Positions 1 to 64,000 of a DNA stretch of 64,000 nt are shown in pieces; the stretch's first letter is position 1; each line of letters starts with the position of its first letter. Origin of the DNA: Flavobacteriaceae bacterium (GTDB taxonomy: Bacteria > Bacteroidota > Bacteroidia > Flavobacteriales > Flavobacteriaceae). Under the pieces are notes generated by a model, which saw only the letters and a program-made list of their open reading frames with translations, was not told the origin of the DNA and searched no databases. The stretch spans positions 297 through 64,296 of the forward strand of contig JAFMLQ010000006.1 in assembly GCA_017852075.1 (NCBI GenBank), given 5' to 3'. The translations under genes were made by a program, and so were the position numbers.

Positions 1-108
1 TTCCTCCTGAATGCATGCTCCACAACTCCCAGTGGTATCCTAGACCTTGCAGCTGCCCATGAGATCCTACTCCGGCAATTCCCCCCGCTTCTACTAAATC
101 TTTTACAA
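1..108 (-). ncRNA. Candidate 5' part of a structured non-coding RNA running off the left edge (identity unresolved; RNase P RNA is one possibility)
   Basis: Bases 1-100 are about 53% G+C in an otherwise AT-rich window. No frame gives a flavobacterial-looking protein: frame +1 is open but K/N-poor, and the minus frames lack a usable start. On the minus strand a near-consensus Bacteroidetes promoter (TTG-N16-TAATTTTTG, complement of 116-143) lies just upstream. The minus-strand read ends ...CAGGAGGAA at the edge, compatible with the GAGGAAAGUCC entry of RNase P RNA, but this cannot be confirmed from the visible part. Confidence 0.2.
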
Positions 109-266
109 AAATTAATCAGTCAGCGGCCTTCAAGTCTAAATGTGGTTACCCCCATTATTTTTAATCTCAAGCTTTGTGTTTAATCATCAAAACACGATCA
201 CTCACTTTTTATTTTCTTATTGAATAGAGCAACATTAGGACTAAGGGATGTGTTGGGTTGCATAAA

Positions 267-1421
267 TTAAACCCTTGTTTTTAGAAAGTCAGAAACTTGC
301 GAACAACTCAACTGCTCCATGATCTGCGTAAGTTGCTTTTTGAGCATTGCTATGGTATGGGTACCTCCTCTTTTACCCAAAGCAGAAACACCATACATAA
401 AAGTACGTCCCATAAAAGTAAATTCTGCACCATTTGCCAATACTCGTGCCACATCTGCTCCTCCACGAATTCCGCTATCCATCATAATTTTAATTTTACC
501 GCCGTATAGTGGAGCAATTGTTTTTAAGGAATCAATGGTAGCCTGCCCTACATCTACCTGACGTCCTCCATGATTGGAGATAATGACCCCATCCAATCCC
601 AATTGACAGGCTTTATCTACATCATGGACCGACTCTGCACCTTTAAGGATCAGTTTGCCTTTCCACAAATCGCGAAGTTTTTTGATTTTATCTTCATCCA
701 AACGCCCGGAAAAAGTGGCATCCATAAATTTTGCTAATTGACTGAGGTCTAAATTATTGGGCATATAGGGCTTTAGTGTTTCAAAATTGGGTTGCCCGTT
801 TAAGAGTGTTTTTAGTGCCCAGTCGGGGCGCTTTAAAACTTGAAATACATTATTTAAGGTCATTTTAGGAGGCATGGATAAACCATTTCTAATATCCCGC
901 GGACGGTATCCAAATGAAGGAACATCAGCAAGAATGACCAAAACTTCACACCCTGCAGATTCAGCTCTTTTCAAAAGGTCTCGGGTTACATTTTCCTCTG
1001 CAGGATGGTATAATTGAAACCAAGCGCGCCCTTCTGTGATCTCACAAATCCTTTCTATTGGGGCTGTGGTCACCGTACTCAAAACAAAGGGAATGTTGTG
1101 GTCAAAAGCTGCTTTAGCAAGTATTTCAGGAGACTTCGGCCACATTAACCCCTGAAGGCCCACAGGAGAAATCCCAAAAGGGGCATCATAGGTATGACCA
1201 AAAAGTGAAGTCTTTAAATTTGGTTCTCGATATGGAACCAAATAGTCGGGTTTAAGTTGAACAGCACGAATTTGTGCAGTGTTTCTTTTTAAATTAACAT
1301 CATCATTACAGCCTCCATCCAAATATTCAAAAGCAAATTTGGGAATCTTTGCTTGGGCTCTCTTTCTAAGATCGGGTACAGAAGGATACCTACTGTCTAT
1401 AAAATGAATGTCGTTTTTCAT
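267..1421 (-). CDS. FMN-dependent alpha-hydroxy-acid dehydrogenase/oxidase (L-lactate dehydrogenase LldD-like)
   Basis: The translation shows the KIPKFAFEYLDGG N-terminus and the SNHGGRQ and DSGIRGG motifs typical of the glycolate oxidase/LldD family. I chose the start at M13 (MKNDIHF, 1421) because the 1457 start would overlap fucP by 29 nt. It is the last gene of the fucose operon. Confidence 0.85.
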   Translation of the reverse strand: MKNDIHFIDSRYPSVPDLRKRAQAKIPKFAFEYLDGGCNDDVNLKRNTAQIRAVQLKPDYLVPYREPNLKTSLFGHTYDAPFGISPVGLQGLMWPKSPEILAKAAFDHNIPFVLSTVTTAPIERICEITEGRAWFQLYHPAEENVTRDLLKRAESAGCEVLVILADVPSFGYRPRDIRNGLSMPPKMTLNNVFQVLKRPDWALKTLLNGQPNFETLKPYMPNNLDLSQLAKFMDATFSGRLDEDKIKKLRDLWKGKLILKGAESVHDVDKACQLGLDGVIISNHGGRQVDVGQATIDSLKTIAPLYGGKIKIMMDSGIRGGADVARVLANGAEFTFMGRTFMYGVSALGKRGGTHTIAMLKKQLTQIMEQLSCSQVSDFLKTRV

Positions 1422-1428
1422 ATCTATT

Positions 1429-2721
1429 CTAATGAATTTTGAAGGTACGATAGCCATATAGCGTTACCATACAAAAACAAAGTAAAGGTAATCCGAAAGA
1501 TGCATTAATTGCTTTGAATGCTCCTACGGTCTCAAAATCAATTATCCACCCCTGCAAGGGAGGCATCAGAGCTCCCCCCACAATAGCCATGACCAGGCCC
1601 GCAGCACCCAAAGAGGTGTCTTCTTCTGTCAAACCTTCCAAAGCAACTCCATAAATTGTGGGAAACATCAAAGACATAAATGCGGAGGTAGCCACTAGAA
1701 AATAAAGACCCATAATATTATCAAAAAAGATTACCCCTAGGATGGAGAGTATCCCTCCCAGCCCAAAAAGCATAAGGAGCTTTCTTGAGTTGATAGATTT
1801 CATCAAAAAGGTACTTACAAATCGACTACTCAAGAAAATTCCCATCGCAGCGATATTGTAATTCTGTGCTGTTGCCTTTGTTATTCCCAAGGAATCTGCA
1901 TACTGAATAATAAAGGTCCAACACATGATTTGCGCCCCTACGTAAAACATTTGAGCGACTACACCCTCCCTGTAGATCGGGTTTTTTATCAATCGATTAA
2001 AGGTTTCACTGGCAGTAGAAGTAGTAGTTGTTGCTCCCACATTTGGCATTTTTGTCATGCCAATAAGTAGAAACATTGCAATAACTACAAAACCTAAGAT
2101 TACGTAAGGTGTACTTATTACTCCGAGATCATGAGTTTTGATGGCTGCTTTTTGTGCAAAATCCAATGAGTCGAAAAGCAGGTTTCCTTCAGTATCTCGT
2201 TGATCTGACTGCAGGTGGGAAAGGATAAAGTTGGAAGCGATAAACATCCCCAAAAGGGAGCCAAAAGGGTTAAACGCTTGTGCTAAATTAAGTCTTCGGG
2301 TGGCCGTTTTTGGATCTCCCATAGACATGATAAAAGGACTGGCGGTGGTTTCTAAAAATGCCAAACCAAATGTCAAAACATACAACGAAACAAGAAAAAA
2401 ACTAAACGCTTCGTTTTGGGCCGCTGGATAGAAAAGAAGCGTGCCAAAGGCATATAAACCTAATCCTAGAAGAATTCCTTTCTTGTAACTGTATTTCCGA
2501 ACAAAAAGTGCTGCAGGAATAGCCATAGTGGCATAACCTCCGTAAAAGGCTAACTGAACCCAGGCAGCTTTTGCATTGGAAAGTTCCATCAAAGTCCCAA
2601 ACGCAGCTACCATTGGATTGGTTATATCATTGGCAAAACCCCAAAGGGCAAAAAGTGAAGTAATCATTACAAAGGGTAAGAGTACCTCTTTGGAGACTAA
2701 GGGTGTCGTTGTTTTTTTCAA
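1429..2721 (-). CDS. fucP: L-fucose:H+ symporter permease (MFS)
   Basis: 430 aa and 12-TM-like. The N-terminal LFALWGFANDITNPMV and AFYGGY motifs resemble the E. coli FucP family. It sits inside a fucose-catabolic cluster. Confidence 0.8.
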   Translation of the reverse strand: MKKTTTPLVSKEVLLPFVMITSLFALWGFANDITNPMVAAFGTLMELSNAKAAWVQLAFYGGYATMAIPAALFVRKYSYKKGILLGLGLYAFGTLLFYPAAQNEAFSFFLVSLYVLTFGLAFLETTASPFIMSMGDPKTATRRLNLAQAFNPFGSLLGMFIASNFILSHLQSDQRDTEGNLLFDSLDFAQKAAIKTHDLGVISTPYVILGFVVIAMFLLIGMTKMPNVGATTTTSTASETFNRLIKNPIYREGVVAQMFYVGAQIMCWTFIIQYADSLGITKATAQNYNIAAMGIFLSSRFVSTFLMKSINSRKLLMLFGLGGILSILGVIFFDNIMGLYFLVATSAFMSLMFPTIYGVALEGLTEEDTSLGAAGLVMAIVGGALMPPLQGWIIDFETVGAFKAINASFGLPLLCFCMVTLYGYRTFKIH

Positions 2722-2728
2722 AAGACTG

Positions 2729-3082
2729 TCAATTAGTATTTAAATCAAAAATTTTATCCATCAAAACCCATTTGGTTCCAAAAGGGGTGCCTGGAAGAGC
2801 TTGTTGATACTCCCACATCAACAGTTCCCACTGTTGTACTTTTGGGTTTTCGGCATCACTTTTAGCTTTTTTCTCCAAAGAAAATTGAGCATTTGCTTCT
2901 ATCGTCATAAACAAACGAGTTCCTGTATGGTAAATTTCTGCATTTTCAATTCCAGCCTCTCTTATGCTATTTAAAATTTCAGGCCAAACCTTCTTGTGGT
3001 GTGCTATATACGCATTGATTTTTTCAGTATCGTCTTTAAGATCTAAAGCAAAACAGTATTTTTTTAATTGATCAACTTTCAT
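2729..3082 (-). CDS. L-rhamnose mutarotase-family protein (probable L-fucose mutarotase here)
   Basis: 117 aa with a RhaM-like dimeric alpha-beta barrel pattern (HHKKVWPEIL, NAEIYHTGTRLFM). It lies next to fucP. Confidence 0.7.
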   Translation of the reverse strand: MKVDQLKKYCFALDLKDDTEKINAYIAHHKKVWPEILNSIREAGIENAEIYHTGTRLFMTIEANAQFSLEKKAKSDAENPKVQQWELLMWEYQQALPGTPFGTKWVLMDKIFDLNTN

Positions 3083-3086
3083 AAAC

Positions 3087-3872
3087 TCATTTAGTTAGTG
3101 CTCGGTCCAAATGTGTGTATCCTCCATCTACGTAAATCAACTGCCCTGTAGTATGGCTCGACTTCTGTGAAAGTAAAAACGCAACCGTATTGGCAATTTC
3201 TTCTTTGGTCGTCATTCGGTTTTCCAGAGGAATTCGATCCGTGATGGCCTTTAGCTTTTCTTCAGGATTTTCAAAAGTTTTGATCCACTTTTCGTATAAA
3301 GGAGTGTAGCATTCCGCCACGATAACACTGTTCACACGAATTGCATAAGGAAGCAACTCGACCGCCCATTCTTTGGTAAGAGCATCTCTACCCCCGTTTG
3401 CAGCAGCATAACCTGAAGTACCTCCCTGACCTGTGGTTGCTATTTTGGAACCAATATTTACAATCGCTCCTTTGTTTTTCTTAAGCTCTGGGAGCACCAA
3501 TTGTGCCATGGTATAATAATGCACCACGTTCTTTGTTATTGATTGAATAAAATCGGCATTGGTGCCATTTTCCAATCCCACCCCGTCGTTCACTCCTGCA
3601 TTATTGACCAATCCGTGAATCGTTCCAAAATCTTCAATAATTTTTTTTACGGCTTGTTCACATTGAAAAGGATCTGTAAGTTCTGCAAAGGCGTGCCCCA
3701 CTTGAACCCCTTTTTTTGAATAAGCCGAAATCACTTGATTTATCTGCTTTCGATCACGACCTACAATAACAGGAAGAGCACCTTCTTGGGACAACACTTC
3801 TACAATTCCAGCACCTATCCCCTTGGAACCTCCTGTTACAACAATTACTTTTTTAATTAAATCTAAATTCAT
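3087..3872 (-). CDS. SDR-family oxidoreductase (candidate L-fucose 1-dehydrogenase or 2-keto-3-deoxy-L-fuconate dehydrogenase)
   Basis: Contains the TGGSKGIG Rossmann motif, NNAG, and a classical SDR length of 261 aa. Its start overlaps the upstream stop as TAATG. Confidence 0.8.
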   Translation of the reverse strand: MNLDLIKKVIVVTGGSKGIGAGIVEVLSQEGALPVIVGRDRKQINQVISAYSKKGVQVGHAFAELTDPFQCEQAVKKIIEDFGTIHGLVNNAGVNDGVGLENGTNADFIQSITKNVVHYYTMAQLVLPELKKNKGAIVNIGSKIATTGQGGTSGYAAANGGRDALTKEWAVELLPYAIRVNSVIVAECYTPLYEKWIKTFENPEEKLKAITDRIPLENRMTTKEEIANTVAFLLSQKSSHTTGQLIYVDGGYTHLDRALTK

Positions 3873-4705
3873 TAAGCTGTTTTTAAATTGTAAAAAGAGA
3901 TTGCATTTTTTGCCAGAATCTTATCCTTCTCACTTTGACTGTAGGAGTTTATATAATGCAACACAATACCAAGAACTTTTTGGTATTCAGCTGCCAGTAA
4001 ACACACAGGCCAATCTGAACCAAACATCACTCGGTCTGGTCCGAAATGCTCAAAAACCACATCCATAAAAGGGGCGAAGTCTTCCGCATTAAATTGATAT
4101 TCTTTTGTTTCAGTAACCATTCCTGATAATTTACAAAAAACATTTTGGTTTTCAGACAATCGCGCGATTTGAGTCAACCAATGTTTGGATAGGGGTTCTG
4201 AAAAGAAGGGTTTTGCAAGATGGTCTAAAACAAATTTTTGCTCTGGAAATTGGTTTGCCAAAGTTACTGCAGCAGGGAGTTGATGAGGATATACCAAAAG
4301 ATCAAAGGTCAAATTGTATTTCAAAAGCTTACCGATTCCACGCTGCACCTCCTCGCGAAGTAAGTAGTCTTCTTTCTCAGCTTGTACGATATGTCGCACT
4401 CCTTTGAAGAGTGGGTTTTTAGAAAAATGGGCTAAGCGCTCTTCTAGATTTGAAGCGCAAAGATCTACCCATCCAACCACTCCTTTAATAAAGGGGTTGA
4501 CTGCTGCACACAAAAGTAGAAATTCAGTTTCATTTTCTGACTGGTCGGCTTGAATGGCAATACAGCCACTGACTTCATTTTCTTTTAAAATAGGTGCTAA
4601 ATCTTCGGGGAGAAAATTGCGCTTTAATACTCCCATAGTTTCATCAATCCAGGCATCCCTTACAGGGTTATACTTCCAAAAATGCTGATGACTATCAATG
4701 ATCAT
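3872..4705 (-). CDS. Amidohydrolase_2 (cog3618-type) lactonase, candidate L-fucono-1,5-lactonase
   Basis: The N-terminal IIDSHQHFW metal motif and the 277 aa length match the amidohydrolase_2 family that includes the characterised L-fuconolactonase. ATGA overlap with the upstream gene. Confidence 0.75.
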   Translation of the reverse strand: MIIDSHQHFWKYNPVRDAWIDETMGVLKRNFLPEDLAPILKENEVSGCIAIQADQSENETEFLLLCAAVNPFIKGVVGWVDLCASNLEERLAHFSKNPLFKGVRHIVQAEKEDYLLREEVQRGIGKLLKYNLTFDLLVYPHQLPAAVTLANQFPEQKFVLDHLAKPFFSEPLSKHWLTQIARLSENQNVFCKLSGMVTETKEYQFNAEDFAPFMDVVFEHFGPDRVMFGSDWPVCLLAAEYQKVLGIVLHYINSYSQSEKDKILAKNAISFYNLKTA

Positions 4706-5556
4706 TGGTATGCTTTACAAATCTGTTTCGAGATTCCAAGACCTTCGATTCCAAGTTCTACTTCATCTCCTTCTTTTAAATATCGAGGTGGAGTCAATCC
4801 TAGGCCTACTCCAAAGGGGGTTCCTGTGGAAATTACATCTCCAGGAAGTAAAGTCATAAATTGACTGATATGGCTAACTACCTCTTGAACGTTAAAGATA
4901 AAGTCTGAAGTGTTGCTGTTTTGCATCATTTTTCCATTCAATTTTAACCATAAGTCAAGGGCATTAGGATCTTTAATTTCATCTGTTGTAGCTATAAATG
5001 GGCCCAACGGTGCAAACGAATCGCAACTCTTTCCTTTCACCCACTGGCCTGAGCGCTCCAATTGGAAGGCGCGTTCACTCACATCGTTGTGAAGGACATA
5101 TCCGGCCACGTGATTTAGCGCCTCTTTTTCAGAAACATAGGAAGCTTTTTTACCAATGACCAAAGCGAGTTCTACCTCCCAATCCGTTTTTGTACTTTCT
5201 TTCGGAATAATGATGGGGTCATAGGGACCCACTATGGCAGAACTGGCTTTAAAAAAAAGTACGGGTTCCTCTGGAGCTGCCATACCGCTTTCTTCAGCAT
5301 GTTTGGCATAGTTGAGGCCTACACATACTATTTTTGAAGGTCTTGCTAAAGGTGCACCTAGACGAACATTGTTTCCCACAACAGGACAGGAATCTTGGTG
5401 GGTTTCCAACCATTGAGACAGCTTTTCTATACCCTCGGTACCAAAGAAATTTTCGTCATATTCGGAAACAAAAGCGGATACGTCCAACCTTGTTCCATCT
5501 TTGAGTTGAATACCTGGTTTTTCATTTTCAGGAGTGCCAAATCGGATGAGTTTCAT
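4702..5556 (-). CDS. Fumarylacetoacetate hydrolase-family protein (candidate 2,4-diketo-3-deoxy-L-fuconate hydrolase)
   Basis: 284 aa with the FAH fold signature (VCVGLNYAKHAEE, DWEVELA, GTPFGVG). Operon context supports the assignment. Confidence 0.75.
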   Translation of the reverse strand: MKLIRFGTPENEKPGIQLKDGTRLDVSAFVSEYDENFFGTEGIEKLSQWLETHQDSCPVVGNNVRLGAPLARPSKIVCVGLNYAKHAEESGMAAPEEPVLFFKASSAIVGPYDPIIIPKESTKTDWEVELALVIGKKASYVSEKEALNHVAGYVLHNDVSERAFQLERSGQWVKGKSCDSFAPLGPFIATTDEIKDPNALDLWLKLNGKMMQNSNTSDFIFNVQEVVSHISQFMTLLPGDVISTGTPFGVGLGLTPPRYLKEGDEVELGIEGLGISKQICKAYQ

Positions 5557-5560
5557 AGTT

Positions 5561-6346
5561 TTATTTTGAATTGAGTTTTATAAAACCTCCATCAATTGCA
5601 AAATCAGATCCTGTAATAAAGCGCGCTTCATCAGAGCTCAAATACAAGGCCAAATCTGCAATTTCTTGAGGAGTTCCCATACGCCCTATGGGTTGGGTTT
5701 TGGATAGTTTTTCAAACATTTGTTGTTCTTCCCCTGGATAATTTTTCTTGATAAAACCGTCTACAAAAGGGGTGTGTACTCGTGCAGGAGAAATCGAATT
5801 ACTTCGGATGTTATTTTGAATATAATCTTTAGCAATGGAATACGTCATGGACAACACCGCCCCTTTGGTCATAGAATACGCAAAACGATCGCTGATCCCA
5901 ACACTAGAGGCAATTGAGGCAAGGTTGATGATGACTCCTTCATTATTTTCTTTCATGAAGGGAATGACTGCTTTGGAACAGTTAAAAACTCCTTTGATAT
6001 TTATTTGATAGAGACGGTCCAGATCGGCTTCTTCACAGGCTTCGATATTCCCTACATGAGCAATTCCTGCATTGTTGATCAAAATCCCAATGCTTGCTGT
6101 TTTGGAAATAGTCTCCACAACTCCGACAACTTGGTGATAATCAGAAACATCACAAAAGTGTGCTTGAGCAAAAAATCCCTGTTCTTTAATCTCTTCTACT
6201 GTTTGGATTGCAGGATCTCGATTTATATCCAAAATATGAACCTGAGCGCCTTGAGCTGCAAAGGTGGTAGCCACCGCTTTACCGATACCGCTTCCCCCTC
6301 CTGTGATAAGTGCCGTTTTATGTTGAAGTGAAAATTTAGTTTTCAT
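5561..6346 (-). CDS. SDR-family oxidoreductase (second dehydrogenase of the fucose pathway)
   Basis: Contains TGGGSGIG, NNAG and a YSMTK (YxxxK) catalytic motif; 261 aa. Confidence 0.8.
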   Translation of the reverse strand: MKTKFSLQHKTALITGGGSGIGKAVATTFAAQGAQVHILDINRDPAIQTVEEIKEQGFFAQAHFCDVSDYHQVVGVVETISKTASIGILINNAGIAHVGNIEACEEADLDRLYQINIKGVFNCSKAVIPFMKENNEGVIINLASIASSVGISDRFAYSMTKGAVLSMTYSIAKDYIQNNIRSNSISPARVHTPFVDGFIKKNYPGEEQQMFEKLSKTQPIGRMGTPQEIADLALYLSSDEARFITGSDFAIDGGFIKLNSK

Positions 6347-6356
6347 GGTGTTTTAT

Positions 6357-8021
6357 TTATAATGACATGCCTCTTTTCCATGGAATGAAATCATTCTGTC
6401 CCAGTCTTCTGGCGTGGACTTCTTTTCGTCCACTTGCCACGTCAATAATATAATTTAAAAGTTCTTCTCCACAAGCTTCGATGGTGGCCTTACCTTCAAT
6501 TACTGTTCCTGAATTAAAATCAATAATATCCTTCATTTTATTATAAAGGTGGGTATTTGAAGCCACTTTTACAACTGGAACTGCGGGGTTTCCTGTAGGT
6601 GTCCCTAATCCAGTAGTAAACAAAATTAAGTTGGCCCCAGATCCTGCCAAAGCTGTAGTGGACTCTACATCGTTACCTGGAGTACATAATAGATTGAGTC
6701 CTGGATGAACCACTTGTTCGGTATAATCTAAAACATCTACTATGGGGGATGTCCCTCCTTTTTTGGCGGCTCCTGCAGATTTGATGGCATCTGTAATCAA
6801 ACCATCTTTGATGTTGCCTGGAGAGGGATTAGAATCAAAACCTGCACCTAGAGCCGAGGCCTTGGTGTTGTATTCACGCATTAACTTTTCAAATTTTTGA
6901 GCTTTTTCCAAGGTGTTGCAACGGTTTACTAATTCCTGTTCTACTCCATTGAGCTCTGGAAACTCAGACAAGACTGCAGCACCTCCCTGTCCTACAATAA
7001 TATCCGAAACAAAACCCAATACGGGGTTTGCAGAAATCCCAGAAAAACCATCTGACCCACCACACTCTAGACCTATAGTCAATTTACTCAAAGGAGCAGG
7101 TGCTCGATGCACTTGGTTTGCCTTGATTAGTCCTACAAAAGTTTTCTTTATGCAAGCTGCTAGGTACTCAGGCTCCGAGGTGCTTTGTTGTTGTTCCATA
7201 AAAAAAACAGGCTTTTGGAGCTCAGGAGTAATTCGCTTTAGTGCTCGTTCCAAAATGCTGATTTGGGCGTGTTGACATCCCAAGCTCAAAACGGTGGCTC
7301 CTGCCACATTGGGATTATTGATATATCCTGCCAGTAAGCTGCATAGCGCTACAGCATCTGATGTAGCACCGCCACAACCTCCATCATGTGTTAAAAAGTA
7401 AATCCCATCCACATTGGGAAACAAAGGGTTTTTTATGCTTTGCTTTTTGGCGGTCAGTAGTTCTTGGCCAAGTAATTCTTCTTGAGTTGCTCCTGCTTTA
7501 TATTTGGCAATTAATGAATCTAAGTCAAATACCTTTTGGGCTGTATTCCCATAACCCAAATCTTCTAGTAAGCTATTTTTTAATTCTTCTATGTTTCTAT
7601 TTTGGCAAAAAACTAATGGAATTACTAACCAATTGTTTTCTGTCCCTACCTTCCCATCAGGTCGATGATATCCCAAAAAATTTTTTTTAGTGTACTTTTC
7701 AATCAATGGTGCGGACCACTCTTGTTTTTCTACTTTTACAGGCACTTGGTAGGCTTCTGTGTCATGAGTGAGGTTGTGGGTATGAATCGCTTCTCCTTTC
7801 GCAATGTTTTTGGTGGCACGCCCTACCACAACTCCGTAGAGTAAGACTTCTTCTCCTGAGTTAAAATCTTTAAGTGCAAATTTATGCTTTGCTAAGACAG
7901 CTGTTTTTAACTGAAAAATGTCCTTTCCGTGTGTAATCTTTTCTCCCTCTTGCAAATCTACGAGTGCAACCATAAGGTTGTCTAAGGGATGAATTTTTAA
8001 TGTTTGGGTTTTTGTTTCCAT
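6357..8021 (-). CDS. UxaA/altronate dehydratase-family sugar-acid dehydratase (candidate L-fuconate dehydratase)
   Basis: 554 aa with an N-terminal SAF-like segment followed by the Cys-containing UxaA core (HDGGCGG, LGCQHAQ, GLECGGSDG). It is the first gene of the operon. Confidence 0.75.
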   Translation of the reverse strand: METKTQTLKIHPLDNLMVALVDLQEGEKITHGKDIFQLKTAVLAKHKFALKDFNSGEEVLLYGVVVGRATKNIAKGEAIHTHNLTHDTEAYQVPVKVEKQEWSAPLIEKYTKKNFLGYHRPDGKVGTENNWLVIPLVFCQNRNIEELKNSLLEDLGYGNTAQKVFDLDSLIAKYKAGATQEELLGQELLTAKKQSIKNPLFPNVDGIYFLTHDGGCGGATSDAVALCSLLAGYINNPNVAGATVLSLGCQHAQISILERALKRITPELQKPVFFMEQQQSTSEPEYLAACIKKTFVGLIKANQVHRAPAPLSKLTIGLECGGSDGFSGISANPVLGFVSDIIVGQGGAAVLSEFPELNGVEQELVNRCNTLEKAQKFEKLMREYNTKASALGAGFDSNPSPGNIKDGLITDAIKSAGAAKKGGTSPIVDVLDYTEQVVHPGLNLLCTPGNDVESTTALAGSGANLILFTTGLGTPTGNPAVPVVKVASNTHLYNKMKDIIDFNSGTVIEGKATIEACGEELLNYIIDVASGRKEVHARRLGQNDFIPWKRGMSL

Positions 8022-8045
8022 TAGTATACCATTAAAAGTAAGATT

Positions 8046-8060
8046 ATTCTTAAAAAGAAT
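8046..8060. promoter_or_regulatory. Inverted repeat ATTCTT-N3-AAGAAT in the fucose-operon upstream region (possible operator, or terminator of the GNAT gene)
   Basis: Read directly from the sequence. It lies 25-39 nt upstream of the 8021 start codon and next to a near-consensus -7 box (TACTTTTA on the minus strand). Confidence 0.2.
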
Positions 8061-8136
8061 CTATGATGAAGTATATTTTAATTAATCAATTTCAATTGAA
8101 TGTTTTCCAAAAGAGAACCAAAAATCTAAGGCTTAA

Positions 8137-8628
8137 CTAAGGCATTCCTTGTTCTGTATTGAGGCGCATGGTAATCGTCTCAAAATGAAAACCTGCTTTT
8201 TTATAAGCTTTTATTGCACTTTCATTGGGTGCATATACGTCCAGTTGAAACTCTGAGAGCCCCCGTTCCCTCCCCCATTCAAAAAGGTAATTCAATATTT
8301 TATTGTTGAGACCACTACCACGGTATTCGGGAACTACGTACATGAATCCTAAAAAAACAAATCGGGCGGGATTTTTATACGCCTTATTTTTTCGAATCAA
8401 GGCATAGCCTGATGCAATCAGCTTATTTTTATCTTCTGCTACAACCAAAGAAATATCAGGGTTTTGTATGTAAGACTCTAAATCATAATAGTGGAAATCT
8501 GTTTTTTTTAAATTGGGAGTGAATGCCTTTTCATAAGCAATTAAAGCTTTTTCAAATTCCAATAAAGTAGTTAGATCTTCAGGTGTAGCTTCTCTTAGTC
8601 GTATCAAGTTAAAAAGTTTAGTACTCAA
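8137..8628 (-). CDS. GNAT-family N-acetyltransferase
   Basis: 163 aa with the acetyl-CoA pocket pattern (VVPEYRGSGLNNKIL) and a C-terminal AIKAYKKAGF. Confidence 0.8.
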   Translation of the reverse strand: MSTKLFNLIRLREATPEDLTTLLEFEKALIAYEKAFTPNLKKTDFHYYDLESYIQNPDISLVVAEDKNKLIASGYALIRKNKAYKNPARFVFLGFMYVVPEYRGSGLNNKILNYLFEWGRERGLSEFQLDVYAPNESAIKAYKKAGFHFETITMRLNTEQGMP

Positions 8629-8703
8629 AGATAAAATTACTGAGGGAAGGTTAAACAGCTAACTCTGTTTTTATATATTTACACCAACTTAAAAACAATT
8701 TCG

Positions 8704-8793
8704 ATGACTCCAGGTGGTGTAGCAGTAGTAGTAATAATTACAATGGTTGGGGTGCTTATTGCACTTTTTGGTGACATGCTCAAAACCAAATAA
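8704..8793 (+). CDS. Possible 29-aa hydrophobic micro-protein (MTPGGVAVVVIITMVGVLIALFGDMLKTK)
   Basis: An ATG-to-TAA ORF below the track cutoff. It has a single TM-like core with a charged tail, and a near-consensus -7-like box (TATATTTA) about 25 nt upstream. There is no homology evidence. Confidence 0.25.
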   Translation: MTPGGVAVVVIITMVGVLIALFGDMLKTK

Positions 8794-8851
8794 AGAAGTT
8801 TTAATCCTTTTCACCCTTCAAAATTGGAGAGTAAAACCCCTCTATTGCTTT

Positions 8852-9013
8852 TTACTTTTTCCAGGTTCCCCCATAGCGATAAAAGGGATTTTCGTGTTTG
8901 ACGGAAAGCAGGCAGTTTTTGCATAAAAACACCCAATCACGTTGTGCTTGATATTGGGCACGATACATCACATCAAACTCTTTTTTGCAATTCGCACAAT
9001 TTTTTTTTCGCAT
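8852..9013 (-). CDS. Small zinc-ribbon-like protein, 53 aa (MRKKNCANCKKEFDVMYRAQYQAQRDWVFLCKNCLLSVKHENPFYRYGGTWKK)
   Basis: ORF below the track cutoff, found by hand-translating the 423-nt gap. It has two CxxC pairs 21 residues apart. A GGAGGG sits 5 nt upstream of the ATG (complement of 9019-9024), and a TAATTTTA box lies further upstream on the minus strand. Confidence 0.5.
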   Translation of the reverse strand: MRKKNCANCKKEFDVMYRAQYQAQRDWVFLCKNCLLSVKHENPFYRYGGTWKK

Positions 9014-9046
9014 AAATACCCTCCTCTAGGTAGCTAAAATTAAATG

Positions 9047-9054
9047 TAAATTTG
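9047..9054 (+). promoter_or_regulatory. Bacteroidetes -7 promoter box TAAATTTG for the DedA/YqaA gene
   Basis: Exact match to TAnnTTTG, 15 nt upstream of the ATG at 9070. It overlaps the TTG at 9052, which argues against that upstream start. Confidence 0.45.
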
Positions 9055-9069
9055 TTGCAAACCCAAAAG

Positions 9070-9519
9070 ATGGAATACTTTTTAGAATGGGGATATTTTG
9101 GATTGTTTGTCTCTAGTTTTTTAGCCGCTACAGTACTTCCTTTAAGTTCTGAACTGGTGTTGAGTGTGGTACTGGCTAATCAGTATTCGCTTGTGTTAAG
9201 TATATTTCTGGCTACTTTGGGAAATTGGCTGGGAGGTCTTAGTAGTTATGGATTGGGTCGTTTAGCAAAGTGGTCTTTGTTAGAGCGCTTTTTTGGAATC
9301 AAAGAAACCCAAGTCAAGAAAATGAAAGTACAAATCAGTCGTTGGGGAAGTACACTCGCATTACTTTGTTGGCTCCCCATTGTTGGTGATTTATTTGCAG
9401 TAGGTTTGGGTTTTTTTCGGGTTGACTTGCTCAAAGTCAGTATATGGATGTTGGTAGGCAAGTTGTTTCGTTACATCCTTTGGGGAACTTTGACGCTCTG
9501 GGGATTAAATTTTTTTTAG
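9070..9519 (+). CDS. DedA/YqaA-family (SNARE-associated) membrane protein
   Basis: About 149 aa with 4 TM. The pattern LPLSSELVL ... GNWLGG ... LCWLPIVGD is typical of YqaA-type DedA proteins. Confidence 0.7.
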   Translation: MEYFLEWGYFGLFVSSFLAATVLPLSSELVLSVVLANQYSLVLSIFLATLGNWLGGLSSYGLGRLAKWSLLERFFGIKETQVKKMKVQISRWGSTLALLCWLPIVGDLFAVGLGFFRVDLLKVSIWMLVGKLFRYILWGTLTLWGLNFF

Positions 9520-9537
9520 TTTCACAAAAAAAAGACA

Positions 9538-10155
9538 ATGATAAAACGCAATCCTATAGAAGTTTTTAGTGAATGGGCAGATTTAGACAAAGATTTGGGT
9601 ATGGAAAAAAACCACAATAAATCGGTTGAAAAAATGCTCGATTATGCTTTAAAAGATCCGATTAAAGCCTTTTCATTTATCGATGCAGGATGCGGAAACG
9701 GTTGGGTGGTTCGCAAGGTGGCGCAACTAAAATCATGCCTCCATGCTGAAGGAGTGGATGGTTCAGAAAACATGATCCAAAAAGCCAAAAAAATTGACCC
9801 TTCTCTATCCTATTCCTGTGCAGATCTAATGGTGTGGAATCCTAAAACTAAAGTAGATATTGTCCATTCTATGGAGGTTCTTTATTATTTAGACGACCCC
9901 AAAGCAGTCATACAAAGAATTTTCAGCGATTGGCTGAAACCCAAAGGGAGACTGATTATTGGGATTGATTTCTACTTGGAAAACAAAGTTTCCCACAACT
10001 GGTCCGAAAGCTGTGGAATAAACAATATGAAACTTTTTAGCCAACAAGAGTGGTTCAGTTTTTTTACAGCGGCTGGTTTTCAAAACATGGCGTCTTGGCA
10101 CCAAGGTGCACAAAAAAATTGGGCTGGAACTTTAATAATTACTGGGGTAAAATAA
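9538..10155 (+). CDS. Class I SAM-dependent methyltransferase
   Basis: Motif I (IDAGCGNGW) plus a downstream acidic loop; 205 aa. Confidence 0.75.
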   Translation: MIKRNPIEVFSEWADLDKDLGMEKNHNKSVEKMLDYALKDPIKAFSFIDAGCGNGWVVRKVAQLKSCLHAEGVDGSENMIQKAKKIDPSLSYSCADLMVWNPKTKVDIVHSMEVLYYLDDPKAVIQRIFSDWLKPKGRLIIGIDFYLENKVSHNWSESCGINNMKLFSQQEWFSFFTAAGFQNMASWHQGAQKNWAGTLIITGVK

Positions 10156-10956
10156 TCATTCTTTATTGTACCGTCCAGGTGCCAACTTTTTACTAAAAAG
10201 AGGAAATAGAGAATGAGGTAAAACTTTCAATAAAAAAACAATCAATTTAAAAGTCTTTGTAGGTATACTAACTCTTTTTCCTTTCAACGTTGCATTTACT
10301 GCTACTTGGGCTATGCGATGCGCCTCTTTTTTCATAAAAGAAGGAACACGATCCATTTCCTGCTGAACTCCACTAGCTGTATGAAAATTCGTAACAGTAT
10401 AACCCGGACAGACTGCTGTAGATGTAATTCCCATAGCGTTATAACTCAAATTTAATCCTTCACTAAAACGGTTGATGAAGGTTTTTATAGGGCCGTACAA
10501 GGTTTGAATGGATGAAGGAGGTGCAAATGCAGCAACAGAAGAAATCATCATAATTTTACCTTGTTTTTTGGTAATCATATTGGGTAAAAAGATTTTGGTC
10601 AAAGCCACCACTGCAATACCTAAAACTCGTAAAAAATTTTCCTCAGCTTCCATGGGGGTTTTATGAAATGCGGTGGGCAGAGCGTAGCCCGCATTATTAA
10701 CCAACAGCGAGATAAAGTAACCCTTTTCTTGACAAAATTCAAAAATAGCCTTTGGAGCCTTGGGGTCCTCCAAATCACTTACAAAATAAGTGGCAGTAGC
10801 ATTGTGTTTAGCAATTAAATCTTGACATACCTCTTTTAATTTTTTTTCACTTCTAGCAACAAGCACCAAGGAAAAACCCTTGCTGGCTAGGACTTTTGAA
10901 ATCTCTAAACCAATTCCGGAGGAAGCTCCTGTTATTAAAGCAAATTCTTTTTTCAT
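10156..10956 (-). CDS. SDR-family oxidoreductase
   Basis: Contains TGASSGIG, NNAG and YGPIK (YxxxK); 266 aa. Confidence 0.8.
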   Translation of the reverse strand: MKKEFALITGASSGIGLEISKVLASKGFSLVLVARSEKKLKEVCQDLIAKHNATATYFVSDLEDPKAPKAIFEFCQEKGYFISLLVNNAGYALPTAFHKTPMEAEENFLRVLGIAVVALTKIFLPNMITKKQGKIMMISSVAAFAPPSSIQTLYGPIKTFINRFSEGLNLSYNAMGITSTAVCPGYTVTNFHTASGVQQEMDRVPSFMKKEAHRIAQVAVNATLKGKRVSIPTKTFKLIVFLLKVLPHSLFPLFSKKLAPGRYNKE

Positions 10957-11125
10957 CTGTTAATATTTATTGTTTTTTCAATGGTTAGACTGAACATGCA
11001 AATTATCTTATCGGTGTGTGATTTGAACATGATCTTGCATATTTCATTTGTTCATTTTTGTCTAGAGCTCTCAAGGTAACGAATCTTTTCAATTGGAATT
11101 TCCTATCTAAAAAAATTACTCTTTA

Positions 11126-11133
11126 TATATTTG
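11126..11133 (+). promoter_or_regulatory. -7 promoter box TATATTTG
   Basis: Exact TAnnTTTG, 21 nt upstream of the ATG at 11155. Confidence 0.4.
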
Positions 11134-11154
11134 TGCATTTCATACTCTTAACCG

Positions 11155-11664
11155 ATGAAGTATTTATTCGCTTTCTCATTCTTTTTAAGCTTGAGTTTTC
11201 AATCTAAACTAACCGCCCAAAACCTTTTTAAATCTTTTGTTTTTCAGATGCCCCTAGACGAAGCAAAACAAGTTTTGGATGATGAATCAAAAGAATTGAA
11301 AAATCTGTCTTTTGGAAATGGCACCTTCTATGCCATTAGAAAAAAATCACTGGTGGGGAAGGACGGAAAGTTAGTCAGTTTAAACATAGGGAGTAAAAAA
11401 AATTTAAACCTCAATCAAGCAGAAACCTATTTGAAAAAATGCCGTACTTATTTTGAATCCAAAAAATATACAGTGGTCTATGCACAGGAAAACTGGAATA
11501 AGCCAGTTTTAGTTAAAAAAAATCTTCCTGGTATTCGGTTTGTCGATCCCGACAAAACTGTTTTGATAGAAGTTGACCCAAGAGGACAAGGGAGTGTGTA
11601 CAATGTGTTCATTACCTTTTACAATTATGAGTGGTTTCTCAAGAAAGCTCGAGGACAGGAATAG
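11155..11664 (+). CDS. Hypothetical exported protein
   Basis: 169 aa with an N-terminal signal peptide (FFLSLSFQSKLTAQ). I recognise no motif. Confidence 0.55.
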   Translation: MKYLFAFSFFLSLSFQSKLTAQNLFKSFVFQMPLDEAKQVLDDESKELKNLSFGNGTFYAIRKKSLVGKDGKLVSLNIGSKKNLNLNQAETYLKKCRTYFESKKYTVVYAQENWNKPVLVKKNLPGIRFVDPDKTVLIEVDPRGQGSVYNVFITFYNYEWFLKKARGQE

Positions 11665-12597
11665 CTAGAGGTCAATATTGATTCCCAGGCCTAAAAGCTC
11701 ACGAACCTGTAGGTCTTTAAGAAGATCGTCGTCATACAAAAGGTGAAGCACAAAATTGCCGGAAACTTTATTGTTTACTTTAAAACGGAAGTTCGCATTC
11801 CAGTCAAAATCCACATTTTGAGTTTTTTCAAGATAGTTCACATAGATGCTAAAATTGTTTTCCCAAATAATATTTTTCATAACCTCTTTCTTAAAATAAC
11901 CCGAGATTAAAGCTCCAAAAAAGAGTTTACTGCTTTTATTGGGATCTACACCAAAATATTTTTCCCCTTCTGCAAGATTACTCGTGTATTTTTTTGAGAC
12001 CATAATTGCACGACCAGTCACGGGAGAAAGGTTGACTCTAAAATCATTGCTCTTTTTGTAATACCATCCCAAACCTGCTTGAAGAATGAGAGGAGATAAA
12101 AACTGCGAAATTTTTTCTCTTTTTTCCAGCCCATCTTCTTTATAATATCGATAGCCTGGTAACAACTGTGTTTTTATATTGAGAAGCCCCGAGTAATTCC
12201 AGTTTTGATTGATCTGTTTTCCTACTAGCGACCCAATTTCAAAACGGTCGTCCGCTTTTTTTAAAAATTTATTCCCAGAGATGTATGTTGTTCCAACTGA
12301 TAACAGCAAATTCGTGTCCCAAACCAAACCACTTCGGTCGGAATAGTTAAAATTATAATCCAGTCCATACAAAAAAGTCAGAGCACTCTCCCCTCCCGAA
12401 ATCCAATTGGAAAAATAGGCTTGATTAAAATTAAACCGGGTATTCCCGTAAAACTTCATTCGCTTTCCTCCCATTTCAGATTGAATGACTGCATCAAAGG
12501 GCAATTCTTCATCCAGAGAATCTTCTTCTTGTGCAAAGAGGGAGAAAAAAAAAGTGGAGAAAATCAAGCTAAAAGTGAGTAGGTTTTTTATCAACAT
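11665..12597 (-). CDS. DUF3078-like outer-membrane beta-barrel protein
   Basis: Signal peptide, the FSNWISGGES motif, alternating beta-strand pattern and a C-terminal aromatic-rich end; 310 aa. Confidence 0.6.
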   Translation of the reverse strand: MLIKNLLTFSLIFSTFFFSLFAQEEDSLDEELPFDAVIQSEMGGKRMKFYGNTRFNFNQAYFSNWISGGESALTFLYGLDYNFNYSDRSGLVWDTNLLLSVGTTYISGNKFLKKADDRFEIGSLVGKQINQNWNYSGLLNIKTQLLPGYRYYKEDGLEKREKISQFLSPLILQAGLGWYYKKSNDFRVNLSPVTGRAIMVSKKYTSNLAEGEKYFGVDPNKSSKLFFGALISGYFKKEVMKNIIWENNFSIYVNYLEKTQNVDFDWNANFRFKVNNKVSGNFVLHLLYDDDLLKDLQVRELLGLGINIDL

Positions 12598-12704
12598 GAA
12601 AGGTTAGTTATTTAAAATTTGCCGTTTTTTAAAAATATAGATTTATTTTATTGAATTAAAAACGAGATCTTTATTATTATATTGCTTATTAAATTTGATA
12701 AAAA

Positions 12705-13952
12705 TTGAGAACACTATTTTTAATACTTTTCGGACTGATAGGATCTTCTTGCCTCTCAATATATTCCCAAAGCTTAGATGCCAAAACAACAGACTTAACT
12801 TCTAAAGTGGCCGAGTTGATGGATTACGGAATTCAAAACAAAGCCTTTCCCGGAGCTCAAGTCTTGATTTTCAAAAAAGATACGCTTCGACTTCTTGAAG
12901 CCTACGGCTATCATACGTACGACTCCTTAACTCCTGTGTCTAAAAATCACCTCTACGACTTAGCATCGGTTACCAAAGTATTGGGAAGTACACTTGCCTT
13001 GATGAAACTCTATGAGCTTTATAATCTCGATATTGAAGCACCTGTTTCTCAATGGATCCCTATGCTTAAAAGAAGTGATAAAAAAACCCATAACCTCAAA
13101 CAGATTTTAAGTCATAGTGCAGGATGGCAACCCTATATTGCCCATCAAAATTTGGTGTACAACAAAAGAGGAGACTTTAAACGGAATACACTTTCCCACA
13201 ATAAAAGCGAACGTTTTCCATACCCTGTGAGTGACTCATTGTTTGTTCATAAACGCTATCAAAAAAAGATCTTTCGGCGTATCAAAAAAACAAAGCTAAC
13301 CCCTTTGGGAGAGATGGTTTATTCAGGAATGTTTTATTTTTTTATGCCTCAATTAGTTCAACAACTCAGTAACCTTAGTTTTCCTGAGTTTTTGAATACT
13401 CATTTTTTTAAACCTATGGAATTACAAGGCATAACCTTTTTGCCTACTGAAAAATTTCCGAAAACTGATATTGTTCCCACAGAACGCGATAGTCTGTTCA
13501 GAAAGCAACTCGTCCACGGATGGGTGCATGACGAGGCTGCTTCGCTTATGGGCGGGGTTTCAGGCAATGCTGGGCTTTTCGCTAATGCTTCCTCCATAGC
13601 TCCCTTATTACAAATGTTACTTCAAAAAGGTAGTTACAAAGGAAATCAGTATTTAAAACCTGAAACCATTGCTCTTTTTAGTGAACGGACGTATCCTGAA
13701 AGTGATAACCGCAGAGGATTAGGGTTTGACAAACCCACTTTAGAACCGGGAGAAGACCGCTATCCCTCGCCACGGGTAAGTCCTGAAACTTTTGGTCATA
13801 CTGGCTATACTGGTACCATGATATGGATCGATCCTACTAATGATTGTTTTGTGATTCTTTTAACCAATCGCGTTTATCCATCACGCACCCAAAGAGGTTT
13901 GTATCAACTAAATATCCGACCACTACTCTTAGACTATGCCGTTCAAGATTAA
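12705..13952 (+). CDS. Serine hydrolase of the class C beta-lactamase / DD-peptidase family (lipoprotein-type signal)
   Basis: Contains SVTK (SxxK) and HTGYTG (KTG-like). The N-terminus LIGSSC is a lipobox. The TTG start is the only start candidate before the signal peptide. Confidence 0.75.
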   Translation: MRTLFLILFGLIGSSCLSIYSQSLDAKTTDLTSKVAELMDYGIQNKAFPGAQVLIFKKDTLRLLEAYGYHTYDSLTPVSKNHLYDLASVTKVLGSTLALMKLYELYNLDIEAPVSQWIPMLKRSDKKTHNLKQILSHSAGWQPYIAHQNLVYNKRGDFKRNTLSHNKSERFPYPVSDSLFVHKRYQKKIFRRIKKTKLTPLGEMVYSGMFYFFMPQLVQQLSNLSFPEFLNTHFFKPMELQGITFLPTEKFPKTDIVPTERDSLFRKQLVHGWVHDEAASLMGGVSGNAGLFANASSIAPLLQMLLQKGSYKGNQYLKPETIALFSERTYPESDNRRGLGFDKPTLEPGEDRYPSPRVSPETFGHTGYTGTMIWIDPTNDCFVILLTNRVYPSRTQRGLYQLNIRPLLLDYAVQD

Positions 13953-14619
13953 GGTAATTTTTCTCGCAAATTTATTTGTGGGAGGTCTCTTTGGACAAAC
14001 GCTCCCAGAAGGCTTTGTTTTTCTAAAAGAGCATATTCCAGACTTGAAAGTAACCCTTCGCTATGCCACATCTGATAATTTTATGGGACGTGTAGTAAAC
14101 GGATATCTTCCTAATCAAAAAGTTGTTGGGACAGTTCTCTTGGCACAGGCACTAAAAAAAGCACAGTTAAAATTAAAAAAAGAAGGTCTCGGTATTAAAA
14201 TCTTTGATGCCTATAGGCCCCAACGTGCTGTGGACCATTTTGTGCAGTGGTCCCAGTATCCTAAGGACACCTTGACCAAATCCAAATATTATCCTCAACT
14301 TCCCAAAGATCGTTTATTTGAATTAGGCTATATCGCTAAAAAAAGCGGTCATAGCCGAGGGAGTACTGTGGATCTCACTTTAGTTTACTTAACTGGAAAG
14401 AACCAAGGTAAGGTTCTTGATATGGGAGGGGATTGGGATTATTTTGGGCAGCGCTCCCATTATGATTTTAAGCCTCTGAACCGCCTTCAAAAAGAAAATC
14501 GAAAACGACTTCGAGAAGTTATGCGCGCTGTCGGATTCAAACCCTATGAAAAAGAATGGTGGCATTTTACCTTGAGCCAAGAACCCTTTCCTAATGACTA
14601 TTTTGATTTTGTCCCTTGA
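13936..14619 (+). CDS. D-alanyl-D-alanine dipeptidase (M15, VanX/DdpX family) with signal peptide
   Basis: Contains AYRP, the SGHSRGSTVDL zinc ligand block and the EWWHF motif. It has a hydrophobic N-terminal leader and overlaps the upstream gene by 17 nt. Confidence 0.8.
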   Translation: MPFKIKVIFLANLFVGGLFGQTLPEGFVFLKEHIPDLKVTLRYATSDNFMGRVVNGYLPNQKVVGTVLLAQALKKAQLKLKKEGLGIKIFDAYRPQRAVDHFVQWSQYPKDTLTKSKYYPQLPKDRLFELGYIAKKSGHSRGSTVDLTLVYLTGKNQGKVLDMGGDWDYFGQRSHYDFKPLNRLQKENRKRLREVMRAVGFKPYEKEWWHFTLSQEPFPNDYFDFVP

Positions 14620-14655
14620 AATAAATGTTATATCCCAAAAACTGTAGAAAAGTAT

Positions 14656-16119
14656 TTACGGCCTTAGGCTTTCAGGGAAAACAGATAAATCGATCTCCCA
14701 AAGTACGGGGAGTAAGAAATAAACTAATAAAGTAATCAGGAGAATAGAAAATAAATTCATTGCGATTCCTCGAGAAACCATATCGGGGATTTTTAAATAC
14801 CCAGAGCCAAAAACCACTGCGTTTGGAGGTGTTGCCACTGGGAGCATAAAAGCGCAAGAGGCTGCTACAGCAGCGCCTACCATCAGGCCAAAAGGGTGGA
14901 TCCCAATTTCCAAAGCCAGGGGAGCCAGAACTGGCAGCAACATTGCTGTAGTGGCTAAGTTTGAGGTGATTTCTGTTAAAAAATTTACTGCCGTAACCAA
15001 GAGGAGTATCAATACAAACAAAGGCAATCCTCCAAAAGCCGTCATCAATTCACCCAACCAAATCGCCAATCCGCTGGTTTCAAATGCTTTTGCCAAGGCC
15101 ATTCCTCCACCAAAAAGGAGAATGATTCCCCAAGGCAAATGAGTAGTATCGTTCCAATTTAATAACGCTTTATTCTTGTTTTTTGAGGGCAAAACAAACA
15201 AAAGCAAGCCAAAACTAACCGCTATGATTGTGTCGTCTAATGCAGGAAGAAAATCCTGTAAGAGGTACGACCTACTAATCCAACAAAATCCTGCCAAGGC
15301 AAAAATAATGGCTACACGACGCTCTTCGTGAGAAATGGGACCTAACTCTTTTTTTAATCTTGCAATCTCAGCCTTACCTCCAGGAAATTCGGTTTGTTTG
15401 AACGTATAGGCTGCACGGGTCAAGTAAAACCAACAAAAAATCAATAAGGTAATTGAAATAGGGAAGCCAAAAAGAAACCACTCCAAAAATGTAATTTCAT
15501 AACCATAGGTTTCTGAAATTACACCAGCCAAAACCAAATTGGGTGGGGTTCCTATGAGTGTTGCCACTCCACCAATAGAAGCGCTATAGGCAATTCCCAA
15601 CATAAGTGCTTTTCCGAAAATTTTGTTTTCATCTTCAATGGTGGCCGGGTTATCTTTCAGCTCTTTAATAATGGCAATTCCAATAGGAAGCATCATTACA
15701 GAAGTGGCTGTATTTGAAATCCACATGGACAAAAAAGCGGTAGCCACCATAAAACCCAAAATAACGTTTCGCACATCAGATCCGATGAATGAAATGATAT
15801 TGATGGCAATGCGTTTGTGCAAATTCCATTTTTCAATCCCAATGGCAATCAAAAAACCTCCCAAATACAAAAAGACAAACCGATGTCCAAAGGCAGCTGT
15901 AGTTGTGGAAAGATCCATTCCTCCTGAAAGTGGAAAAAGTACAATGGGTAAAAGAGCCGTTGCTGCGATTGGGACAGCCTCGGTAATCCACCATATTGCC
16001 ACCCAAAAAGTTGTCGCTAAGACCGCTTGACCTTCTTGAGGCAGTCCTTCAAAAGGGCCCATAAAAAGTAATAAGAAAAAACTCAGAGGTCCAAGGAGAA
16101 AACCAATTCTTTTTTGCAT
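14656..16119 (-). CDS. DASS/SLC13-family anion:sodium symporter
   Basis: A multi-TM protein with the duplicated SNTAT / SNLATT hairpin motifs characteristic of DASS transporters. I set the start at MQKRIG (16119) to avoid a 47-nt overlap with the upstream gene. Confidence 0.75.
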   Translation of the reverse strand: MQKRIGFLLGPLSFFLLLFMGPFEGLPQEGQAVLATTFWVAIWWITEAVPIAATALLPIVLFPLSGGMDLSTTTAAFGHRFVFLYLGGFLIAIGIEKWNLHKRIAINIISFIGSDVRNVILGFMVATAFLSMWISNTATSVMMLPIGIAIIKELKDNPATIEDENKIFGKALMLGIAYSASIGGVATLIGTPPNLVLAGVISETYGYEITFLEWFLFGFPISITLLIFCWFYLTRAAYTFKQTEFPGGKAEIARLKKELGPISHEERRVAIIFALAGFCWISRSYLLQDFLPALDDTIIAVSFGLLLFVLPSKNKNKALLNWNDTTHLPWGIILLFGGGMALAKAFETSGLAIWLGELMTAFGGLPLFVLILLLVTAVNFLTEITSNLATTAMLLPVLAPLALEIGIHPFGLMVGAAVAASCAFMLPVATPPNAVVFGSGYLKIPDMVSRGIAMNLFSILLITLLVYFLLPVLWEIDLSVFPESLRP

Positions 16120-16123
16120 AATT

Positions 16124-16567
16124 TTAGTTTGATGCAGAAGTGTGGTCCGATATGACCAGCCACTTTCCATCCTGTTTTAACCAGGTTAATGTAAAATATC
16201 CGTTACTGTCCTCAATTTCTCGAGTTAAATAAAATGACCCTTGGAGTTGTACCACATTAGAACTCAACTGCGTCATACTCAATACATCAAAGTTCAATTC
16301 CCCCATAAGGACTCGATTGTGATAACTTTTCTTGTAGCGATTGCGAGTCGCTTCCCAACCATAAATGGGTCCTGAAGCTCCCGAAAAAACCAAAAAATCT
16401 GTTTTTATATATCCCTCCATAAATGCGTCAATATCTCCTCGGTTCCAATCTTCTTGCTGCTTGAACAATGTCTTTGTTATTGCTATCGAGTCGGATTTAG
16501 AGACCCTTTTTTGAGCAAAAATACAGGTGGAAAAAAATAAAATCAAGAGCCCAAAACAGTATCTCAT
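16124..16567 (-). CDS. NTF2-like/SnoaL-like (DUF4440-type) exported protein
   Basis: 147 aa with a signal peptide. It shows the WNRGDIDAF pattern and a C-terminal GKWLVISDH typical of the fold. Confidence 0.55.
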   Translation of the reverse strand: MRYCFGLLILFFSTCIFAQKRVSKSDSIAITKTLFKQQEDWNRGDIDAFMEGYIKTDFLVFSGASGPIYGWEATRNRYKKSYHNRVLMGELNFDVLSMTQLSSNVVQLQGSFYLTREIEDSNGYFTLTWLKQDGKWLVISDHTSASN

Positions 16568-18172
16568 CTACTCTGATTTTAAAGTTGGATATTGAATATT
16601 GAGTTGCTCTAAATAAGTGTCGTATTTGGTTTCATCAAAATAAAACTGTTCCAATTGAGGGCGGTATTGCTTCATAATTTCTTTGTTCAGATAAATTGGT
16701 GGGGGATCTTTTTCTGAAATCATGGGACGGTATTGAGTTTCTTTGCTTTGGACGTTTTCAAAATAAGCTTTTGCTTCTGAAAGAAGTAGGGGCTGGGTCA
16801 AAAAGTCAATGACCGTAGCTGCAACAACTTTAGCTCCAGCGGTAGCGCCTTTATGTGCAATAGGGGTTGCCATTGCAATAGCATTGGACCAATGATGGCC
16901 TTGCAACCCTGGAATATTTGACGGAAAGCGCAATGTCACCGTAGGAATAGTCCAAGAGATGTCTCCAATGTCATCAGAACCTCCACTTATGGGGTTTTTT
17001 TGTGGCTTACCTAGTTCAGATAACTCGGTAGCCAGTCCTTTTAGATTTTTTGAGTTAACCTCTTTTTGAACGGCCTGAGCAAGTTGCTGATCTGCCTCAG
17101 ACCATTCAGGAAGACCTACGTTTTGGATGTTCTCGTACATGGTTTCCGCAATGACTTTGTTAAAATGTCGTGGCCAAGCACTACCTAACACTCGGGAACT
17201 TACTTTCGTTTTGGTCATTAAAGCTGCGCCTTCTGCGATGTGGTTTGCGTCGTCATACATTTCCATAATTCCTTCATAGGTAATGTCTCTAAAGTAATAC
17301 CAAATAGAAGCTTTGGAGGGCACCACGTTGGGTTGGTCTCCAGCGTCTGTAAAAATGGAGTGAGACCGCTTTAATGGATGTAGATGTTCTCTTTTATAAT
17401 TCCAACCCACATTCATCAATTCCGCTGCGTCTAGTGCGCTTCGACCTCGCCAAGGTGAACCTGCAGAATGCGCAGATTCTCCTTCGAAGGTGTATTCTAC
17501 TGAAATTAAACCTGTTCCTCTAGCTTGACCATAAGATACAGAAAGGTTACTGCTCACATGAGTAAAAATGCACATGTCAATTTTATCAAAATAGCCGTCA
17601 CGTACATACCACGCTTTTGAGGCCACAAGCTCCTCGGCTATGCCTGGCCAAATGACAAGGGTACCGCCTAAATTATTTTTTTTCATTTGTTCTTGCAAAG
17701 ACAATGCGGCTGTGATAATCACTGGAATCCCAGAATTATGCCCTTCTCCATGACCAGGGGCTCCTTCAACCATAGGTTTGTGATAGGCCACCCCAGGATA
17801 TTGTGATGCTTTAGGAATACAATCTACATCACTTCCCAAAGCAATCACAGGACCTTCACCAAAGGACCAAGTCGCCATCCAAGAAGTAGGAATTCCAGAA
17901 AGTCCCGTTTTTAACTCAAAACCTGCTTCTTCCAATATTTTGGTCAAATAGGCAGAGGATTCATATTCTTGAAAACCCAATTCTGCAAAACTAAATACCT
18001 TATCAACCATCACCTGGGTATTCTTATGTTGTGCTTGAACTTGATTTAGAGTTTCTGTTTTTATCTTCTCAATCTTTCGTTTTGAAAGTTTTTGTTGGGC
18101 ATGAGTTACCGAAAACTGAAAAGTAAATATCAAAAAAAAGACTTTGGAAAATTGATGTAAAGTATATTTCAT
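16568..18172 (-). CDS. M20-family amidohydrolase/peptidase (AbgB-like), exported
   Basis: Contains the GHGEGHNSG metal-binding block and an M20 dimerisation insert. The signal peptide begins at MKYTLHQ, so I moved the start to 18172. Confidence 0.7.
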   Translation of the reverse strand: MKYTLHQFSKVFFLIFTFQFSVTHAQQKLSKRKIEKIKTETLNQVQAQHKNTQVMVDKVFSFAELGFQEYESSAYLTKILEEAGFELKTGLSGIPTSWMATWSFGEGPVIALGSDVDCIPKASQYPGVAYHKPMVEGAPGHGEGHNSGIPVIITAALSLQEQMKKNNLGGTLVIWPGIAEELVASKAWYVRDGYFDKIDMCIFTHVSSNLSVSYGQARGTGLISVEYTFEGESAHSAGSPWRGRSALDAAELMNVGWNYKREHLHPLKRSHSIFTDAGDQPNVVPSKASIWYYFRDITYEGIMEMYDDANHIAEGAALMTKTKVSSRVLGSAWPRHFNKVIAETMYENIQNVGLPEWSEADQQLAQAVQKEVNSKNLKGLATELSELGKPQKNPISGGSDDIGDISWTIPTVTLRFPSNIPGLQGHHWSNAIAMATPIAHKGATAGAKVVAATVIDFLTQPLLLSEAKAYFENVQSKETQYRPMISEKDPPPIYLNKEIMKQYRPQLEQFYFDETKYDTYLEQLNIQYPTLKSE

Positions 18173-18333
18173 TTTGGATAAATTAATCTCTAAAGTACAA
18201 ATAAATTGATTTGCCAAACTTTTTAAAACCCTTTCGCCTTAGGTTTGGGTTTGTTTTATTTTGACAATTTGCTAATCAAGTCTATTTTCCCTTGATACGT
18301 CCAGTAGCTTAGCGGCTTTTATTTTTTTACAGA

Positions 18334-20268
18334 TTAGTAAAAATATCGCTTAAAAGCCTCCATTGCCTCGTAATCAGAAAGCCCCATAGCTTTGTATTTT
18401 TTTGCGGTATCAGCGTTGCGTTCTTCTGCACGTACCCAAAATTCACGATGATCATTTCCTTGGAACATTACCCCGTCTTTTTGAGACTGGTGGTAAAATA
18501 TTGCTTTTCGTTTTCGCAATACCTGATCGGGGCTCATTGGAACAGCCATTTCAATTTCGTGAATTTCCCATTCGTGCCAAGCCCCTCTGTAAAGCCATAC
18601 CCAGCAATCTTTCATGAATATTTTTGGCTTGAGTTGTTCTAACGCTTTAAAAATCACATCCAAACACACCCGATGAGTCCCGTGTGGGTCTGCCAAATCT
18701 CCTGCTGCATAGATTTGATGAGGTTTGATTGATTCAATCAATTGGATGGTTAAGTCAACATCTTTTTCAGAAATTGGATTTTTTGCAATCAACCCTGTTT
18801 CGTAGAAAGGGAGATTCATAAAATGCACTTGCTTGTCCGGAATTCCAAAATAGCGAGTTGCTGCTAAGGATTCTCTTTTTCTAATATTCCCTTTTAAATT
18901 ACAAATTTCTCTAGGTGCAGGTTGTTGAGGATTCAAACGTTTAAATACCTTTTTGAGATTCAACAAAACCTCACTTTTTTCTGAGTCCAAAACATCTGAC
19001 GCAACCTCGAGATAACGAAGCGCATCGTGATCAGAAACAGCAATATTCCCCGAAGTTTGATAGGCTATATGCACCTCATGTCCCTGAGAAACAAGGCGGT
19101 CAAAGGTACCTCCCATGGAGATGACATCATCATCTGGGTGGGGACTAAAAATAATTACGCGTTTCCGCTCGGGCATTGCTCGTTCAGGACGATAAGCATC
19201 ATCTGCATTGGGTTTTCCTCCAGGCCATCCCGTGATGCTATTCTGAAGACGATTAAAGACTTCTATATTCAAATCATATGCAGAGCCGTAATCTGCCAAA
19301 AGATCGGACATCCCGTTTTGATTATAATCTTCATCCGTCAATTTCAATATAGATTTGCCTGTTTTTTCACATAACCAGGTAATCGCTTTTGCTCTGAGAT
19401 CTTGCGACCATTTACAACTACTAACTAGCCAGGGTGCTTTTATTCGAGTTAATTCTGAAGATGATTCTTTATCTAGAATTAAGGTTGTGTTTTTATGGAG
19501 CTGAAGATAGGTTGTTGGGATAATTTCTGATATCTGGCCTTCGATAGCCTTTTGAATAATTTCAGCTTTATAGGTGCCCCATGCCATCAAAATAATTTTT
19601 TTGGCTTTTAAGATGGTCTGAATACCCATGGTTACTGCTTTTCTTGGAACATTTTCAATTCCTTGGAAAGTAGCACTGGCATCAAATCGAGTCAAATGAT
19701 CCAGAGTAATTGCCCGAGTTTGTGAATTTAAATGTGATCCTGGCTCATTAAAACCAATATGCCCAGTTCTTCCGATTCCTAATATCTGAAGATCGATTCC
19801 TCCCAACTTTTTGATTTTATTTTCGTAAGCAATACAAGATGATCGAAGTTCATCTGGATCCACTTCCCCATCAGGAATATTAATGTTTTCTGGCTTTATA
19901 TCTACAAATTTGAAAAGGTTTTCACGCATAAAATAATTATAGCTCTGAAGATCTTCTTTTCCAATCGGATAGTATTCGTCCAAGTTGAAAGTAATTACAT
20001 TTTCGAAACTCAACCCTTCTTCTCTGTGAAGACGTACAAGTTCTCTATACACACTTAAAGGGCTAGAGCCTGTTGCCAGACCCAAGACACAAGGTTGCTT
20101 CTTCTTCTGTTTTTCTATAATTAAATTTGCGATGCAGTGTGCAATTGCTATGGAGCCCTCCGAAGGATTATCAACGATCACGTTGTGTAGCTTTTCATAA
20201 CGGGTTTCCTCGAAGCTCCCTGGAGCTTTATAATCAAGGAGCTTTACTTTTTCTTGATCGATCATCAT
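18334..20268 (-). CDS. nagB: Glucosamine-6-phosphate deaminase fused to a C-terminal LmbE/PIG-L-like domain
   Basis: The N-terminal half has the NagB pattern (LGLATGSSP, NLDEY, GIGRTGHIGFNEPGS). The C-terminal half has the PHPDDDVISMGG and HGTH motifs of PIG-L deacetylases. Confidence 0.8.
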   Translation of the reverse strand: MMIDQEKVKLLDYKAPGSFEETRYEKLHNVIVDNPSEGSIAIAHCIANLIIEKQKKKQPCVLGLATGSSPLSVYRELVRLHREEGLSFENVITFNLDEYYPIGKEDLQSYNYFMRENLFKFVDIKPENINIPDGEVDPDELRSSCIAYENKIKKLGGIDLQILGIGRTGHIGFNEPGSHLNSQTRAITLDHLTRFDASATFQGIENVPRKAVTMGIQTILKAKKIILMAWGTYKAEIIQKAIEGQISEIIPTTYLQLHKNTTLILDKESSSELTRIKAPWLVSSCKWSQDLRAKAITWLCEKTGKSILKLTDEDYNQNGMSDLLADYGSAYDLNIEVFNRLQNSITGWPGGKPNADDAYRPERAMPERKRVIIFSPHPDDDVISMGGTFDRLVSQGHEVHIAYQTSGNIAVSDHDALRYLEVASDVLDSEKSEVLLNLKKVFKRLNPQQPAPREICNLKGNIRKRESLAATRYFGIPDKQVHFMNLPFYETGLIAKNPISEKDVDLTIQLIESIKPHQIYAAGDLADPHGTHRVCLDVIFKALEQLKPKIFMKDCWVWLYRGAWHEWEIHEIEMAVPMSPDQVLRKRKAIFYHQSQKDGVMFQGNDHREFWVRAEERNADTAKKYKAMGLSDYEAMEAFKRYFY

Positions 20269-20377
20269 TAAAATTATTGCGAATTCAAATTTAAGATTTC
20301 TTTTGTTTTATGGTTTTTTTATTGGCTGTTTTTTTGATTCATATAAATAAACTAACTTTAGTGAAATTGTCAGATAG

Positions 20378-20662
20378 ATGAGACAGACCCTGATAGGCTT
20401 ATTGATTTTTTCTTTTTCTATAACTATTCTTTTACCCAGTCTCAGTCTATACTTTTCAATTTCGTCTCTTGATAATATCTCTTTTTTAAATTCTGAAATA
20501 GATGGAGATTTGGAAGAACGAGAGGGAGAGGAAAAAATATTAACATTATCCGATATGTCTTTTCCTACAGAGTATCAAAACACTTCTAGTGAGATTTATT
20601 TTGACCCCAACAGCTACAATTCAATTAATACACAAAATACTAGCCCTCCTCCTGAAGCATAA
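20378..20662 (+). CDS. Hypothetical small membrane-anchored acidic protein
   Basis: 94 aa with one N-terminal TM, followed by an S/N/E-rich low-complexity tail. It lies directly upstream of SulP. Coding status is uncertain. Confidence 0.3.
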   Translation: MRQTLIGLLIFSFSITILLPSLSLYFSISSLDNISFLNSEIDGDLEEREGEEKILTLSDMSFPTEYQNTSSEIYFDPNSYNSINTQNTSPPPEA

Positions 20663-20732
20663 CTTTTTCTCAGGATTTACTCAAAACTTTATTTTACCAT
20701 CAGGTAATCAAACTTTATTCAATTTAAAAAAT

Positions 20733-22562
20733 ATGTTTACAAATATTAAAGGAGATATTCTAGGCGGATTAACCGCTGGAATTGTCGCACTACCCTTGGC
20801 ATTAGCCTTTGGGGTAAGTTCAGGTCTAGGGCCCAGTGCAGGGTTATATGGTGCTATTTTTTTAAGCTTTTTTGCAGCGCTTTTTGGGGGTACTCCTACT
20901 CAAATTTCTGGACCCACCGCACCAATGACTGCGGTGAGTATGGTAGTTATTGCTACTATTATAAGTGTCCACAACGGATCTATAGAGAAAGCTTTGCCTT
21001 ACATTTTGGCTGTATTTTTACTCAGCGGAATCTTCCAAATCGCATTAGGTATGTTAGGGGTAGGAAAGTATATCAAGTACATTCCTTACCCAGTAGTATC
21101 AGGATTTATGACTGCTATCGGAGTGATCATTCTCATCACACAAATACTTCCTGTTTTGGGCTATGAGGTGAAAAATGACAGAGAATTTGTAGAGCAGTTT
21201 AAACCTCTGGCAGAAGAACACCTTCTTGAAAATATTCTTATAGATGAATCCAAAGAAGGGCTTCTTGTGCTAGAAGATTTTCAAGAAACTATCAAAAGAG
21301 CTGGAGAAGTCAATGAAGCTACCATCTATGAGGAAGCCGAAAATCTAGCTAAAAACGATGCCTCAGGAGTTATAGGGACCATTAAATCGCTTCCTAGAGC
21401 GCTTGGAAAAATCAATTGGATCGAGGTGCTCTTAGCGCTGGGTACGATTATTATAATTTATGGTTTTAAAAAAATAACTACTGCCATACCTAGCACATTA
21501 GTGGCTCTAGTTATCGTGTCTTCCATAGCCATTGGTTTTGGAATTGATTATCGATCAATTCAAGAGATTCCACAAGGGTTTCCAAGGATTGAATGGACTC
21601 TTTTTACGGATTTTAATTTTCTAGGCCTCATTCCCTATATCTTGACAGCCCTTACTTTGTCACTTTTAGGAGCTATTGATTCTCTATTGACCTCAGTAGT
21701 AGCAGACAACCTTACTAAGACTCGTCACCTGCCTAACAAGGAGTTAATTGGACAAGGAATCGGTAATTCTATTGCTGCTGTTTTTGGTGGAATTCCAGGA
21801 GCTGGAGCTACCATTCGTACGGTAGTCAATATTCAATCGGGCGGAAAAACAAAACTTTCAGGAATGGTTGCTTCTGTAGTATTGCTAATTATTCTTTTGG
21901 CTTTGAGCCCTATGGCTTCAAAAATTCCTGCAGCTGTATTGGCAGGAATCTTGGTGACCGTTGGAATTGGGGTAATGGATTACAAAGGGCTTAATGCACT
22001 TTCTAAAATTCCAAGAACAGAAGTCGTTATTATGGCTGTAGTATTAGTGCTCTCGGTATTTTGGAATCTTGTTTATGCCGTAGGAATAGGTTTGGTTATG
22101 GCATCTTTATTTTTTATGAAAAAAATGGGAGATTTGTCCACAGATGATAGTCGAGTTACTACCGTAGCTAAAGAAAAAATGTGGGACGATGAAAAAAAAC
22201 TCAGCCCATCATTTAAAGAAAATGTATTTATCAAACACCTTAGTGGTCCTTTATTTTTTGGATTTGCTACAGAGTTTGTCAATATTTCAAATCAAATTCC
22301 AAAATCAGCTTCTATTCTAATTATCAGAATGAGTAAAGTCCCATATATCGATCAATCTGGACTTTTTGCATTAGAAGATGTACTGATGGATTTAATTCAA
22401 AAGGATATTGAAGTTGTTTTTGTGGGTATACAAAAACAGCCAAAATATTTAATGAAAACAATTGGTATTATTGGTAAACTAATTCCCGAAGAACAAGTTT
22501 TTACTGATTTCTCATCCTGCAAAAAGTATGTTATTGATGAACATAAATCAATAACGGCATAA
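20733..22562 (+). CDS. SulP-family inorganic anion transporter with C-terminal STAS domain
   Basis: The conserved N-terminus begins at MFTNIKGDILGGLTAGIVALPLALAFG (ATG at 20733). The STAS region is visible (LIIRMSKVPYIDQSG). The 20589 extension has no SulP-like sequence. Confidence 0.8.
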   Translation: MFTNIKGDILGGLTAGIVALPLALAFGVSSGLGPSAGLYGAIFLSFFAALFGGTPTQISGPTAPMTAVSMVVIATIISVHNGSIEKALPYILAVFLLSGIFQIALGMLGVGKYIKYIPYPVVSGFMTAIGVIILITQILPVLGYEVKNDREFVEQFKPLAEEHLLENILIDESKEGLLVLEDFQETIKRAGEVNEATIYEEAENLAKNDASGVIGTIKSLPRALGKINWIEVLLALGTIIIIYGFKKITTAIPSTLVALVIVSSIAIGFGIDYRSIQEIPQGFPRIEWTLFTDFNFLGLIPYILTALTLSLLGAIDSLLTSVVADNLTKTRHLPNKELIGQGIGNSIAAVFGGIPGAGATIRTVVNIQSGGKTKLSGMVASVVLLIILLALSPMASKIPAAVLAGILVTVGIGVMDYKGLNALSKIPRTEVVIMAVVLVLSVFWNLVYAVGIGLVMASLFFMKKMGDLSTDDSRVTTVAKEKMWDDEKKLSPSFKENVFIKHLSGPLFFGFATEFVNISNQIPKSASILIIRMSKVPYIDQSGLFALEDVLMDLIQKDIEVVFVGIQKQPKYLMKTIGIIGKLIPEEQVFTDFSSCKKYVIDEHKSITA

Positions 22563-22581
22563 CATATTTGTTTCTAAATTG

Positions 22582-22610
22582 AGAGGGTTTCTCTTCCAGA
22601 GTAACCCTCT
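22582..22610. terminator. Hairpin AGAGGGTT-N13-AACCCTCT between convergent genes (probable bidirectional terminator)
   Basis: A perfect 8-bp stem read directly from the sequence. It fills the 49-nt gap between the stops at 22562 and 22612. The flanking T/A tracts are weak. Confidence 0.45.
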
Positions 22611-22611
22611 T

Positions 22612-23352
22612 TTACTTTGTGGGTAAAAGAACCTGAATATTCTTATTTTCGATTTGCGATATTTCAATTAGCTTTCCCATTTCAAAAAGTAAAGGGAGAG
22701 AATCTAGAGCGGTATATTTTTTGTGAGGCTTGTAATTGGTGTAATTTTGAAAAACAAATCCTTTTTCTTTCCTAATATTTTTTGCCCTTCGAAAACGCAC
22801 TCCTCCTCCATCTGTAAGATAATTGTAGGCGAGATAGTGGATATACCCTGTGTCTGGGTCAATCCAATAACGGTATTCATCTTGAAAATCTTCACCACCT
22901 CCGTCTTCGTTAAACCGAACTTTTAGCGTCCAATAGGACTTCTCATAAATTGTTGTGGTTCCGATAAATTCCGAAATAACGGCTGGATCTTTGAGTGGTT
23001 TAGGAAGTTGAAAAAAGTACATCACAGAATTTAATGAATTGGAATATACATGGATCAAACTATCTTTAAGTTCTATAGGCGAACCGTCTTGGAATCGTTG
23101 TAATTTTTTTTGAGAAGTCATTACATCTTGGATTGTAATTCCCTTTTTTGTGGTAGTGCGCTGATATGAATAAAAGCCTGGCTTTCTGATCAATTCGTAT
23201 TGATAATCTCTAAAATCAAAAACGGTTTTAAATTCTTGCTGATCCCAACCATAAGCCGTTATCGATTTTTGGATAATTTGTGCCGCAGTTGGTTCATTGG
23301 AAGGGGCACAAGCCATGAGATAAAAACAAAAAAGAAAGATTATTTTTTTCAT
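22612..23352 (-). CDS. Hypothetical lipoprotein
   Basis: 246 aa with the lipobox LMACAPS. I recognise no catalytic motif. Confidence 0.55.
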   Translation of the reverse strand: MKKIIFLFCFYLMACAPSNEPTAAQIIQKSITAYGWDQQEFKTVFDFRDYQYELIRKPGFYSYQRTTTKKGITIQDVMTSQKKLQRFQDGSPIELKDSLIHVYSNSLNSVMYFFQLPKPLKDPAVISEFIGTTTIYEKSYWTLKVRFNEDGGGEDFQDEYRYWIDPDTGYIHYLAYNYLTDGGGVRFRRAKNIRKEKGFVFQNYTNYKPHKKYTALDSLPLLFEMGKLIEISQIENKNIQVLLPTK

Positions 23353-23442
23353 AACTAACTTAATAAATTATTGATAAATCTATCAAAAAACCAAGATACA
23401 ACTAAAAGATATGATTTACATTTGGTTCAAAATATAAGTGAT

Positions 23443-24393
23443 ATGGAAATCCTAAAGACTTTGATTATAGGGAGTGGCCCAGCAGGTTACACCGCAGCAA
23501 TTTACGCAGCAAGGGCTGATCTCAAACCAGTTCTCTACACAGGTATGGAGCCAGGAGGTCAACTTACCACCACAACCGAAGTTGATAATTTTCCTGGATA
23601 TCCTGAGGGCATCGATGGTCCTACAATGATGGTTCAATTACAACAACAAGCAGAGCGCTTTGGAACCGATGTACGAGTGGGATTTATCAGTAAAGTTGAA
23701 TTTTCAAAAGAACCTGGAGGAATTCATAAAGCGTTTACAGAAGACGGGACGGAACTCCAAGCACGCAGTATCATCATCAGTACAGGTGCAACGGCCAAGT
23801 ATTTGGGGCTTCCTAGCGAACAACGACTTCGTGGAGGTGGAGTTTCAGCTTGTGCTGTATGCGACGGTTTTTTTTATAAAGGTCAAGACGTTGCCATAGT
23901 AGGCGGAGGTGACACCGCTGCGGAAGAAGCAACTTATCTTGCTAAGATATGTGCTAAAGTAACGATGTTGGTTCGTAAAGATCAAATGCGGGCTTCCAAA
24001 GCCATGCAACACCGAGTAACCAACACGCCCAATATTGATTTGAAGTACAATACTGAAATTGATGAGGTTTTAGGAGAGCAAGTGGTTGAGGGACTCCGCA
24101 TGAAAAACAACCAAACGGGTAAAACCGAAGAAATTGAAATTACTGGTTTGTTCATTGCCATTGGCCATAAACCCAATACGGATATTTTTAAAGGCCAATT
24201 GGATATGGACGATGCTGGCTATCTGATAACCAAAGGGAAAACAACAGCAACAAATATTCCAGGTGTTTTTGCCTCTGGGGATGTCCAAGACAAAGAGTAT
24301 CGACAAGCGGTTACTGCCGCTGGAACAGGTTGTATGGCGGCCTTAGATGCAGAACGTTATCTTCAAAGTGTGGAAAATTTAATCGAAGCCTAA
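23443..24393 (+). CDS. trxB: Thioredoxin-disulfide reductase
   Basis: Contains the GSGPAGYTAAIYAAR FAD motif, the CAVCDG redox centre and the GGGDTAAEEA NADPH motif. I chose the start at MEILKTL (ATG 23443). Confidence 0.92.
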   Translation: MEILKTLIIGSGPAGYTAAIYAARADLKPVLYTGMEPGGQLTTTTEVDNFPGYPEGIDGPTMMVQLQQQAERFGTDVRVGFISKVEFSKEPGGIHKAFTEDGTELQARSIIISTGATAKYLGLPSEQRLRGGGVSACAVCDGFFYKGQDVAIVGGGDTAAEEATYLAKICAKVTMLVRKDQMRASKAMQHRVTNTPNIDLKYNTEIDEVLGEQVVEGLRMKNNQTGKTEEIEITGLFIAIGHKPNTDIFKGQLDMDDAGYLITKGKTTATNIPGVFASGDVQDKEYRQAVTAAGTGCMAALDAERYLQSVENLIEA

Positions 24394-24399
24394 GCCTTG

Positions 24400-26301
24400 C
24401 TATTCGAGTGAAAGCTGAAGGGCTTCCCATTCTTCTAACAAAACTTCCAGTTCCTTTTTTTTTGCTTGATAGGTGTCAAAGAAATTAGGCTGACTTATGG
24501 TCTTTTCATAATCCACTTCCAAGTTGAAATCGATTTCTTTCAATTCTTTTTCCAATCGTGCAATTCCCTTTTCAAGTTTTACTATTTTTTGCTGGGCTCC
24601 ACGGAGTTCTTTCTGCTTTAAATAGGAATTTTCCTTTGTCGTAGGTTTCGACTCGGAAAGGGGTTTAGATTTTTTCTCCAGCTCTTTCAAAGAACTTAAT
24701 TTTTGATACTCTAGGTAGGCATTGATATCTCCTAAAAAAGGTTTTACTTCTCGATCTTTAAAGGCCACTACCTTCGCACATAGACCTTGGACAAAGTCTC
24801 TATCGTGTGATACTAGAATTAAAGTACCTTCAAATTTTTTAAGTGCTTCTTTAAGTACATTTTTAGATAAAATATCTAAATGATTGGTGGGTTCGTCCAT
24901 TATCAAAACATTGAATGGCTGTAGCAATAATTTACATAGTGCCAACCGATTCCGCTCTCCTCCTGAAAGTACGTGTACTTTTTTTTCAACAGCATCTCCC
25001 TGAAAAAGAAAAGCTCCTAGAAAATCTCGAACCTTGGTTCTGTTTTCGGGAGTAGCGGAGTCTTCCGCTGCTTCTAAAACAGTCTTTTTTCCATCCAAAT
25101 AAGCAGATTGATTTTGAGCAAAATAACCCACCTGAACATTGTGTCCCAACCGAACTTCTCCACTGCTTTCCAATTCTCCTACCAAAATCTTAGCTAATGT
25201 GGATTTTCCCTGTCCATTTTGACCTATAAAAGCAATCTTTTCTCCTCTTTCAATTTCAAGGTTTACAGCTTCCAAAACGTGTTTATCTCCAAAAGATTTA
25301 GAAATATTTTCGGCCTCTAAAATAATTTTTCCCGGTTGATGTGAAATTGCAAATTCAAATTTTATTTTTTTGTTTTCTTCCGGATCCACTTCTATGCGAT
25401 CCATCTTATCCAGCTTTTTAATCAGAGATTGGGCCATACTTGCTTTAGAAGCTTTAGCTCGAAAACGTTCGATAAGTTTTTCAGTTTGTTGAATCTGCTT
25501 TTCTTGATTTTTTTGTGCAGCTTGCTGCTGTGCACGGAGCTCTTCTCTGAGCTCCATATATTTGGAGTAGGGTTTTTTAAAGTCAAAAACACGCTGTTGG
25601 ACAATCTCTATCGTTCTATTTGTCACTTCATCTAAAAACATACGGTCGTGGGAAACCATCACCAATGCACCTTTATATTTTTTAAGAAACTGTTCCAACC
25701 AAATTATGGACTCTATATCCAAGTGGTTAGTAGGTTCGTCAAGTAATAGGATATCATTGTCCTTCAGTAAGATTTTGGCTAGTTCGATTCGCATCCTCCA
25801 TCCTCCTGAAAAAGTGTTTGTAGGTGCGTTTAAATCCGATACGGTGAAACCTAAGCCAAGAAGAATTTTTTCGGTTTGTGCTTGATAATGATACCCCCCA
25901 ATCATCTCATAGCGATTGTTGAGCAGTGTCAGTTCATCTAAGACTTCCATATAGGCAGGACTTTCAAAATTTTGAGTCTGCTCCATGATCTTATGTATTT
26001 CTTCCTGTCGGGCCTCTACTTTTTTTATTTCCTCAAAAGCTAAGTACGCTTCCTCTAAAACTGTAAGGCCATGGTTAAAATCTAAATCTTGGGGTAAATA
26101 CCCAATTTTTACATTTTTTTCTAACGCAAAAGTTCCTGAAGTTGGCTTATTTTCACGTGCCATTAACTTTAGAAGTGTAGATTTACCAGCACCGTTTTTT
26201 CCGATTAACCCTACCCGATCTCCTTTGCCCAAACGAAAGGAAATTGAATCAAAAAGGGTTTCTCCTCCAAAACTTACGCTGATGTTATGCGCGTTAAACA
26301 T
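24400..26301 (-). CDS. ABC-F family ATPase (Uup/YheS-like, no TM domain)
   Basis: Two ABC cassettes (GKNGAGKST and GQNGQGKST Walker A; two LSGG signatures), an inter-domain linker and a C-terminal coiled coil. The start at MFNAHNIS (26301) leaves an 8-nt overlap with the downstream FAD-dependent oxidoreductase gene (26294-27361). Confidence 0.85.
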   Translation of the reverse strand: MFNAHNISVSFGGETLFDSISFRLGKGDRVGLIGKNGAGKSTLLKLMARENKPTSGTFALEKNVKIGYLPQDLDFNHGLTVLEEAYLAFEEIKKVEARQEEIHKIMEQTQNFESPAYMEVLDELTLLNNRYEMIGGYHYQAQTEKILLGLGFTVSDLNAPTNTFSGGWRMRIELAKILLKDNDILLLDEPTNHLDIESIIWLEQFLKKYKGALVMVSHDRMFLDEVTNRTIEIVQQRVFDFKKPYSKYMELREELRAQQQAAQKNQEKQIQQTEKLIERFRAKASKASMAQSLIKKLDKMDRIEVDPEENKKIKFEFAISHQPGKIILEAENISKSFGDKHVLEAVNLEIERGEKIAFIGQNGQGKSTLAKILVGELESSGEVRLGHNVQVGYFAQNQSAYLDGKKTVLEAAEDSATPENRTKVRDFLGAFLFQGDAVEKKVHVLSGGERNRLALCKLLLQPFNVLIMDEPTNHLDILSKNVLKEALKKFEGTLILVSHDRDFVQGLCAKVVAFKDREVKPFLGDINAYLEYQKLSSLKELEKKSKPLSESKPTTKENSYLKQKELRGAQQKIVKLEKGIARLEKELKEIDFNLEVDYEKTISQPNFFDTYQAKKKELEVLLEEWEALQLSLE

Positions 26302-27361
26302 ATTGTGTTTTTGGATTGCTAAAATAAGTTTCAAAACGGTCAATCCCTACCTCAGGAGGAAATTCTTTTTGATGCTCCATAAATTGAAATAACCACGTGG
26401 CTAGCAAAGGCCCCATTAAGACCCCTCGGGTTCCTAGACCGTTGAATACATACAACTGTTTATACTGCGGATGGACCCCTAAAAGAGGACGCCTGTCTTG
26501 AACCGTAGGTCGAATTGCGGCACCGTGATCTACCACCTCAAAAGAACCTTTTAATATCTTTTTTAACTTGATTAAAATCCATTCCTTACCCTTATTGGTA
26601 GGTTGGGTCGTTTTGTCGTCTCTTGAAAACGTTGCCCCTACCCAATACAGGTCTTTTGAAATTGGCACAATAAATAATCCTGCTTTAATTATTTCATTGG
26701 AAGACAACTTGTCGGTTCGGATATGAAGAAATTCTCCTTTAGATCCGGTTAAAGGCAAATAAGAAAACCAAGGATTTTTCTTTAATCCGAAACCCTCACA
26801 AAAAACAATATTTTTTGCTTCTATCCCTTGATAAACTACTTTATCTGGATGCAACTTCAACTGGCTGTATTCAAAAGACTCCTGAAGAAGATTTTCAGCA
26901 GTCAAGTATTGACTATAGAGGTCTAGCATCTTTTGTATTTCCAATTTACCCACATTATGTAGCTTCGCATAACCCAAATCTCCCTGAATACACTCTCGAT
27001 TGGATTGCAAGATAGGAGGTAAAAGAAACTGATTTAACCCCTTCGAATGTGCTGCAACAGACCAATTATTATGATCTGAAAGTTGGCTAAAATAATGAAG
27101 AATTGGAATGTCTTGAAAAATAGTGGTATCAAACTCCTCTTCAAAATTCCTATAGGTGGGCAATGCATGATCAAAAAACGCAACCCCATTCCAAGCTAAG
27201 GTATAGCGTTTTAAAATGGTGGGATTTAATACACCCCCAGCGTTTCTGCTTGCACCTTTGGCTCCATCTGAAATGATTACGAATTCTTTTCCTTGTTTTT
27301 GTAACTGGCGGGCCAAGTGAAAGCCTGCTAGTCCAAACCCAACAATTATAGCATATTTCAT
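26294..27361 (-). CDS. FAD-dependent oxidoreductase (DAO family)
   Basis: N-terminal IVGFGLAGFHLA dinucleotide-binding motif; 355 aa. Confidence 0.65.
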   Translation of the reverse strand: MKYAIIVGFGLAGFHLARQLQKQGKEFVIISDGAKGASRNAGGVLNPTILKRYTLAWNGVAFFDHALPTYRNFEEEFDTTIFQDIPILHYFSQLSDHNNWSVAAHSKGLNQFLLPPILQSNRECIQGDLGYAKLHNVGKLEIQKMLDLYSQYLTAENLLQESFEYSQLKLHPDKVVYQGIEAKNIVFCEGFGLKKNPWFSYLPLTGSKGEFLHIRTDKLSSNEIIKAGLFIVPISKDLYWVGATFSRDDKTTQPTNKGKEWILIKLKKILKGSFEVVDHGAAIRPTVQDRRPLLGVHPQYKQLYVFNGLGTRGVLMGPLLATWLFQFMEHQKEFPPEVGIDRFETYFSNPKTQYV

Positions 27362-27377
27362 TCTGGTAAAAATAGAA

Positions 27378-27408
27378 TAAAAAAAGCGCTAGTGTTTCCC
27401 CTAGCGCT
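27378..27408 (-). terminator. Rho-independent terminator after gldN
   Basis: Perfect 8-bp stem AGCGCTAG / CTAGCGCT with an 8-nt loop, followed on the minus strand by a T-run (complement of the A-run at 27378-27385). Confidence 0.65.
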
Positions 27409-27429
27409 CTCCAATGATTTGTTATGAAT

Positions 27430-28329
27430 TTAATTGTTCCACATATCCTGTTCAAAATCTCGAATCAAAGATTTGATTCGTTCAGATTCTAAAAGTTGAC
27501 GTAAAGCATCTTCGTAAATATATTCTTTCACCTCTCGGTCTTCGTACACATTTTCCTCTTTATAAATAATAGAATTGAACCTTCTAGAATTTAGCATCAT
27601 GTCAAAAGTAACAGGCTGTGAAGAATTTTTGGAATTGAATACGCTTTGCTTATTTAAGGTTTCTCGAGCATCTGGGAACCAGATCCAAAAAAGAGGTATT
27701 ATAACCTTTTCCGCAGAAGCGTCTGCCAAGGTGGACACATCTGGTGCACCTGGTGCAATTCCAAGTAAGCGGTACCTAAGTTCTCCCAATCTTTTATCAA
27801 AATACCATGTTCCCTTAATGAAATATTGGACTACTTTAAAGGAATCAACGATATAGGTATCGTAATCATTCTCTGTTACCTCTTCCCCAGAATTTGCTTT
27901 TGTTCTCCCATCTTCGGTCAAAACACTGTACTCTAATATGGGCTTCAAATCTTCAAAGGAAAGTTTTTGGTTAAAGTAATCAGTAGCATAAACTTCAGTA
28001 ATGTTTCCAGCTTCAATATTGTCCATCAGCACTCTAAACAAGGACTGACGATCACGAGATAAGTATCCGTTATTTTTGGTCGGGTAGTAGTAGGGAAAGT
28101 TGATTCTCTCATCCAAGTCTATGATCTCCCAAATAGTTTTTGCCCAAATGATATCACGGTCATCTACATATCCATATTCTATGGGAGCTACTTGATTGGC
28201 CGAAATTTGTTGCTCATTCAAAACGCCCACTTCTTGAGGAACTTTGGCATTCAACAGATTGGTCTGAGCCAGAACTGTATTCAGACCTAGTAGTACAAGA
28301 GATAAAACTGTAGATAACGTATTCTTCAT
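27430..28329 (-). CDS. gldN: Gliding motility / type IX secretion protein GldN
   Basis: 299 aa with a signal peptide. It is the fourth gene after gldK, gldL and gldM, in the conserved order. Confidence 0.8.
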   Translation of the reverse strand: MKNTLSTVLSLVLLGLNTVLAQTNLLNAKVPQEVGVLNEQQISANQVAPIEYGYVDDRDIIWAKTIWEIIDLDERINFPYYYPTKNNGYLSRDRQSLFRVLMDNIEAGNITEVYATDYFNQKLSFEDLKPILEYSVLTEDGRTKANSGEEVTENDYDTYIVDSFKVVQYFIKGTWYFDKRLGELRYRLLGIAPGAPDVSTLADASAEKVIIPLFWIWFPDARETLNKQSVFNSKNSSQPVTFDMMLNSRRFNSIIYKEENVYEDREVKEYIYEDALRQLLESERIKSLIRDFEQDMWNN

Positions 28330-28341
28330 GAGTACAATATA

Positions 28342-29919
28342 TTAGTTAACTGTAATCGATATGGGTGAGGTTTGCCCAAGTTTATAACTTGGATTTGATG
28401 GAATTATTACTTCAATATCAGAAATAATTACAGTTTGACCATTTTTAATTCGACTCAACATCGATTTCGCTTTGCTGTCTAGCTGATTTCCATTGACAAC
28501 GATACTGGGTTGTCCAGGAGCTCGAAAACGGAAGGATTTGGTTTCTAAAGGCAGATCAAAATCAAAGTCTTCAAGCCGTGCTTCTACTGTCCCTCTTTCC
28601 AAACTGGATTTTGGGATGGTAAAAGAACCTGATTTTCCTCTAAAGTAACCTGCTGGTTTAGGTATTTCTTTAATTCTAAAGGTAGAAACCGAGGAAACAC
28701 GATTCCCATCAGGAAGAGTTCCTGAAACGTTGATTTTTACCTCACGACCGCTAGAGGGAAATAGATTGTATTTACTCCCACGTACTCTTTTAAGACCTGG
28801 CGCGTTGGCAGAAATTTTACTGTCCGCAATTCCAGGAATGGAAATGGTCATCGGATTTTGAACTCCCCGATAAACCACATTCATTTTATCTGCAGAGATA
28901 ACCGCAGAATTGGGTTTTGCGATCACCGTATAGGTCTGTTTTACATTGATTTTAGATTCTTCTCCATCGTTCAAAAAGAGCAAATCTCCTTCTATGGTAT
29001 GGTCTCCAGGATTTCCTGAGTTTACTTTAAGTTTGATGCCTCCAGCGATTAATTCGTACTCAGATTCTGAAATTTTTCTACCGTCTATTTTTAAATCCAC
29101 ACCATTGGGGTTTTGAGCGCCTCCTTTTCTTCCTAAAATAACACTCCCATTAAAAGTTTCTCCAGGGTAATAAGCACCTTTTTCTGTTACCAACAAACTG
29201 GTATAGTTCATCTGATTAACTTTAGATGACATTTTTAACTCTTTACCCATCAGGGTCGTATAAACATCATTCTCCGTTTGACGGATATCGTTTTGCATCA
29301 TCGTCAATTTTGCCAAAGATGAAATTAATGGAAATCCTTTAAAATTAGCGTCCAACCAAGGTTCATCAATTTGATCTCTATTTTTTACATTGTTGTTTAG
29401 ATCACCTGTAAAAAAACGTGCTTCCACCATATCGATTGACTCAGGGTAGCGACTTCCAAATACTTGGATGACATGCATTTTATATTCCTGAATGATATCA
29501 ATAAATTTGTTTTTAGCGTCTTCAGAGCCTTCTTTAAACCAGATAACATCTAAAGCTTCTCCTTTATCCATTTGGGAGAACTCTTGTAATTCAGGATCTT
29601 TTTCCCTTTGTTTTTCGGTGATTTTTTTCTTTAGCTCTTCAATCACATTGTAAAAAGCGTCGGACTCTTCTTTGATCTGCTCTGCAGTTCTTTTATGGTC
29701 GATCCACTTACCGCCTTTCTCCTCTGCGTTGACTACAATATTTTCTAAGAGTGCTTCGTTACTGACCTCTACACGCTCATTTGCGTCAGAAATTTTTTCA
29801 AACATTTGGCCAAATCCATCTAATACTTCTTTACTCACATTGAGTGCAAGCATCGTGATAAATACCAAATACATCAGGCTGATTAGTTTCTGCCTGGGGG
29901 TTTCTTTTGCTCCTGCCAT
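28342..29919 (-). CDS. gldM: Gliding motility / type IX secretion protein GldM
   Basis: The N-terminus PRQKLISLMYLVFITMLALNVSKEVL is the hallmark GldM/PorM anchor; 525 aa. Confidence 0.88.
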   Translation of the reverse strand: MAGAKETPRQKLISLMYLVFITMLALNVSKEVLDGFGQMFEKISDANERVEVSNEALLENIVVNAEEKGGKWIDHKRTAEQIKEESDAFYNVIEELKKKITEKQREKDPELQEFSQMDKGEALDVIWFKEGSEDAKNKFIDIIQEYKMHVIQVFGSRYPESIDMVEARFFTGDLNNNVKNRDQIDEPWLDANFKGFPLISSLAKLTMMQNDIRQTENDVYTTLMGKELKMSSKVNQMNYTSLLVTEKGAYYPGETFNGSVILGRKGGAQNPNGVDLKIDGRKISESEYELIAGGIKLKVNSGNPGDHTIEGDLLFLNDGEESKINVKQTYTVIAKPNSAVISADKMNVVYRGVQNPMTISIPGIADSKISANAPGLKRVRGSKYNLFPSSGREVKINVSGTLPDGNRVSSVSTFRIKEIPKPAGYFRGKSGSFTIPKSSLERGTVEARLEDFDFDLPLETKSFRFRAPGQPSIVVNGNQLDSKAKSMLSRIKNGQTVIISDIEVIIPSNPSYKLGQTSPISITVN

Positions 29920-29926
29920 GGTCTAC

Positions 29927-30541
29927 TTATTTTTTGGACATTGCGTTAAGCATTCCTCCATAGACATTATTTAATGCGGCAAGGTTGGCAGAAAGACTTT
30001 CCATTTGTTGTTTAAGCTCGTCTGCTTTTTGATTGGCATTAATTTGCTTTTGGTAATTTGCGTTAAGTTCTTCTAACTGTGAAGCGGCTTTAGCCAACTC
30101 ATTGGAATAGGTTTGAGAGGCAGACACTGCTTCTGAAGCAGGATTTAAAGCCTTCGCAGAACTTTCTAAATCTTTGATACTTTTTGCCAATGAGTTCATC
30201 AAATTGACATCTAATTTTGCTTCTTGCATTAAGGCATCAATTTTAGATGAAAGACCTTCATCTCCCCCTGCAGAAGTTTTGGCTGGAGCAGCTCCTTTTA
30301 ATTTTTTAACAAAATCCTGATGTTCTTCTTTAATTTCTCCTGTATTAAGTGCGGATACTGTAAAAATGAGTGCCTCAGTCCCTAGACCAAGTCCCAAAAC
30401 CAGTCCTCCTGTGATGGGCCCAATTTCCAAGTGTAGAATCTTAAAAAGTGCACCTATAATCACCACGGCTCCACCAAGCCCAAAAAGCATGTGCATGGCT
30501 ACTTTGCTTCTAAGTCGTTTGTTTAAAGCTTTATCTGTCAT
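29927..30541 (-). CDS. gldL: Gliding motility / type IX secretion protein GldL
   Basis: Two N-terminal TM helices (GGAVVIIGALFKILH) and a coiled-coil C-terminal half; 204 aa. Confidence 0.85.
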   Translation of the reverse strand: MTDKALNKRLRSKVAMHMLFGLGGAVVIIGALFKILHLEIGPITGGLVLGLGLGTEALIFTVSALNTGEIKEEHQDFVKKLKGAAPAKTSAGGDEGLSSKIDALMQEAKLDVNLMNSLAKSIKDLESSAKALNPASEAVSASQTYSNELAKAASQLEELNANYQKQINANQKADELKQQMESLSANLAALNNVYGGMLNAMSKK

Positions 30542-30582
30542 TGTTTTTGATTTTAAAATTAAATATAATAATAATAGCGGTT

Positions 30583-31959
30583 TTATTTGATTTTTACTTT
30601 TTGAGAACCGAGGTAATCCTGAACTGTTCGGAACCCGATATAGCTTCTAGCAGTATCTGAATATTCATAATCTCTGGAGCTTACTCGTAAAAAATAAGCT
30701 ACATCTTTCCAGGAGCCACCCCGAACCACTTTACGTTTTTCATTGGAGAATGAAATGTTAGGGTTCAACGAGGCAACATAATCATATGATCCAGCGTCAT
30801 AGGAAGAATTGGTCCATTCTGACACATTACCAGCCATATTATAAAGGTTATAGTCATTCGGTAGATAGGATTTTGCTTCTACAGTGTAAACTGCTTGATC
30901 CACAGCATAGTCTCCTCTTAGGGGTTTAAAGTTTGCCAAAAAACAAGCTCTGTCATTTAATAAATAAGGAGATCCCCAAGGGTAAGTACCTGAAGGTATT
31001 CCTCCACGTGCGGCATATTCCCATTCGGCTTCGTTGGGTAAACGAAAACGACTTACATTGGGCTTACCTTTATCTCGTTGATATCCATTTTTAAAGTTGG
31101 TTCTCCAATTACAAAAAGCAACCGCTTGAGACCAGGAAATTCCTACTACGGGATAATCTTGATACGCAGGGTGAGAAAAGTAATCGTTATGCATTGGTTC
31201 GTTGTAGGAGTATGTGAAATCTTTAATCCAAACGGTAGTGTCTGGATAAATTTGAATCTCCTCTTTTTTGATGAATGGCGTTCGGTCAACGAATTGTTTT
31301 CGGGTTCTTTTAGATTCTGCTGCAGCTGCTTCTGCATCGAACCAAGTATACGCATAAACCAGTTTGGATACGTCTAATTTGATTTCTCCGTTGTACCACA
31401 ATTCGGGTGGCAAATAGAGTGAGTCCATCACCTCTGCGTAGTTTTTATCTACAAAATCCTCAGTGTCCCAAGTAAGGTCTGAATCCCAGTTTAAAGCACG
31501 CCCTGCATAAAGATCTTCGGATAGATCATAGTAGTTTTCACGCATATATTTTTGAAACTCATTGAGTTTGGTGGTGTCTGCATCTTTAAAAGCAAATTCT
31601 CCTATGCCGTCTCGGTTATCTTCTCCCAATTCTAATTCATCTGCTTTTCTTGCAAGCATAGCTAGGGCGGTAGAATCTTTTACCCAATGAACAAATTGAC
31701 GATACTCACTATTTGTGATTTCAGTTTCATCCATATAGAAGGATGGAACGGTAACGGTTTTCGCTGGAGCGTTTTGTAGTTGGGCAAGGTCTTCATCAGA
31801 TTTCCCCATGATGTACGCCCCACCTTCGATAAGGACCATACCATAGGGTTTCTCCCCAAACCACTTTTTCTGTTTTACCCCGATTAGTTCTCCTCTGTTT
31901 TTGCTTCCACAAGAGAGAACTAATAAGCTGAGGGTTAATAAAACTAAAAGTTTTTTCAT
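30583..31959 (-). CDS. gldK: Gliding motility / type IX secretion lipoprotein GldK (FGE-sulfatase fold)
   Basis: Lipobox LLVLSCGS after MKKLLVLL (start at 31959). The formylglycine-generating-enzyme-like core is visible (RLPNEAEWEYAARGG, RGGSW). Confidence 0.88.
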   Translation of the reverse strand: MKKLLVLLTLSLLVLSCGSKNRGELIGVKQKKWFGEKPYGMVLIEGGAYIMGKSDEDLAQLQNAPAKTVTVPSFYMDETEITNSEYRQFVHWVKDSTALAMLARKADELELGEDNRDGIGEFAFKDADTTKLNEFQKYMRENYYDLSEDLYAGRALNWDSDLTWDTEDFVDKNYAEVMDSLYLPPELWYNGEIKLDVSKLVYAYTWFDAEAAAAESKRTRKQFVDRTPFIKKEEIQIYPDTTVWIKDFTYSYNEPMHNDYFSHPAYQDYPVVGISWSQAVAFCNWRTNFKNGYQRDKGKPNVSRFRLPNEAEWEYAARGGIPSGTYPWGSPYLLNDRACFLANFKPLRGDYAVDQAVYTVEAKSYLPNDYNLYNMAGNVSEWTNSSYDAGSYDYVASLNPNISFSNEKRKVVRGGSWKDVAYFLRVSSRDYEYSDTARSYIGFRTVQDYLGSQKVKIK

Positions 31960-32073
31960 CAAAATTTTATTAAGACGAGCTCTATATTTTAAAGACATAA
32001 AACTAGTCATTTTTTTTTACTATAGTTTTAATTCCTTACGGAATTCGTTTTTTGCCCAAATAATTCTCAAAAA

Positions 32074-33225
32074 TCAGTGCAACCTTCTAATGGCATTCAA
32101 CCATCTTTCAGGTAAAATATCCTTTGTTGCAGATTCATAATCCTTTTTGGTGCATGCTAATAACGTAGCAGTTTTTATTTTATTATACAAATGTGAATCA
32201 TTTGTTAATTCCATCCACCAGCGATTGCTTTTTTCGCTATTGTAAAATACCAAGGTCCGATCAGACAATGCTACTGAATACTTCAAAAAGCCCTCTTTGG
32301 TATTGACAGGGTACTCATCAAAACGATACTGTACTCCTTCTATAAAATACCATACGATTTGTGCCAATAACTGATCCATCATTGGGGTAGCAATAAGTTC
32401 ATGCAGTCCTAAAAAACTTACACGATCACTAATTCCTGCATACCGACTCAACGCGCAAATAGATCTAGAATCAATTCCATTGGGCTGTCCTTTGAGTGGG
32501 TCTGCTATGGCTTGCCATGACAGACATTTCATGTCTATACTTACAATATCTGCATCTCTAAAAACAGGTTCTGCTAGGGATGGTTCATCCAAAAGTTGTC
32601 CCAAACGTATTCCATCAAAATACAATTTGTCCATTAAATCTTTTTCTTCAAGGGCACAATAAAAACTTTGATATCCTAAGTTGGTATAATTTTGTAATAC
32701 GTTGGGTTTTTCCATTATGATTTTACTCATGTAGGAACGGTCTGAAATCAACTCCTCCTCTTGAGAAAAATCAAAAGAACGATCTACAGAAACTATATTG
32801 ACCAGTTGTTTGAATTCTTGAAAAACTTGATAAACTGGGAAGATCAAATCGTGACTTCCTCCTATAAAAATAGGAATGATGTTCATTTGTTTTAGATGAT
32901 ATCCTATTTCTTTGATTGCGAAGTAGGTGTCTTCAACTTTGGCTCCGTTTGGTAAGTCTCCAAGGTCAGCAATTTTCAAATTCCAATTTCCTGGATACAA
33001 TTCGTAAAATGATTTTCTAAACCGATTGACCTCATACTGGGAATTGGCAGAAAAACTATTGCGCTGCTCCGAAAGTCCAATGATTGCTATTTGAAGTCCC
33101 TTCAGTTCGGGTAGTCCAGAGCCCTCTTTGTGAATCGCGATATTTTTACCCAAGACTTGTTTTGGAGACAATGCTAGTCCCAAAATTGCCTCATTCGCAA
33201 CAGGAAGCAACAATTCTAAACTCAT
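32074..33225 (-). CDS. Arginase/formiminoglutamase-fold protein with divergent metal-ligand motifs
   Basis: The fold blocks are recognisable but altered: GGSHD (canonical GGDHS), VDRSFD (canonical DAHxD) and SIDMKCL (canonical SxDxDxxDP). ATGA overlap with the topA stop. Confidence 0.6.
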   Translation of the reverse strand: MSLELLLPVANEAILGLALSPKQVLGKNIAIHKEGSGLPELKGLQIAIIGLSEQRNSFSANSQYEVNRFRKSFYELYPGNWNLKIADLGDLPNGAKVEDTYFAIKEIGYHLKQMNIIPIFIGGSHDLIFPVYQVFQEFKQLVNIVSVDRSFDFSQEEELISDRSYMSKIIMEKPNVLQNYTNLGYQSFYCALEEKDLMDKLYFDGIRLGQLLDEPSLAEPVFRDADIVSIDMKCLSWQAIADPLKGQPNGIDSRSICALSRYAGISDRVSFLGLHELIATPMMDQLLAQIVWYFIEGVQYRFDEYPVNTKEGFLKYSVALSDRTLVFYNSEKSNRWWMELTNDSHLYNKIKTATLLACTKKDYESATKDILPERWLNAIRRLH

Positions 33226-35693
33226 TTTTTCTTAGCCGATTTTCTTTTTGCTTTTGGGGCTCCAAGATATTTTTCTGCTTGGGCCAGTGTCAGTTTTACA
33301 GCATCTACTTCTTTGCCAATCTCAACTTTTTGCTTGCCCCTAATGATATGATGTCTCCCCCATCGTGCTTTTTCTACACGTATTCCTGCCTCGTCCCAGT
33401 CGTGTATAATCTTATCTTTTTCCTTTTGAATTTTATCTTCTATTAGAGTGGTTATATCTTGATTACTCAGATTGTCGAAGTCGTATTTTTTATTGACATT
33501 AATAAAAAGACCGCTCCACTTTAAATACGGCCCAAAGCGACCTACGCCTTTGGTGACAGGAAGGTCGTTGTGCATATAAATGGGCGCATCAGCTTTTTGT
33601 TTTTCGTCAATTAACTGTTGTGCAGATTCCAAATCTACCTCAGTAGGCAACATTCCTTTGGGTAAAGAAACAAAAACGCCTTTGTGTTTCAGGTAAGGGC
33701 CAAATCTACCATTGTTAACTACGATCTCTTCCTCTAGATAAATTCCCAAGGTCTTGGGCATTTCAAAAAGCTGCATGGTCTCTTCAAAAGTGATGTTTTC
33801 CAGTTGCTGATTAGATCCTAAACTAGCAAAAATTGGTTTTTCTTCTTCATCGGGATCTCCGATTTGAGCAACTGGTCCAAATTTACCCAATCGGACTTTT
33901 ACAGTTCTTCCGGAACGTGGGTCCACACCCAAAATACGTTCGCCTGATTCGCGTTGTGCATTCTCCTTGACATGTTCTACAGTTGCATGAAATTGGTTGT
34001 AAAAACCCTTGAGCATCTCTGTCCAATCTTTTCCTCCTTTGGCAATATCATCAAAGTTTTGCTCTACCTCGGCAGTAAAATTAAAATCAAGAATGGTTTT
34101 AAAATTTTCAACAAGGAAATCATTCACAATCATCCCAATGTCAGTAGGTATAAGTTTCCCTTTGTCTGCCCCTACACGTTCGGTCAACTTTTTTTCTGTT
34201 ATGGTTCCTTGCTTTAAAGTCAACTGATCGTAGTCCCGATCCGTTCCTTCAGAGGCTCCTTTTTCTACATAATTTCGATTTTGAATGGTGGTAATCGTAG
34301 GGGCATAGGTAGAAGGTCTTCCAATACCAAGCTCCTCCATTTTTTTTACCAACGACGCTTCTGAATACCGATAAGGTGGTCTTGAAAAACGTTCTGTAAT
34401 TACCATTTTATTCAAGTGCAGTACTTCTCCTAATTTAACTTTAGGCAACATGGTGCTGTCTTCATCATCTTGGTCGTCCACTCCTTCTAGGTATAGCTTT
34501 AAAAACCCATCAAAGGTGATGACTTCACCTTTAGCAATAAAGGGGTCTGAATGAGTACTGGCTTCTATACTAATTTGAGTGCGTTCTAGGACAGCATCAC
34601 TCATTTGAGACGCTACAGTTCTACGCCAGATCAATTCGTATAGACGTGCCTGATCGTAGTCGATATTGAGCTCTTTTATTGAAAAATCTGTTGGGCGAAT
34701 GGCCTCATGAGCTTCTTGAGCTCCTTTATTTTTAGTTTTAAAATGACGCGGTTGAGAATAATTTTTCCCGTAGTTGGATTCAATTTGAGCGTTAATGTTT
34801 TTTTTGGCCTCCTCCGATAAGTTGACACTATCGGTACGCATGTAGGTAATATGTCCTGCCTCATAAAGTCGCTGTGCCAACGTCATAGTTTTACTCACAG
34901 AAAAATAAAGCTTTCTAGAGGCTTCTTGCTGAAGCGTAGAAGTGATAAAAGGGGGTGCAGGGCTTTTCTTAGCTGGACGTGTATTGATGTCACGAACCAG
35001 AAACTGGGCAGTGGCATTGTTTTGAAGAAATGCAGTAGCATCCTCTTTGGTTTCAATTACTTTTTGAAGCTGGGAAGGAATGAGTTTATTGTGTTCCGTT
35101 TGAAAAAGTGCTTGTGTTTTATAGCTTTTTTCGGGTAAGAAATTTCTGATTTCGCGTTCCCTTTCTACTAGGATCCGTACTGCGACAGATTGTACTCGCC
35201 CGGCAGAAAGCCCGCCCTTTACCTTACGCCACAATACGGGTGATAATTCATAGCCAACGAGTCGGTCTAAAATCCTTCGGGTCTGTTGAGCATTGACCAA
35301 ATTGTAATCGATGTCTCTTGGATTTTCTATCGCCTTTAAAATTGCGTTTTTTGTGATTTCGGAAAATACAATGCGCTTAGAGTTTTCTTTTGAAAGTTTT
35401 AGCGTATTGGCCAAATGCCACGCTATGGCCTCTCCTTCTCGGTCTTCATCACTTGCCAACCAAATTGTATCGGCCTTTTTGGCAAGACTTTTAAGTTCAT
35501 TTACCACTTTCTTTTTATCGCTACTTACGATATATTTTGCTGTAAAATCCCCTTGTACATCTACTCCTAATTCTTTGGAAGGAAGGTCTGCGATATGACC
35601 AAAACTGGAGGCAACTTTGTACTCCTTCCCTAAAAACTTTTCGATTGTTTTTGCTTTTGCAGGAGACTCTACAATTACTAAATTTTTGGCCAT
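33222..35693 (-). CDS. topA: DNA topoisomerase I
   Basis: The TOPRIM N-terminus (LVIVESPAKAKTIEKFLG) and the GHITYMRTDS active-site Tyr motif are present. The C-terminal domain has repeated GRFGPY modules and a Lys-rich tail. Confidence 0.95.
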   Translation of the reverse strand: MAKNLVIVESPAKAKTIEKFLGKEYKVASSFGHIADLPSKELGVDVQGDFTAKYIVSSDKKKVVNELKSLAKKADTIWLASDEDREGEAIAWHLANTLKLSKENSKRIVFSEITKNAILKAIENPRDIDYNLVNAQQTRRILDRLVGYELSPVLWRKVKGGLSAGRVQSVAVRILVEREREIRNFLPEKSYKTQALFQTEHNKLIPSQLQKVIETKEDATAFLQNNATAQFLVRDINTRPAKKSPAPPFITSTLQQEASRKLYFSVSKTMTLAQRLYEAGHITYMRTDSVNLSEEAKKNINAQIESNYGKNYSQPRHFKTKNKGAQEAHEAIRPTDFSIKELNIDYDQARLYELIWRRTVASQMSDAVLERTQISIEASTHSDPFIAKGEVITFDGFLKLYLEGVDDQDDEDSTMLPKVKLGEVLHLNKMVITERFSRPPYRYSEASLVKKMEELGIGRPSTYAPTITTIQNRNYVEKGASEGTDRDYDQLTLKQGTITEKKLTERVGADKGKLIPTDIGMIVNDFLVENFKTILDFNFTAEVEQNFDDIAKGGKDWTEMLKGFYNQFHATVEHVKENAQRESGERILGVDPRSGRTVKVRLGKFGPVAQIGDPDEEEKPIFASLGSNQQLENITFEETMQLFEMPKTLGIYLEEEIVVNNGRFGPYLKHKGVFVSLPKGMLPTEVDLESAQQLIDEKQKADAPIYMHNDLPVTKGVGRFGPYLKWSGLFINVNKKYDFDNLSNQDITTLIEDKIQKEKDKIIHDWDEAGIRVEKARWGRHHIIRGKQKVEIGKEVDAVKLTLAQAEKYLGAPKAKRKSAKKK

Positions 35694-35821
35694 TGATGCT
35701 AAATTTTGTGGACAAAAGTAGGTAAGTTTTTTTGGAACTTTAAAATTTTAAAGTGTTCAAATATTAAATTTCTCTTTTTAATCTTGTAATTTCACGTTCC
35801 GAAAACATAAACTTCAAATAC

Positions 35822-36457
35822 ATGAAGACGCTAGATTTATCACCGATAAAAAGCCTCTTTGAATCTGAATTGCTCCTTGAAATAGAAAAAGTGGGGGTTT
35901 ATAAAAAGATCCCACAGGGTGAATTGATGATTGATCTTGACGAAAAAGTTCAATTCATTCCACTGATTTTAGAAGGTGCTGTAAAAGTAGTTCGAGAGGA
36001 TGAATCTGGAGACGAATTGCTCCTTTATTTTGTGGAGTTTGGCAACACTTGCGCTATGACGTTAAATTGTTGCTTGGGGCATTCTAAAAGTGAAATTAGA
36101 GCCCTTTGTGAATCTGACGTAAGTTTAATTTTGATTCCTGTCCAATACATGGATCCCTGGCTTTCACAATTTAAATCGTGGCGCTCTTTTGTGTTCAATA
36201 GCTTTAATACACGCCTTTCAGAATTGCTAAAAGCGATCGATGCACTTACTTTTTTAAAACTGGATGAACGTTTAGAAAACTATTTGCTGGAAAAATCCAA
36301 AGTCCTCAAAAACAAGACGCTACACATTACGCATTTTGAAATTGCTGCAGACCTAAATTCATCACGAGTTGTTATTTCTCGCTTATTGAAACAGTTGGAA
36401 AATGAAGGTTTTGTAGCTTTGGGTAGAAATAGTATCCGCTTGCTGGACCAAACTTAA
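35822..36457 (+). CDS. Crp/Fnr-family transcriptional regulator with a four-cysteine cluster in the effector domain
   Basis: A cNMP-binding-like beta-roll plus a C-terminal HTH (EIAADLNSSRVVISRLLKQLENEG). Cysteines are at 77, 83, 84 and 96 (CAMTLNCCLGHSKSEIRALC). Confidence 0.8.
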   Translation: MKTLDLSPIKSLFESELLLEIEKVGVYKKIPQGELMIDLDEKVQFIPLILEGAVKVVREDESGDELLLYFVEFGNTCAMTLNCCLGHSKSEIRALCESDVSLILIPVQYMDPWLSQFKSWRSFVFNSFNTRLSELLKAIDALTFLKLDERLENYLLEKSKVLKNKTLHITHFEIAADLNSSRVVISRLLKQLENEGFVALGRNSIRLLDQT

Positions 36458-36461
36458 CCTT

Positions 36462-36475
36462 GTAACAAATGTTAC
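36462..36475. promoter_or_regulatory. Perfect palindrome GTAAC-AAAT-GTTAC (candidate Crp/Fnr-type operator)
   Basis: Read directly from the sequence. It shares the 5-4-5 architecture of FNR sites. It begins 5 nt after the regulator's stop codon, and its centre lies about 32 bp upstream of the centre of the -7 box at 36497-36504. Confidence 0.4.
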
Positions 36476-36496
36476 TTCTGTTCTAATTTAGAGTTC

Positions 36497-36504
36497 TATT
36501 TTTG
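36497..36504 (+). promoter_or_regulatory. -7 promoter box TATTTTTG for the SulP/persulfide-dioxygenase operon
   Basis: Exact TAnnTTTG, about 40 nt upstream of the 36544 start. Confidence 0.4.
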
Positions 36505-36543
36505 TTTAAAATTTAAATAAAACTGAAAAACTATTTTCCCTTT

Positions 36544-38250
36544 TTGACCTGGATTTCAGAGTATAAATCTGAATATTTTAAGAGTGATTTAGCTGCTGGA
36601 ATTACCGTTGCTGTATTGCTCATTCCTCAGGGAATGGCTTATGCATTGATAGCAGGCTTACCTCCCATATATGGTCTTTATGCGGCATTGGTCCCACAAA
36701 TTGTTTATGCTTTTTTAGGAACTTCAAGGCAGCTTGCTGTAGGTCCTGTAGCAATGGATTCACTTTTGGTCGCAGCAGGTTTGGGAGCCCTGAGTATTGT
36801 AGATCCCAGTCAGTACATCCAAATGGCAATTGTATTGGCACTGCTGATGGGTGCTCTTCAATTTATTTTAGGTTTATTGAGAATGGGATTTATCGTTTCC
36901 TTTTTATCGAAACCCGTCATCAACGGTTTTACTGCTGCTGCAGCAATTATCATTGGATTGAGTCAACTGCAACACTTGTTGGGAATTCCCGTCGCTCAAA
37001 GCAATAAAATTCAAGAGTTTGCCTCAACCTTCCTTCAAAGCACTACTCCAATTCACCTGCCTACTTTAATCATAGGATTGGGAAGTGTTTTACTTCTAAT
37101 TGGAATAAAAAAATGGAACCCTAAAATCCCTTCAGGACTAATTGCTGTGGTACTTGGAATTTTTTGGGTTTATTTTGGTAAACAGGCCCAAACGGGAGTT
37201 GCTATAGTAGGTGAGATTCCTAATGGACTTCCATCTTTCACGCTTCCATTAACCGATTGGGAAACTATTAAGGCATTATTTCCCATTGCACTCACTATAG
37301 CCTTGGTCGCTTTTATGGAAGCTGTGTCCGTCGCCAAAGCCATTCAGGAGAAACATAAAAATTACGAGATCAACCCAAATCAAGAACTGATTGCGTTAGG
37401 AGCTTCTAATATAATTGGCTCTTTGTTTCAATCCTATCCTACGACGGGAGGCTTTTCTCGGACTGCGGTAAACGATCAAGCTGGTGCCAAAACTGGGATA
37501 TCTGCTTTGGTAAGTGCTATTATTGTAGCAGTAATACTTAGCTTTTTTACGCACTGGTTTTTTTATCTTCCCAAAGCCGTTCTAGGAGCCATCATCATTG
37601 TCGCTGTAATCAATTTAATTGATTTAAAATACGCAGCTCGATTATTTAAAAGTAGAAAAGATGAATTTGCGGTACTACTTCTCACCTTTGTATTAACACT
37701 TTTTGTTGGAATCACACAAGGGATTCTCTTTGGAATCATTTTTTCTTTACTATTATTAGTTTTCAGAACTTCCAAACCTCATTATGCTTTCTTGGGACGT
37801 ATTGGGACAACCAACTATTTCAAAAATATAGAGCGCTTCCCCGAGGAAGTTGTGGTGCGAAATGATCTCATTATTTTGAGATTTGATGCACAGTTATTTT
37901 TTGGAAATATTGAATTCTTCAAAAAACTTGTTTTAGAAGCAATTGAAAAAAACAAAGGTCAAGTCAAAGGCTTTATAATCAATGCTAGAGCTATAAATTA
38001 TATCGACAGCACCGCTACAGAACAACTTGTGGAAATCATCAAAAAATTACAAAAAAAAGACATTCGGGTCATGATAGTAGGTGCCATCGGACCAGCAAGA
38101 GATTTAATCATCAAAAGCAAACTAATCAAAGTATTGGGTAAAGAAAATTTATTCATCACTTCGGGAGATGCATCGGATAGTTTCGACGGGATCTGTAAAA
38201 AAACATCCCTTCAGAAAAAGCTGAGTAGACAAAGTAATCTAAACATTTAA
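36544..38250 (+). CDS. SulP-family anion transporter with STAS domain
   Basis: Contains the DLAAGITVAVLLIPQGMAYALIAGLPPIYGLY N-terminal signature and a C-terminal STAS region (INYIDSTA). A TTG start is inferred because no in-frame ATG precedes the conserved N-terminus. Confidence 0.8.
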   Translation: MTWISEYKSEYFKSDLAAGITVAVLLIPQGMAYALIAGLPPIYGLYAALVPQIVYAFLGTSRQLAVGPVAMDSLLVAAGLGALSIVDPSQYIQMAIVLALLMGALQFILGLLRMGFIVSFLSKPVINGFTAAAAIIIGLSQLQHLLGIPVAQSNKIQEFASTFLQSTTPIHLPTLIIGLGSVLLLIGIKKWNPKIPSGLIAVVLGIFWVYFGKQAQTGVAIVGEIPNGLPSFTLPLTDWETIKALFPIALTIALVAFMEAVSVAKAIQEKHKNYEINPNQELIALGASNIIGSLFQSYPTTGGFSRTAVNDQAGAKTGISALVSAIIVAVILSFFTHWFFYLPKAVLGAIIIVAVINLIDLKYAARLFKSRKDEFAVLLLTFVLTLFVGITQGILFGIIFSLLLLVFRTSKPHYAFLGRIGTTNYFKNIERFPEEVVVRNDLIILRFDAQLFFGNIEFFKKLVLEAIEKNKGQVKGFIINARAINYIDSTATEQLVEIIKKLQKKDIRVMIVGAIGPARDLIIKSKLIKVLGKENLFITSGDASDSFDGICKKTSLQKKLSRQSNLNI

Positions 38251-38268
38251 TAAATAAAAATTTGAATT

Positions 38269-39678
38269 ATGCATATCGAACAAATCTATACAGGCTGTCT
38301 TTCACAAGGGGCTTATTACATTGAGAGTAAAGGGGAGGCTGCTATTATTGACCCTTTGCGTGAGGTGAAGCCCTACCTAGAAAAAGCAAAAAAAAATAAC
38401 GCTACAATCAAGTACATTTTTGAGACCCATTTTCATGCCGATTTTGTAAGCGGTCATGTTACATTGGCTAAGGAAACAGGAGCCTCCATTGTTTATGGTC
38501 CAGGAGCCAAAACAGGTTTTGATTCCTTGATTGCCAAAGATCAACAGGAGTTTAAAATTGGGGAGGTCACCCTTACCGTACTCCATACACCCGGACACAC
38601 TATGGAAAGTACGACCTATTTACTTCGTGATGCTTCTCAAAAAGACATAGCAATTTTCAGCGGTGATACCCTGTTTTTAGGTGACGTAGGACGTCCCGAT
38701 CTCGCACAAAAAGCAGCCAATATGACTCAAGAAGATTTAGCAGGAATACTCTATGAAAGTTTGAGAAAAAAAATCATGCCTTTGGCAGATGACGTTCTGG
38801 TATACCCGGCACATGGCGCGGGATCTGCTTGTGGCAAAAACCTTAGTAAAGAAACTGTTGGAACTATCGGAGAACAAAAGAAAACCAACTATGCCCTTCG
38901 AGCAGACATGACAAAAGAGGAGTTTATCAAAGAGGTTACGGACGGACTTCTACCTCCTCCACAATATTTTCCTTTGAATGTCAAAATGAACAAAGAAGGT
39001 TATGAGGATATAGATAAGGTGCTCAAGTCAGGTACCACTCCTTTGGATCCTGAGGCCTTTGAAAAACTAGCAAATCAAAGTGGTGCTATTATTTTAGATG
39101 TCCGTCATCAGGATGTCTTTGCCAAAGGACATATTCCTCAATCTATTTTTATTGGAATAGATGGCGGATTTGCCCCGTGGGTTGGTGCCATGATTGGAGA
39201 TGTGTCTCAACCCATTCTTCTTGTTACCCCAGAAGGAAGAGAAGAAGAAACTGTTATGCGTCTTGCCCGAGTGGGTTTTGACAATACCCTTGGATATTTA
39301 AAGGGAAGTTTTGAGGCATGGAAAAAAGAAGGTAAAACTACTGACAAGGTAGAAGGAATTGATGCAGCAGGACTAAAAGCACTGAGTGAAAAAGAAAGTG
39401 TAACCGTTTTTGATGTTCGTAAACCTGGGGAATACCTTTCTGAACATATTCCAGATGCTAAAAGCACTCCTTTAGATTTCATCAATGAGCATATGAATGA
39501 ATTTCCCACAGAAAAGCCTTTTTATATGCATTGTGCAGGGGGTTATCGAAGCATGATTGCTGCTTCAATTCTAAAAAGTAGAGGAATTCATAATCTGATT
39601 GACATTAAGGGCGGATTTGGAGCCATTAAAGAAAGTGGAATGAAGGTCTCTGACTATATATGCCCTTCTACCCTATAA
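38269..39678 (+). CDS. Metallo-beta-lactamase-fold persulfide dioxygenase fused to two rhodanese domains (CstB-like architecture)
   Basis: Contains the THFHADFVSGH (HxHxD-type) metal motif and HTPGHT. The C-terminal part has a rhodanese domain lacking the active Cys, followed by one carrying the CAGGYRS catalytic loop. Confidence 0.78.
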   Translation: MHIEQIYTGCLSQGAYYIESKGEAAIIDPLREVKPYLEKAKKNNATIKYIFETHFHADFVSGHVTLAKETGASIVYGPGAKTGFDSLIAKDQQEFKIGEVTLTVLHTPGHTMESTTYLLRDASQKDIAIFSGDTLFLGDVGRPDLAQKAANMTQEDLAGILYESLRKKIMPLADDVLVYPAHGAGSACGKNLSKETVGTIGEQKKTNYALRADMTKEEFIKEVTDGLLPPPQYFPLNVKMNKEGYEDIDKVLKSGTTPLDPEAFEKLANQSGAIILDVRHQDVFAKGHIPQSIFIGIDGGFAPWVGAMIGDVSQPILLVTPEGREEETVMRLARVGFDNTLGYLKGSFEAWKKEGKTTDKVEGIDAAGLKALSEKESVTVFDVRKPGEYLSEHIPDAKSTPLDFINEHMNEFPTEKPFYMHCAGGYRSMIAASILKSRGIHNLIDIKGGFGAIKESGMKVSDYICPSTL

Positions 39679-39707
39679 CATAACTAACTAAAACTATATT
39701 TATAATT

Positions 39708-40265
39708 ATGGAATGGATTTTTAACCCCTGGCCCTGGTATGTGGGTGGGCCACTAATTGCATTAGTGCTTTTTTTACTCTTATTTTTTGGAAAAAGTTTT
39801 GGAATGTCGTCCAATTTAAGAACTCTATGCACGATTTGTGGTGCTGGAAAAAATACTGATTTCTTTAAGTTTGATTGGAAAACCCAGCAGTGGAATCTTT
39901 TGGTTGCAGGAGGTGCCATCATCGGTGGGTGGATTGCTTCGAATTATCTCACCATCGACCCCAGTGTTTTGATTCATGAAGATACGATAGCAAAACTAAA
40001 CCAGCTCAATATTAAAAGTGCAGGAACTGCATATCTTCCCGAAGAGCTTTTTGGTATGGATCATTTTCTTGAACCTAAGATTTTTGCCTCATTAGCATTG
40101 GGGGGATTACTCGTGGGCTTTGGAGCTCGCTATGCGGGAGGCTGTACTTCAGGACATGCGATCTCAGGTCTCAGCAACTTACAATTGGTTTCTCTGTATG
40201 CCGTTATTGGCTTTTTCGTAGGTGGACTTCTTATGAATCATTTTTTACTCCCTTTTATTTTATAA
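39708..40265 (+). CDS. YeeE/YedE-family sulfur-compound transporter subunit
   Basis: A polytopic protein with the YAGGCTSGH motif; 185 aa. Confidence 0.75.
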   Translation: MEWIFNPWPWYVGGPLIALVLFLLLFFGKSFGMSSNLRTLCTICGAGKNTDFFKFDWKTQQWNLLVAGGAIIGGWIASNYLTIDPSVLIHEDTIAKLNQLNIKSAGTAYLPEELFGMDHFLEPKIFASLALGGLLVGFGARYAGGCTSGHAISGLSNLQLVSLYAVIGFFVGGLLMNHFLLPFIL

Positions 40266-40268
40266 GCT

Positions 40269-40682
40269 ATGAGACAAATTATTTTTCTTTTTATCGGAAT
40301 CCTTTTTGGAATTGTCATGTTTAAATCAGAAGCCGCTTCATGGTTTCGCATCTATGAAATGTTTCAATTCAAGTCATTTCATATGTATGGTATAATTGGT
40401 TCTGCACTCGCCATAGGTGTTGTAATGATTCAATTGATCAAACGCTATCAACTAAAGTCTGCCTATGGGGAGCCTATTGTGATTCCTGACAAGGCCAAGA
40501 GTTTTTATCGCTATAGTATAGGGGGAACTATATTTGGCTTAGGTTGGGGACTCTCAGGCGCTTGTCCTGGTCCAATTTTTACCTTATTGGGCGCTGGATT
40601 TTTACCCATAATGGTTGTGCTTGTTTTCGCAGTAGCAGGGACTTGGGTTTATGGACTTTTGATGGACAAGCTTCCTCATTAA
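40269..40682 (+). CDS. YeeE/YedE-family (second half-type) membrane protein
   Basis: 137 aa with the GLSGACPGP motif. It starts 3 nt after the preceding gene. Confidence 0.72.
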   Translation: MRQIIFLFIGILFGIVMFKSEAASWFRIYEMFQFKSFHMYGIIGSALAIGVVMIQLIKRYQLKSAYGEPIVIPDKAKSFYRYSIGGTIFGLGWGLSGACPGPIFTLLGAGFLPIMVVLVFAVAGTWVYGLLMDKLPH

Positions 40683-40716
40683 AGTCCCTTTTAAATTGTC
40701 TAAATTGTTGGATCGG

Positions 40717-40739
40717 TCTGAAATTTTTATAATTTCAGA
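40717..40739 (+). terminator. Stem-loop TCTGAAAT-N7-ATTTCAGA after the sulfur operon (possible terminator, no T-tract)
   Basis: A perfect 8-bp AT-rich stem read directly, 35 nt after the stop at 40682. It lacks a downstream U-run. Confidence 0.3.
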
Positions 40740-40778
40740 TTAAAGACTGACAAAATGGCAATATCGTTCGGTTTTTTG

Positions 40779-40786
40779 TAATTTTG
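40779..40786 (+). promoter_or_regulatory. -7 promoter box TAATTTTG upstream of miaB
   Basis: Exact TAnnTTTG, 39 nt upstream of the ATG at 40825. A small hairpin AAAGCG-CTAA-CGCTTT (40797-40812) lies in the leader. Confidence 0.4.
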
Positions 40787-40824
40787 CGTGCAAATTAAAG
40801 CGCTAACGCTTTATAAAACTTGTT

Positions 40825-42294
40825 ATGTCAGTAAAAGAATTACAATCTTTGGAAAAAAATCCTTTGGAACATAATGGAACTCCTAGTCCAAACTCTTCTA
40901 AGGAAAATAAAATTTCCAAAAAAGCCTATATCGAAAGTTATGGCTGTCAGATGAATTTTGCAGACAGTGAGGTTGTAGCTTCCATCTTAACTAAAGAAGG
41001 TTATACCATTACCGAGCAGTTGGATCAAGCTTCTTTAGTTTTGGTCAACACCTGCTCTATCAGAGAAAAAGCCGAGAAAACCGTGCGGAAGCGTCTCGAA
41101 TACTTTAAGTCCAAAAAAAAGGAACAAAAGGAGATGACCGTAGGTGTACTAGGCTGTATGGCCGAACGTTTGAAACACAAATTCCTTGAAGAAGAAAAGA
41201 TTGTAGATCTTGTTGTAGGTCCCGATGCTTATAAAGATATTCCTAATTTACTTCAGGAAGTCGCCAACGAAAAAGAGGCCGTAAATGTTCTGTTGTCAAA
41301 AGAGGAAACTTACGGAGATATTGCTCCTGTGCGTTTAAATTCGAATGGCATTTCTGCTTTTGTATCGATCACCAGAGGCTGTGATAACATGTGTACCTTT
41401 TGTGTAGTGCCTTTTACCCGAGGAAGGGAACGCAGTCGAGACCCCAAAAGTATTTTAGATGAGGTTTCAGATTTGGACGCTAAAGGGTTTAAAGAAATTA
41501 CTCTACTAGGACAAAATGTAGATAGTTACCTCTGGTATGGAGGAGGTTTAAAAAAAGATTTTAATAAGGCCACTCCCCTACAACAAAAAACAGCTTTGCG
41601 TTTTGACAAGCTTTTGAGTTTAGTGGCGGAGGCACATCCTAAAATCCGTATACGCTTTTCAACTTCCAATCCACAAGATATGTCTCTGGAGGTGTTAAAA
41701 GTCATGGCAAAATACGATAATATTTGCAAGTACATTCATCTACCAGTACAGTCGGGGAGCAATGCCATTCTCAAAAAAATGAACCGCCAACATACACGAA
41801 ATGAGTATTTTGAACTTATTGATTCAATACGAAAAATCATTCCAGATTGTGGAATTTCTCATGATATGATTGCTGGTTTTCCTGGTGAAACTGAAAAAGA
41901 TCACAAAGACACTTTGGATTTGATGGACTATGTAAAATACGACTTTGGATTCATGTTTGCCTACTCTGAACGTCCCGGGACTCTTGCGGAAAGAAAAATT
42001 GAGGACGATGTCCCTGAAACAGTAAAGAAAAGGAGACTCAATGAAATTATCCAAAAACAACAAGAGCACAGTTTGTTTCGAACCCAACAATTTCTTGGAA
42101 AAACCGTTTGTGTTTTGATTGAAAAAACATCCAAACGATCAGAAAATCACTGGAGTGGTAGAACAACGCAAAACACAGTAGTTGTTTTTCCAAAAGGACG
42201 CTACACTGAAGGAGATTTTGTAGATGTCAAAATCAAGGAGTGTACCTCTGCTACCCTTTTGGGCGAGGCCGTTCAACTTTCAAATCAAATATAA
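40825..42294 (+). CDS. miaB: tRNA-i6A37 methylthiotransferase (radical SAM)
   Basis: UPF0004 N-terminal Cys triad (GCQMN, NTCSIRE, GCMAE), a radical-SAM CDNMCTFCVVP motif and a C-terminal TRAM domain. Confidence 0.9.
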   Translation: MSVKELQSLEKNPLEHNGTPSPNSSKENKISKKAYIESYGCQMNFADSEVVASILTKEGYTITEQLDQASLVLVNTCSIREKAEKTVRKRLEYFKSKKKEQKEMTVGVLGCMAERLKHKFLEEEKIVDLVVGPDAYKDIPNLLQEVANEKEAVNVLLSKEETYGDIAPVRLNSNGISAFVSITRGCDNMCTFCVVPFTRGRERSRDPKSILDEVSDLDAKGFKEITLLGQNVDSYLWYGGGLKKDFNKATPLQQKTALRFDKLLSLVAEAHPKIRIRFSTSNPQDMSLEVLKVMAKYDNICKYIHLPVQSGSNAILKKMNRQHTRNEYFELIDSIRKIIPDCGISHDMIAGFPGETEKDHKDTLDLMDYVKYDFGFMFAYSERPGTLAERKIEDDVPETVKKRRLNEIIQKQQEHSLFRTQQFLGKTVCVLIEKTSKRSENHWSGRTTQNTVVVFPKGRYTEGDFVDVKIKECTSATLLGEAVQLSNQI

Positions 42295-42296
42295 CC

Positions 42297-43562
42297 ATGG
42301 ATTCATTACAAAGTGTAAAACAACGTTTTGGAATAATTGGGAACAATTTGGGGCTCAATCGGGCACTTGAAAAAAGCCTGAGAGTATCGAATACAGATAT
42401 TTCAGTTTTAGTAATTGGGGAAAGTGGTGTGGGAAAGGAAAGTATTCCAAAGATAATTCACCAGTATTCTCATAGAAAACACAACAAGTTCATCGCAGTG
42501 AACTGTGGAGCTATCCCAGAAGGAACTATTGATAGTGAGCTTTTTGGACACGAGAAAGGGGCCTTCACTGGAGCCACACAAACACGTGGGGGATATTTTG
42601 AAGTGGCTGATGGAGGGACTATTTTTTTAGACGAAGTAGGAGAACTCCCGCTACAAACTCAAGTGCGCCTGTTACGGGTCTTGGAAAGTGGAGAATTTAT
42701 CAAAGTGGGGTCTTCTAAAGTCCAAAAAACCAATGTCAGAATTGTTGCTGCAACTAATGTCAATATGATTGAAGCCATCTCTAAAGGAAAATTTAGAGAA
42801 GATTTATATTACAGGCTCAGTACCGTAGAAATTCACCTTCCTCCTTTAAGAGACCGAAAGGAAGACATCGTATTATTGTTTCGGAAATTTGCAGCAGATT
42901 TTGCTCAAAAATACCATATGCCGCCGATAAAACTTGATGAACACGCACAAGCGCTACTGACTGATTACCGATGGAGTGGAAATATTAGACAACTCCGCAA
43001 TGTAGCCGAACAAATATCTGTTTTAGAAAAAGAACGGAACATCAATGCTGCTGGTATTCGCCCTTATCTTCCTGACCGAGAGTCACAACTCCCCGCACTT
43101 ATTGACAAAAAAGAAAGTAAAAGTGATTTTTCTTCAGAACGAGAAATCTTGTACAAAGTCCTTTTTGATATGAAAAGTGACCTAAATGATTTGAAAAAGC
43201 TCACTTTGGATTTGATCAAAAATGGTACTGAAAGTGAAATCAATGAAAAAAATCAAAGCCTTATCGAAAAAATATATGGCAAGAAAGACTCGCTGCCTGA
43301 AGAACCCAAGGCTTTAGATCCAGTTTCAATCACTCCAGAAACTCCAGAAATTTCAAAGGTAGAAACCGTGGATAAATATTCCTATGCCGAAACTATTGAA
43401 GAAGAGGAACCTCTTTCGCTACATGAAAAAGAATTGGAAATGATCAAACAAGCCCTCATTCGTAGCAAAGGAAAACGTAAATTAGCAGCACATGAATTAG
43501 GCATTTCTGAACGTACACTGTATCGAAAAATTAAACAATTTGACATCAATGACTTGGAATAG
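42297..43562 (+). CDS. Sigma-54-dependent transcriptional activator lacking an N-terminal sensor/receiver domain
   Basis: Walker A (GESGVGKE) starts about 60 residues from the N-terminus. The GAFTGA loop is present and there is a C-terminal Fis-type HTH ([11 protein letters not shown]). I chose the start at MDSLQS (42297) rather than 42240, which overlaps miaB. Confidence 0.85.
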
Positions 43563-44073
43563 GATCGCGATTTTAGTTGTATTTATTCTGGTTTTTGCCA
43601 CACAATCCTGTGGGATATACTCCTTTACTGGAGCTTCAATCCCTCCAGGCGTAACCACTTTTCAGGTTAACTTTTTTGAAAATCAAGCAGGAAACAGACC
43701 TGGATCAACCGTAGAGCCTGGACTGGACAACGATTTTACCAATGCACTTCAAGACCTCATCATGAATCAAACCAATCTCAATCTGGTCAGTCAAGATGGA
43801 CAATTGATTTACGAAGGAGAAATCACCGAGTACAGTGTGACCCCAATGTCTGCTACTTCTCAAAATACAGCTGCCCAAAACCGACTGAAGATGACTGTGG
43901 ATTTTCGCTTTTTTAATATTCAAAAAGAGGAAGATGATTTTAACAAAAAATATTCTTTTTTTTATGATTTCCCTGCAGAACTTCAAGTGTATGACGTAAT
44001 TGACAGTGCACACAAGGAAATTTTTGATCGAATTACTCAAGACATATTTAACGATACTTTAGCCAAATGGTAG
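43540..44073 (+). CDS. lptE: LptE-like LPS-assembly lipoprotein
   Basis: Lipobox ATQSCG followed by IYSFTGASIP, the pattern of Bacteroidetes LptE. The conserved neighbourhood with secG is recalled from memory, not checked. The alternative start at 43549 is equally possible. Confidence 0.55.
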   Translation: MTSMTWNRIAILVVFILVFATQSCGIYSFTGASIPPGVTTFQVNFFENQAGNRPGSTVEPGLDNDFTNALQDLIMNQTNLNLVSQDGQLIYEGEITEYSVTPMSATSQNTAAQNRLKMTVDFRFFNIQKEEDDFNKKYSFFYDFPAELQVYDVIDSAHKEIFDRITQDIFNDTLAKW

Positions 44074-44795
44074 TTGCAGATGCCCATTCATTAGTTTCTC
44101 TCATAGAACAATTTGATCCTAATAATAAGGAACAACTCCAAATACTTAAAAATATACTGGAACAACATCCCAATTTTCATTGGATACGTGCACATTACCT
44201 CAAGGCCGTCCAAGCATTGGAACCTGAATCTTTTGATAAAAATCTTTCTCATACTGCCATTGCAACTTATGACCGAGGTTTATTGTACGAATTTATTGAA
44301 ACCCAGACCCAACCTACAAAGCGTTCAGTATCCAAACAAAAACCTAAGGACAAAAAAGTCTCAGTCATAAAAGAAACTCAAATTGCAGAAAAAGATACCA
44401 CGAAATCCCCTGCCAATCTGGAGGAAGTATCTTTACAATCCCCTCCAGAAACTATGCGCTTTTCAGAATGGGCAAGTTATCTGAAGACCCGTAAAGCCCC
44501 ACAAAAAAACTTAAAAATCAATGATAAATTTGAACTTATCGATGCCTTTCTTTCCAAACAGGGCAAAATCATTCCTGACAAAAATTTAGAAAATAAAGAA
44601 GATTTAAGTGAAAAAAGTTGGGTTACTTCTGATGAACTAATGACAGAAACATTAGCCAAAGTTTTTGTCAAACAAAAAAAATACGACAACGCTCTAGAAG
44701 CCTATCAAATATTAGGCTTGAAATATCCAGAAAAAAATAGTTTCTTTGCAGACCAAATTAAAGAGATTAAAAGATTAAAAAAACTGAAAGAATAG
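44067..44795 (+). CDS. Hypothetical protein (helical, Lys-rich)
   Basis: 242 aa, overlapping the lptE stop by 7 nt. I recognise no motif. Confidence 0.55.
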   Translation: MVVADAHSLVSLIEQFDPNNKEQLQILKNILEQHPNFHWIRAHYLKAVQALEPESFDKNLSHTAIATYDRGLLYEFIETQTQPTKRSVSKQKPKDKKVSVIKETQIAEKDTTKSPANLEEVSLQSPPETMRFSEWASYLKTRKAPQKNLKINDKFELIDAFLSKQGKIIPDKNLENKEDLSEKSWVTSDELMTETLAKVFVKQKKYDNALEAYQILGLKYPEKNSFFADQIKEIKRLKKLKE

Positions 44796-44799
44796 TCCA

Positions 44800-45174
44800 A
44801 TGAGCACATTTTCTATCTTCATTACCCTAATTATCGTAGTATGCTTCCTCCTTGTTTTGGTGGTTATGGTTCAAAATCCTAAAGGAGGAGGACTCTCTTC
44901 TTCCTTTGGTGGTGGAACACAACAAGTGGGTGGGGTTCAAAAAACCTCAGACTTTCTAGATCGAAGCACTTGGATTTTAGCTACACTTCTATTGGCTTTA
45001 ATTTTAATTTCTAATGTTACTCTATCTTCTGGCGAAGGAGTCTCAGATTCCAAACTACTCGAAGATGGAACCCTACAACAGTCCATTCCCGAAACCCCTG
45101 CTCAGCAGATTGAGGAAATTCCAGAAATTCCTGCTGAAATACCCACTACAGAAATTCCTGAGATAGAGAATTAA
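44800..45174 (+). CDS. secG: Preprotein translocase subunit SecG with an acidic EIP-repeat tail
   Basis: Two TM segments flank the VQNPKGGGLSSSFGG loop. The C-terminal tail reads IEEIPEIPAEIPTTEIPEIEN. Confidence 0.8.
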   Translation: MSTFSIFITLIIVVCFLLVLVVMVQNPKGGGLSSSFGGGTQQVGGVQKTSDFLDRSTWILATLLLALILISNVTLSSGEGVSDSKLLEDGTLQQSIPETPAQQIEEIPEIPAEIPTTEIPEIEN

Positions 45175-45281
45175 ACCCTTTGATTCTAAGCTGGGACTGA
45201 CAGGCTGACATTTTTTAATGCAAATTGACAGTCCTTATCTACTTGGCATAGTTTCTGAAAAAAAACAATAAATTTTTAATC

Positions 45282-47211
<1,930 letters not shown>

Positions 47212-47233
47212 GCCGATTTGTAGATTAATTTAT

Positions 47234-47263
47234 AAGCTCCCTTTTTAGGGAGCTTTTTTTTTT
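47234..47263 (+). terminator. Rho-independent terminator of groESL
   Basis: A 9-bp stem AAGCTCCCT / AGGGAGCTT with a TTTT loop, followed by a run of 10 T. Confidence 0.85.
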
Positions 47264-47310
47264 AATAAATAAATTTATTACATTACTCATCTAACTCAAA
47301 TCTTATCATT

Positions 47311-47682
47311 ATGACAAAAAAATTATTTTTATCAGGAATCGCAGGCTTTGTTGTCTATTTTCTTTTGGGATGGCTTGCTTATGGAATTTTGTTTACCGAA
47401 GACACTACAGGTGAAGAATCTTTGCTATTTATCGCATTGGGCTGCTTATTTTATGCCTTTATCTATGCGACTATTTTTACCCGCTGGGCCAATATTACCA
47501 CCTTTACTACAGGGCTTAAAGCGGGAGCTATACTGGGACTTTTGTATGAACTGAGTTGGAGCTTCTTTTTCACTTCAGGAACCATAGAGATATTCCCATT
47601 TATCAAAGGAATACTCATCGGAGTTGTACTTACCAGTTTAATGGCAGGTGTCATCGCTTATGTGAATGGGAAAGTTTCCTAA
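47311..47682 (+). CDS. Small polytopic membrane protein (4 predicted TM), function unknown
   Basis: 123 aa with hydrophobic segments throughout. It is bracketed by two strong terminators. Confidence 0.6.
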   Translation: MTKKLFLSGIAGFVVYFLLGWLAYGILFTEDTTGEESLLFIALGCLFYAFIYATIFTRWANITTFTTGLKAGAILGLLYELSWSFFFTSGTIEIFPFIKGILIGVVLTSLMAGVIAYVNGKVS

Positions 47683-47696
47683 TTCAATCATTTTAA

Positions 47697-47729
47697 ATAA
47701 AAAAGGCTCCCAATGGGAGCCTTTTTTTT
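47697..47729. terminator. Bidirectional rho-independent terminator
   Basis: A 7-bp stem GGCTCCC / GGGAGCC with a 3-nt loop, flanked by an A-run upstream and 8 T downstream. It serves the plus gene ending at 47682 and the minus operon ending at 47728. Confidence 0.8.
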
Positions 47730-48069
47730 ATTCAATTGTCCGTTTGTACAGGCAACACATTGGCAACGCATTGTATGTACTGTCAAGAGCTTTCGCTAGA
47801 GGAGTATCATGTCCCGCAAAAGCAATTGCACGTTGGACCTCTTGTATAGGTTCCTTGCTTGGATCGTAAATCACAGAAATCACATTTGAAGGAATATCCC
47901 AAGTGGCTGTTTTAATTCCTTTAACAGTCAAGGCAGCTTTTTCTATACGTTTTTTACACATTTCACAGTTTCCACTCACTTCGAAACTGGTTTTTTCATT
48001 TTTTTTGTTTTGAGCCGAAACCGATAAAGGAGCAATCAACAACAAACAAAAGAGTAAAAGCTTTTTCAT
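47728..48069 (-). CDS. Periplasmic heavy-metal-associated (HMA) domain protein with an extra C-terminal Cys pair
   Basis: Signal peptide, an HMA-like ferredoxin fold with GNCEMC (C35/C38), and a C-terminal LPMCCLY (C105/C106). Confidence 0.7.
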   Translation of the reverse strand: MKKLLLFCLLLIAPLSVSAQNKKNEKTSFEVSGNCEMCKKRIEKAALTVKGIKTATWDIPSNVISVIYDPSKEPIQEVQRAIAFAGHDTPLAKALDSTYNALPMCCLYKRTIE

Positions 48070-48098
48070 AATTTTTAAATTAAACAGTTAAATATACT

Positions 48099-50327
48099 TT
48101 ATAAATTCCAACGTAACCCTGCATAAAGCATTCTTCCAAAAATAGGTGCGTAGACTTGTGCTGTATCAAAATTAATACCAAAAGGATCTTCTGCTCCAAT
48201 TATTGGGCTGAGTTGTTTATAATCTCCAAGGTTTTCAACTCCGGCATAAAGTTCAAATTTTGCCGTAAAAGCTCGTGTCAACTGACTGTTCCATACGCCA
48301 TAAGCCGGGGCGTAACTTCCCTCAGCATCCCTTTGGGTACTAACTAGACGCTGTGGTCCCAAAGCGTGATAGGTAAGATCATAACGCCATTGGGCTTGCT
48401 TGCTATTCCTTGGAGATTCCCATCCCAGATTGGCAAAAAATCGGTTTTGAGCTTGTAAAGGACGCTGTAAGAACCCTGAATTGTAGGTGGTTTTTACATC
48501 GTAATTTTTGTAGGCAAAACGCAAACTCAAAGCCTCACTAGGGTTATAATCTATAGAAAGTTGAAAGCTGTTCGCACGACTTACACCATCTAGATTATAA
48601 AAAGAAATTTGACCTTCCTCTTCCCAATCTACAACCACTTGATCGTTAAAGTTTGTAATGTAATAGTCTGCGGTAATATCCCCTTCCCTTCCAAAAAGAC
48701 GAAACAACTGACGTACACTGACTCCGTAATTCCATGCTTTTTCGGGGTTTAAACCATAAATTGACCCTCCATTTTCTGCAATATTTATGCGACGATTTGT
48801 TCCAAAAAGGGTTTGATTTTCTGCAAAAATATTGGCTGCTTTTCTTCCACTACCTACCGAAAAGCGAAGGATGGTATTTTCTTGAGGAAGATACCTCAGA
48901 TGCAAACGTGGGGTAATAAATGTGCCCAACCGGTTGTGGATGTCCACGCGGATTCCTCCAACCAAAGAAAAATTCTCCAAACTGTCATAACTGTATTCAA
49001 AGAAACTCCCTACAGAATGATCACTTCGATTGAAGTAAAATGTATCCACGGTTTCCAAATAGCGATCATAAGAAAAGCTGATGCCTGTTTTAAATTTATT
49101 TTTAGTATTGCCAATAATTGAATTAAATAAAAGATTGGTATACACGCTTTGATGATCGATATCATAAACTCTAAAGCCATAAAAAGCCTTTTGTTTGTGA
49201 TGGCTAAAAGCGGATTGAAAACCAAAGCTTTGATAGGACAATTCTGGAAAAACATACCCTATTTTTAGTGAGGCATCTATACGGTTGGTATCGATTTCAC
49301 TGCCCCAAATACGGTTTTGATTTTGATCTTGATCTGGATCAAAACCTATAGCTCCTAGTTGTTTGTCATCTTGCATCAAACGAATGCTGCCAAAACCAAC
49401 CCATCCCTTTTCTGCGTCTGTATACTGCCATCGATTAAGGATGTTGTACTGCTGAGACAAGGGAACGTCTAAAAAAGCGTCTCCATTACGATCCATTTCT
49501 TGGGTTCTTTGGTTACCATGGACAAATAAGCCGCTGCTCCAATTGTCGTCGATTTTCCAATTACCTTGAAGGTTAGCTTCTTGTCTTCCATTGGCTGAGG
49601 TAAACAAATTGAAAAACAATGGAACGTCGGAAAAAGGTTTTTTAATTTCGGTATTGATTTGACCTGCAATACTTTCAAAACCATTGACTACACTCCCCAC
49701 ACCTTTAGTAATCTGAATACTCTCAATCCAAGTCCCAGGAGTGAAGGATAGTCCATAAGCTTGTGAAGCACCTCGTACCATGGGAATGTTTTCTTCCGTA
49801 ATCAAGAGATAAGGACTTGTAAGTCCCAACATTCGTATTTGTTTGGTTCCCGTTAAAGCGTCTGAAAAGTTAACATCAATGGAGGGATTGGTCTCAAAAC
49901 TTTCTGACAAGTTACAACAAGCCGCCTTGAGAAGTTCAGCACTGTTGACATTGACTATATTTCGCGCTTCTAAATACGATTTCTGTATCGCTTTTCTTCT
50001 TTGAATTATTGTTACTTCATCTAGTTCTCCTGCATCACTTTCTTCTAAAAAATGAATGAGTAAGCGGTTTTCTTTTACACTCAGCGTATCTGACTTATAG
50101 CCAATATAGCTTAATATGAGATATTCCTCGGGTCCTAAATAAGGAAGGGTAAACTTTCCTTCTTCGTTGGTCACAGTTCCCGTTTGTGTATTGTTCCAAA
50201 ATACATTGGCGCCAATCAATGGGATGGTTTCGTTTCCGTCTTTAGCAAGGACTCTCCCCTCAAGGTTCTCTTGAGCATTGAGTGCTAGGCCGTAAAAGGC
50301 CATGAGTATTAAAATATGTTTTTTCAT
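48099..50327 (-). CDS. TonB-dependent outer-membrane receptor with an N-terminal carboxypeptidase-regulatory-like domain
   Basis: Signal peptide, CarboxypepD_reg-like beta-sandwich, a plug region containing AACCNLSESFETN (C137/C138), a long beta-barrel and a terminal aromatic residue (RWNL). Confidence 0.85.
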   Translation of the reverse strand: MKKHILILMAFYGLALNAQENLEGRVLAKDGNETIPLIGANVFWNNTQTGTVTNEEGKFTLPYLGPEEYLILSYIGYKSDTLSVKENRLLIHFLEESDAGELDEVTIIQRRKAIQKSYLEARNIVNVNSAELLKAACCNLSESFETNPSIDVNFSDALTGTKQIRMLGLTSPYLLITEENIPMVRGASQAYGLSFTPGTWIESIQITKGVGSVVNGFESIAGQINTEIKKPFSDVPLFFNLFTSANGRQEANLQGNWKIDDNWSSGLFVHGNQRTQEMDRNGDAFLDVPLSQQYNILNRWQYTDAEKGWVGFGSIRLMQDDKQLGAIGFDPDQDQNQNRIWGSEIDTNRIDASLKIGYVFPELSYQSFGFQSAFSHHKQKAFYGFRVYDIDHQSVYTNLLFNSIIGNTKNKFKTGISFSYDRYLETVDTFYFNRSDHSVGSFFEYSYDSLENFSLVGGIRVDIHNRLGTFITPRLHLRYLPQENTILRFSVGSGRKAANIFAENQTLFGTNRRINIAENGGSIYGLNPEKAWNYGVSVRQLFRLFGREGDITADYYITNFNDQVVVDWEEEGQISFYNLDGVSRANSFQLSIDYNPSEALSLRFAYKNYDVKTTYNSGFLQRPLQAQNRFFANLGWESPRNSKQAQWRYDLTYHALGPQRLVSTQRDAEGSYAPAYGVWNSQLTRAFTAKFELYAGVENLGDYKQLSPIIGAEDPFGINFDTAQVYAPIFGRMLYAGLRWNL

Positions 50328-50380
50328 TGGGTATTTTTTATTAATTAAGGATTCTATTATTCTAAAAATAAAAGAGCTCT

Positions 50381-50800
50381 TTAACCATAAAAAATAAAAG
50401 ACTGTTGTACCAAAAAAAGTTTTTCCAGTTGAGGAGGAGGAGGATTCCAGTTGTATAATTCCTCAGAAACTGATACTGGTTTTAATTCAAGATTGTATAT
50501 AGGAAGAAGAATTATCGCCTTTAAAATCGTGACTTTAGGGGCAACTTCTAAATGAACTTTTTGAGGTTCGTGGTTTTGAAAAAGTAAGGTATCGTCTTCG
50601 CAGCACGTTTTTTTTGAAAAATTTGTTTTGAGCGGATCCGTTGCCTCCTCTTCCGATTCCATTCCACAGTCTTCTGGGAAGTAGGCAAAGGAAATCTCTG
50701 CGATGCGATCTCCACAATAATGAACGTTTAGTGCGTATCCTATTCGAGTCCCAAAAATTAGGAGGGCAAGGAAAATACTAATAAACGGCCTCATTTTCAT
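50381..50800 (-). CDS. HYC_CC_PP-type small cysteine-rich protein (signal-anchored)
   Basis: 139 aa with an N-terminal hydrophobic anchor. Motifs are NVHYCGD (27-29), EDCG (C45), KTCCEDD (66-67) and NPPPPQ (120-123). The family name is recalled from protein-family nomenclature and was not searched. Confidence 0.6.
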   Translation of the reverse strand: MKMRPFISIFLALLIFGTRIGYALNVHYCGDRIAEISFAYFPEDCGMESEEEATDPLKTNFSKKTCCEDDTLLFQNHEPQKVHLEVAPKVTILKAIILLPIYNLELKPVSVSEELYNWNPPPPQLEKLFLVQQSFIFYG

Positions 50801-50818
50801 AATTCAAAGATAACTTAT

Positions 50819-51532
50819 TTAACTAACATAACCCATTAAAAGGATACATGCCATCAACAACATGATACCGTTCTCTATCAGTGTAGCTTCTGTCATAGGA
50901 AGTTTTAAAGCGGTGCCTAAACAAGCACATTCAATTTGATCCTTTTGACGTAATGAACGTAAAACGCCATAAGTAGTAAAAGACAAAATCACTATGGTAA
51001 GTACAAGTGCAATGGGAACCTGCCATTCAAGTAAAAAAGCAGCTCCCAAGGCTGTTTCAATAAAAGGATATATTTTGGCATACCCTGGAATTTTTTTTGC
51101 TAACGGATCGTAACGCGAAAATGAATCTGGAAATCCTCGATAGTCCAAAAACTTGAAAAAGCTAAATACGATAAAAAACAGGCCCATAAAGATTTGCATT
51201 GCTCTTTGAGGACGGACCTGAAGTAAAGAGGTCAAAAAAAGAGTTCCCGCTATGAGGTAAGCAAAGATTAGAAATAAAGGAAACAATTCTTTTAGCTTGG
51301 AGGTTTTCATTCCTCGTGTTGTAATTGGAGTATCTTCTTGCACTGAATATTTTGCCCCCAACAATGCTGAAATTTTATTTACGGATAGTTTTGTTACGGA
51401 TCGAATTTGGGCAATCCCAGTTTCTAAAGAAACCTCAACAGCACTCACTTCTTCAAGGGTGTTGATTTTATCTGTAACTGCTTTTTGACAGCCCAAACAG
51501 GTCATACCAGAAATGTAAAATCGGTGTTCCAT
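50819..51532 (-). CDS. HMA domain fused to a MauE/DoxX-type redox-associated membrane domain
   Basis: The N-terminus is a classical HMA (GMTCLGCQKAV, C12/C15). It is followed by about 4 TM helices with an intramembrane CACLG (C202/C204). Confidence 0.7.
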   Translation of the reverse strand: MEHRFYISGMTCLGCQKAVTDKINTLEEVSAVEVSLETGIAQIRSVTKLSVNKISALLGAKYSVQEDTPITTRGMKTSKLKELFPLFLIFAYLIAGTLFLTSLLQVRPQRAMQIFMGLFFIVFSFFKFLDYRGFPDSFSRYDPLAKKIPGYAKIYPFIETALGAAFLLEWQVPIALVLTIVILSFTTYGVLRSLRQKDQIECACLGTALKLPMTEATLIENGIMLLMACILLMGYVS

Positions 51533-51548
51533 AGTCTCACTTCTGATG

Positions 51549-51556
51549 CAAAATTA
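51549..51556 (-). promoter_or_regulatory. -7 promoter box TAATTTTG (minus strand) for the metal operon
   Basis: Exact TAnnTTTG on the minus strand, 16 nt upstream of the ATG at 51532. Confidence 0.4.
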
Positions 51557-51666
51557 AAACTATCTGTTGTTACTAAATACTAAATTCAAGTTAAAACAAG
51601 ATTTACTTATAAATCGCCAATTAAATTTAAGCTTTAAGTTTAGAGATTGTGTACTTTTGTTCAGTC

Positions 51667-52152
51667 ATGACAGTTGTATCTCACTCCAAAATCCTAACGG
51701 AAATAGAAACCCTTTTAAACGAATCAAAAACTGACGTCTTAAAAGGTTTAAAACAATCTTGTATGCTGCTCAGAGAACGTTTTGATCACTTTGATTGGGT
51801 GGGTTTTTATTTTGCAGATTTTGACAATAAAACTTTACATCTCAAAGTTTTTTCAGGGAAACCTACCGACCACACCGTTATACCTTTTGGGAAAGGGATT
51901 TGTGGTCAGGTTGCCGTTTCAAATCAAAATTTCATGGTCCCTGATGTAAATGCACAAGACAATTACATTCCTTGCAGTATTGATGTTCGTTCGGAACTAG
52001 TTATTCCTTTGTTTTTTGAAGGAAAAAATATTGGTCAAATCGATATCGATTCAAATAAAATAGACCCCTTTTCTAAAGAAGATGAGCTTTTACTTGAAGC
52101 TTGTTGCTCACTGATTTCAAATGCCTACGGTTCGTTATTATTAAGCTTATAA
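51667..52152 (+). CDS. GAF-domain protein (free methionine-(R)-sulfoxide reductase-like)
   Basis: About 161 aa, a single GAF domain with the GKGICGQ and PCSIDVRSELVIP cysteine pattern seen in fRMsr/YebR-type proteins. The start is taken at ATG 51667. Confidence 0.6.
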   Translation: MTVVSHSKILTEIETLLNESKTDVLKGLKQSCMLLRERFDHFDWVGFYFADFDNKTLHLKVFSGKPTDHTVIPFGKGICGQVAVSNQNFMVPDVNAQDNYIPCSIDVRSELVIPLFFEGKNIGQIDIDSNKIDPFSKEDELLLEACCSLISNAYGSLLLSL

Positions 52153-52158
52153 ATCGCT

Positions 52159-53682
52159 ATGCAAACAAAAAAAATAACTTCTGCACTGATTTCTGTATTT
52201 GATAAAACAGGATTAGAACCTTTGATTCAGGCTCTGGTTGACAATGGAGTTTCTTTGTATTCTACAGGAGGAACAGAACGTTTTATTAGAGAACAAGGCC
52301 ATGAAGTAAACGCCGTAGAAGATCTCACAGGCTACCCGTCAATTCTTGGTGGGCGAGTTAAAACGTTACATCCTAAAGTGTTTGGAGGGATTCTCAATCG
52401 ATCTGATAACCCCTCGGATCAGGATGAATTAAAAAACTTTGAAATTCCCGTTTTTGACTTAGTCATAGTAGACCTCTACCCTTTTGAAAAAACAGTTGCT
52501 GGTAATGCTACCGAGAGTGAAATTATAGAAAAAATTGATATTGGAGGAATCGCATTAATTCGAGCAGCAGCTAAAAATTTTAACGATATTTTATGCCTCT
52601 CTGACAAAGCAGATTACGAATCCTTTTTGACTCTTTACAAAACCTCTAACGGCACTACCAGCCTAGAAGACCGAAAGGCATTTGCTGTCAAAGCATTCCA
52701 CACCTCTTCGCACTACGATACTGCTATTTTCAATCACTTTAATGAAAAGGAAAATCACTTGAAATTGAGCGTTAGTGATTCCAAAACCCTTCGCTATGGG
52801 GAAAACCCTCATCAAAAAGGATATTTTTATGGCCCGCTGTCGGAACTTTTGGATCAAGTTCATGGAAAAGAAATTTCCTACAATAATTTGTTGGATATCG
52901 ATGCGGCGGTAAATTTAATGTCTGAATTTTACGAAGGAGCTCCCGCTTTTGGCATTTTAAAACACAACAACGCCTGTGGCTTTGCAGTGCGTGAAACCCT
53001 CAAAGAAGCCTATCAAGATGCCCTTGCTGGGGATCCTGTTTCTGCATTTGGTGGTGTGCTAATTTGCAACAAGGCTATTGACTTAAGCACTGCCACTCAA
53101 ATTCATGATCTTTTTTGTGAGGTAGTAATCGCCCCTGAATATGAAACGGAAGCTTTACAGCTTTTAAAAGAAAAAAAGAATCGAATTCTTTTGATTCAAA
53201 AAGAAAACAAACTTGCTGAACAAAGTTTACGAACCTGTCTCAATGGAATTTTAGTCCAAGACAAAGACCTTAAAACAGATAGTGAAAGGGATTTGACAAC
53301 AGTCACCAAAAAAGCACCAACAGCTTTTGAAGTCCAAGATTTATTATTTGCTTCAAAAATCTGTAAACACACCAAATCCAATACGATCGTGTTGGCAAAA
53401 AACCAACAGCTTCTCGCTTCGGGTACAGGTCAAACTTCACGTGTAGATGCATTACATCAAGCGATTCATAAAGCTCAAAATTTTGGGTTTGATCTTCAAG
53501 GTGCAGTTATGGCAAGTGATGCCTTCTTTCCCTTTCCAGATTGTGTTGAAATTGCAAATCAGAAAGGAGTCAAAGCGGTCATTCAACCTGGGGGTTCTAT
53601 CAAAGATGATTTATCCATTGCCTATTGTGACGCGCATGAAATGAGAATGGTATTCACAGGAATACGTCACTTTAAACATTAA
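52159..53682 (+). CDS. purH: Bifunctional AICAR transformylase / IMP cyclohydrolase
   Basis: ALISVFDKTG, the GGRVKTLHP motif and the C-terminal FTGIRHFKH. Confidence 0.95.
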   Translation: MQTKKITSALISVFDKTGLEPLIQALVDNGVSLYSTGGTERFIREQGHEVNAVEDLTGYPSILGGRVKTLHPKVFGGILNRSDNPSDQDELKNFEIPVFDLVIVDLYPFEKTVAGNATESEIIEKIDIGGIALIRAAAKNFNDILCLSDKADYESFLTLYKTSNGTTSLEDRKAFAVKAFHTSSHYDTAIFNHFNEKENHLKLSVSDSKTLRYGENPHQKGYFYGPLSELLDQVHGKEISYNNLLDIDAAVNLMSEFYEGAPAFGILKHNNACGFAVRETLKEAYQDALAGDPVSAFGGVLICNKAIDLSTATQIHDLFCEVVIAPEYETEALQLLKEKKNRILLIQKENKLAEQSLRTCLNGILVQDKDLKTDSERDLTTVTKKAPTAFEVQDLLFASKICKHTKSNTIVLAKNQQLLASGTGQTSRVDALHQAIHKAQNFGFDLQGAVMASDAFFPFPDCVEIANQKGVKAVIQPGGSIKDDLSIAYCDAHEMRMVFTGIRHFKH

Positions 53683-53713
53683 TTATTAATTTTACAATCA
53701 ATCAGTATTAAAG

Positions 53714-54733
53714 ATGGGTTTATTTTCAGAAGACATTGCAATAGATTTGGGTACTGCAAACACCCTAATTATTCACAATGATAAAGTTGTGGTCAACAGC
53801 CCGTCTATCGTTGCTATCGATCGAACGACAAACAAGGTGATAGCCATTGGTCAAGAAGCCAGTATGATGCAAGGAAAAACCCATGAGAACATTAGGACTG
53901 TACGCCCCTTGAAAGATGGTGTAATTGCAGATTTCAATGCTTCAGAGCAAATGATCAGTCGTTTGATCAAAAGCATTCCTACTTTGAAGCGTCGTTTTTT
54001 TACTCCGTCCTTGCGAATGGTTATTTGCATTCCTTCAGGTATTACTGAGGTAGAAATGAGAGCGGTAAAAGAATCTGCAGAACGTGTTAATGGAAAAGAA
54101 GTTTACCTAATTCACGAACCGATGGCTGCTGCCATTGGAATTGGAATTGATATCATGCAACCTAAAGGAAACATGATTGTTGATATTGGAGGAGGAACTA
54201 CTGAAATTGCAGTAATTGCCCTTTCTGGAATCGTATGTGACAAATCCATTAAGATTGCAGGTGATGTCTTTACAAGTGACATCATCAATTACATGCGTAG
54301 TAAGCATAATCTCTACATTGGTGATCGTACAGCAGAAAAAATTAAAATCCTTGTGGGAAGTGTTGTCGAAGATTTAGAAAATCCGCCCGAAGAAATGTCA
54401 GTTCAAGGGAGAGATTTACTTTCAGGCAAACCCAAACAGGTAATCATTAACCATGTAGAAGTGTCAAAGGCATTAGACAAATCGGTAATTCGTATTGAAG
54501 ATGCCATAATGGAAGCCCTATCTCAAACACCTCCAGAACTCTCGGCAGATATTTACAATACTGGGATTTACCTCGCAGGAGGGGGAGCCTTACTCAGAGG
54601 ATTAGACAAGCGTTTGTCTCAAAAAACGGATCTGCCCATTTATGTTGCAGAAGAACCTTTACAAGCCGTAGTTCGCGGTACAGGGATTGCTTTGAAAAAT
54701 GTAGAACGATATAAAACGGTTCTGATAAAATAA
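53714..54733 (+). CDS. mreB: Rod-shape-determining protein MreB
   Basis: DIAIDLGTANT, DIGGGTTE and the actin-fold motifs. Confidence 0.95.
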   Translation: MGLFSEDIAIDLGTANTLIIHNDKVVVNSPSIVAIDRTTNKVIAIGQEASMMQGKTHENIRTVRPLKDGVIADFNASEQMISRLIKSIPTLKRRFFTPSLRMVICIPSGITEVEMRAVKESAERVNGKEVYLIHEPMAAAIGIGIDIMQPKGNMIVDIGGGTTEIAVIALSGIVCDKSIKIAGDVFTSDIINYMRSKHNLYIGDRTAEKIKILVGSVVEDLENPPEEMSVQGRDLLSGKPKQVIINHVEVSKALDKSVIRIEDAIMEALSQTPPELSADIYNTGIYLAGGGALLRGLDKRLSQKTDLPIYVAEEPLQAVVRGTGIALKNVERYKTVLIK

Positions 54734-54739
54734 TTTGGT

Positions 54740-55561
54740 ATGCAGCGAATCTTCAATGCGCTCGTACAATTTAGAAACCCCATTCTTTACTTTGTACTTT
54801 TAGGAACCTCATTACTGTTTTTAAACAATAGAAGTAACTTTCACCAAAGTCAATTACACAATTACAGCTTGTATTTTTCGCAAAGCCTGTACGGTGTGAG
54901 TCATCGTATAAGCAACTATTTTCAGTTGAAAAAAATCAACGATCAACTCCTTCAGGAAAACAGAGCACTTAAAGAATTGGAATTAAAATCAAATGGTATA
55001 GCACTATATCCTACTGCATTAAAAACGAAAAGACGTTTTCCTTTTCAAGTCAAAGCTGCCCATGTAATCAAAAACAGTTTTTTAAATCAACAAAATTATC
55101 TCATCATTGATAAAGGAGCTAAAGATGGGATCGAAGAGGAAATGGCAGTAATCACCGATCGAGGAATTATAGGTATTGTGAAAACTGTTTCTGAACACTA
55201 CGCCAGCGTTATTTCAATTTTAAATCAAGACTTAAAAATTAATGTACGTCTTAAAAAAAATCCTGCTTTCGGAACCCTTTCATGGAAAGGTAAAAATCCA
55301 ATTGATTTTCAAGTTGAAGATATTGTTATGAATGCCGGATTAGAAAAAGGAGACACACTGATTACTGGGGGGATGTCCTCCTACTTTCCTTTAGGAATTC
55401 CACTTGGAAAAATTACTGATTTTGAACGGAATATTCAAAGTGGTTATTACACTATTAGTACCGAGCTATTTGAAGACCCTTCACAAGTGTACTATGTGTA
55501 CGTAATCGAAAATTTAGAGGTTAAAGAGATCAATGTCTTAAATAAAGAACTCCCCAAATGA
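54740..55561 (+). CDS. mreC: Rod-shape-determining protein MreC
   Basis: N-terminal TM, a coiled coil (LQENRALKELE) and beta-barrel C-terminal domains. Position after mreB. Confidence 0.85.
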   Translation: MQRIFNALVQFRNPILYFVLLGTSLLFLNNRSNFHQSQLHNYSLYFSQSLYGVSHRISNYFQLKKINDQLLQENRALKELELKSNGIALYPTALKTKRRFPFQVKAAHVIKNSFLNQQNYLIIDKGAKDGIEEEMAVITDRGIIGIVKTVSEHYASVISILNQDLKINVRLKKNPAFGTLSWKGKNPIDFQVEDIVMNAGLEKGDTLITGGMSSYFPLGIPLGKITDFERNIQSGYYTISTELFEDPSQVYYVYVIENLEVKEINVLNKELPK

Positions 55562-56067
55562 ACAGAGATACACTAGCCCTTTACAGTATTTTTTTACTCT
55601 TGGTTTTACTTCAAGTGATGCTGTTTAATAACTTATATCTCTTTGGTTTTATCAATCCCATGGTGTATCTTTTTTTTATTGTAGTCTATCGTTTTGAAAA
55701 TGATCAAACCCTCTTTATTCTCCTTAGCTTTCTGCTTGGGTTTGCGATTGATTTTTTGTCCCAGTCTGGGGGGGCTCACACTATTGCTACACTTACCATT
55801 GCCTTTCTAAGACCAATCATAATTCGAAGTGCATTTGGAGTAACGTCAGAGATTCCCTCTAGCTTTCAGAATGATTCAAGAATACTCTCCAAAACTGCAT
55901 TCCTCGCTCTACTAATAGGTGTTCATCATCTGATTTACTATAGCATTGTTTTTTTTAACTGGAATGCCTTTTATCTTATTTTAAAGAATACCCTGCTAAC
56001 TTCTGTATTTTCATTAATTTTAATTGCTTTGGTTTCTAGTCTTTATAAAAAATTAAATGATTCGTAA
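55558..56067 (+). CDS. mreD: Rod-shape-determining protein MreD
   Basis: 169 aa polytopic protein. ATGA overlap with mreC and conserved gene order. Confidence 0.8.
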   Translation: MNRDTLALYSIFLLLVLLQVMLFNNLYLFGFINPMVYLFFIVVYRFENDQTLFILLSFLLGFAIDFLSQSGGAHTIATLTIAFLRPIIIRSAFGVTSEIPSSFQNDSRILSKTAFLALLIGVHHLIYYSIVFFNWNAFYLILKNTLLTSVFSLILIALVSSLYKKLNDS

Positions 56068-57919
56068 ATTTCTCTTATTGAGTTTTACACTTGGAAGTGC
56101 CCTACTTTTTATCTTCCAGCTTTCAGTATTACAGCTATTTAACTCGGAGTACAGAGAACGTTCATTAAATAATGCCGTACAAGCACGCCCCGTATACCCC
56201 ACCCGTGGTTTGATTTACGATCGGAATGGCTCCCTCTGGGTGGCAAATAAACCCGTTTTTGATTTGATGGTGGTCCCTGAAAACTTAAATAGTTTTGATA
56301 CGCTAGAATTAACAAAGAGTTTAAAAATATCTAAAAAAGAACTTCTTTTTCAACTACAAAACGCAAAACGGTTTTCAAAAAAACTTCCCTCTGTAGTTCT
56401 GCGGGAGCTGTCCATGTCGGAAGTTGCCGTATTTCAAGAAAAAATGTGGAAATACCCAGGTTTTTATTTCCAAAAGAAATCTACTCGAGATTATGTACTA
56501 CCCATCGGAGCCAATGTATTGGGATATATAAGTGAGACCAACCAATCGGAAATAAAATCCAAAACAGATTATGACCTTGGAGAAATGATTGGTCGTCAAG
56601 GAATCGAAAAAACTTATGAAAAAATATTGCGTGGCACAAAAGGAGTACAACTCTTTCAAAAAGATCGCTTTAATCGAATCATAGGACCTTATGAAGGAGG
56701 TGCATCTGACAAAGCCCCTGAGGCCGCTGAAGACATAACCCTAACTATAGATGCTGTATTGCAGGCCTATGGAGAGTCACTTATGAATAATAAAAGAGGT
56801 GGTATCGTTGCATTAGAACCCCAAAGCGGAGAAGTACTTGCCTTGATCACTGCGCCTAATTACAATCCTAATTTATTGGTTGGAAGGGATCGTTCTAAAT
56901 TTTTCAAAAAACTAGTCAAAGACACACTTGCCAAACCGCTTTTTGATCGAAGTTTACAAGCAGAATACTCCCCAGGATCTCCCTTCAAAACACTCAACGC
57001 ACTAATAGGGCTTCAAGAAAAAGTGATTTCGCCAGAAACTGTTTTTAATTGTAATGCAGGACATTTCTATGCCAGAGGGTCGTTTATGGGTTGTCATTGT
57101 AGAGTTGGGTCTCAAAGTAACTTGATAAAAGGAATTTACAACTCTTGTAACACGTATTTCGCAAAAACATTTACGAGAATTATTGAAAGCCAACCTACTT
57201 CAGAGGAAGGTGTTCGTCTGTGGCATTCTTATCTAGAAAAATTTGGTTTAGGTGATTATTTAGGTTACGACTTGCCTATAGGTAAGCCGGGTTTTATTCC
57301 CGATAGTGGGTTTTATAACCGGTGGTATCCAAAAGGAAAATGGGGAGCTACTACAATAATTTCCAATGCAATAGGTCAGGGCGAAATTTTGACAACTCCC
57401 ATTCAAATGGCAAACTTTACAGCCACAATTGCCAATCGAGGATATTTTAGAAAACCCCATTTTAAAAAGACCAAATCGCAAAAAGAAAGCGATTCCCTAT
57501 ACCCTAAGAACCCAACTTCAATTGATACCGAACATTTTGAAACGGTTATCAGAGGAATGTATCAGGTGGTTGAACAAGGCACAGCCCGAATTGCCAAAAT
57601 AAAAGGAATAGACGTTTGTGGAAAAACAGGAACCGTTGAGAATTTTATTCTTCTTAACGGCGATAAAACACAACTCACTGATCACTCTATTTTTGTGGCT
57701 TTTGCCCCCAAAGATGATCCTAAAATCGCTCTTGCTGTTTTTATAGAAAACGGCTATTGGGGTGGAAGGTGGGCTGCTCCAATTGCGAGTTTGATGATTG
57801 AAAAATACTTGACTGGAGAGGTAAAAAGGAGTTGGTTAGAAAATAGAATGCTAGAAGGAAGCCTCCAGGCAGAATACGAAAAACCTCTTTTAGGTAAAGC
57901 CTTTACGATCAATGAATAA
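56057..57919 (+). CDS. mrdA: Penicillin-binding protein 2 (elongasome transpeptidase)
   Basis: N-terminal anchor, SPGSPFK (SxxK), SNAIGQG (SxN) and GKTGT (KTG). Confidence 0.9.
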   Translation: MIRKFLLLSFTLGSALLFIFQLSVLQLFNSEYRERSLNNAVQARPVYPTRGLIYDRNGSLWVANKPVFDLMVVPENLNSFDTLELTKSLKISKKELLFQLQNAKRFSKKLPSVVLRELSMSEVAVFQEKMWKYPGFYFQKKSTRDYVLPIGANVLGYISETNQSEIKSKTDYDLGEMIGRQGIEKTYEKILRGTKGVQLFQKDRFNRIIGPYEGGASDKAPEAAEDITLTIDAVLQAYGESLMNNKRGGIVALEPQSGEVLALITAPNYNPNLLVGRDRSKFFKKLVKDTLAKPLFDRSLQAEYSPGSPFKTLNALIGLQEKVISPETVFNCNAGHFYARGSFMGCHCRVGSQSNLIKGIYNSCNTYFAKTFTRIIESQPTSEEGVRLWHSYLEKFGLGDYLGYDLPIGKPGFIPDSGFYNRWYPKGKWGATTIISNAIGQGEILTTPIQMANFTATIANRGYFRKPHFKKTKSQKESDSLYPKNPTSIDTEHFETVIRGMYQVVEQGTARIAKIKGIDVCGKTGTVENFILLNGDKTQLTDHSIFVAFAPKDDPKIALAVFIENGYWGGRWAAPIASLMIEKYLTGEVKRSWLENRMLEGSLQAEYEKPLLGKAFTINE

Positions 57920-59165
57920 AAGCTTTCTTTTTCGCATTGATTGGTTGAGTTTTTTCATCTATTTGATTCTGGTCTCTTTTGGAATCACAAATATATATTC
58001 TACAGGTTTTACAGATGACACCCAGTCCCTAATGGAATGGGGATCCCCAGCAGGGAAGCAGTTTTGGATTTTTTTATTCTCACTTCTACTTCTTCCTTTT
58101 GTTTTATTTATCAATTCCAACTTCTTTGAACATTTATCTTATGTGTTTTACAGCCTCTCGATCTTAAGTCTAATAGGATTGTTTTTTTTTGGTCAGAAAA
58201 TCTCTGGAGCAACCTCTTGGTATTTGATTGGAGGGTTTAGTTTGCAACCTTCTGAGTTTGCAAAAATCACAACGGCTTTGTTGATATCAACAAAATTAAG
58301 CTCCATTCAAATGGACTTTAAAAAAGGAAGGGATCTCATAAAATTATTTGTAATGATTGGAGCCCCAACAGCACTTGTAATCCTTCAACCCGATGCAGGT
58401 TCTGCGCTCGTGTTTCTATCATTATTTTTCGTTTTATTTCGAGAAGGTTTGGACATGAGAGTATTTTATTTGGCAATAGGACTCGTCATCGTTTTTATAT
58501 TAACCCTACTTTTTGAACCCCTAACTTTGAGTCTTGCTTTAGTGGTTCTTTTTTTAATGGCTTTTCAATGGGTCAAAAAAAATAATTCAAGAACCAAAAG
58601 GACTCCTTTTCTTCTTGTTTTTTTGGGTTTGGTCTTTTTTTCGTTTTCTGTAAATTTTATTTTTAATAACGTTTTTGAACAACGACACCGTGACCGGTTT
58701 AACATTATACTGGGTCTTGAAGTCGATTCACAAGGAATTGGATATAACATCAATCAATCTAAAATTGCAATAGGTTCTGGTGGATTTTCAGGAAAAGGCT
58801 TTTTGAATGGTACCCAAACCAAAGGAGATTTTGTACCCGAACAACACACAGACTACATTTTTAGTACCATAGGCGAAGAATGGGGGTTTTTGGGTAGTAG
58901 TGGACTCATTATCTTATTTACGATTCTACTTCTTCGTATCCTTTATAGGGCAGAAAAACATACAAATCCTTTTCCGAGGATTTTCTCTTACTGCTTTGCC
59001 AGCATGCTCTTTATTCATTTTTTTATCAATATTGGTATGACCTTAGGTCTGGTTCCTACTGTTGGGATCCCGCTTCCCTACATCAGCTACGGGGGCACAA
59101 ATCTCCTGGCATTTAGCCTGATGCTATTTATTTATTTGAACCTCGACGCAAACCGACTGAGCTAA
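57912..59165 (+). CDS. rodA: Rod-shape-determining SEDS glycosyltransferase RodA
   Basis: FtsW/RodA/SpoVE polytopic pattern (QPSEFAK, PEQHTDYIFS, LPYISYGG). Confidence 0.9.
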   Translation: MNKSFLFRIDWLSFFIYLILVSFGITNIYSTGFTDDTQSLMEWGSPAGKQFWIFLFSLLLLPFVLFINSNFFEHLSYVFYSLSILSLIGLFFFGQKISGATSWYLIGGFSLQPSEFAKITTALLISTKLSSIQMDFKKGRDLIKLFVMIGAPTALVILQPDAGSALVFLSLFFVLFREGLDMRVFYLAIGLVIVFILTLLFEPLTLSLALVVLFLMAFQWVKKNNSRTKRTPFLLVFLGLVFFSFSVNFIFNNVFEQRHRDRFNIILGLEVDSQGIGYNINQSKIAIGSGGFSGKGFLNGTQTKGDFVPEQHTDYIFSTIGEEWGFLGSSGLIILFTILLLRILYRAEKHTNPFPRIFSYCFASMLFIHFFINIGMTLGLVPTVGIPLPYISYGGTNLLAFSLMLFIYLNLDANRLS

Positions 59166-59166
59166 A

Positions 59167-60243
59167 TTAACGTCTTACATCCAACGCATCTCTGAGGCTA
59201 TTTCCCAACGTCATGAAGGCCAAAACCAAGCTCATAATGGCAAGTCCGGGTAAGATTGCTAAATAAGGTTTTCCAAGTAATAAATATCTAAAATGATCTT
59301 TGACCATTCCTCCCCAACTAGGCATTGGGGGTTGTGCTCCAATCCCTAAAAAACTCAATCCGCTTTCCATTAAAATAGCACTAGCAAAGTTGGCGGCAGA
59401 AATCACAATTAGAGGCGCTAGGGTCATGGGAAGAATATGATATACTAAAAGTCGGGCTTTGGAAAACCCAAGTACAGTACCCGCTTGGACATATACCTCT
59501 TCTTTTGTAGATTTCACTAACCCTCGAACTAGACGTGCAACCTCAACCCACATAGTCAAACCCACAGCAACAAAAACTTGCCAAAATCCACGTCCTAAGG
59601 CTAGTGTAATAGCAATCACCATCAAAAGGGTGGGTATAGACCACATCACATTGATAAACCACATGATCAATTTATCCATCAATCCTCCATAAAAGCCTGC
59701 TATGGCTCCTAAGAAAACCCCTACTAATAAGGAAATAAATACTGCTACAAAACCTATAGATATTGAAATCCTCGATCCGATAATCAATCGGCTTAACAAG
59801 TCTCTTCCGTATTTATCAGTACCTAAAAGAAACTGTTTTTTCTGAATATACAGCTGTTCTACATCCTCCCTTTGGGTGCCATTAGGAAACTGGGTAAAGG
59901 GTATTGTTTCAAAATAATCGGTAGCATTTCCAAAACGTTTGAAAGAAATTTCTCCTTCAGACCATCGAATTTCTTCAACAGGAATTTCTTCATTGGCATT
60001 GTTTGTTCCGGAAAAAAAATTCATGTCTTCCAAAATTACATCTCTGGGAATTGTCAAAATTTGACAGGTAAAACCAGGTGGCTTGGAATGAATAGATAGT
60101 CGCATTTGATTTGCAAACCTAGTGGAGTCAGGAGCCAATTGATAGGCAAAAACTGCAATGCAGCAAATTGCAACAATATAAATAGCACTTACTATAGCCC
60201 ACACGTCTTTATTCAGTCGATTTAAAGCGCGTTTAAACTCCAA
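59167..60243 (-). CDS. ABC-transporter permease of the oligopeptide/dipeptide (OppC/DppC) type, with no partner genes nearby
   Basis: Contains an EAA-like loop region (STKEEVYVQAGTVLGFS), 6 TM, and a long first periplasmic loop. No ATPase, second permease or binding protein lies within the window. Confidence 0.7.
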   Translation of the reverse strand: MEFKRALNRLNKDVWAIVSAIYIVAICCIAVFAYQLAPDSTRFANQMRLSIHSKPPGFTCQILTIPRDVILEDMNFFSGTNNANEEIPVEEIRWSEGEISFKRFGNATDYFETIPFTQFPNGTQREDVEQLYIQKKQFLLGTDKYGRDLLSRLIIGSRISISIGFVAVFISLLVGVFLGAIAGFYGGLMDKLIMWFINVMWSIPTLLMVIAITLALGRGFWQVFVAVGLTMWVEVARLVRGLVKSTKEEVYVQAGTVLGFSKARLLVYHILPMTLAPLIVISAANFASAILMESGLSFLGIGAQPPMPSWGGMVKDHFRYLLLGKPYLAILPGLAIMSLVLAFMTLGNSLRDALDVRR

Positions 60244-60249
60244 TTGGAC

Positions 60250-62406
60250 TTATTCTTTTTTGTTTTGAGCGATGGAGCGTTCTACTTTTATTGAAGTTGA
60301 AAGATCTTTGAGTATTTCTACTGCTTCAGAAATATAAATGTCTTTCTTTAACGATTCTATTCCGCGTTTCCTTTTTTCAATGGAGTCCTCATTGGGGAGT
60401 TCCGTTGCTCCTGCTTCGGGAAGCCATTCAAATTCATAAGGAGCCTCGTATTCAGAAAGTTTTTTAAATCGTTTTGAATATTCTTTTTTAGTGTCACGTT
60501 CTGCCTTAAAGGATTCGTAATCCAAGAAATAACTAAAATCGTTTTGTTGTTTTTCTACCCAAAGTGCTTGTTCGTCAATCAAATTGATCATTGGATTGTT
60601 CTCCAAACGCTTTTTACTTTGTTCTAGAGAATATTTATAATTGGTCATTGAGGAATAGGGTTTATAAGATGCAGGTGTAATTCGATCCCAAGCTAGAGGG
60701 TTGTCTTGATCTTTTTCACCCATTTCCACATAGGCATACCGATCTGGAAACACAATATCACTTTTAACCCCTTCCAACTGTGTGGACTGACCATTGACAC
60801 GATAAAATTTGTCTGTAGTGATTTTGAGTGCGCCTAAATCGCCATAGGTTCCTCCATTGATCATACGATTTAGATCAACAACATTTTGAACGGTACCTTT
60901 TCCAAAGGTTTGTTTGCTTCCCAGGATTATTGCTCGTTTGTAGTCTTGAAGTGCCGCGGCAATAATTTCTGAAGCTGAGGCGGAGAACTCATTGACTAAA
61001 ACTACGAGTGGACCGTCCCATACTACTGAAGGATCTTCATCATTTAAAACTTCTTTTTTACCACCTGTACTTTTTACTTGCACTACGGGTCCTTTTTCTA
61101 TAAAATAGCCCGTCATATCCACTACTGTTTTTAAAGAACCTCCTCCATTATTTCTCAAGTCCAAGATGATTCCTTTTACATTTTTCTTTTTTAGTTGCTC
61201 CAATTCTTTTTTGACATCCGTAGCTGCATTGCGCGCATTGTAATCCTCAAAATTGATGTAAAATTTGGGTAGTTCTATCAGTCCGTACTGTCCCGACTCA
61301 TCTTTGATCAAGGTAGATTTTGCATAGGTCTCCTCAAGCTCTACCACATCTCTTTTGATTCCGACTTCCTCAATATTCCCTTCTACCCGCTTGATGGTAA
61401 GGAATACTTCAGTTCCTTTTGGACCTTTAATTAACTTTACAGCATCATCAATAACCATTCCCGCTATATCAATCGCTTCTTCTTCGTCCGCTTGTCGTAC
61501 TTTTAAGATTACATCACCCACTTCTAGCAGGTTGTCTCTCCATACGGGTCCTCCAGAGATGATCTCAACTACATTGATTTGTTGATTTCTCTTATTGAGG
61601 CGCGCTCCGATTCCTTCAAATTTTCCAGACATAGACATATCGAAACGATCTTTGTCACTAGGCGCAAAATAAAATGTATGAGGGTCAAATTGGAGAACGA
61701 TAGAGTTTACATAAATGGAAAACCAATCTTTACGTTTTTGATCATTGTAGATTTCAAAAAAATTAGCCATATTTTCTGAAACGTCAATTCTAGCATTGTT
61801 TTCTAGAACTTCGTCAGAAATCATTTCATATGATTGGTCTTGTTCTTTTTTTTGCAATTCCTCCTCTTTTTTCGCTGTAAAAGTTTGTAAGGCACTTAAT
61901 TTGAATCGCTTTCTCCAGATTGATTTTAATTCCGAAATATTTTTGGCATACGGAAGGTTATCATAGTCTAAGTTTATTTCATCTTTTTTGGAAAAATCAA
62001 ATGGTTTTTCGAGCAATTCATTATAAAACCCTTCAACTTGCTTCATACGTTCCATAAGCTTGGTGAAGGTGAGATCAAAAAAGCGGATTTGAGCCTCCTT
62101 TAACTCATCATCAATTTGATAACGATACGGTTCAAAACTTCGAATGTCTGAGTTTAGAAAAAATCGATGTTGGCCATCAAGACTTTCTAAATAATTCATA
62201 TAAACATTTTCAGAAAAAGTGTCGTTAATTTCTTTGGGATCGTAATGTCCCCGGTCTAGGACGTAAGAAATAATTTCTAGAAGCAGCTTGTCTTTATTGG
62301 GATCTTCATCTTTTAATGAAAATCCAAAAACAAATCCACTGATTAAAATAAATGATAAAATCCAAATGTATTTTCTCATCGGGGGTTTTTTTGTTTTCAT
62401 ATTCAT
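60250..62406 (-). CDS. S41-family carboxy-terminal processing peptidase (Tsp-like)
   Basis: A PDZ segment, the catalytic region (NEFSASASEI, TFGKGTVQ) and a long C-terminal extension; 718 aa. Confidence 0.85.
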   Translation of the reverse strand: MNMKTKKPPMRKYIWILSFILISGFVFGFSLKDEDPNKDKLLLEIISYVLDRGHYDPKEINDTFSENVYMNYLESLDGQHRFFLNSDIRSFEPYRYQIDDELKEAQIRFFDLTFTKLMERMKQVEGFYNELLEKPFDFSKKDEINLDYDNLPYAKNISELKSIWRKRFKLSALQTFTAKKEEELQKKEQDQSYEMISDEVLENNARIDVSENMANFFEIYNDQKRKDWFSIYVNSIVLQFDPHTFYFAPSDKDRFDMSMSGKFEGIGARLNKRNQQINVVEIISGGPVWRDNLLEVGDVILKVRQADEEEAIDIAGMVIDDAVKLIKGPKGTEVFLTIKRVEGNIEEVGIKRDVVELEETYAKSTLIKDESGQYGLIELPKFYINFEDYNARNAATDVKKELEQLKKKNVKGIILDLRNNGGGSLKTVVDMTGYFIEKGPVVQVKSTGGKKEVLNDEDPSVVWDGPLVVLVNEFSASASEIIAAALQDYKRAIILGSKQTFGKGTVQNVVDLNRMINGGTYGDLGALKITTDKFYRVNGQSTQLEGVKSDIVFPDRYAYVEMGEKDQDNPLAWDRITPASYKPYSSMTNYKYSLEQSKKRLENNPMINLIDEQALWVEKQQNDFSYFLDYESFKAERDTKKEYSKRFKKLSEYEAPYEFEWLPEAGATELPNEDSIEKRKRGIESLKKDIYISEAVEILKDLSTSIKVERSIAQNKKE

Positions 62407-62511
62407 AGCCTATCCTGGCTAAAGATAAACATATTCTAAAATACTTTATGTTAATAATGTTTTAAAAGAAAGCGGGTAAAGATTTCTTACATTAGCCCTG
62501 AAACAAGCATT

Positions 62512-63282
62512 ATGAAATCAAAACCGCTTATCCTAGTAACCAATGACGATGGTATCACGGCTCCTGGTCTACGAACTTTGATTGAAATCATGAATGAGAT
62601 TGGGGAAGTTTTTGTTGTGGCACCAGACTCACCTCAATCTGCAATGGGACATGCCATTACGATCAATTCTACGTTACACTGTCAAAAAATTAAAGTAGCC
62701 GAAGGGCCACAGGTGGAGTATAGCTGCTCCGGAACACCTGCCGATTGTGTAAAACTAGCTGTCAATGAGCTTTTAGATCGCAAGCCCGATCTTTGTGTTT
62801 CTGGAATCAACCACGGTTCAAATTCTTCTATCAATGTGATCTATTCAGGAACCATGAGTGCGGCTATGGAAGCGGGGATTGAAGGAATTCCTGCCATTGG
62901 TTTTTCCCTTTTAGATTTTCAGTGGAACGCTGATTTTGAGCCACTCAGAAATTTTGTTCGACAAATTACCCTTGAAGCTTTAAGAAATGGAATTCCGAAA
63001 GATGTAGTGCTCAATATCAATTTCCCCAAATTAAAAGAAGAAGAAATAAAAGGAATTAAAATCTGTAGACAAGCACGCGCCAACTGGGTAGAAAAATTTG
63101 ATAAAAGAACCAATCCTATGGGGCGCGAATACTATTGGCTGACAGGAACTTTTGTCAACGAAGACAAAGGAGAAGATACCGATGAGTGGGCCTTGAGTCA
63201 GGGGTACATCTCGATCGTCCCTACTCAATTTGATCTGACTGCACATCACAGCATCCAACAACTCAACACGTGGAATTTTTAA
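62512..63282 (+). CDS. surE: 5'/3'-nucleotidase SurE
   Basis: ILVTNDDGITAPG N-terminus and the GINHGSN motif. Confidence 0.92.
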   Translation: MKSKPLILVTNDDGITAPGLRTLIEIMNEIGEVFVVAPDSPQSAMGHAITINSTLHCQKIKVAEGPQVEYSCSGTPADCVKLAVNELLDRKPDLCVSGINHGSNSSINVIYSGTMSAAMEAGIEGIPAIGFSLLDFQWNADFEPLRNFVRQITLEALRNGIPKDVVLNINFPKLKEEEIKGIKICRQARANWVEKFDKRTNPMGREYYWLTGTFVNEDKGEDTDEWALSQGYISIVPTQFDLTAHHSIQQLNTWNF

Positions 63283-63563
63283 GAGATAAATATTTTTTTT
63301 GGGGGGTACTGGCTGGACTTTTATGGGCTAGTTTTGGTGTTATTATGCTCATTTTTACACTCTCTGATACTTCAATAGAAGCAAGTTTTTATTCGCTTTA
63401 CCAACAACAAAAATTAGGGGGCTTGATTTCTTTGGGAGCCATGATCAATCTTCCTATTTTCTTTATTGCGATACGCAAAAATAAATTTGCTTTCGCTGCA
63501 GGTCTGGTTGCAATATCTTTGGTTTTAGTCCTTTTGATTGCAATTTTAAAGCTCAATTTCTAA
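63270..63563 (+). CDS. Small membrane protein (3 predicted TM), unknown function
   Basis: 97 aa and hydrophobic. It overlaps the surE stop by 13 nt and precedes lpxB. Confidence 0.5.
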   Translation: MEFLRDKYFFWGVLAGLLWASFGVIMLIFTLSDTSIEASFYSLYQQQKLGGLISLGAMINLPIFFIAIRKNKFAFAAGLVAISLVLVLLIAILKLNF

Positions 63564-63575
63564 ATTTTTTAATCT

Positions 63576-64000
63576 GTGAAGTATTATCTCATTTCTGGCG
63601 AAGCCTCTGGTGATCTTCACGGTGCCAACCTCATTCGTGCTTTAAAAACACGTGATCCTAAAGCGGTATTTAGAGCCTGGGGAGGGAATTTGATCAAACA
63701 AGAAGGAGCTACCCTTGTAAAACATTATAATGAATTGGCATTTATGGGCTTTTGGGAAGTCATTTCAAACCTTTCAACTATTGTGCAAAATATTGCCTTT
63801 TGCAAAAAAGACATTCTTCAATTTGACCCCGATGTTATCATTTTTGTGGATTATCCAGGATTCAATCTGAGAATTGCAAAATGGACCCATAAAAAAGGAT
63901 TTAAAAACCATTACTATATCAGTCCTCAAGTTTGGGCATGGAAGGAAAATCGGGTGATTCAAATGAAACGTTATTTAGATGCGTTGTACGTAATCCTTCC
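63576..64000 (+). CDS. lpxB: Lipid-A-disaccharide synthase, 5' partial (continues past the right edge)
   Basis: Not in the ORF track because no stop falls in the window. Hand translation from GTG 63576 gives (M)KYYLISGEASGDLHGANLIRALK ... VDYPGFNLRIAKW ... YYISPQVWAWKENR, the canonical LpxB N-terminal motifs. Confidence 0.85.
   Translation, partial: MKYYLISGEASGDLHGANLIRALKTRDPKAVFRAWGGNLIKQEGATLVKHYNELAFMGFWEVISNLSTIVQNIAFCKKDILQFDPDVIIFVDYPGFNLRIAKWTHKKGFKNHYYISPQVWAWKENRVIQMKRYLDALYVIL

What the first reader, a model, noticed from the sequence alone, without database searches (positions are those of the whole stretch)
47728..51532. Four-gene envelope-spanning 'cysteine-pair' operon: candidate uncharacterised thiol-based metal relay
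A discrete transcription unit runs on the minus strand. An exact TAnnTTTG box lies at 51549-51556, internal gaps are 18, 53 and 29 nt, and a strong bidirectional terminator lies at 47697-47729. It encodes four products. (1) An inner-membrane fusion of a classical HMA domain (MTCLGC) to a MauE/DoxX redox-type 4-TM domain with an intramembrane CAC. (2) A signal-anchored HYC_CC_PP-type protein with HYC, a lone Cys and a CC pair. (3) A TonB-dependent receptor whose plug carries a vicinal CC (AACCNLSESFE), which is unusual for TBDR plugs. (4) A periplasmic HMA-like protein with CEMC plus a C-terminal MCC. Every component therefore presents a CxxC, CxC or CC pair, and the components are predicted to sit in the outer membrane, periplasm and inner membrane. 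That pattern is what one would expect for hand-over of a thiophilic metal (Cu(I), Zn, Cd or Hg) or a metal-thiolate complex across the envelope, possibly coupled to a membrane thiol-redox step. I know of no functional characterisation of this combination. The direction of transport and the metal are unknown.
Basis: partly seen in the sequence, partly recalled or inferred. Interest (0 to 1): 0.72.

Follow-up and report, generated by a model that had tools for sequence, protein, structure and literature searches.

The report
Conserved cysteine-pair receptor module, probably copper
This marine flavobacterial operon contains a three-gene core found across the phylum Bacteroidota (a small cysteine-rich protein, an outer-membrane TonB-dependent receptor with two adjacent cysteines in its plug, and a periplasmic metal-binding protein) that nobody seems to have characterised and that most likely handles copper.

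Summary
Four minus-strand genes (47728-51532) are separated by gaps of 18, 53 and 29 nt. They encode HMA-MauE, HYC_CC_PP (Pfam DUF8199), a TonB-dependent receptor (TBDR) and a signal-peptide HMA protein. A strong bidirectional terminator hairpin follows the last gene.

- TBDR plug CC: 100/100
- Periplasmic HMA: CxxC 85/85, C-terminal CC 83/85
- HMA-MauE: CxxC and CxC 24/24
- HYC_CC_PP: C29 125/126, C45 121/126, CC 126/126

The conserved unit has three genes, not four. In 80 receptor-anchored metagenome loci the HMA gene follows the receptor in 70/70, and HYC_CC_PP lies upstream in 60/70. HMA-MauE is present in only 13/42 and its position varies. The triad also occurs in Cytophagales and, in a divergent form, in Parabacteroides.

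Copper is the best-supported metal. In a minority of loci, Cu(I)-type P1B-1 ATPases, CusA/CusB-like efflux genes, and DUF3347 and HMBD proteins sit inside or beside the cluster. Both HMA domains are closest to Cu-ATPase/CopZ domains.

Direction of transport, the metal and the mechanism remain inferred. Both structure models were unusable, and I found no paper on this module. I class it as a new variant of TonB-dependent metal handling. An exosortase XrtF gene pair frequently sits just upstream and is unexplained.

The parts
51549..51556 (-). TAATTTTG, a candidate Bacteroidota -7 promoter box, 17 nt upstream of the first ATG
   Evidence: The sequence was read. The motif count in the window is 91 against 80.6 expected by chance, so this is weak evidence. 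The upstream alignment of 14 related loci shows no conserved operator.
50819..51532 (-). Inner-membrane fusion of an N-terminal cytoplasmic HMA domain (MTCLGC) to a MauE/DoxX-type domain with ECACLGT. This is an accessory component of the module.
   Evidence: Pfam HMA E 1.2e-9 and MauE E 2.5e-19. C12/C15 and C202/C204 are conserved in 24/24 homologues. Five hydrophobic segments place the CAC in loop 193-213. The fusion is present in only 13/42 receptor-anchored loci.
50381..50800 (-). HYC_CC_PP / DUF8199 small cysteine-rich protein with an N-terminal hydrophobic signal or anchor
   Evidence: NCBIfam NF047658 scores 62.8 bits against a cut-off of 28. The precomputed Pfam family is PF26622 = DUF8199. 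The family has 2208 representatives at 50% clustering. Among 126 diverse members: H27 125, C29 125, C45 121, C66 and C67 126, PP 117.
48099..50327 (-). TonB-dependent receptor: signal peptide, CarboxypepD_reg-like N-terminal extension, LDEVTI TonB-box-like segment, plug with invariant vicinal CC (C137, C138), and a 22-strand-type barrel
   Evidence: Pfam CarbopepD_reg_2 E 4e-15 and Plug E 1e-6. The profile matches Cir/FepA/PirA barrels at E 2e-13 to 1e-6. C137/C138 are conserved in 100/100, H270 in 100/100 and H377 in 99/100. KAACC[NDT]L..FET is invariant across four Bacteroidota classes.
47728..48069 (-). Periplasmic HMA-domain protein (signal peptide, GNCEMC) with a C-terminal CC extension
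   Evidence: Pfam HMA E 4.5e-7. The best solved relatives are Cu-ATPase N-terminal domains and CopZ. C35/C38 are conserved in 85/85, C105/C106 in 83/85 and H87 in 81/85. The gene lies directly downstream of the receptor in 70/70 loci.
47697..47729 (.). Bidirectional intrinsic terminator hairpin, shared with the convergent 47311-47682 gene
   Evidence: The sequence was read. Folding energies are -21.1 kcal/mol (minus strand) and -19.0 kcal/mol (plus strand), with z -5.3 and -4.3.

Best explanation
The operon carries a Bacteroidota-wide three-gene envelope module plus one optional inner-membrane partner. The module handles a thiophilic metal, most likely Cu(I).

**Proposed mechanism (all steps inferred).**
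1. The TonB-energised receptor takes the metal, or a weakly bound metal species, across the outer membrane. Its invariant vicinal cysteines in the plug, probably with invariant barrel histidines (H270, H377), form the metal site.
2. The metal passes by ligand exchange to the obligatory periplasmic HMA protein, which offers a CxxC site and a second C-terminal CC site.
3. The small Cys/His-rich HYC_CC_PP protein, tethered or released at the periplasmic face, buffers or presents the metal. It also serves copper efflux operons in other genomes.
4. Where present, HMA-MauE links the periplasmic pool to the cytoplasm. It acts either as a MerT-like permease that ends in a cytoplasmic CxC and CxxC, or as a MauE/DsbD-like thiol-redox device that keeps the periplasmic cysteines reduced.

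**What is shown.** Gene order, co-conservation, cysteine invariance, domain identities, and the copper-type neighbours.

**What is inferred.** Metal binding, the hand-over, import as the direction, and copper as the metal.

Retention of the module in a housekeeping neighbourhood (purH-GAF | module | groESL) of marine flavobacterial genomes favours a nutritional uptake role over a resistance island.
For: - **Domains:**
- **Receptor-HMA pairing:** 70/70. HYC upstream: 60/70.
- **Same triad elsewhere:** Bernardetia, a 3.8-Mb contig, and in divergent form Parabacteroides distasonis. Fulvitalea has HYC plus the receptor without the HMA gene.
- **Cysteine invariance:**
- **HMA similarity:** both HMA domains are closest to Cu(I) ATPase/CopZ domains.
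- **Cu(I) ATPases in or beside the cluster:** P1B-1 ATPases with CPC, NX6YNX4P and PX6MXXSS in L048, L056, L024 and L069.
- **Other metal neighbours:** a CusB-like adaptor directly upstream of the receptor in L024; CusA nearby in L015 and L054; DUF3347 and HMBD proteins adjacent.
- **HYC heading an efflux operon:** RND-OEP-P-ATPase in L097.
- **Extra cysteine clusters:** other HYC subfamilies carry additional CC/CCC clusters, as expected of thiolate metal sites rather than structural disulfides.
- **No riboswitch:** none upstream, which argues against a vitamin receptor.
- **Housekeeping synteny:**
Against: - There is no experimental datum, and no metal regulator or recognisable operator in or upstream of the operon.
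- Copper-gene neighbours occur in only a minority of loci (about 5 of 80 carry a P1B-1 ATPase). They are exporters, which fits detoxification as well as supply.
- The OprC copper motif CxxxM...HxM is absent. OprC was not among the solved-structure matches.
- The Parabacteroides HMA has MDCDHC plus a His-rich tail, which looks more Zn-like.
- The AlphaFold models were unusable. HYC had pLDDT 47, and the plug of the receptor model had pLDDT below 30. The position of the CC relative to the barrel histidines is therefore unknown.
- By alignment, the CC sits in the helix that precedes the first core strand of the plug, not in the apical loops that bind ligand in FhuA-type receptors (plus textbook knowledge).
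- Periplasmic cysteine pairs could be disulfides.
- In 19/49 loci the module sits 10-166 nt (18 of the 19 gaps are 57 nt or less) downstream of the XrtF exosortase pair. This hints at another functional link.
Confidence: 0.5

Rival explanations
1. The architecture is as proposed, but the role is protective. The module belongs to the copper-stress response. HYC_CC_PP and the periplasmic HMA protein sequester Cu(I) in the periplasm. The receptor either senses or retrieves surface-bound metal, or helps clear it. The module works alongside CopA and Cus-type exporters rather than supplying copper.
For: Every copper-related neighbour found is an exporter type. CopA-type P1B-1 ATPases lie between HYC and the receptor (L048, L056) or just upstream (L024, L069). 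A CusB-like adaptor sits in L024, CusA in L015 and L054, and HYC heads an RND-OEP-ATPase operon in L097.
Against: No TonB-dependent receptor is known to export (established knowledge). Most loci (about 90%) have no efflux gene nearby. Instead the module sits in a housekeeping region of small marine genomes. P1B-1 ATPases also include CcoI/CopA2-type pumps that load cuproenzymes, so their presence does not prove detoxification.
Confidence: 0.17
2. The transport logic is the same but the metal is different: zinc, or cadmium, cobalt or mercury. The module would be a Bacteroidota counterpart of ZnuD-type zinc receptors, or of the MerP/MerT relay.
For: CxxC HMA domains also bind Zn, Cd and Hg. NCBIfam shows sub-threshold similarity to MerTP, MerP and ZntA for both HMA domains. 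The Parabacteroides homologue has a ZntA-like MDCxxC and a His-rich C-terminus. An essential nutrient such as Zn fits the housekeeping location.
Against: The ATPases found in the cluster carry the Cu(I)/Ag(I) signature and not the Zn/Cd one. The fusion protein has the classical MTCxxC, and its best solved relatives are Cu-ATPase/CopZ domains. No merA, merR or znuABC was seen in any of about 100 loci.
Confidence: 0.15
3. The cysteines are structural or redox-active disulfides. The receptor imports an organic ligand, such as a thiol/sulfur compound or a metal chelate (a chalkophore or another metallophore made by other organisms). The HMA protein would then act as a binding protein for that ligand.
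For: Most TonB-dependent receptors carry organic chelates. MbnT imports copper-methanobactin (established knowledge). The periplasm is oxidising, so cysteine pairs may be disulfides. MauE relatives are linked to periplasmic disulfide chemistry (established knowledge). The CC is not at a classical apical ligand-binding loop.
Against: No biosynthesis genes, periplasmic binding protein or ABC importer accompany the module in about 100 loci. Vicinal CC pairs recur in three different proteins, and extra CC/CCC clusters appear in HYC subfamilies. That pattern is typical of thiolate metal sites. HMA domains are not known to bind organic ligands.
Confidence: 0.1
4. HYC_CC_PP belongs functionally to the XrtF exosortase system, as a substrate or partner. 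Its adjacency to the receptor would then be inherited flavobacterial synteny, so the real metal unit is only the receptor plus the HMA protein.
For: XrtF (TIGR04128, E 4e-62) and its partner (TIGR04127, E 1.6e-43) lie directly upstream of HYC in 19/49 loci, with gaps of 10-166 nt of which 18 are 57 nt or less (L101). HYC_CC_PP has a conserved PP motif followed by a short hydrophobic C-terminus, loosely reminiscent of a C-terminal sorting signal.
Against: HYC stays next to the receptor in lineages without an adjacent XrtF: the window itself, Bernardetia and Fulvitalea. HYC also heads efflux operons with no XrtF. The tail after PP is 12-17 residues with no basic cluster, too short for an exosortase-type anchor. 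In F. johnsoniae, xrtF deletion gives biofilm and colonisation phenotypes that are complemented in trans (PMC10936215).
Confidence: 0.08

Closest known systems
OprC / NosA copper TonB-dependent receptors of Pseudomonas
   Same: These are outer-membrane TonB-dependent receptors thought to take up ionic copper directly through a site that includes a cysteine. As proposed here, no siderophore-like ligand is needed.
   Different: There is no detectable sequence relationship beyond the generic fold, and OprC is not among the solved-structure matches. The CxxxM...HxM motif is replaced by a vicinal CC early in the plug. This family has a Bacteroidota-type CarboxypepD_reg N-terminal extension and an obligatory downstream periplasmic HMA partner.
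MerP-MerT(-MerC) mercury uptake relay and MerTP fusions
   Same: A periplasmic HMA protein with CxxC hands a soft metal by thiol exchange to an inner-membrane protein that ends in cytoplasmic cysteine pairs. Both HMA domains here have MerTP_fusion as their best NCBIfam match.
   Different: Scores are far below the family cut-offs (40 and 27.5 bits against 180). There is no MerT domain, merA or merR. The membrane partner is a MauE/DoxX fold, is optional, and has its HMA on the cytoplasmic side. An outer-membrane receptor is added.
Periplasmic copper chaperones and buffers of resistance operons (CusF, CopG, PcoE; Scs thiol-redox proteins)
   Same: These are small exported proteins encoded as accessories of copper export systems. 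CopG uses a Cys cluster (CxCC). Scs proteins couple membrane thiol-redox to copper tolerance. HYC_CC_PP heading CopA and RND operons looks analogous.
   Different: No sequence similarity was found. A profile search of solved structures gives only chance hits. HYC_CC_PP is an uncharacterised family of its own (NF047658 / DUF8199) and is mostly paired with a receptor rather than an exporter.
MauE/MauD of methylamine dehydrogenase maturation (and DoxX-type membrane proteins)
   Same: The membrane domain passes the Pfam MauE threshold (70.3 bits against 27) and keeps a conserved CxC. MauE is thought to support periplasmic cysteine chemistry.
   Different: There is no mau cluster and no MauD-like thioredoxin partner. 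Here the domain is fused to a cytoplasmic HMA domain and embedded in a metal-type gene cluster.
SusC/RagA-type Bacteroidota receptors
   Same: They share the N-terminal CarboxypepD_reg extension, the LDEV-type TonB box and the plug start.
   Different: TIGR04056 scores 62.5 bits against a cut-off of 368, and only over the N-terminus. No SusD-like gene is adjacent. The barrel is about 250 residues shorter.

Membership tests
TonB-dependent receptor | Plug domain followed by a 22-strand beta-barrel | tested here: met
   Pfam Plug scores 29.6 bits against a cut-off of 23.9. The family profile matches the barrels of Cir, PirA and FepA at E 2e-13 to 1e-6. Relatives carry a precomputed PF00593 assignment. 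The AlphaFold model shows a long run of barrel strands but at low confidence.
TonB-dependent receptor | TonB box at the N-terminus of the plug | tested here: inconclusive
   ELDEVTII (about residues 100-107) aligns with the LDEVVV and LNEVVV segments of the solved SusC homologue 8aa4 and of 9gbc. Interaction with TonB cannot be tested here.
OprC/NosA copper receptors | CxxxM in the plug and HxM in the barrel forming the Cu site, plus sequence relatedness | tested here: not met
   The sequence around the cysteines is AACCNLSESFE, with no Met four residues after either Cys. OprC is absent from the solved-structure matches.
SusC/RagA (TIGR04056) | Full-length match above the cut-off and an adjacent SusD-like lipoprotein gene | tested here: not met
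   The score is 62.5 bits against a cut-off of 368.25, covering residues 22-145 only. No SusD-like neighbour is seen in about 100 loci.
HMA (PF00403) metallochaperone-type domain | Domain match above threshold with a conserved CxxC metal site | tested here: met
   Scores are 38.8 and 30.6 bits against a cut-off of 24.8. The CxxC is conserved in 24/24 and 85/85 homologues.
MerP / MerTP mercury transport proteins | Score above the equivalog cut-off and a mer operon context (merR, merT, merA) | tested here: not met
   MerTP_fusion scores 40.2 and 27.5 bits against a cut-off of 180. MerP scores 20.4 bits against 92.55. No mer genes occur in the window or in related loci.
MauE/DoxX membrane proteins (PF07291) | Domain match above the gathering score | tested here: met
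   The score is 70.3 bits against a cut-off of 27, covering residues 111-233 and 121 of 128 profile positions.
MauE as a methylamine-utilisation factor | A mau gene cluster with a MauD partner and methylamine dehydrogenase genes | tested here: not met
   No such genes were recognised in the immediate neighbours read in the window or in about 100 related loci.
HYC_CC_PP (NCBIfam NF047658) = Pfam DUF8199 (PF26622) | Model score above the cut-off, with the HYC, CC and PP motifs | tested here: met
   The score is 62.8 bits against a cut-off of 28. PF26622 is precomputed on close relatives. The motifs are present and conserved.
Exosortase (XrtF) substrate | C-terminal signature motif, then a transmembrane helix, then a basic cluster, with a co-occurring exosortase | tested here: inconclusive
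   A PP motif is present, but the tail after it is only 12-17 residues and lacks a basic cluster. XrtF is adjacent in 19/49 loci but absent from this window.

The most novel reading that the evidence does not exclude
A phylum-wide, TonB-powered 'thiolate relay' imports free or weakly complexed Cu(I), or another soft metal. The vicinal cysteines of the receptor plug carry the ion through the barrel by ligand exchange. They hand it to matching CC/CxxC sites on an obligatory periplasmic HMA protein and on the DUF8199 protein. This would be a chelate-independent metal-uptake mechanism not described for any TonB-dependent receptor. It could explain how abundant marine Flavobacteriia obtain copper at sub-picomolar free concentrations.
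Probability: 0.15. Interest if true: 0.85.

Novelty: new variant of a known kind. Interest (0 to 1): 0.62.

Why it matters
Bacteroidota dominate particle-attached marine communities, soils and the gut, yet how they acquire or buffer copper and other soft metals at the outer membrane is essentially unknown.

This module is large. More than 589 receptor loci were confirmed in one capped scan, and the capped protein search returned 8000 receptor relatives with E <= 1e-20. The DUF8199 family has 2208 clusters at 50% identity. The module is retained in small marine genomes beside housekeeping genes, and its cysteine pairs are invariant in three different compartment-specific proteins.

If it is a copper or zinc uptake route, it would give a function to a domain of unknown function (DUF8199). 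It would also define a receptor subfamily recognisable by a simple motif (KAACCxL..FET). And it would provide a genetic handle on trace-metal limitation of Flavobacteriia in the ocean and on metal competition in the gut, where Parabacteroides carries a variant.

If it is instead a detoxification accessory, it would be the first receptor-type protein integrated into copper resistance.

Tried and rejected
1. **AlphaFold2 of HYC_CC_PP** with a 40-sequence alignment gave mean pLDDT 46.9. I ran no fold search because it would be meaningless.
2. **AlphaFold2 of the receptor** with a 31-sequence alignment (71-90% identity only, because only proteins returned by the word-indexed search may be submitted) gave mean pLDDT 58, with the whole plug (residues 99-235) below 30. 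I therefore could not test the geometry of the CC relative to H270/H377.
3. **Solved-structure searches with HYC_CC_PP** gave only chance matches to the 'HFCGG' region of trypsins, E 0.045 or worse.
4. **Phylogenetic footprinting** of the 160 nt upstream of the first gene in 14 related loci showed no conserved palindrome or operator. It showed only the promoter box of the divergent GAF gene and an AT-rich 'TTAACTT' block. The regulator remains unknown.
5. **Riboswitch control** (B12 or thiamine-type receptors) is rejected. There is no Rfam hit at gathering threshold in the 64-kb window, and the sub-threshold hits all sit on the terminator hairpin.
6. **The plasmid collection** gave nothing for HYC_CC_PP by tblastn.
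7. **Nine literature searches** found no paper on this module. Terms covered HYC_CC_PP, MauE+HMA+TonB, HMA+TonB+Bacteroid*, the Fjoh_1445-1452 locus tags, XrtF, and the annotation phrases. The Bizionia copper paper (PMC11213822) discusses a different, OprC-like receptor.
I obtained broader sampling from the plasmid collection and the metagenome scan instead.
9. **The TAnnTTTG box** is rejected as statistical evidence for a promoter, at 91 matches against 80.6 expected.

Full report
**1. Observation**

Profile searches identify the products:
- Gene 1 is an HMA domain (E 1.2e-9) fused to a MauE domain (E 2.5e-19).
- Gene 2 is a member of NCBIfam NF047658 'HYC_CC_PP' (62.8 bits, cut-off 28). Precomputed annotations on relatives call the same family Pfam PF26622 = DUF8199.
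- Gene 3 is a TonB-dependent receptor with a CarboxypepD_reg-like N-terminal extension and a plug.
- Gene 4 is an HMA domain behind a signal peptide.

The hairpin at 47697-47729 folds at -21.1 and -19.0 kcal/mol on the two strands (z -5.3 and -4.3). It is shared with the convergent gene 47311-47682.

The TAATTTTG box is present at 51549-51556. The motif occurs 91 times in the window against 80.6 expected, so it is merely compatible with a promoter.

No riboswitch or other Rfam element lies upstream. The window comes from an uncultured marine member of the Flavobacteriaceae. All 12 genome hits are such MAGs or single-cell genomes and are syntenic: purH-GAF | module | groESL.

**2. Are the cysteines conserved?**

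Yes, all of them.

| Protein | Residues | Conservation |
|---|---|---|
| HYC_CC_PP (126 diverse representatives of a family with 2208 clusters at 50% identity) | H27 | 125/126 |
| | C29 | 125/126 |
| | C45 | 121/126 |
| | C66, C67 | 126/126 |
| | PP | 117/126 |
| Periplasmic HMA | C35/C38 | 85/85 |
| | C105/C106 | 83/85 |
| | H87 | 81/85 |
| HMA-MauE | C12/C15, C202/C204 | 24/24 |
| Receptor | C137/C138 | 100/100 |
| | H270 | 100/100 |
| | H377 | 99/100 |

Other HYC_CC_PP subfamilies add further CC or CCC clusters.

Most of the 100 receptors were retrieved with a pattern that contains the CC, so that count is partly circular. However, the five orthologue-level hits found by plain tblastn in the plasmid collection come from Fulvitalea, Persicobacter, Bernardetia, Parabacteroides and Haliscomenobacter. 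The four of them that I aligned (all but Persicobacter) have KAACC[NDT]L..FET.

The nearest solved receptors lack the CC; 9gbc has STQNLSDAL at that position.

**3. Is it a four-gene unit?**

No. The core has three genes. I anchored on the receptor in a metagenome scan: more than 589 confirmed hits, 80 loci kept, 50-89% identity. I annotated the neighbours with my own HMMs.

- The HMA gene lies directly downstream in 70 of 70 loci with enough flank.
- HYC_CC_PP lies upstream on the same strand in 60 of 70, directly adjacent in 49.
- HMA-MauE is present in 13 of 42. It is found before HYC (as in the window), between HYC and the receptor, or after the HMA gene.

Anchoring on HYC_CC_PP instead gave a CC-receptor immediately downstream in 8 of 9 diverse look-ups, with the HMA gene following it wherever the contig extended far enough.

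The triad is present in Cytophagales (Bernardetia). Fulvitalea has HYC plus the receptor without the HMA gene. Parabacteroides distasonis has a divergent form. Its small protein reads ...SYCCGVC...KCCEIHGHDH...ECCGMNGC...GPP..., and its HMA protein has MDCDHC plus a His-rich tail. In Haliscomenobacter an HMA gene precedes the receptor, and a CusA/CzcA pump follows nearby.

**4. Which metal, and which direction?**

The context evidence points to copper but comes from a minority of loci.

- P1B ATPases lie inside or directly beside the cluster in L048 and L056 (HYC > ATPase > receptor > HMA), L024 (ATPase > CusB-like adaptor > receptor > HMA), L069 and L028.
- The four ATPases whose membrane part is on the contig (L048, L056, L024, L069) all carry the Cu(I)/Ag(I) P1B-1 signature: CPC, NX6YNX4P and PX6MXXSS (the signature itself is established knowledge).
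- DUF3347 and HMBD proteins, both typical companions of copper pumps, sit next to HYC in several loci.
- In Aureivirga (L097) HYC_CC_PP heads an RND-OEP-P-type-ATPase operon without any receptor. L054 shows HYC followed by CusA.
- Both HMA domains are closest to Cu-ATPase N-terminal domains and CopZ among solved structures.

Three points weigh against over-reading this. The neighbours are exporters. About 90% of loci have no metal gene nearby. And the Parabacteroides HMA looks Zn-like.

The module sits in a conserved housekeeping region of small marine genomes. Every characterised TonB-dependent receptor is an importer (established knowledge). I therefore favour uptake or supply over detoxification, but this is inference.

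**5. Mechanism proposed**

All steps are inferred.

1. The receptor binds the soft metal at a site that includes the plug CC, possibly with H270/H377.
2. TonB-driven plug rearrangement exposes the metal to the periplasm.
3. The obligatory HMA protein takes it over at its CxxC and C-terminal CC sites.
4. HYC_CC_PP has an N-terminal hydrophobic segment followed immediately by the conserved G-x-A-x-N-x-H-Y-C, so it is either cleaved after GYA or anchored. It would act as a periplasmic thiolate buffer or presenter and is shared with efflux systems.
5. HMA-MauE, when present, connects to the cytoplasm.

Hydropathy gives five hydrophobic segments. With the signal-less HMA domain inside the cell, the conserved ECACLGT falls in the basic loop 193-213 on the cytoplasmic side. 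The fusion therefore resembles the cytoplasmic end of MerT plus NmerA more than an intramembrane cysteine ladder. Alternatively, it could be a MauE/DsbD-like redox device that keeps the periplasmic thiols reduced.

**6. Comparison with known systems**

- It works like OprC/NosA (chelate-free copper receptors) combined with a MerP/MerT-type thiol hand-over.
- It is not a member of OprC/NosA: the motif is not met and there is no sequence relation.
- It is not a Mer family member: scores are far below the cut-offs and there are no mer genes.
- It is not SusC/RagA: 62.5 bits against 368, and no SusD gene.
- It is not a methylamine MauE system.
- It is a member of the generic TBDR, HMA, MauE/DoxX and HYC_CC_PP/DUF8199 families.

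**7. What failed**

Both structure predictions were too poor to use. No operator was found. No paper on the module was found. The only experimental paper that touches the neighbourhood concerns XrtF and its partner in F. johnsoniae, with biofilm and colonisation phenotypes, and it does not mention the downstream genes.

**8. Unexplained**

In 19 of 49 loci the XrtF exosortase and its partner membrane protein lie directly upstream of HYC_CC_PP on the same strand, with gaps of 10-166 nt of which 18 are 57 nt or less. This may be inherited flavobacterial synteny. It may also mean that HYC_CC_PP, with its PP motif and short hydrophobic C-terminus, is tied to XrtF. The window itself has no XrtF.

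**9. Verdict**

This is a real, very widespread and apparently uncharacterised three-gene module with an optional fourth component. I class it as a new variant of TonB-dependent soft-metal handling, most likely for copper. The direction of transport and the chemistry still need experiments.

Noticed in passing
L029 6991-7958; L101 5980-6955; about 19 further loci (for example L036, L045, L084, L086, L088): The exosortase family protein XrtF (TIGR04128, E 4e-62) and the exosortase-F-associated membrane protein (TIGR04127, E 1.6e-43) lie directly upstream of HYC_CC_PP on the same strand in 19/49 loci. The gaps are 10-166 nt, and 18 of the 19 are 57 nt or less. The window has no XrtF. The cognate substrate of XrtF is unknown, and HYC_CC_PP has a conserved PP plus a short hydrophobic C-terminus.
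   Followed up: partly
L097 7001-14423 (Aureivirga sp. CE67); L054 5013-5919: Here HYC_CC_PP/DUF8199 is the first gene of a heavy-metal efflux operon (RND pump > OEP > P-type ATPase with HMBD) with no TonB-dependent receptor. The family is therefore not receptor-specific.
   Followed up: partly
L048 991-3366; L056 4794-7898; L024 2-2942; L069 2-1663; L028 10626-11864: Cu(I)-type P1B-1 ATPases (CPC, NX6YNX4P, PX6MXXSS) and a CusB-like adaptor with a DUF3347-type C-terminal extension are inserted in or beside the module in a minority of genomes. The L056 ATPase has three HMA and two HMBD domains.
   Followed up: yes
L014 5401-5829 and 8341-8691 (Parabacteroides distasonis; filed as a plasmid but carrying ftsK, trxB and smpB): This is a divergent gut version of the triad. 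The small protein has SYCC, two more CC pairs, HGHDH and GPP. The HMA protein has MDCDHC and a His-rich tail instead of the C-terminal CC, which may mean a different metal preference. The record looks like a chromosomal fragment labelled as a plasmid.
   Followed up: partly
window 51649-52152 (+): A GAF-only protein (167 aa) is divergent from the operon, and this arrangement is conserved across Flavobacteriaceae loci. A TACTTTTG box at 51652-51659 lies inside the listed GTG-start ORF, and its reverse complement is the most conserved block of the intergenic alignment. The true start is therefore probably the ATG at about 51667. Its size and GAF-only architecture recall free methionine-R-sulfoxide reductases, which I did not test.
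   Followed up: no
window 50805-50812, 48137-48144 and 48167-48174 (minus strand): There are additional TAnnTTTG matches inside the operon. One lies in the 18-nt gap before the HYC gene, and two lie 68-105 nt upstream of the HMA gene inside the 3' end of the receptor gene. They could be internal promoters for the conserved core, but the motif is no more frequent than chance in this window.
   Followed up: no
window 47311-47682 (+): A 123-aa predicted membrane protein has no Pfam or NCBIfam match. It is convergent with the operon and shares its terminator. Among the syntenic genomes it is found only in the closest relatives (L002, where it is frameshifted into two pieces, and L003).
   Followed up: no
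window 48099-50327, receptor residues 279-289: The loop motif D-R-N-G-D-x-F-L-D-V-P has D279, N281, D283 and D287 conserved in at least 97% of 100 homologues. It resembles calcium-binding DxDxD loops. Along with H270, H377, H464 and H476, these are the most conserved non-glycine barrel residues.
   Followed up: no
L077, L080, L084, L086-L088, L090-L096: A clade of shorter receptors (668-677 aa), preceded by the XrtF pair wherever the contig extends far enough upstream, lacks the CarboxypepD_reg N-terminal extension. It keeps the CC plug, the HYC gene upstream and the HMA gene downstream. A DedA/VTT-family membrane protein often follows the HMA gene there.
   Followed up: partly
L078 6110-7276; L023 4919-7268: Other occasional inserts lie between HYC and the receptor. 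L078 has an ArsP_1-type permease. L023 has a tandem double-HMA protein, an NHL-repeat beta-propeller protein and an unassigned 256-aa protein.
   Followed up: no
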